Below, in pieces: positions 1 through 21,567 of a DNA stretch of 21,567 nucleotides (positions are counted from its first letter, which is position 1; every line of letters starts with the position of its first letter). The stretch lies in assembly GCA_011364905.1 (NCBI GenBank), contig RDNZ01000046.1:1-21567 (forward strand), written 5' to 3'. A program made the position numbers and the translations under genes. Below the pieces are notes generated by a model that had not been told where the DNA came from, searched no databases, and saw only the letters and a program-made list of their open reading frames with translations. The DNA is from Candidatus Thorarchaeota archaeon (GTDB lineage: Archaea; Asgardarchaeota; Thorarchaeia; Thorarchaeales; Thorarchaeaceae).

Positions 1-30
1 TATCTTGGTCGAGGTGAAGGATTTGCTTGA
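1..30 (+). CDS. livG: 3' end of upstream ABC ATPase (LivG-like), partial
   Basis: Frame 1 reads YLGRGEGFA* (TGA 28-30). The YLG C-terminus is typical of LivG/LivF ATPases, and it overlaps the livF start. Confidence 0.6.
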   Translation, partial: YLGRGEGFA

Positions 31-727
31 GTTAAGAAAAGTCTATCATTATTATGAAAAAGCAAAAGCTCTAGAAGAAGTAAATCTACTCGTGGAGGAA
101 GGTTCTCTAGATGCTGTCATAGGACCAAATGGTGCTGGAAAATCAACGCTGCTTAGATGCATTTCAGCGCTGGAGGAGATTGATAGAGGAAGGATAACCT
201 TCCTGGGAGAGAGAATTGATGAGCTGGAACCTCACGAGATTGCGAGGAGAGGAATTGCTCATTGCCCTGAAAGACGTCGGTTGTTCTATGATATGTCAGT
301 AATGGAAAACATAGAACTTGGAGCATATACTCTAAAAGATAAATCAAAATATCCAGCGCTCTTAGATTTTGTTTTTGATATATTTCCTCGACTAGATGAA
401 CGACGCACTCAACGCGCAGGGACTCTCTCGGGAGGAGAGCAGCAAATGTTAGCAATCGCTAGATCACTCATGTCTAGTCCAAAGATGCTCCTTCTCGATG
501 AGCCTTCATTGGGATTGGCTCCAAAGGTGAAGACAAAGATATTCGAAGCGATTCAACAGATTAAGGAAGAAGGTACAACAACTCTTCTGGTTGAGCAGGA
601 CGCAGTCTTAGCTATGGAAGTTGCTGACAATATCTATGTGCTTGAAGAAGGAAAGATAGAGATGAGTGGAACACCAGAGGAACTCGCAAAAGAGCCTCGA
701 ATAAAAAGGGTCTACTTGGGAATATAG
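23..727 (+). CDS. livF: Branched-chain amino acid-type ABC transporter ATP-binding protein (LivF)
   Basis: Walker A GPNGAGKST, CPERRRLF Q-loop region, signature LSGGEQQM, Walker B LLLDEPSLGLAP, LLVEQ switch, C-terminal YLG. Start placed at TTG 23 after GAGGTGA (11-17). Confidence 0.93.
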   Translation: MLELRKVYHYYEKAKALEEVNLLVEEGSLDAVIGPNGAGKSTLLRCISALEEIDRGRITFLGERIDELEPHEIARRGIAHCPERRRLFYDMSVMENIELGAYTLKDKSKYPALLDFVFDIFPRLDERRTQRAGTLSGGEQQMLAIARSLMSSPKMLLLDEPSLGLAPKVKTKIFEAIQQIKEEGTTTLLVEQDAVLAMEVADNIYVLEEGKIEMSGTPEELAKEPRIKRVYLGI

Positions 728-739
728 GGGGGATCAAAA

Positions 740-2080
740 ATTTCAGCTACTCTTGAACAACTTCTACGAGATGCAAAAGTCGAACTTGTTGTCGCCAGGT
801 GTGAAAAGGATCCATCTGTCATAACAGAGCTAATTGAGCATCTTAATAGCGAGATTCGTACAGTTCGGTTTAATGCTGCCTTATCTCTCGGCGAATTGGG
901 TGAAAATGCTGCTGAAAGCGTTTCTAGTTTAATCACATGTCTGGAGGATAACGATTGGAGCATTTGCAGAGAAGCTACGAAATCACTAGGAAAAATAGGT
1001 TCTTCTGCAGTCGATGCAATTCCAAGACTCTCTAATTTACTCTCGGATGATGAGCCATCGATAAGAAAAGAAGCCGCAATTGCATTAGGTAAAATTGGTG
1101 TTGCGACAGATGCTGCCGTTTCTAGTCTAATTGCATCTCTGGAAGACCGTGATGAGGAGATGCGAACCGAGGTTGTAAACGCCTTGGGAAAAATGGGGCC
1201 GGGAGCAGATGCAGCTATCCCGAACTTGATTGAATGTTTCAAAGATCCTAGTTGGACTGTGAGAACTGCAGCTGCTTTGGCAATTGATGGAATTGGAAAA
1301 GGTTCAGCTGCAGCTATTCCCGCTCTTGTCAAAGCTCTTGAAGACCCAGACTGGAGAGTACAACACCGATCTATAAACTCACTAACTCAGATTGGAGAAT
1401 CAGCAATCCCTTCGCTTATGGAAGTCGTTAACCATCCCAATCCCGTTGTAAGGCAGGGAGTTGTTGAAACACTTGGGGAAATGAGAGTTACTGATCCGAA
1501 GGTAATTGATGCAGTTGCATCTTTACTCTCTGACAAGGATGAGAAAGTCCGAGGAAAGTCCGCGGACTCTCTCAGAACCATAGGAGCAAATGCAATACCA
1601 GCACTGATCAATTCCTACGATATTGCAAACAGCAAGATGAAGGTACAAATCCTCTCAGCCTTAGGGGGCATCGGGAGGGATGCAGAGACTGCGATTCCGC
1701 ATGTAATTGCGTTTCTCAATGAAGGTGGTACCAAGATTCGAATTGAAGCGGTCAGATCATTAGGTAAGATAGGAACAGCAGATGAAAATGTAATAAGTGC
1801 TTTAGAGGAAGCTCTTATTGATTCTAATACAGACGTACGCCGCGAAGCTGCGCTCAGCTTAGGAAAACTAGGTTCCAATGCATCAGGTGCTATACCCTCA
1901 CTGTTGAATGCGCTGAATGACAAACATCCTGAAGTTCGGTGGAGAGCATCAGAGGCCCTTGGGTATATTGGCGTCGCAAGTAATGAGGTCGTATCGGGAT
2001 TGGAACTACGCATGCATGATGAGAAGGACTTCGTAGCTGAGGCTGCACAGGAGGCACTCGACTTAATAGGTGGAGAATAA
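740..2080 (+). CDS. HEAT-repeat (PBS-lyase/EZ-HEAT-like) alpha-solenoid protein, about 13 repeats
   Basis: 30-33 aa repeats with consensus AIPxLxxxLxDxDxxVRxxAAxALGxIG. The frame is open upstream of the ORF-track start (896) and encodes most of another repeat (VITELIEHLNSEIRTVRFNAALSLGELG). Start tentatively ATT 740 after a G-rich RBS-like run; start uncertain. Confidence 0.88.
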   Translation: MSATLEQLLRDAKVELVVARCEKDPSVITELIEHLNSEIRTVRFNAALSLGELGENAAESVSSLITCLEDNDWSICREATKSLGKIGSSAVDAIPRLSNLLSDDEPSIRKEAAIALGKIGVATDAAVSSLIASLEDRDEEMRTEVVNALGKMGPGADAAIPNLIECFKDPSWTVRTAAALAIDGIGKGSAAAIPALVKALEDPDWRVQHRSINSLTQIGESAIPSLMEVVNHPNPVVRQGVVETLGEMRVTDPKVIDAVASLLSDKDEKVRGKSADSLRTIGANAIPALINSYDIANSKMKVQILSALGGIGRDAETAIPHVIAFLNEGGTKIRIEAVRSLGKIGTADENVISALEEALIDSNTDVRREAALSLGKLGSNASGAIPSLLNALNDKHPEVRWRASEALGYIGVASNEVVSGLELRMHDEKDFVAEAAQEALDLIGGE

Positions 2081-2100
2081 AATAGGCAGGAAGAACAACA

Positions 2101-3777
2101 ATGACAGACGATCCATATGCTGCAAAACCTTGGTTGAAATTCTATGATGAAGGAGTACCTGAGAGTATTGACTATCCTGAGATTAACCTCTATGAATTTC
2201 TTGACAATACTACTAAGGAATTCGGAAATCAAACTGCAATCTGGTTCCAGAAACGTAAGATTTCATACAAGGATTTCAAGGACATTGCAGACAGACTTGC
2301 GACTGCTTTGAGAGATCTAGGTGTGAAAAAAGGTGACACAGTTGCAATTATGATTCCTAATTTCCCACAGTTTCTGTTTAGCTTCTATGGGATTCTAAAA
2401 GCTGGCGGAATTGTTACAGCATGTAGCGTGTTACTGACTGAGCCAGAGTTGGCATATCAATTGAATGACTCAGGAGCTGAAACCATCATAGCATGGGACG
2501 CTCAGCTTGAAAAGATTAACAACATCAAGGACAGAACAAGACTTCGGAACATAATCATCACAAGCGTAATGGACTACATTCCAAATGCTCCCAGGGACCC
2601 CCCTGAGATAGCTGGTACAATGCAATTCCTTAATCTGATTAGTAAAACAAAACCAGACCCTCCAAAGTTTGAGATTGATCCTAAGACTCAAATTGCGGTG
2701 CTTCAATACACAGGAGGAACGTCAGGACTTCCGAAAGGAGCCATGCTCACTCATTACAACTTGGTATCAAACGCTATTGCTGTCTATAATTTTGTGGCTT
2801 CTGCAATGCACCGAGGAAAGGAAACGGGTTTAACCAATCTTCCGTTATTCCACATCTACGGAATGACAGTTTGTATGAATCTCTGGATATACAATGGATC
2901 TCGAATTGCACTGAATCCTGACGCACGGGATCAAAAGTCATTATTTGAGATAATTCGCGATACAAAACCAGCAATGTTTCCTGGTGTACCAACGATGTAC
3001 ATGCGACTCTTAGAGCGCGATGACCTTGAGGACTATGCAAAGGATTTGAAATCAATACGTTTCTGCAACACAGGTGCAGCGGCTATGCCTCCTGAAGTTT
3101 TACACGAGTTTGAGGATAGAACTGGTTGCATCATAGTCGAGGGGTACGGACTGACTGAGTGTTCGCCAGTCACTCATACCAATCCTCTCGGTGGAACCAG
3201 GAAAATTGGATCTATCGGATTACCACTTCCTGACACTCAAGTTAGAATTGTAGACGTTGAGGACTATACAAAGATCTTACCTATCGGAGAACAAGGGGAG
3301 ATTATGATAAATGGTCCACAGAGAATGCTGGGATATTGGAACAAACCGGAAGCCACCGAAAACCAGATCAAAGATGGTTGGTTGTTGACTGGTGATATTG
3401 CGAGAATGGATGAGGACGGCTACTTCTTCATCATGGACAGGAAGAAGGACATGATTAACGTCAGTGGCTTCAAGGTCTATCCAAGAGAGGTTGAAGATGT
3501 TCTGTTTGAACATGAATCAGTTGAAAAGGCAGCCGTTGTTGGTCTCCCAGATCCCAAGACAATAGGAAGTGATATTGTCAAGGCCTATATTGTCCTGAAA
3601 GAAGGATACAAGGCTGGTGACGAATTGATCAGTGAGATCAAAGACTTCTGCCGGACAAGTCTGTCGCCCTACAAAGTTCCTAAGGAATTTGAAATAAGAA
3701 AAGAGCTCCCTGAAACGCTCGTGGGCAAAGTTCTCCGGAGAGAACTGGTGGAACAGGAGATGGGCCCTGAAGAGTAG
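2101..3777 (+). CDS. fadD: Long-chain-fatty-acid--CoA ligase (ANL adenylate-forming family)
   Basis: YTGGTSGLPKG AMP-binding motif, LPLFHIYG, EGYGLTE, WLLTGDIARMDEDGYFFIMDRKKDMI, SGFKVYPREVE, terminal VGKVLRR lysine. Confidence 0.93.
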   Translation: MTDDPYAAKPWLKFYDEGVPESIDYPEINLYEFLDNTTKEFGNQTAIWFQKRKISYKDFKDIADRLATALRDLGVKKGDTVAIMIPNFPQFLFSFYGILKAGGIVTACSVLLTEPELAYQLNDSGAETIIAWDAQLEKINNIKDRTRLRNIIITSVMDYIPNAPRDPPEIAGTMQFLNLISKTKPDPPKFEIDPKTQIAVLQYTGGTSGLPKGAMLTHYNLVSNAIAVYNFVASAMHRGKETGLTNLPLFHIYGMTVCMNLWIYNGSRIALNPDARDQKSLFEIIRDTKPAMFPGVPTMYMRLLERDDLEDYAKDLKSIRFCNTGAAAMPPEVLHEFEDRTGCIIVEGYGLTECSPVTHTNPLGGTRKIGSIGLPLPDTQVRIVDVEDYTKILPIGEQGEIMINGPQRMLGYWNKPEATENQIKDGWLLTGDIARMDEDGYFFIMDRKKDMINVSGFKVYPREVEDVLFEHESVEKAAVVGLPDPKTIGSDIVKAYIVLKEGYKAGDELISEIKDFCRTSLSPYKVPKEFEIRKELPETLVGKVLRRELVEQEMGPEE

Positions 3778-3857
3778 AGGCTCTTCAATCGACCCTCTCG
3801 CAGAAGAAGGAGTCAGAGGACCATAAAAGGAGCAAATTGCCTTTGTAAGCGCCTTTC

Positions 3858-3871
3858 GAAACGATTATATA
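3858..3871 (+). promoter_or_regulatory. Putative archaeal BRE/TATA promoter for the NIPSNAP-like gene
   Basis: GAAACGA followed by TTATATA about 33-39 nt upstream of ATG 3904. Confidence 0.5.
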
Positions 3872-3903
3872 GAAATTAACTATAGTGAATTCAAGTGATA
3901 ATC

Positions 3904-4203
3904 ATGGCTATGTACATGTTATATCGATCATGTTCAAAATCTGCAAAGGACATGAATGATTTACGAATGAAGTTTGAGGATATCTACAATAAGTACGATG
4001 TGGATATTGTAGGATTCTGGGTAAACGCTAATGATGAGAACGAACTTTACTACCTTTCGAAATACGACGATGAGAACGACTACAAAATGAAAGTCGAACG
4101 CCTTCGTAAAGATGAGGAATATGTTCGACTATCTAAGGAGCTTAATGAAGTTCGTACATCAATTGAAACAACGAAGCTTCTGCCCATGATGGCTGGAGCA
4201 TAG
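3904..4203 (+). CDS. NIPSNAP-like dimeric alpha+beta barrel protein
   Basis: About 100 aa with pattern IYNKYDVDIVGFW...NELYYLSKYDD...LRKDEEY...IETTKLLP, resembling NIPSNAP domains. Start could be 3895, 3904 or 3910. Confidence 0.65.
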   Translation: MAMYMLYRSCSKSAKDMNDLRMKFEDIYNKYDVDIVGFWVNANDENELYYLSKYDDENDYKMKVERLRKDEEYVRLSKELNEVRTSIETTKLLPMMAGA

Positions 4204-4222
4204 AAGAAACTTCGCATTTTCG

Positions 4223-4259
4223 GAAGGTGGCAGGTGAAAAATACTCCACCTTCTTTTTT
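4223..4259 (+). terminator. Hairpin plus U-tract, putative terminator downstream of the NIPSNAP-like gene
   Basis: GAAGGTGG (4223-4230) pairs with CCACCTTC (4246-4253), followed directly by TTTTTT (4254-4259). Confidence 0.6.
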
Positions 4260-4430
4260 CCTCACTAACCTAATTCCCACTATCTTTTGATTTCACCTGA
4301 CAGTTTGTATGGCACACCAATAGACAATATAAGTTTCTCCATTCAAGCATCATAAGTGAGAAGGTTTATTAGCCAAACCATTAAGATTCATGCAATTTAC
4401 ATTTTCAAACAAGACTGAGGAGATTAGAAA

Positions 4431-5369
4431 ATGAATGTCGTTTACAAAAAATGGAATCCTGATGAAAAATTGGAGGAAGTGCAAGCAACAATCTATACTG
4501 AAGTATCGGGTCTGCCAGCAAGACCTGAGGATATCAAGCCACGAAATATTCAGCGAGGTGAGGACTCAACTCGCTATGTTCTTTCGAAAGATGGCGATCC
4601 TTTAGCATATGTCACATCTTGGATTGATGATGAGAAACCAACAGAAGGTGGCATAGGATACCCATGGTCACTCCCCAACTGTCCACATGGGGCAAAAGAG
4701 AAGATTTTCAATGAGTTGTTCGATCATCTGAAGAAGGACAAGAATCTCAAAGATATACGCACTGCAATTGTCGTATCGTCGAAGATAGCTGAGGACCAGA
4801 TCAAATGGTTTGAAGAGCGAGGTTTCAAGGAATATGAACGGGCCTATAGACTTACAAAAGACCTCGATGTTGAAAAGATAGCTTCGCAGAAGTTGCAAGG
4901 GAAAGCCGCCGACTTGAAGAGCCGTCCTGCGACGAAAGATGATGTTGATCTTTTGGTAGATGTCGCACTTTCAGACCCGCAGTTGAAAAGGGCATTTCCT
5001 GATGAGGAAGGCTTCAGGAACTACTTTGAGAATAGAGTCCTCAAGGATGGTAACGCAGTTCTGCTATTTGATGGTGACAAGGTTGTTGGAGCAAGTGCGC
5101 CACTCAAACTCAAACCAGATGGCGTTTTTCTCTTTGGCGATGAAGAGCGAATCTTAATGCGATTCACAGCGATTAGACCAGGCTACAACTACGCATGGGA
5201 GAGACTTGTGGTTGAAGTCGCCAAAGCAGTAAAGACTGCAGGATGGAAAGACACCCCAATACGCGTAGGATTTGGTTTTTCAAATCAAGGCGCCATTGCT
5301 AGCGGAATGGCCGGTATTCTGCCAGACATGGAAGAGTTTGAGATCTTCATGCAGTACAAGGTAGAGTAA
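4431..5369 (+). CDS. Hypothetical protein, probable tandem GNAT-fold (divergent acetyltransferase)
   Basis: 312 aa, RBS GAGGAG upstream. Two halves with GNAT-like patterns (LAYVTSW..GYPWSLP..WFEERGFKEY; SRPATKDDVDLL..VVGAS..AIRPGY). Canonical acetyl-CoA motif A is not evident. Confidence 0.55.
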   Translation: MNVVYKKWNPDEKLEEVQATIYTEVSGLPARPEDIKPRNIQRGEDSTRYVLSKDGDPLAYVTSWIDDEKPTEGGIGYPWSLPNCPHGAKEKIFNELFDHLKKDKNLKDIRTAIVVSSKIAEDQIKWFEERGFKEYERAYRLTKDLDVEKIASQKLQGKAADLKSRPATKDDVDLLVDVALSDPQLKRAFPDEEGFRNYFENRVLKDGNAVLLFDGDKVVGASAPLKLKPDGVFLFGDEERILMRFTAIRPGYNYAWERLVVEVAKAVKTAGWKDTPIRVGFGFSNQGAIASGMAGILPDMEEFEIFMQYKVE

Positions 5370-5406
5370 GACTTGTTTGTCACTCAATCCGGGAACCGTG
5401 AATGAA

Positions 5407-5967
5407 GTGCCTTACAAAAACAAACATGTACTTGGAATCGTTGGTAGTCCTCGCAGGGGCGGAAACACCGAGACCCTAGTTGATACGATACTCAATTCTG
5501 CTGCGGAAGAAGGCGCTATATCTGAGAAGATTATCCTCAATGAACTCGATATAGCTCCTTGCCAAGCATGCGATCGATGCCAACGTACCGGTTCGTGTAT
5601 TCATGACGATGACTTGAAGAAACTATTGCCTTTGATGTATGAATCTGAGGTTTGGGTATTAGGAACACCAATCTATTGGTGGGGCCCTACAGCTCAATTC
5701 AAGGCATTTATTGATAGATGGTATGGTGTTGACCAGAGGAAGTTCCAAGGAAAACAGATTATCATTGCAATCCCTATGGGCGGTGGAAATGGCCATTACG
5801 CACGTCATATCATTGGCATGATTGAAGATATCTGCAATTATCTTGGCATGACTCTAGTTGACACAGTGCTTGCACCGGGAATGATAGATCGAAGTTCCGC
5901 ACGCGAGAGTTCACATGTGATGGACTCGGCTCGAGCTGCCGGGATGAGAATCATGCATGCTTACTAA
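5407..5967 (+). CDS. Iron-sulfur flavoprotein / flavodoxin-like NADPH-dependent FMN reductase family
   Basis: GSPRRGGNT FMN-binding loop, CQACDRCQRTGSC (Cx2Cx2Cx5C) Fe-S motif, GTPIYWW, KAFIDR. Start uncertain (5377, 5398 or 5407). Confidence 0.88.
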   Translation: MPYKNKHVLGIVGSPRRGGNTETLVDTILNSAAEEGAISEKIILNELDIAPCQACDRCQRTGSCIHDDDLKKLLPLMYESEVWVLGTPIYWWGPTAQFKAFIDRWYGVDQRKFQGKQIIIAIPMGGGNGHYARHIIGMIEDICNYLGMTLVDTVLAPGMIDRSSARESSHVMDSARAAGMRIMHAY

Positions 5968-6000
5968 CATGTGTGCTGAGTGATGTACAATCTGCATTTC

Positions 6001-6921
6001 CTAGAGTGTCTTCTTCCAGAGATGAACATCTTCCTTGATGAAACCAAGAGACTCGTATAGTTTTGCCGCAGCTTCAGTTGGAGCTGCGCCCAAAATGACA
6101 ATGCATGTCGGATTGTATTTCTGAACACGTCTAATTCCTTCAGCACAAACTGCCTTTCCGAGACCTCTTCTTCTGTGGTCTGGGTGTGTGCCAACAGGTT
6201 CAAGCTCTGCCATCCTAGTGAGCGGATCGATTCTCACTGTGACAAATGATGCGAAGCTCCCGTCAGGTGCCTCAGTGACAAGATCAAGTTCATCATGATA
6301 AAAACCAGCTTCAGTGTAGAGCATCGCCAGTTTCTCAGTCATGCCACAATGCGAGAACACAGTGTTTACTACCTCACTATAAGGCTCGAAATCTTCAGGT
6401 AACTTGACATGCCTTACAATGTATCCCTCTGGAGCCTGAAAGACTGGAGGCGGGGTGTCATTGGGCCAGACTTGATTGTGTTCACAGACCCCTCCATCCT
6501 CATACTCGAATTCTTGTAAAACTTTGATCCGCGATTTGAAACTGACTGGAACCGGCGTTCCAATTTTCAGTTCTTCCTCGTCATTCTTGCGCATCTGTTT
6601 CCACTGTTCTTCTACAGCAGGAATGAGTTTTCTGACAAGGTTTTCGTGATCAGGGTGTACATTGATCCAAAAGTAACCATTGGATTCGAAGAGAGTCAGC
6701 GCCGCTATCAATGCAGAATTTTCATCCATGTATTCCCAGATTCTGATTCTCGAATCATCCTCACGCTCTTCCTCAGAACCACAAGGACCATGTCTCTCAT
6801 TTTCCAATCTTGAGGGCACGAGGGCGTAGTGTTTTTTCGACAGATTGAATATGTTACCGAGGAATCTACGCGCTTCATCGATGTCATCGTCATAGTGATA
6901 ATTACGCATCCTGTATGTCAT
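6001..6921 (-). CDS. GNAT family N-acetyltransferase (two-domain)
   Basis: C-terminal EPVGTHPDHRRRGLGKA motif A and AAKLYESLGF motif B; degenerate N-terminal GNAT half. Confidence 0.88.
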   Translation of the reverse strand: MTYRMRNYHYDDDIDEARRFLGNIFNLSKKHYALVPSRLENERHGPCGSEEEREDDSRIRIWEYMDENSALIAALTLFESNGYFWINVHPDHENLVRKLIPAVEEQWKQMRKNDEEELKIGTPVPVSFKSRIKVLQEFEYEDGGVCEHNQVWPNDTPPPVFQAPEGYIVRHVKLPEDFEPYSEVVNTVFSHCGMTEKLAMLYTEAGFYHDELDLVTEAPDGSFASFVTVRIDPLTRMAELEPVGTHPDHRRRGLGKAVCAEGIRRVQKYNPTCIVILGAAPTEAAAKLYESLGFIKEDVHLWKKTL

Positions 6922-6986
6922 CTAAGCACCAACCACTGGCAGATTCTAGACAATAAAATCGTACGTATCTGCGTGTTTTTGCTACT

Positions 6987-8066
6987 TCAGAAATCTCGTT
7001 GAATCAGAAAGTCTGATAGACCAATGAGAAACTCCTTGTACTTACTATTCAATGGTGGCTTTGCTTTTTCAAGAGCTTTCTGACCCGTAGTAAGTAGTTC
7101 GCTCATTTTCTTCTTCGTGGATTCCAAAGCACCGGTTTCGCGAAAGAGGTTGCGAACCCTCTCAATTTCTTCATCAGTAATTCCTGGTTTGCCTAGAAGT
7201 GAATCTATCTCCTTTCTTTGTTTGGGACTTGCTTTGGCGTAGGCTTCGAAGACGAGCATAGTCTTCTTTCCTTCTCTAATGTCTCCCGAAACAGATTTGC
7301 CAAGCTTTTCTTCGTCACCAAACGAACCGAGAATATCATCTTGCACCTGAAATGCTTGACCAACCTTGATACCAAACCCCTCAAGCGCTTTGAGCTGAGA
7401 CTCTGTGGCTTGAGCTATAGCGGCACCCATCATGAGGGATCGGTCAAACAGGACTGCAGTTTTCATTCGGACCATTTTGAGATAGGTCTCTGAAGTGGCT
7501 GATGGATCAGTGATCATGTGCATTTCGAGCAAGACGCCATCAACTAAATTCTGGAATGAAAATTCATAGTAATGGTGTACGCGAGCTGCAGCATCTGGGT
7601 CAAGTTTTGCAGCTGTGATTGCAGATGCGCCGAGGTTAATGAGAGAGTCTCCCCCGAGCAGTGCCATAGTCATACCATAGTCAAAAGCTGCATTTGCATC
7701 CTTGTTCTTTTTGAGGAAGACGTCTCGATAGGTTGCATGGAATGTCTTTCCCCCTCGTCGAGTTTCATCATGGTCGATGAGGTCATCATGAAGAAGCGAC
7801 CCATTATGCAAAATCTCTACACAAATTGCGGCGTCATAGAGATTCTTGGGAACAGTGTCGCCTTTGATAGCTTTGTATCCAAGCACAACCAAGACCGGTC
7901 GAAGTCGCTTTCCCCCTCGCATGATGTACTCCTTGACATTTGAGTAGTACTCCTCATGCCAGTGACCAAGTTCACTAACATTGTTGATCCTGTTGGTGAA
8001 GAACTTGTCCAAGGTCTTTACAACTGTGGCAATTTCTCCCTTCAGAGTTTCAAGATAATCTGTCAA
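6987..8066 (-). CDS. idsA: Polyprenyl synthetase, probable geranylgeranyl diphosphate synthase (IdsA type)
   Basis: GGKRLRP, FARM LLHDDLIDHDETRRG, KTA, SARM FQVQDDILG, GDIREGKKT. TTG start with GAGGAG RBS. Product chain length not determined. Confidence 0.88.
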   Translation of the reverse strand: MTDYLETLKGEIATVVKTLDKFFTNRINNVSELGHWHEEYYSNVKEYIMRGGKRLRPVLVVLGYKAIKGDTVPKNLYDAAICVEILHNGSLLHDDLIDHDETRRGGKTFHATYRDVFLKKNKDANAAFDYGMTMALLGGDSLINLGASAITAAKLDPDAAARVHHYYEFSFQNLVDGVLLEMHMITDPSATSETYLKMVRMKTAVLFDRSLMMGAAIAQATESQLKALEGFGIKVGQAFQVQDDILGSFGDEEKLGKSVSGDIREGKKTMLVFEAYAKASPKQRKEIDSLLGKPGITDEEIERVRNLFRETGALESTKKKMSELLTTGQKALEKAKPPLNSKYKEFLIGLSDFLIQRDF

Positions 8067-8306
8067 GAAATTTCTCCTCGCCTCGCATTTTCTGAATCTT
8101 ACTTAAGAGCGTTTCTTATTTTGTCGAGATACATTTCGTAAAACGTCGAACTCCCATTTGAAGAGCTCTCCTTCTTCGTTTCTCCATCGTCATCAATGTT
8201 GAGCAGTAGTTCTTGTAGGGGATCGAGCTATCGCTATACACAATCTATCCTTTGCTCAATCAATATGATGCTTGCATCCAAGTAGGCACCAATGCGAGTT
8301 GCTCAA

Positions 8307-8840
8307 TCACCGATATACAATTGATACAGTCATCGAAAGCACACTAGCTGTGACATTCACTGGTGAAGTGATGTAGTGTACCCACACATAGTTGCCAGGT
8401 GCTAGAGTGATAAAATCGATAACCTCATCATATGAAGTCTGGGTTGTTGCCCCACTTGCTCGTAGGGTTAAGCCCTCTTCACCCATCATCCAATTGACTG
8501 TTGAATTATCCGGATCATGATAGGTATCTAAGATTGATATACTACTTCCTTCGTAAATCACAAAAGTGAACTCGGTGTTTTCAGTACTGGAGAGCCCATT
8601 ACATACTAAATTTATCCGTGGGTGTGCATCCAAGCCCGGATGATCCGGTACTTCAAAAGCTGCTCTGAAATAATACGGATATGATTTGACATTGTACTCC
8701 GTGTTACTAAAGATCGGGACTTCATGATTCTGAGTTTGTACTATGAATACTCCAGTGATAATGAAAGCACTGACAATAATACACCCAACGATGATACCGT
8801 ACTTCCATTTCTTAACGAAACATTCCGCTCCCATACTCAT
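8307..8840 (-). CDS. Hypothetical membrane-anchored/secreted protein
   Basis: Basic N-terminus then one hydrophobic helix (GIIVGCIIVSAFIITGVFIV), followed by a beta-rich domain with N-x-S/T sequons. Confidence 0.7.
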   Translation of the reverse strand: MSMGAECFVKKWKYGIIVGCIIVSAFIITGVFIVQTQNHEVPIFSNTEYNVKSYPYYFRAAFEVPDHPGLDAHPRINLVCNGLSSTENTEFTFVIYEGSSISILDTYHDPDNSTVNWMMGEEGLTLRASGATTQTSYDEVIDFITLAPGNYVWVHYITSPVNVTASVLSMTVSIVYR

Positions 8841-9052
8841 CCATATACAAAAAGGAATTTGAACTTTTACAAATTATATCGGTAACTCCGAAAAACTTGG
8901 AATGGTGATCGCCACAATTGTCATATTCGTTTTTTGAGTATATCATTGCCGTTCTCTTGTTGGATTTTTATCAAAAATTGGTGACTCAGAAATTGAGTAT
9001 AGCCTCTCTAGAACAATTCTAGTTGACTTTTGGAGGGTAGGAAAAATGATGG

Positions 9053-9595
9053 TTAACTTGTTAACCCTGTATCCTCCCACTCAGGCGCTGTTCGAAGGTC
9101 AACTTTGATGATTTTGAGACCCCACTCAGAAAAAGTAGGTTCAAGCTCCTCTTCAACCATTGAGTTCAACTCTTCACGCTCACTGAAGACTGCATCACTT
9201 GTCAGAGACTCCGCCACCTTTTTGACATGATGTTGAATGGTCATCATGACAGTGCTGTAGTGATTGTCGATGCGCAATGCATACTTCTCTATATCGATGA
9301 TTCTCCACTGAACAATGCCTTTCAATCTGCGAGTTGAATTATCAGAAGAAATGTACTTGCCCGTGTCAACTTCGGTTGATTGCGCACGAAGTGAAACCTT
9401 CAGAACAACCTTATCCAGTATAGGTGTCTTCCAAATTATTCCCGGACCTTTGACTCCATAATACTTGCCAAGTCGAAGGATCACAACGCGCTCCCATTCT
9501 TTCAACACCTTGATTCCTGAACACACAAACAAGAGAACGAATACCGCAAGGACCATCATCAGCATCATGTAGAGATAAAGGTTGACGTATTGCAA
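9053..9595 (-). CDS. SPFH/band 7 (stomatin-like) protein, short form
   Basis: N-terminal TM helix, IKVLKEWERVVILRLGKY..GPG..PILD..VSLR, and WGLKIIKVDLR. TTG start after AAGGAGGT. Confidence 0.85.
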   Translation of the reverse strand: MQYVNLYLYMMLMMVLAVFVLLFVCSGIKVLKEWERVVILRLGKYYGVKGPGIIWKTPILDKVVLKVSLRAQSTEVDTGKYISSDNSTRRLKGIVQWRIIDIEKYALRIDNHYSTVMMTIQHHVKKVAESLTSDAVFSEREELNSMVEEELEPTFSEWGLKIIKVDLRTAPEWEDTGLTS

Positions 9596-9718
9596 TCGCG
9601 AACCTCCTTGACTAGTGTCAGTAGTTCCCGCCGGATATTCTTATTCTTATGAGTGCTATTTAATTTCTCGCACTGAAGTTGACAGGAGTTTATCTATACC
9701 GCAAAGGTACAGACTATC

Positions 9719-10231
9719 ATGACGAGCAACTTCCAGACCAAGCTATCTGATTTCAGTGAGGTCGAGGAAGAACCCCCAAAACTCAAGTCCACTGATTCAC
9801 CCAAGCCAATAACAAAACGAACGAAACCCAAGAGGATTCTCTGGAAGAAGACAATTGGCAAGAATGGAGAGTGGGGTGTCATCAACTTCGACGACACAGT
9901 GCTCTTCGTTCAATTGATTGATGGACGGATGCATGTCCATGGAATGGCGGCTGTCTGCAAGTGGTGCGGAGGCATACTGGAGATTCGCGAAGAGACGAAG
10001 GTCTTCTGCGCAGGGAGATGTGGCAGATATCAAGGCGAGTTTTCGCGAGACCTGAATGACTTCCTCCGTTGGGAGGGTGTGAAGTCCTATACGCTGCGGA
10101 AGATAGTAGCTGAGGAGGAGGCACTTGAACTGGAAGCGAGAGACCTCGAACCCATCTCCTATGCACCAAACTGGTCTATTCTTTATGAGTATGAGGATGA
10201 CCAAGATACTGAGGATGCTACGAAAGAGTAA
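9719..10231 (+). CDS. Hypothetical Zn-ribbon protein with N-terminal PIP-box-like motif
   Basis: CKWC...CAGRC cysteine pairs, QTKLSDF near the N-terminus, Lys/Pro-rich linker, acidic tail. Confidence 0.7.
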   Translation: MTSNFQTKLSDFSEVEEEPPKLKSTDSPKPITKRTKPKRILWKKTIGKNGEWGVINFDDTVLFVQLIDGRMHVHGMAAVCKWCGGILEIREETKVFCAGRCGRYQGEFSRDLNDFLRWEGVKSYTLRKIVAEEEALELEARDLEPISYAPNWSILYEYEDDQDTEDATKE

Positions 10232-10272
10232 TATTCCCCACCGTGATGGGTCTAGAATCTTTGGTGATAACC

Positions 10273-10635
10273 ATGACTGAAATTCCGATGGCTGACTCAG
10301 GTGCAGCTGCAGGAGCAAGACCAAAAGAAGTGACAATTGCCGGCTGGCTGATCTTGATTGAAGCAATCACAGGTCTCATAGTTGGTGGTGTTGAGTATTA
10401 TATTTGGGAGAACGAGCTTTCACTTCTAGGCGTTGTCCTTGCAGTCATTGCATTCTGGTTATATACAATGATCATAAAACAAGATTATTCCGCTTGGATG
10501 ATGGCAGTGATTTTTAATATCATTGCGATTTTCCTCTATCTTGCAGGTGACAACTATCCTGGTGTCGCCCTCAGTATACTGTGTTGGGTGTACCTGATTA
10601 TGCCCTCCACAAGGGTACACTTCGAACAGAAATAG
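10273..10635 (+). CDS. Small hypothetical integral membrane protein (about 4 TM)
   Basis: Four hydrophobic segments. ATG 10273 follows GGTGA RBS. RPKEVT...YL..P..R..F pattern. Confidence 0.75.
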   Translation: MTEIPMADSGAAAGARPKEVTIAGWLILIEAITGLIVGGVEYYIWENELSLLGVVLAVIAFWLYTMIIKQDYSAWMMAVIFNIIAIFLYLAGDNYPGVALSILCWVYLIMPSTRVHFEQK

Positions 10636-10638
10636 GAC

Positions 10639-10671
10639 AGGCTGGTCTATCCAGCCTTCTTTTCTTTCTTT
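10639..10671 (+). terminator. Hairpin plus pyrimidine/U-tract terminator between convergent genes
   Basis: AGGCTGG-TCTAT-CCAGCCT (10639-10657) then TCTTTTCTTTCTTT, starting 3 nt after the stop codon. Confidence 0.65.
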
Positions 10672-10721
10672 AACCATCATTGCAGTACAATGAGTCGGTC
10701 TTTCCTGAATCACTCAGAAAC

Positions 10722-11606
10722 CTACTTCTCTACCGGATTTAACTCGAATAGGAGTTCTCTTCTGTCCGTATACTCATCTGACACGTAGCCAAGGCCTGAT
10801 GACCATTCAGTCGCTCGAGGGCCAAGAAAGAACACTGCACGGTCGGCATCTAGAGATTCAGCATGGTCGATCATTCGCGACATAATGTCGATAAACACAG
10901 AACGATCTGTCGAAAAGACTGTGAAGGTTGCTGTCTTCTCTTCGTTTCTGTCTCTCAGAGCATGGCAATAGATAGCCTGTACATAACCAGTATCATCCAC
11001 AACACTCCACACATCAGCATCATCGAGGAGTCTTGTTAGCCCCTCTCGAGTTGTGAAGTCAAAGTGCCATGCGAGGGGGAATGTCTTACTCTCCACCAAT
11101 TCAGGTCGTAGAGTGAGTGTTTCAAAAAGTCGGTCAGGATTGGTCTTAAGTGGGATAATGTTTTCGCTTGGTTTGGGATGAAACGGGTAGGGCTTGTAGA
11201 GCCGGAAATAGCCAACACTATCAGCAAGGTGAAAACCACACCCTTCGGCGACCTTCATTGACGCTTCATTTCTCGAACTCGTGACATACCAAAGGTGCTG
11301 GGTTCCAAAGTCTTTTGCGATTTCAATCAGTTTTTTTGCGACAACGGTTGCATATCCTTTTTCCCGATGTCCATCCTTGACTCTGAGACCCTGAACCCAC
11401 CCGATATTCGTTTCAGAAATTTTCTCGAAATTCCCAATGGCTACAAGCTCGTCTGTTTCGAAGAGACCAATTGTCCGTGCCAGAGGATTGCTTAACCATA
11501 CCGGGAATGTTTCTGGAATGTAATCATTACCTTCCCAGATTGTTTCGCATAGAATCTTAACCTGGTCATAATCATCCATGGTCAATTCACGAGTATCATT
11601 AGACAT
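10722..11606 (-). CDS. GNAT family N-acetyltransferase with C-terminal accessory domain
   Basis: RELTMDDYDQV, IWEGNDYIP, WVQGLRVKDGHREKGYAT motif A, NEASMKVAEGCGF motif B. Confidence 0.85.
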   Translation of the reverse strand: MSNDTRELTMDDYDQVKILCETIWEGNDYIPETFPVWLSNPLARTIGLFETDELVAIGNFEKISETNIGWVQGLRVKDGHREKGYATVVAKKLIEIAKDFGTQHLWYVTSSRNEASMKVAEGCGFHLADSVGYFRLYKPYPFHPKPSENIIPLKTNPDRLFETLTLRPELVESKTFPLAWHFDFTTREGLTRLLDDADVWSVVDDTGYVQAIYCHALRDRNEEKTATFTVFSTDRSVFIDIMSRMIDHAESLDADRAVFFLGPRATEWSSGLGYVSDEYTDRRELLFELNPVEK

Positions 11607-11630
11607 GAGAAGTTTCCTAAAAGAGGTGCC

Positions 11631-12149
11631 TTAAGAATCGTGTGAAGTGTCAACATGAATCTCATTTGGGTCGACTAGAGCTAAGCAATTCTGACATTCG
11701 ACTTTTCCATCCGCTGCAACTCTTAATATTCTCTTAGCGTACTGAGCCTTGCATACAGGACACACAAAGACCTCATTGGTGTCATGTTGCTGAATAATCT
11801 GTTCAAGATCCTCGTAAGATATCTCCTCTAGCATTTTTGTAAATTTGAGCTCACCTGATTTGTAATCGGTTGGTGAAAATATTCCTGTAATTGTTTTTGC
11901 AGTGATATTAAATACAGCAAGTTTAGCATCTCGGATGTATTCAGTCAAAATTACGAATATCGTTGATGCATTCCCGTATTTGAAAATATGAACACCAAAA
12001 ACGAGAGTTTCGAAATCATTGAAGCTCTTGAAAACCGGTTTGAGACTAGACTGGTAGAAACTAGTGTTTTTCTCCCAGAGGTTTGGAATCACATTAAGAA
12101 GAGCTATATACTGGCTCTCATCGATATCGTAAAGTTCCAACTCTTGCAT
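11631..12149 (-). CDS. Hypothetical protein with C-terminal Zn ribbon
   Basis: CPVC-x18-CQNC at the C-terminus after an alpha/beta domain. ATG 12149 after AGGTGG; TTG 12170 is an alternative start. Confidence 0.72.
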   Translation of the reverse strand: MQELELYDIDESQYIALLNVIPNLWEKNTSFYQSSLKPVFKSFNDFETLVFGVHIFKYGNASTIFVILTEYIRDAKLAVFNITAKTITGIFSPTDYKSGELKFTKMLEEISYEDLEQIIQQHDTNEVFVCPVCKAQYAKRILRVAADGKVECQNCLALVDPNEIHVDTSHDS

Positions 12150-12229
12150 GCGAAGCAATCCCACCTTCAAAAGAGAAGTAGGAATTGAAGGGATATAGCA
12201 CTAACGGTATTCAGATGTATTTTGATTCA

Positions 12230-13063
12230 CTAAATTCGCCGTTTTTGAAGATTAATGCAATAGTGATGGTGAACATTTGAAACGTATGTAGTGGGGTAGC
12301 CCCAACAACCCAGTTTTTTGTTGTCTTGACACCAAATCATCTCTTGGCGAAGGTCGTACTCATCTGAGAGTTTGCAGGCTAAATCCCAAGCAATTGGTTT
12401 CAGTATCCCATCGACATCTCTCATGTTCTGTACAACTATTGTGAGATAAGCTCTTTCAGATAGCACAGGTTTCAGTCCTGTCACAATTCTGCTGACTTCT
12501 TCAATGTACGCCTGGTAGTCGACGATATTGCCGAGGTCATCTGCTGAATCACTGTAATATTGCTTTAGTCCTTCTTCCTGTCTAATCCTATGAACAGAAT
12601 CATTCCCCCCGCGTGACTTCCTCAGCATGTTCCAGTACGGTGGCGAAGTGATGACATAATCAAACAATGGAGGCTTACCCTTAAAGTACTGAGATATCAG
12701 CTTAGTCGCGTTGGCCGAATTTCCAAGTAGAAGTGCCTGATGTCCGATGCCCTCAACTTTCTGAATCATGTTCTGTCCGATCTCGACAAACTCGCCACAT
12801 AGTTCAATGCCAATTGCATTTCTACCTGTTTCTTTGCATGCAACAAGAGTGCTGCCAACACCAGCAAATGGGTCTAAGACCCAACCATCCTCTTTGGTGA
12901 AGTAAGTCACTAGATGTCTGACTAGTTCTTCTGGGAATTTCGCCGGATGACTCATTTGTTCTCGAGACCTGGATCGAGGATTGATTACAAACCAAGACTT
13001 CGTAGCTTTCACCCATGACTTAGCATCTAGATCATTCAAAGTGTTCTTGGCTCTCTGGACCAT
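12230..13063 (-). CDS. Orphan DNA amino-methyltransferase (N4-cytosine/N6-adenine family)
   Basis: HPAKFPEELV, motif I LDPFAGVGST, GIEL, motif IV ITSPPYW. ATG 13063 after GGTGAGG RBS. Confidence 0.87.
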   Translation of the reverse strand: MVQRAKNTLNDLDAKSWVKATKSWFVINPRSRSREQMSHPAKFPEELVRHLVTYFTKEDGWVLDPFAGVGSTLVACKETGRNAIGIELCGEFVEIGQNMIQKVEGIGHQALLLGNSANATKLISQYFKGKPPLFDYVITSPPYWNMLRKSRGGNDSVHRIRQEEGLKQYYSDSADDLGNIVDYQAYIEEVSRIVTGLKPVLSERAYLTIVVQNMRDVDGILKPIAWDLACKLSDEYDLRQEMIWCQDNKKLGCWGYPTTYVSNVHHHYCINLQKRRI

Positions 13064-13188
13064 AGGCCTCACCGATTACAGATGAAGTGATACGTGAGTC
13101 ATAAGTCTAGCTTATTGCCTTCCATAAGTCGGGGATTTCTATATTTGAAGAAGAAATAGTATGAATCCATCCATGGAGTGGACACTGA

Positions 13189-13506
13189 ATGGTAAAGATA
13201 AGTCCCTTTGTCAAGCTTCTCCGCGGTGAATATGAACTCACGGTCATCCTGCTACTTACTCGACTTAAAGGTAAGGCAAGAGCAGATGAGATAATTAGCG
13301 CTGGAAAGGATACAAAAACCTTGCCGGCTCTCAATGGCGCCAGAGTAGCAAGTGTCAGGAAGTTTCTCCTTGAGAATGACCTTATTAAAGTTGAAAAATC
13401 AGGAAATGAGCTGATTCACATATTGACAAACAAAGGACGGAAACTGGGTAGGCATCTTGATGCAATTGATAGTTTCATATTAAAAGACCTGAAATGGAAA
13501 CGCTAG
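13189..13506 (+). CDS. Winged helix-turn-helix transcriptional regulator
   Basis: 105 aa, basic. C-terminal FLLENDLIKVEKSG...HILTNKGRKL is a typical wHTH wing. Confidence 0.75.
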   Translation: MVKISPFVKLLRGEYELTVILLLTRLKGKARADEIISAGKDTKTLPALNGARVASVRKFLLENDLIKVEKSGNELIHILTNKGRKLGRHLDAIDSFILKDLKWKR

Positions 13507-13512
13507 ATTCTA

Positions 13513-13610
13513 ATCGCGAATGCTTATTACTCGCAAAAATACTGCTTATATCAAAACAGGCGGAAAACCAGAACGATATGAAAACTCTCTCCTTATCGCG
13601 ATTGCTTTAA
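13513..13610 (+). promoter_or_regulatory. Repeated promoter/operator-like elements upstream of pstS
   Basis: ATCGCGAATGCTT (13513-13525) and ATCGCGATTGCTT (13595-13607), plus a third TGCTTAT at 13543-13549. Each runs into a TATA-like string. Confidence 0.45.
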
Positions 13611-13656
13611 TTCGGGAGTGTTTTTGCCGTTCATCTATGTTTCAGAGGGGTTCATG

Positions 13657-14718
13657 ATGACATCGATTTGGAAACAGAAGAAAGGGCTTTTATCCGGAAT
13701 GATTATCGGGATGCTCTTAGGAGTGGGTGGTCTTATTTTCATCAGTCCTCCTCCGGGAAGTGGACCTCAGGGAACTATCGCCACCGCTGGTTCCACAACA
13801 GTTTACCCTCTTTCACAAATATGGGCGACGGAATTCCATCAGGTGTTTCCAAGTTTGACTGTGCAACCACATACAGGGGGATCAGGATTGGGACAGTCTC
13901 TGATTGGCCAAGCTCTAATTGATATTGGAGCGTCAAGTGCCTATCCAAACCAGGCATATATCGATGCGAATCCATCTGTTGAGATATTACCTGTGTCGGC
14001 CGATGCTCTTGGAATAGTTGTTAATCAAGCAGTCAATGGCTCTCTGTTCAAACTGGATTGCGACATGGCAGTCGCTATTTTTCAACGAAATGTCACGACT
14101 TGGGATGATTTCTCTACAGTTTTTGGAGTCACAATTCAACAAAGTGGTCCAATTCATCTATTTGTAAGATCTGATGCTAGCGGGACCACTGCCACTTTTG
14201 CCAAATGGCTTGAAACGTCTGATGAAAATGCCAATCCAAACGGAGCTGATTACGAGTGGCTTCTTGGACATGAAGAAGCCCTATCCTTCCCAGCTGGAGC
14301 AAATGCTGTCGACGGGAATCCAAGTGTGGCTTCGGGCGTTGAGACCGATCAGCAGGCAATTGGATATGTGGGACTTGCTTTCATAGGGGAGTTAGTCGCT
14401 GCTGACTTGTATAATCCAAGCAACGGAGAATGGATCACGCCCTCAATTGCTAATGCTGTGAAGGCCATACCAACCAACTTGACATCCCCTGGTCAAGATA
14501 TCATGAACTCAGAGATTGCAGGGGCATATCCTATAGCTCGATTGTTGTTCTATTTAGTGAATAAGAGCCATCTAAGTCAAAACACAATTACGTTTGTTGC
14601 TTGGTGTCTTGTTCAAGGTCAGAGGTATGTGAGTACAGTTGGTTATGTGCCTATCAATGGTACTGCCGCGCAGAGCTATTCTCTTGGTATGATGAGTGTT
14701 CTTTCGCCATCAATATGA
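13657..14718 (+). CDS. pstS: Phosphate ABC transporter substrate-binding protein PstS
   Basis: N-terminal membrane anchor, AGSTTVYP, GGSGLG, IDIGASS, RSDASGT, AIGYVG, GAYPIAR. First gene of pst operon. Start 13654 or 13657 after GAGGGG. Confidence 0.92.
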   Translation: MTSIWKQKKGLLSGMIIGMLLGVGGLIFISPPPGSGPQGTIATAGSTTVYPLSQIWATEFHQVFPSLTVQPHTGGSGLGQSLIGQALIDIGASSAYPNQAYIDANPSVEILPVSADALGIVVNQAVNGSLFKLDCDMAVAIFQRNVTTWDDFSTVFGVTIQQSGPIHLFVRSDASGTTATFAKWLETSDENANPNGADYEWLLGHEEALSFPAGANAVDGNPSVASGVETDQQAIGYVGLAFIGELVAADLYNPSNGEWITPSIANAVKAIPTNLTSPGQDIMNSEIAGAYPIARLLFYLVNKSHLSQNTITFVAWCLVQGQRYVSTVGYVPINGTAAQSYSLGMMSVLSPSI

Positions 14719-14740
14719 AGTCAAAATGGAGACATGCCTA

Positions 14741-15787
14741 ATGAGTAAGGAAGAGATCCAAGCAATCGATCACTCTGAGAGCGAGAGTGAGGTCTCTTTC
14801 ATTCATAGGTTGAAGAATCGCATAGTCGATCCTTTTGATGATTTCCTCAATGCTGATAGGTCCGGAAAGACCGACAAGGCTGGGAAGGTATTCCTCTTGG
14901 TGCCTGCATTTGCGAGCACCTTAATCATCATTCTTATTCTTGCGTTTCTCCTGTTTGAATCCACGCCTATCCTGACTAGTCCCGTGGGCGGACCGGGGAT
15001 TATCGTTAATCCAACTTGGGATCCCAACAGAAACCTCTATGGTATAGCTATCTTTGTCGTTGGGTCACTCTTGTGTACAACAATCGCAATCGGAATTGCT
15101 GTACCTGTCGGAATCGGTGGTGCTATCTTTCTGTCTGAGTTTTGTCCCATGAGGCTGCGGCAACCAATCAAGATGATAACTGAGATGATGGCTGCGATAC
15201 CATCTATCGTCTACGGTCTTTGGGCCTATATCGTGCTTGTCCCATACATCAAGAACGTTCTAGCTCCAAGTCTTCAGAACAACCCCTTAACCGGATGGAT
15301 CCCTCTGTTTCAGGGCGACACCAACGGGTTGAGCCTTCTTGCTGGAGGAGTAATCCTCGCTATTATGTTGCTCCCGACTGTTGTCACTATCACAACCGAT
15401 GCGCTTCAGACCGTCCCGACTAGCCTTAGAGAGGCCTCACTTGCGCTTGGTGCGACCCAGAGCGAAACCGCCCGCAAAATTGTGATTTCTGCCGCACTTC
15501 CCGGAGTTGGTGCTGCTATTGTCCTCGCACTCGGTCGCGCAGTGGGAGAAACAATGGCTGTGTTGATGGTCACAGGCAACTCTCTGCAAATTCCTTACAC
15601 ACTCTTTGATCCAACCTACGTCATGACCAGCATCATCACGAATCAACTAGGATATGCATTTGTATTCCCGCTCTGGCGGTCCGCCCTCTTTGCTGTGGGT
15701 CTTGTATTAATGATAATGTCAGTCTGTTTCACTTTGACAGCCAAGTTGTTCATCCGGTGGGGAATGAAAACACGGGGGTATATCTAA
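14741..15787 (+). CDS. pstC: Phosphate ABC transporter permease PstC
   Basis: WDP..LYG, AIFLSEF, EMMAAIPSIVYGLW, EAA loop LREASLALGAT, LGRAVGETMAVLMV. ATG 14741 after GGAG. Confidence 0.95.
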   Translation: MSKEEIQAIDHSESESEVSFIHRLKNRIVDPFDDFLNADRSGKTDKAGKVFLLVPAFASTLIIILILAFLLFESTPILTSPVGGPGIIVNPTWDPNRNLYGIAIFVVGSLLCTTIAIGIAVPVGIGGAIFLSEFCPMRLRQPIKMITEMMAAIPSIVYGLWAYIVLVPYIKNVLAPSLQNNPLTGWIPLFQGDTNGLSLLAGGVILAIMLLPTVVTITTDALQTVPTSLREASLALGATQSETARKIVISAALPGVGAAIVLALGRAVGETMAVLMVTGNSLQIPYTLFDPTYVMTSIITNQLGYAFVFPLWRSALFAVGLVLMIMSVCFTLTAKLFIRWGMKTRGYI

Positions 15788-16702
15788 ATGAGCAGTCGAG
15801 TTGGTGCATTGTTTGTATACTTCAGGACCGTGACCCAGTCTCGTCGTCACTTCTTTGACTTCCTTTTCAAGTTTCTTCTAGCCATTGTAATCCTGATTGT
15901 CATTTCGCCATTTTTCCTTGTCCTCATTCAAGTTGCCAGTATTGGATTCCAGCAGGTCTTCGGTAGCGGTCCTGGGCAGGGACTTGAATTCTTCACAACT
16001 TTTCCAGGGGTCGGATTGGCAGGCGGAGTAAGGAATGCCTTTGTGGGCACCGTAGAGCTGGTGGTTCTTGCAGGCGGGGTTGGGATTCCCCTTAGTGTAT
16101 TCGGAGCGGTCTATATCACAGAGTACACACAAGCTGGGTGGACGCGCGCAATTGTAGAGTTCACCTCAGATGTGCTTGCCGGGATTCCATCAATTGTTTT
16201 TGGTGCGTTCGGATTTGCATTTCTTGTGGACTTCCTTCATCTGGGAATGGGCATAATTGCTGGAAGCCTGACGCTTGCGTTCATGATGATTCCTACCGTT
16301 CTCCGAACTACTCAGGAGGCACTGCGCGCAGTTCCCATGTCTCTTCGAGAAGCGTCTCTCGCACTCGGTGCCACCAAATGGTCCACAACTTGGAATGTCA
16401 CTCTCAGGGCGGCATTCCCAGGTCTCATCACAGGAGTCTTACTGGCAATTGGTCGCGTGATGGGTGAAACGGCTCCACTGATCTTCACTGCAGGAAACAA
16501 TCTATCAGTCCCCACATCGTTGACTGGTTCTGGTTCATGGGTCGCATCGATGCCTTATACCATATGGGCTTACATTAGTGACCCGCGAGAGTATCTCCAA
16601 GCCAAGGCTCATGGAACTGCTCTTGCCCTCATGATAATGGTTCTCACGATTGATGTTGTTGCTAATTTGGTCTCACGGAAAGTCACAAGGAGGCTCGTTT
16701 AA
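15788..16702 (+). CDS. pstA: Phosphate ABC transporter permease PstA
   Basis: GGVRNAFVGT, AVYITEY, LAGIPSIVFGAFG, RTTQEALRAVP..LREASLALGATKW, GRVMGETAPL. Confidence 0.95.
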   Translation: MSSRVGALFVYFRTVTQSRRHFFDFLFKFLLAIVILIVISPFFLVLIQVASIGFQQVFGSGPGQGLEFFTTFPGVGLAGGVRNAFVGTVELVVLAGGVGIPLSVFGAVYITEYTQAGWTRAIVEFTSDVLAGIPSIVFGAFGFAFLVDFLHLGMGIIAGSLTLAFMMIPTVLRTTQEALRAVPMSLREASLALGATKWSTTWNVTLRAAFPGLITGVLLAIGRVMGETAPLIFTAGNNLSVPTSLTGSGSWVASMPYTIWAYISDPREYLQAKAHGTALALMIMVLTIDVVANLVSRKVTRRLV

Positions 16703-17466
16703 TGTCTAATTTCAAACATCATATAGAGGTTCACAATCTCTCAACCTGGTTCGGAAAGAAAGCCATCTTGAAGGACATATCATGTTACTTCGAGGACAAC
16801 ACTGTGACAGCGATCATGGGTCCGTCAGGCTGCGGCAAGAGCACACTTCTTCGAACCTTGAACCGTTTGAATGATCTTGTTCCGAATTTCCGCCGTGAAG
16901 GAGAGGTTGTATTCAGAGGGGAAAATATCTATGACATGGGGTACAGCGTGTATGATTTGAGAAAGCACATTGGAATGGTATTTCAGAGACCCAATCCTTT
17001 TCCAATGAGTATCAGAGAGAATATCACTTATGGTCCGAAGCTGCACGGCGTAAAAGATGAGGATGAACTTGAGAAGATTGTAGAGACCTCGCTGAAGAAG
17101 GCAGCCTTATGGGATGAAGTCCAAGACGATTTGGACAAACCCGCTCCGAATCTCTCAGGCGGACAGCAGCAGAGGCTCTGCATTGCGAGGGCACTTTCGA
17201 TAAACCCCCCTGTTTTACTGGCAGACGAGCCCGTTTCAGCTCTAGACCCCATCAGTGCGGCCAAGATAGAAGAACTGATTGTTGAGTTGAAAAAGGACTA
17301 CACCATTATCTTGGTCACGCACAATGTGCAGCAGGCCTTCAGGGTTTCTGACCAGGCAGCTTTTCTTTACTTGGGCGAACTTGTGGAGTTTGAGAAGACC
17401 AAGAGAATCATTGAGGCTCCCGCCGACGAGAGAACCGAGGCATTCATTACAGGAAGAATTGGATAG
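16702..17466 (+). CDS. pstB: Phosphate ABC transporter ATP-binding protein PstB
   Basis: GPSGCGKST, GMVFQRPNPFPMSI, LSGGQQQRLCIARAL, DEPVSALDP, VTHN, FITGRIG. TAATG stop/start overlap with pstA. Confidence 0.97.
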   Translation: MSNFKHHIEVHNLSTWFGKKAILKDISCYFEDNTVTAIMGPSGCGKSTLLRTLNRLNDLVPNFRREGEVVFRGENIYDMGYSVYDLRKHIGMVFQRPNPFPMSIRENITYGPKLHGVKDEDELEKIVETSLKKAALWDEVQDDLDKPAPNLSGGQQQRLCIARALSINPPVLLADEPVSALDPISAAKIEELIVELKKDYTIILVTHNVQQAFRVSDQAAFLYLGELVEFEKTKRIIEAPADERTEAFITGRIG

Positions 17467-17475
17467 GTGAGTAAA

Positions 17476-18162
17476 ATGTCAAAACAGCTAGATTACTATT
17501 TGAAGGAAATCGAAAAGAGACTCGGCATTCTATACAAACTAACAGCCAGGTCGCTTTCAGAAGCGATGACTGCCTTCAAGACGCTGGACCAAGAGTGTGC
17601 GACAAAGGTGAAGGAAATGGCTACTGAAATCGAAACCTTGTCTGAGAATATCGAAGATAACGTGTTTGAGACCATTGCGCGAAGGCAACCAGTAGCAAGA
17701 GATCTGAGACGATTGTCCGTATATCTGCAAATCACTCACAGTCTTTTCCGAATCGGTAGGTATTCCTACAAGATTGCTCACATCACTAATCTCTGCCAAA
17801 ACATGGAGCACTTCAAAGAGCTCCAGTCACTGCCCTATCTAGCTCAACAAGCTATCATGACTCTTGATATTGCAATGAAAGGGATACTCGAAGGGGATCT
17901 ATCAAGAATAGACGAATTGGAAAAACTGGAAGCTGAAACTGATAGAGAGACCTCTGAGATGTTCGATGAAATCGTGATGTATCTTCGCGGACAGGAGGGA
18001 ATCGAGAAGATGGCACTGTTCTACATAATTGTAGGAAGATACTATGAGCGAGCCGCAGACCAAGCCTTCCTAATAGCCGAGAAAGCTGTGTATATGGTTA
18101 CTGGGAAGAGAAAGAAGCTTGGAGTCGCATACAAAGGAAGCGCAAGTCAGGCGCCCCATTAA
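17476..18162 (+). CDS. phoU: Phosphate uptake regulator PhoU (paralog 1)
   Basis: IARRQPVARDLR, YERAADQA, AVYMVTG, directly after pstB. ATG 17476 after AGGTGA. Confidence 0.92.
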   Translation: MSKQLDYYLKEIEKRLGILYKLTARSLSEAMTAFKTLDQECATKVKEMATEIETLSENIEDNVFETIARRQPVARDLRRLSVYLQITHSLFRIGRYSYKIAHITNLCQNMEHFKELQSLPYLAQQAIMTLDIAMKGILEGDLSRIDELEKLEAETDRETSEMFDEIVMYLRGQEGIEKMALFYIIVGRYYERAADQAFLIAEKAVYMVTGKRKKLGVAYKGSASQAPH

Positions 18163-18213
18163 TCGGAAAGTCTTAATCTCTATCCTACAAACAAAAGTCG
18201 TCGGTGTATAACC

Positions 18214-18900
18214 ATGAGTTCTGAACTTGCTCTCGAGATTGTCAAAGTCACCAAGCATCTTGCAGACCTTCAGGCCTTGGTCGCCAAAGCTCTGACACAG
18301 TCAATAAAAGCCTTCGAAGACCTCGATGTCGAGCTCGCTTCTGAAATCATTTCAGTGTCTGATCAAGTGGAGGAGCTTCACCATTTCATAGAGAACTTTG
18401 TCTTTACTACGGTTTCAAAGTATCAACCCACAGGGATTGACATCAGACGTTTGATTACATACTACCATACGTCCGGTTGCCTCCGAAACATCGGCCGCTA
18501 TGCTGGCAAAATTTCGAAGATTGTAGAGTTCTGCGAAGATCTTGATCACTTCAAGGAACTCGAGTCACTACCGTATCTTGCAGAGCTGGCTATCTCTGCG
18601 ATTGATACCAGTATGAGAGCTGTCTTTGATGAAGACCTATCAGAGATCAATGAGATAGAGAAGTTGGAGGCCCAAAGTGACAATGAGGCTGCTGAAATGT
18701 TTCAAGAGATTGCGGAATACCTCAGTCGACGAAGGGATATCAGTGAGCTTGCAATGTACTATGTTATTGTGGGACGATACTACGAACGGGCGGCAGATCA
18801 AGCTATCAGTATAGCTGAATATGCCATATACACTATCACTGATGAACGCAAACAACTTGGACTAGCGTATGAGAAAGAATCAGAAAGCATGCTCGATTGA
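18214..18900 (+). CDS. phoU: Phosphate uptake regulator PhoU (paralog 2)
   Basis: YQPTGIDIR, HFKELESLPYLA, VGRYYERAADQA; collinear with the preceding PhoU. Confidence 0.9.
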   Translation: MSSELALEIVKVTKHLADLQALVAKALTQSIKAFEDLDVELASEIISVSDQVEELHHFIENFVFTTVSKYQPTGIDIRRLITYYHTSGCLRNIGRYAGKISKIVEFCEDLDHFKELESLPYLAELAISAIDTSMRAVFDEDLSEINEIEKLEAQSDNEAAEMFQEIAEYLSRRRDISELAMYYVIVGRYYERAADQAISIAEYAIYTITDERKQLGLAYEKESESMLD

Positions 18901-18909
18901 ATAGTCTAC

Positions 18910-19428
18910 TTATTCCTTGGGTTTGCGAATTTCTCGAACCAGTTCCTCGAATGCCTGGTTCACATTCAGGTTCTCCGTAGCACTTGTCCGAATCCACATT
19001 AGCCCTCGTGACTCCACCATCCCCCTTATCTGCTCCTCAGAAATCACAGACTCAAGATCGATTTTGTTTTCGACCACAACCACGGCAACCTTTCCTGCAG
19101 CATTAAAGAGCGCTGTGAGCCAATCATCCATGTGCTGAAGTGTCTCTATGCGTGTCCTATCGAAGACAAAGAATGCACCAGATGCGTTAGCACAATACTG
19201 TTCTCGCAGTGCAGAGAAGGACTCTTGACCTCCGAGGTCCCAGATAACAAGCTTATACTTCGATCCTTCAAATTCTAGTGACTTGACATGCAACATTGCT
19301 CCGATTGTTCGACCGATATCGGGAGCTAGACTATCATACACATAGCGCTGTACAAGTGAAGTTTTTCCTACACTGCTGTCTCCTAAGAAGACGAGCTTAT
19401 GGACGAAATCGGGCTCGCCGCCAATCAC
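18910..19428 (-). CDS. Rab-like small GTPase (divergent copy)
   Basis: G1 GDSSVGKTS, G2 TIG, G3 WDLGGQ, G4 NKID, G5 TSAT. Start placed at GTG 19428 after AAGGAG. Confidence 0.92.
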   Translation of the reverse strand: MIGGEPDFVHKLVFLGDSSVGKTSLVQRYVYDSLAPDIGRTIGAMLHVKSLEFEGSKYKLVIWDLGGQESFSALREQYCANASGAFFVFDRTRIETLQHMDDWLTALFNAAGKVAVVVVENKIDLESVISEEQIRGMVESRGLMWIRTSATENLNVNQAFEELVREIRKPKE

Positions 19429-19455
19429 ATTACATATCTCCTTTCCCAAGCTTAG

Positions 19456-19983
19456 CTAGATGCGCCTATCACGTGCTTTGACTAATATATCACGTGTCAT
19501 TTGCCTAAAAGCTTCTTCTACATTTGTATCTTCCTTTGCACTTGTGGCAATGATTGGAATATTGTGTTTTTTCTTCACAGCTTCTTTGACCTCAGGCGGT
19601 ACAGCACTCTCAAGATCCACCTTGTTTTCAAGCAAGACTAATGGAATCTTCCCTGTTACTGTAAACAGAGCATTTAACCAATCATCCACACGTTCAATGG
19701 TCTCAGGTCTCGTGGTGTCAAACACAAAGAAAGCTCCAGATGCATTCATGTAATAGGCTCTCCTGAGCTGAGCGAAGTTGTCTTGTCCGGCGATGTCCCA
19801 GATGACCAGCTTCACTACAGTTTCGTTAAGGTTCACCATCTTCACATGAATGTCTGTCCCAATTGTGGCTAGATAATCCCCCTCAAAACTGTCATACACA
19901 TAGCGACCTACCAGACTAGTCTTGCCTACAGCTCCTTCACCCAAAAAAACCAGTTTGAAGAGGTAGTCAACGTTGTCGGGCAG
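19456..19983 (-). CDS. Rab-like small GTPase (canonical copy)
   Basis: DYLFKL, G1 GEGAVGKTS, G2 YLATIG, G3 WDIAGQ, G4 NKVD, G5 TSAK, NVEEAF. The ORF-track start (20289) overlaps the opposite gene; probable real start is CTG 19983 after GGAG. Confidence 0.92.
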   Translation of the reverse strand: MPDNVDYLFKLVFLGEGAVGKTSLVGRYVYDSFEGDYLATIGTDIHVKMVNLNETVVKLVIWDIAGQDNFAQLRRAYYMNASGAFFVFDTTRPETIERVDDWLNALFTVTGKIPLVLLENKVDLESAVPPEVKEAVKKKHNIPIIATSAKEDTNVEEAFRQMTRDILVKARDRRI

Positions 19984-20130
19984 GGTCCGTACGCTCCATG
20001 GAATGGCGTGTTTGAAACTTGAAAACGCTACTCTTCTAATAACACTATCGCCCATGTTTTCTGTACCAAAATCCGCACCAAAAGTCAGAAAAGGCGGAAC
20101 CATGCTTTTCGAAGTCAGAGGCCAAGAGAA

Positions 20131-20922
20131 ATGGAAGTTGGAACCTTCGCACGCAATAATGAGCAGGTCCGAAGCGCCATCAAGAATGAACCGGATTTCA
20201 TAGACCTCCGCATGGATCTGAACTTCAGCATCAATTTTGGCGAAGCCAAAGCTGATCTGAATAAGGCGGGGATTCCTTGCACACTTCATCTTCCAAGTAA
20301 TCCTGACTGGAAGCCGATTGAACTAAGCCGCGGAATCGTTCCATACATTGATCTGGGGCGGCAAATTGACGCAGAAGTGGTGACATTCCATACAATGCTT
20401 TCCACACTCTTCTATGATGACTATGACATTGAGACATTCCTGAAAGCATTACCTTTGGCGTGCGAGGCGTCGAAAGAAGCTGGAGTTACATTGGCAATTG
20501 AGACTCTAGGTCTATACTACACTGAAATGCAACTACTCTTCGACATGTTCCCTAATATGAGAATGGCATTAGACATCGGACACGGGCAAATCTTAGCAAG
20601 AAGAAATCGCGCACTTGACCATATAGCCTCATTTTACGACCAGATTGTCATGGTCAATGTTCATGACAACAATGGATCTCAAATGGTTGATGACGTCCAG
20701 AAGATGAAGAAAGAGAGAGAGGTTTCTCAGGGAGAGATTCGCGAGCTTGCAGTGCGGTATGACACCCATCTCCATATTGGCGAGGGTGAGATAGACTTTC
20801 AAACAATCTTCAAAGAATTGAAACAACGAGGATACAGCGGCAAGTTCTTGATGATGTGCGAATGTCCTTCAGACTTTCCACGTGAGAGAGAGAAGTTTAT
20901 GGAACTATGGCTGACTTCCTAG
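20131..20922 (+). CDS. Sugar phosphate isomerase/epimerase (xylose isomerase-like, AP endonuclease 2 TIM-barrel family)
   Basis: TLHLP, VTFH, LAIET, ALDIGH, VHDNNG...DTHLHIGEGEIDF, GYSG motifs. Confidence 0.85.
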   Translation: MEVGTFARNNEQVRSAIKNEPDFIDLRMDLNFSINFGEAKADLNKAGIPCTLHLPSNPDWKPIELSRGIVPYIDLGRQIDAEVVTFHTMLSTLFYDDYDIETFLKALPLACEASKEAGVTLAIETLGLYYTEMQLLFDMFPNMRMALDIGHGQILARRNRALDHIASFYDQIVMVNVHDNNGSQMVDDVQKMKKEREVSQGEIRELAVRYDTHLHIGEGEIDFQTIFKELKQRGYSGKFLMMCECPSDFPREREKFMELWLTS

Positions 20923-21567
20923 CCCGATTTTGCCAGAGACTCAACGAGTTTGAGGACATCCTTCAAACCCTTCTTATCATCCGCCTTTTCATAAAATGCG
21001 CGCGCTCTTCTGACAGCATCCATAGCAAGGTCGGGCTTTCCTTGTACGACGAAGAACCTGGCTTGCTTAAGACGGGCTGCTCCCATGCCGCTATAGACTT
21101 CTTTCGGATACTCGAACATGTCAACATTGATGACCTTCCCACAATCCGGACAGGCAATAACCAGATCTAGATCGGAGTCGACAGGTTTCTGCGGCGATGC
21201 TTGTTCCTGGGCTTTGGCTGGTGCTGGCTCACTTGGAGGTGGAGCCTTTACTGGAGCTGCAGGAGGTGCCTGGGCTTTATCAACTGGTGATGGTGCGGAG
21301 GGGCTATCGACAGGTGTCTCGACTGTAGTTGCTTCAAGCACGGGGACCTCACCCTCCATTTCAAAGCCTGATGGAGAAGTCCCAGGCGGGATTCCTGTGT
21401 CAGGAGAAGGAGGGATAACAGGTTCTGGTTCTGGCTCTGGGGGATGCTCAACATAAGCAGACTTGGACCCAAGGATTGATTCCTCAATCTGGGATGATGT
21501 TGGACCAGCCTTGGGCATAAAAGCGGCAGCTTCAGGAGGAAGTGGTTCACTTCCTTCCATCATAGTT
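20919..21567 (-). CDS. 3' part of a hypothetical protein: Pro/Ala/Glu-rich linker, CxxC knuckle, TPR-like C-terminal helices (probably partial)
   Basis: Frame is open to the window edge. Low-complexity PEPEPEP/APPAAP linker, IACPDCGK, then amphipathic helices. Stop overlaps the TIM-barrel stop at CTAG (20919-20922). Confidence 0.75.
   Translation of the reverse strand, partial: TMMEGSEPLPPEAAAFMPKAGPTSSQIEESILGSKSAYVEHPPEPEPEPVIPPSPDTGIPPGTSPSGFEMEGEVPVLEATTVETPVDSPSAPSPVDKAQAPPAAPVKAPPPSEPAPAKAQEQASPQKPVDSDLDLVIACPDCGKVINVDMFEYPKEVYSGMGAARLKQARFFVVQGKPDLAMDAVRRARAFYEKADDKKGLKDVLKLVESLAKSG

Follow-up and report, generated by a model that had tools for sequence, protein, structure and literature searches.

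A conserved tandem pair of Rab-like small GTPase genes, one canonical and one derived, in Thorarchaeota

The analysed window, a 21,567-nucleotide stretch of Thorarchaeota DNA, carries on its minus strand two co-oriented ORFs that encode Rab-like small GTPases, hereafter copies A and B. The pair is best explained, with a probability that we put at about 55% for the reading as a whole, as a conserved and vertically inherited operon specific to one order, which arose by one ancient tandem duplication and in which A is the canonical member and B, accessory to A, is a GTPase that still works but with kinetics of its own. The two proteins as such are not new, being already annotated as Rab-like GTPases and part of an expansion known from Asgard archaea; a published description of the tandem pair, or of a B group devoid of F28, was not found in the searchable literature and may still exist.

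Gene models and paralogy of the two copies

Copy A occupies positions 19456..19983 (minus strand) and encodes a canonical Rab-like small GTPase of 175 aa, with a CTG start at 19983-19981 and a stop at 19458-19456. Copy B, at 18910..19428 (minus strand), starts with GTG and encodes a derived Rab-like small GTPase of 172 aa; both ORFs lie where a sequence-only reading of this DNA had placed them. The Pfam Ras family (PF00071) matched both proteins end to end, over profile positions 1-161 of 162, with E-values of 2e-43 and 2e-38 and scores of 148 and 131.9 bits for A and B, respectively, at a cut-off of 21.6. Aligned with each other, the two proteins share 51% identity over 161 residues without a gap (E 4e-54), so that their paralogy is far beyond chance.

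Every motif that the sequence-only reading had quoted as common to the two paralogues was found in both translations, and the differences that it had listed are present as well, the upstream copy A having FEGDYLAT, SAK and DIAGQ versus LAPDIGRT, SAT and DLGGQ in the downstream copy B. The residues of B in the window are L28, I32 and R34, together with S12, DLGGQ in G3 and SAT in G5. The Ras numbering assigned to positions 28, 32, 34 and 35 was reproduced by ungapped counting from the P-loop, and HMMER alignments to Rab14 and Rab22A agree, pairing these residues with Rab F28, with the amino acid preceding the switch-I Thr and with the G5 Lys.

The 5′ limit that had been given to A, position 19983, proved to be a conserved CTG start upon comparison of 55 orthologues, in which the codon at this place is CTG (49), TTG (four) or GTG (one) and the codon following it varies freely. 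Since this is the only CTG/TTG/GTG codon conserved, along with a GGAG 10 nt upstream, the CTG at 19983 is most likely the start of A. An ATG at 20055, which would give a protein of 199 aa, was rejected because in-frame stops break the extension in more than 30 orthologues; a 7-codon upstream ORF beginning at the same ATG was likewise discarded, its ATG and frame being kept only in the closest species and the conservation being of the DNA level. For copy B, a TTG at 19449 was considered and the GTG at 19428 preferred. The gene model of A is thus corrected to the conserved CTG start, which is relevant to anyone expressing the A protein.

Expression signals of the pair

Each gene is preceded by a Shine-Dalgarno-like GGAG. 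That of A (19994..19997, minus strand) precedes the CTG by 10 nt and was found at this distance in 46 of 55 orthologues, GGAGnGT being nearly invariant in the DNA alignment; that of B (19438..19441, minus strand) precedes the GTG by 9 nt, inside the A-B spacer, and most orthologues have, at the same place, an ATG, GTG or TTG with a GGAG-like stretch before it. Further upstream, DNA conservation marks a BRE/TATA-like element (20035..20052, minus strand) as a candidate promoter/operator of an A-B operon. Its CGATAGTGTTATTAGA-type core, ∼50 nt upstream of the A start, is conserved in most of the 45 aligned species and takes the form of a TTTTATC variant in distant lineages, and the element stays upstream of A even in species without the divergent TIM-barrel gene. 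At no more than one mismatch it occurs a single time in the genome, and this uniqueness rules it out as a regulon signal. We also considered a riboswitch or other structured RNA in front of A and set it aside, as an Rfam search of this region returned no match at E ≤ 1 and the conserved blocks are read as the BRE/TATA and Shine-Dalgarno elements.

From the stop of A to the start of B, the spacer measures 27 nt in the window. Across species it is mostly 20-75 nt, reaching 60-160 nt in some lineages and ∼800 nt in one genome (G077), so B may have a promoter to itself there. In the window's lineage, one promoter-like element, two Shine-Dalgarno sites and the 27-nt spacer make co-transcription of A and B likely as judged from sequence, and, with the conserved arrangement of the genes, they lend the co-transcribed module that had been proposed the same degree of support.

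Distribution and gene neighbourhood

Counting one genome per species and taking an identity of at least 60% to define a B orthologue, we found 57 species loci with B, after which the identity drops sharply to ∼40%. Copy A, at 61-86% identity, lies directly upstream of B on the same strand at 56 of these 57 loci, the 57th beginning within B. The A orthologues of 55 species share 61-89% identity with the A of the window, and the databases hold more than 120 B orthologues at 68-99% identity, the named ones being 'Rab family GTPase' of Thorarchaeota. Among 87 genomes of the class, 65 have both genes and eight have one gene, mostly at contig ends; neither gene was found in the other 14, the completeness of which is 52-97%, with some at 93-97%. 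In a sample of the phylum, the A/B clade was present in 14/17 of the window's family and 1/1 of the sister family, whereas at E ≤ 1e-45 none of the 102 genomes sampled from 24 other Asgard families had it.

Among the 87 genomes of the class, none was seen that clearly has B while lacking A. The reverse occurs in one genus, where genome G024 has A and no B on a 916-kb contig, and where in genome G023 the B gene behind an intact A has become a pseudogene, its P-loop interrupted by a stop and altered at the Lys, and part of its interior deleted. This loss or pseudogenisation of B with A being kept suggests that B is accessory to A and not an obligate partner.

The wider neighbourhood is syntenic across the class as well, with a Pro-rich protein gene and the TIM-barrel gene upstream of the pair and a convergent PhoU-PhoU-pstBACS cluster downstream. 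The Pro-rich protein gene (20919..21563, minus strand, cut by the contig end) codes for a single CxxC and, at the C-terminus, a bundle of three helices; at 49 species loci the gene is located upstream of the pair, and in six species without the TIM-barrel gene it adjoins A in the same orientation. Its association with the GTPase pair is uncertain. An AF2 model of its C-terminal 95 aa (pLDDT 83.6) had no significant match in the PDB, MIT/TPR/Sec17-like structures appearing at E ≥ 0.36. No Roadblock/longin gene was found in the window by Pfam. Tandem arrays of three to four small GTPase genes were also observed in Thermoplasmata and other Asgard lineages.

Since the whole neighbourhood is syntenic, the adjacency of A and B alone is weak evidence for a tie between them. 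The two genes could be a mere two of the ∼17 Rab-like paralogues of the genome, kept side by side by conserved gene order and without functional coupling, B then being an ordinary switch whose regulators and effectors differ from those of A. Such independence would fit the class-wide synteny from the TIM-barrel and Pro-rich protein genes to PhoU-PhoU-pstBACS, the GTPase gene arrays of three to four members elsewhere in Archaea and the loss of B without loss of A; however, in the lineage of the window 27 nt of spacer leave no room for a promoter of B alone, and the pair has stayed intact across 17 genera while its flanks vary, the TIM-barrel gene being present or absent. We regard two uncoupled neighbours as a somewhat unlikely account of the locus.

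Origin of the two copies

A maximum-likelihood tree was built from A, B, the 15 other Rab-like paralogues of the genome and 44 relatives from other lineages, all trees containing archaeal sequences only. A and B were each monophyletic (SH-aLRT support 88 and 99, respectively) and were united in one clade with a support of 99, identifying them as sister paralogues from one duplication, as the sequence-only reading had supposed. The divergence after the duplication was strongly asymmetric: the stem of B is three-fold longer than that of A (0.43 versus 0.14), and the total tree length is 10.9 for B versus 7.6 for A, B evolving ∼1.4 times faster within its own group. This agrees with the distinction drawn earlier between a canonical and a derived partner, A being conventional and B derived. 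The sister family carries one copy only, which resembles A in having F28, Y32, DIAGQ and SAK; the canonical state is therefore ancestral and that of B derived. The genetics and evolution of the pair are documented by these trees together with the gene counts above.

Residues of copy A and substitutions in copy B

The G1 motif GxxxxGK[ST], the switch-I Thr, DxxG, NKxD and the G5 motif SA[x] do not vary among the 55 A and 56 B sequences, with the last G5 residue of B as the only exception. In copy A, 10 residues of switch I are essentially invariant (53-55 of 55), Ala34 being found in 53; F28, Y32, the catalytic Gln and SAK are present in all 55 sequences, and G3 is DIAGQ in 52 and DIGGQ in three. 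The tail is short and polybasic. These frozen switch regions suggest that A has fixed partners.

Copy B keeps GKT, T35, DxxG and NKxD in 56 of 56 sequences, its G3 is of the DLGGQ type, and its ORF is intact in 55 of the 56 species. At position 28 it has L in 44, M in five, I in two and F in five sequences; switch I is variable, with I, V, M or T at position 32; and position 34 is R in 49, S in three, Q in two and H in two. The G5 position is T in 29, L in 20, V in three, I in two and other residues in the remainder, never K, and the catalytic Gln is kept in 45 and replaced in 11 of 56 (E in nine, G in two). A non-aromatic residue 28, R34 and a non-Lys residue 147 occur in combination in 45 of the 56 orthologues.

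Parsimony on the B tree assigned L28, R34, Q61 and T147, the state of the window, to the ancestor of B, followed by nine later changes at position 28, three at 34, seven at 61 and 11 at 147; at least four independent reversions to F took place at position 28, and T, L, V, I, M and S are all represented at position 147. The L28/R34/T147 pattern, on which the sequence-only reading was built, is therefore ancestral to B and kept as a class in 45 of 56 orthologues, but its individual residues drift and position 28 reverts to F. The drift at 28, at 147 and at the catalytic Gln looks like relaxed constraint and not like selection for an 'activated' state.

For comparison with copy B, we took 59 further Rab-like relatives from Archaea and the genome's remaining 15 Rab-like paralogues. 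F28 is present in all 59 relatives and in all 15 paralogues, and Y32 in 51 of the 59 relatives. The G5 Lys was found in 50 of 58 relatives, and three paralogues of the genome have SAL. Arg34 occurs in one of the 59 relatives, the position being otherwise Q, P, A, S and others, and in one of the 15 paralogues, which also carries SAL and is the orthologue of Thor-Rab 7EZB (C57:8568-9122, 2e-101). DLGGQ is found in five of the 17 Rab-like paralogues of the genome.

Against this background, the analogy with activating substitutions of Ras holds in one point out of those raised. DLGGQ had been singled out as a distinguishing mark of B, and at five of 17 paralogues it is common. The equivalence to P34R, with its impaired response to GAPs, does not transfer, since position 34 is not conserved in archaeal Rab-like proteins, and Thor-Rab itself has Arg34; a non-Lys G5 residue, likened to K147T, is also found in Thor-Rab (Leu147), the unassisted GTPase of which is ordinary. 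As Thor-Rab, with Arg34 and Leu147, behaves as an ordinary Rab in vitro, two of the four flagged substitutions carry little weight. The real outlier of copy B is that it has lost F28, elsewhere invariant, along with Y32, and the F28 loss is what remains as the sole support for fast exchange.

On the strength of all these substitutions it had been proposed that B is GEF-independent (fast-cycling) and/or GAP-resistant and possibly forms a heterodimer or cascade with A; on this model B would be mostly GTP-bound. In Ras, F28L results in fast nucleotide exchange, and F28L has been engineered in Cdc42 and Rac1 as well; the G5 Lys position is Leu in Rac1 and Cdc42 and Thr in Arf, which tells against a special meaning of Thr147, just as the variable position 34 and the ordinary Thor-Rab tell against the P34R and K147T equivalences. 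Besides, a partner of the RasGAP type is not known in this setting, one genus has kept A but no intact B, and both proteins lack a dimerisation domain. Set against these are the absence from B of the invariant F28, the G5 Lys and Y32, the probable ancestry of L28/R34/T147 in B, the tight and conserved linkage of the pair, the replacement of the catalytic Gln in 11 of 56 orthologues and the published precedents for fast exchange upon F28 substitution (PMC13236570), and on balance we consider this proposal unlikely. An AF2 model of B (pLDDT 86.8) shows a Rab fold predicted with confidence except in switch I, where confidence is low; its best Foldseek matches are Rab1b, Rab8 and Rab11, and it adds nothing on mechanism.

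Comparison with known GTPase systems

Eukaryotic Rabs gave the best sequence and fold matches, namely Rab1/8/11/14 for B and Rab38/32/23/7 for A, and Rab32/38 share with A both DIAGQ and an Ala before the switch-I Thr. Judged by eye, the RabF1-F5 motifs would be matched in part, KLVIW resembling RabF2 and FVFD[TR]T resembling RabF5, with IGxD in A only. Unlike eukaryotic Rabs, which bear a Cys for geranylgeranylation, A has a Cys in none of 55 tails and B in one of 56, and B also lacks the aromatic residue that eukaryotic Rabs keep at position 28. A and B are accordingly classed by their sequences as Rab-like members of the Ras superfamily and, by the missing prenylation Cys, not as Rabs in the eukaryotic sense; as the tree is purely archaeal, the best PDB matches to Rabs are a resemblance and not a phylogenetic placement.

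Among characterised archaeal proteins, a close one for comparison is Thor-Rab (PDB 7EZB/7EZD/7EZE; Tran et al. 2024), which binds GDP and GTP-gamma-S, has an unassisted GTPase activity resembling that of Rab11B, and carries an Arg that aligns with Arg53 of MglA (PMC10933270). It resembles A and B in being a Rab-like G domain from Thorarchaeota that has no prenylation tail, and B in particular in the Arg that precedes the switch-I Thr and in a G5 (SSAL) that lacks the Lys; unlike B, it keeps F28 and Y32 and is not reported in a tandem pair. It belongs to a different orthologous group, matching A at E 1.9e-31 and lying outside the best 60 matches of B. The other Thor Rab paralogues were said to lack the switch-I Arg (PMC10933270), a statement that fails for the B group, in which 49 of 56 members have it.

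A natural change at the F28 position is known from RhoU and RhoV, whose fast exchange has been ascribed to it (PMC13236570). These proteins, together with the engineered F28L variants of Ras, Cdc42 and Rac1, resemble B in being altered at the residue that packs on the guanine base; RhoU and RhoV differ from B in belonging to another family and in having Tyr rather than an aliphatic residue at position 28, and B has reverted to F repeatedly.

MglA has a catalytic Arg53 directly before the G2 Thr54 (PMC3199381, PMC4316618). At the sequence level B resembles group 1 MglA in this respect, an Arg adjoining the G2 Thr in 49 of 56 B species as against one of 59 relatives, and A having Ala-Thr at this place. 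Copy B might thus possess an MglA-type intrinsic arginine finger, Arg34 reaching the gamma-phosphate so that GTP is hydrolysed by B itself or with the help of a Roadblock/longin protein, and B would then be the faster 'off' switch, for which the Gln or Glu retained in switch II of 54 of 56 B sequences would be suited. We find such a finger distinctly unlikely in view of Thor-Rab, which bears the same Arg and is slow by itself, with an unassisted GTPase that is only Rab11B-like, and of three losses of the Arg with the gene being retained. The other MglA hallmarks are absent too: MglA has Thr in G3 and a G1-G2 insertion, whereas B has Asp and aligns to Rabs gap-free, being far closer to them in both sequence and fold. 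MglA works with MglB, whereas B has no adjacent Roadblock gene and the window, by Pfam, no Roadblock/longin gene.

Asgard GTPases are rarely found in operons, which hinders the assignment of partners, and strain MK-D1 has an operon-encoded Rag-like pair (PMC10933270). Both this pair and the RagA/B-RagC/D (Gtr1-Gtr2) dimers parallel A and B in consisting of two paralogous small GTPases, those of MK-D1 also sharing an operon. The Rag dimers are, however, held together by C-terminal Roadblock domains, whereas A (175 aa) and B (172 aa) consist of the G domain only. By their sequences, A and B belong to neither the MglA nor the Rag family, defining features of which are absent.

Selection on the pair

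The median omega, determined from 22 species pairs with unsaturated dS, was 0.067 for A and 0.061 for B, and both copies are therefore under strong purifying selection. That B should be a pseudo-GTPase incapable of nucleotide binding or hydrolysis, or a duplicate in decay, is highly improbable, because its more variable switch I, the catalytic Gln lost in 11 of 56 and the pseudogene in one species with absence from a sister species are outweighed by an omega (∼0.06) as low as that of A, an intact ORF in 55 of 56 species, invariant GKT, T35, DxxG and NKxD motifs and a confidently predicted Rab fold, and a decaying B is rejected for most species.

Discussion

The reading that we favour, an order-specific two-GTPase operon with a canonical A and a derived, working B, entails the following course of events. 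Copy A kept the ancestral canonical nucleotide pocket with its switch I and II almost frozen, and is probably the main switch with conserved partners. Copy B diverged quickly after the duplication, losing both residues that sandwich the guanine (F28 to L/M/I, and the G5 Lys to T/L/V/I) as well as Y32, gaining an Arg before the switch-I Thr and altering its P-loop and switch II, and kept every residue for Mg-GTP binding and, presumably, the guanine specificity. The kinetics, and with them any physical or functional coupling of the two proteins, we infer from these residues and from the gene arrangement: with its base pocket loosened, B probably binds nucleotide more weakly and most likely exchanges it faster spontaneously, and its changed switch surfaces imply other partners than those of A. 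B is probably co-expressed with A and may act in the same pathway with different partners and in an accessory role; co-expression does not in itself show that A and B share a pathway.

A bolder version, in which B is a GEF-independent fast exchanger by virtue of the loosened pocket and a cis Arg, binds or regulates A in an archaeal two-GTPase switch, and is held at an A:B ratio set by the weak CTG start, is speculative and in our estimation improbable.

Asgard small GTPases are central to the ideas on the origin of eukaryotic membrane traffic and signalling, and the A-B pair adds to them an order-wide conserved two-gene unit of clear polarity, with an ancestral-type A and a derived B. It offers a small system for the evolution of GTPase kinetics and specificity after duplication in a prokaryote, with controls built in: the B orthologues that have reverted to F28 and, as a knockout made by nature, the genus that lacks B. 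If B did regulate A, the pair would parallel the action of a GTPase on its paralogue in eukaryotes and would represent an early, stripped-down form of the GTPase cascades of eukaryotes, poor in regulators, that could be rebuilt from two small proteins.

A non-canonical start codon and a conserved upstream element

The start of copy A, the canonical member of the Rab-like GTPase pair, and the GGAG before it (window 19981-19997, minus strand) were compared across the orthologous loci L001-L057, and the start codon was CTG in 49 of the 55 species, TTG in 4/55 and GTG in 1/55, with the GGAG lying 10 nt 5′ of it. A conserved non-canonical CTG therefore appears to be the start of copy A, judging from the aligned sequences, and this weak start codon could set the ratio of copy A to copy B, the derived paralogue downstream. 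For copy A, automatic gene callers would choose the ATG at 20055 in the window, and elsewhere in-frame stops would mislead them. An 18-nt BRE/TATA-like element (window 20035-20052, minus strand), which occurs once in the window's genome, is identical nearly letter for letter in many Thorarchaeota species; such conservation exceeds the needs of a plain promoter, so that a transcription-factor site is possible there.

Genes flanking the GTPase pair

A pstS-pstC-pstA-pstB operon followed by two tandem PhoU paralogues (window 13618-18900) is convergent on the pair, and about 35-49 Thorarchaeota species share this syntenic gene order. The gene of a Pro-rich protein of ~340-370 aa (window 20919-21563, minus strand, cut by the contig end; also L001:1385-2494 and others) is conserved 5′ of the pair in 49 species, adjoining and co-oriented in six of them. 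Its C-terminal part has a single CxxC and a three-helix bundle that is predicted with confidence, with only weak PDB likeness to MIT, TPR and Sec17. The protein may act as a partner of the GTPases.

Loss of copy B and residue variants

In genome G023 copy B is a pseudogene (L082:3860-4090) with a P-loop stop, a replaced P-loop Lys and an internal deletion, and it is absent from G024 (L081), of the same genus; copy A is intact in both and carries Pro at the Ras G12 position in this lineage. The same Pro is found in copy A of L032 and L052, where copy B has Glu at the catalytic Gln. The switch-I Arg of the crystallised Thor-Rab (7EZB) has been described as absent from other Thor Rab paralogues (PMC10933270), but by sequence this does not hold for the copy B group. 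In the Thor-Rab orthologue of the window's genome (G000:C57:8568-9122, equal to L084:269-823), too, the switch-I Thr is preceded by Arg, and G5 reads SSAL.

Other clustered small GTPase genes

Two more sites with two neighbouring Rab-like GTPase genes were seen in the window's genome, namely C78:48592-51149, on the same strand with ~1.3 kb between, and C32:11213-12347, divergent and overlapping. In Thermoplasmata (L068, L069, L071, L074) and other Asgard archaea (L058, L060, L062, L075), small Ras-like GTPase genes form arrays of three or four in one orientation, indicating that tandem expansion of such genes is not special to Thorarchaeota.
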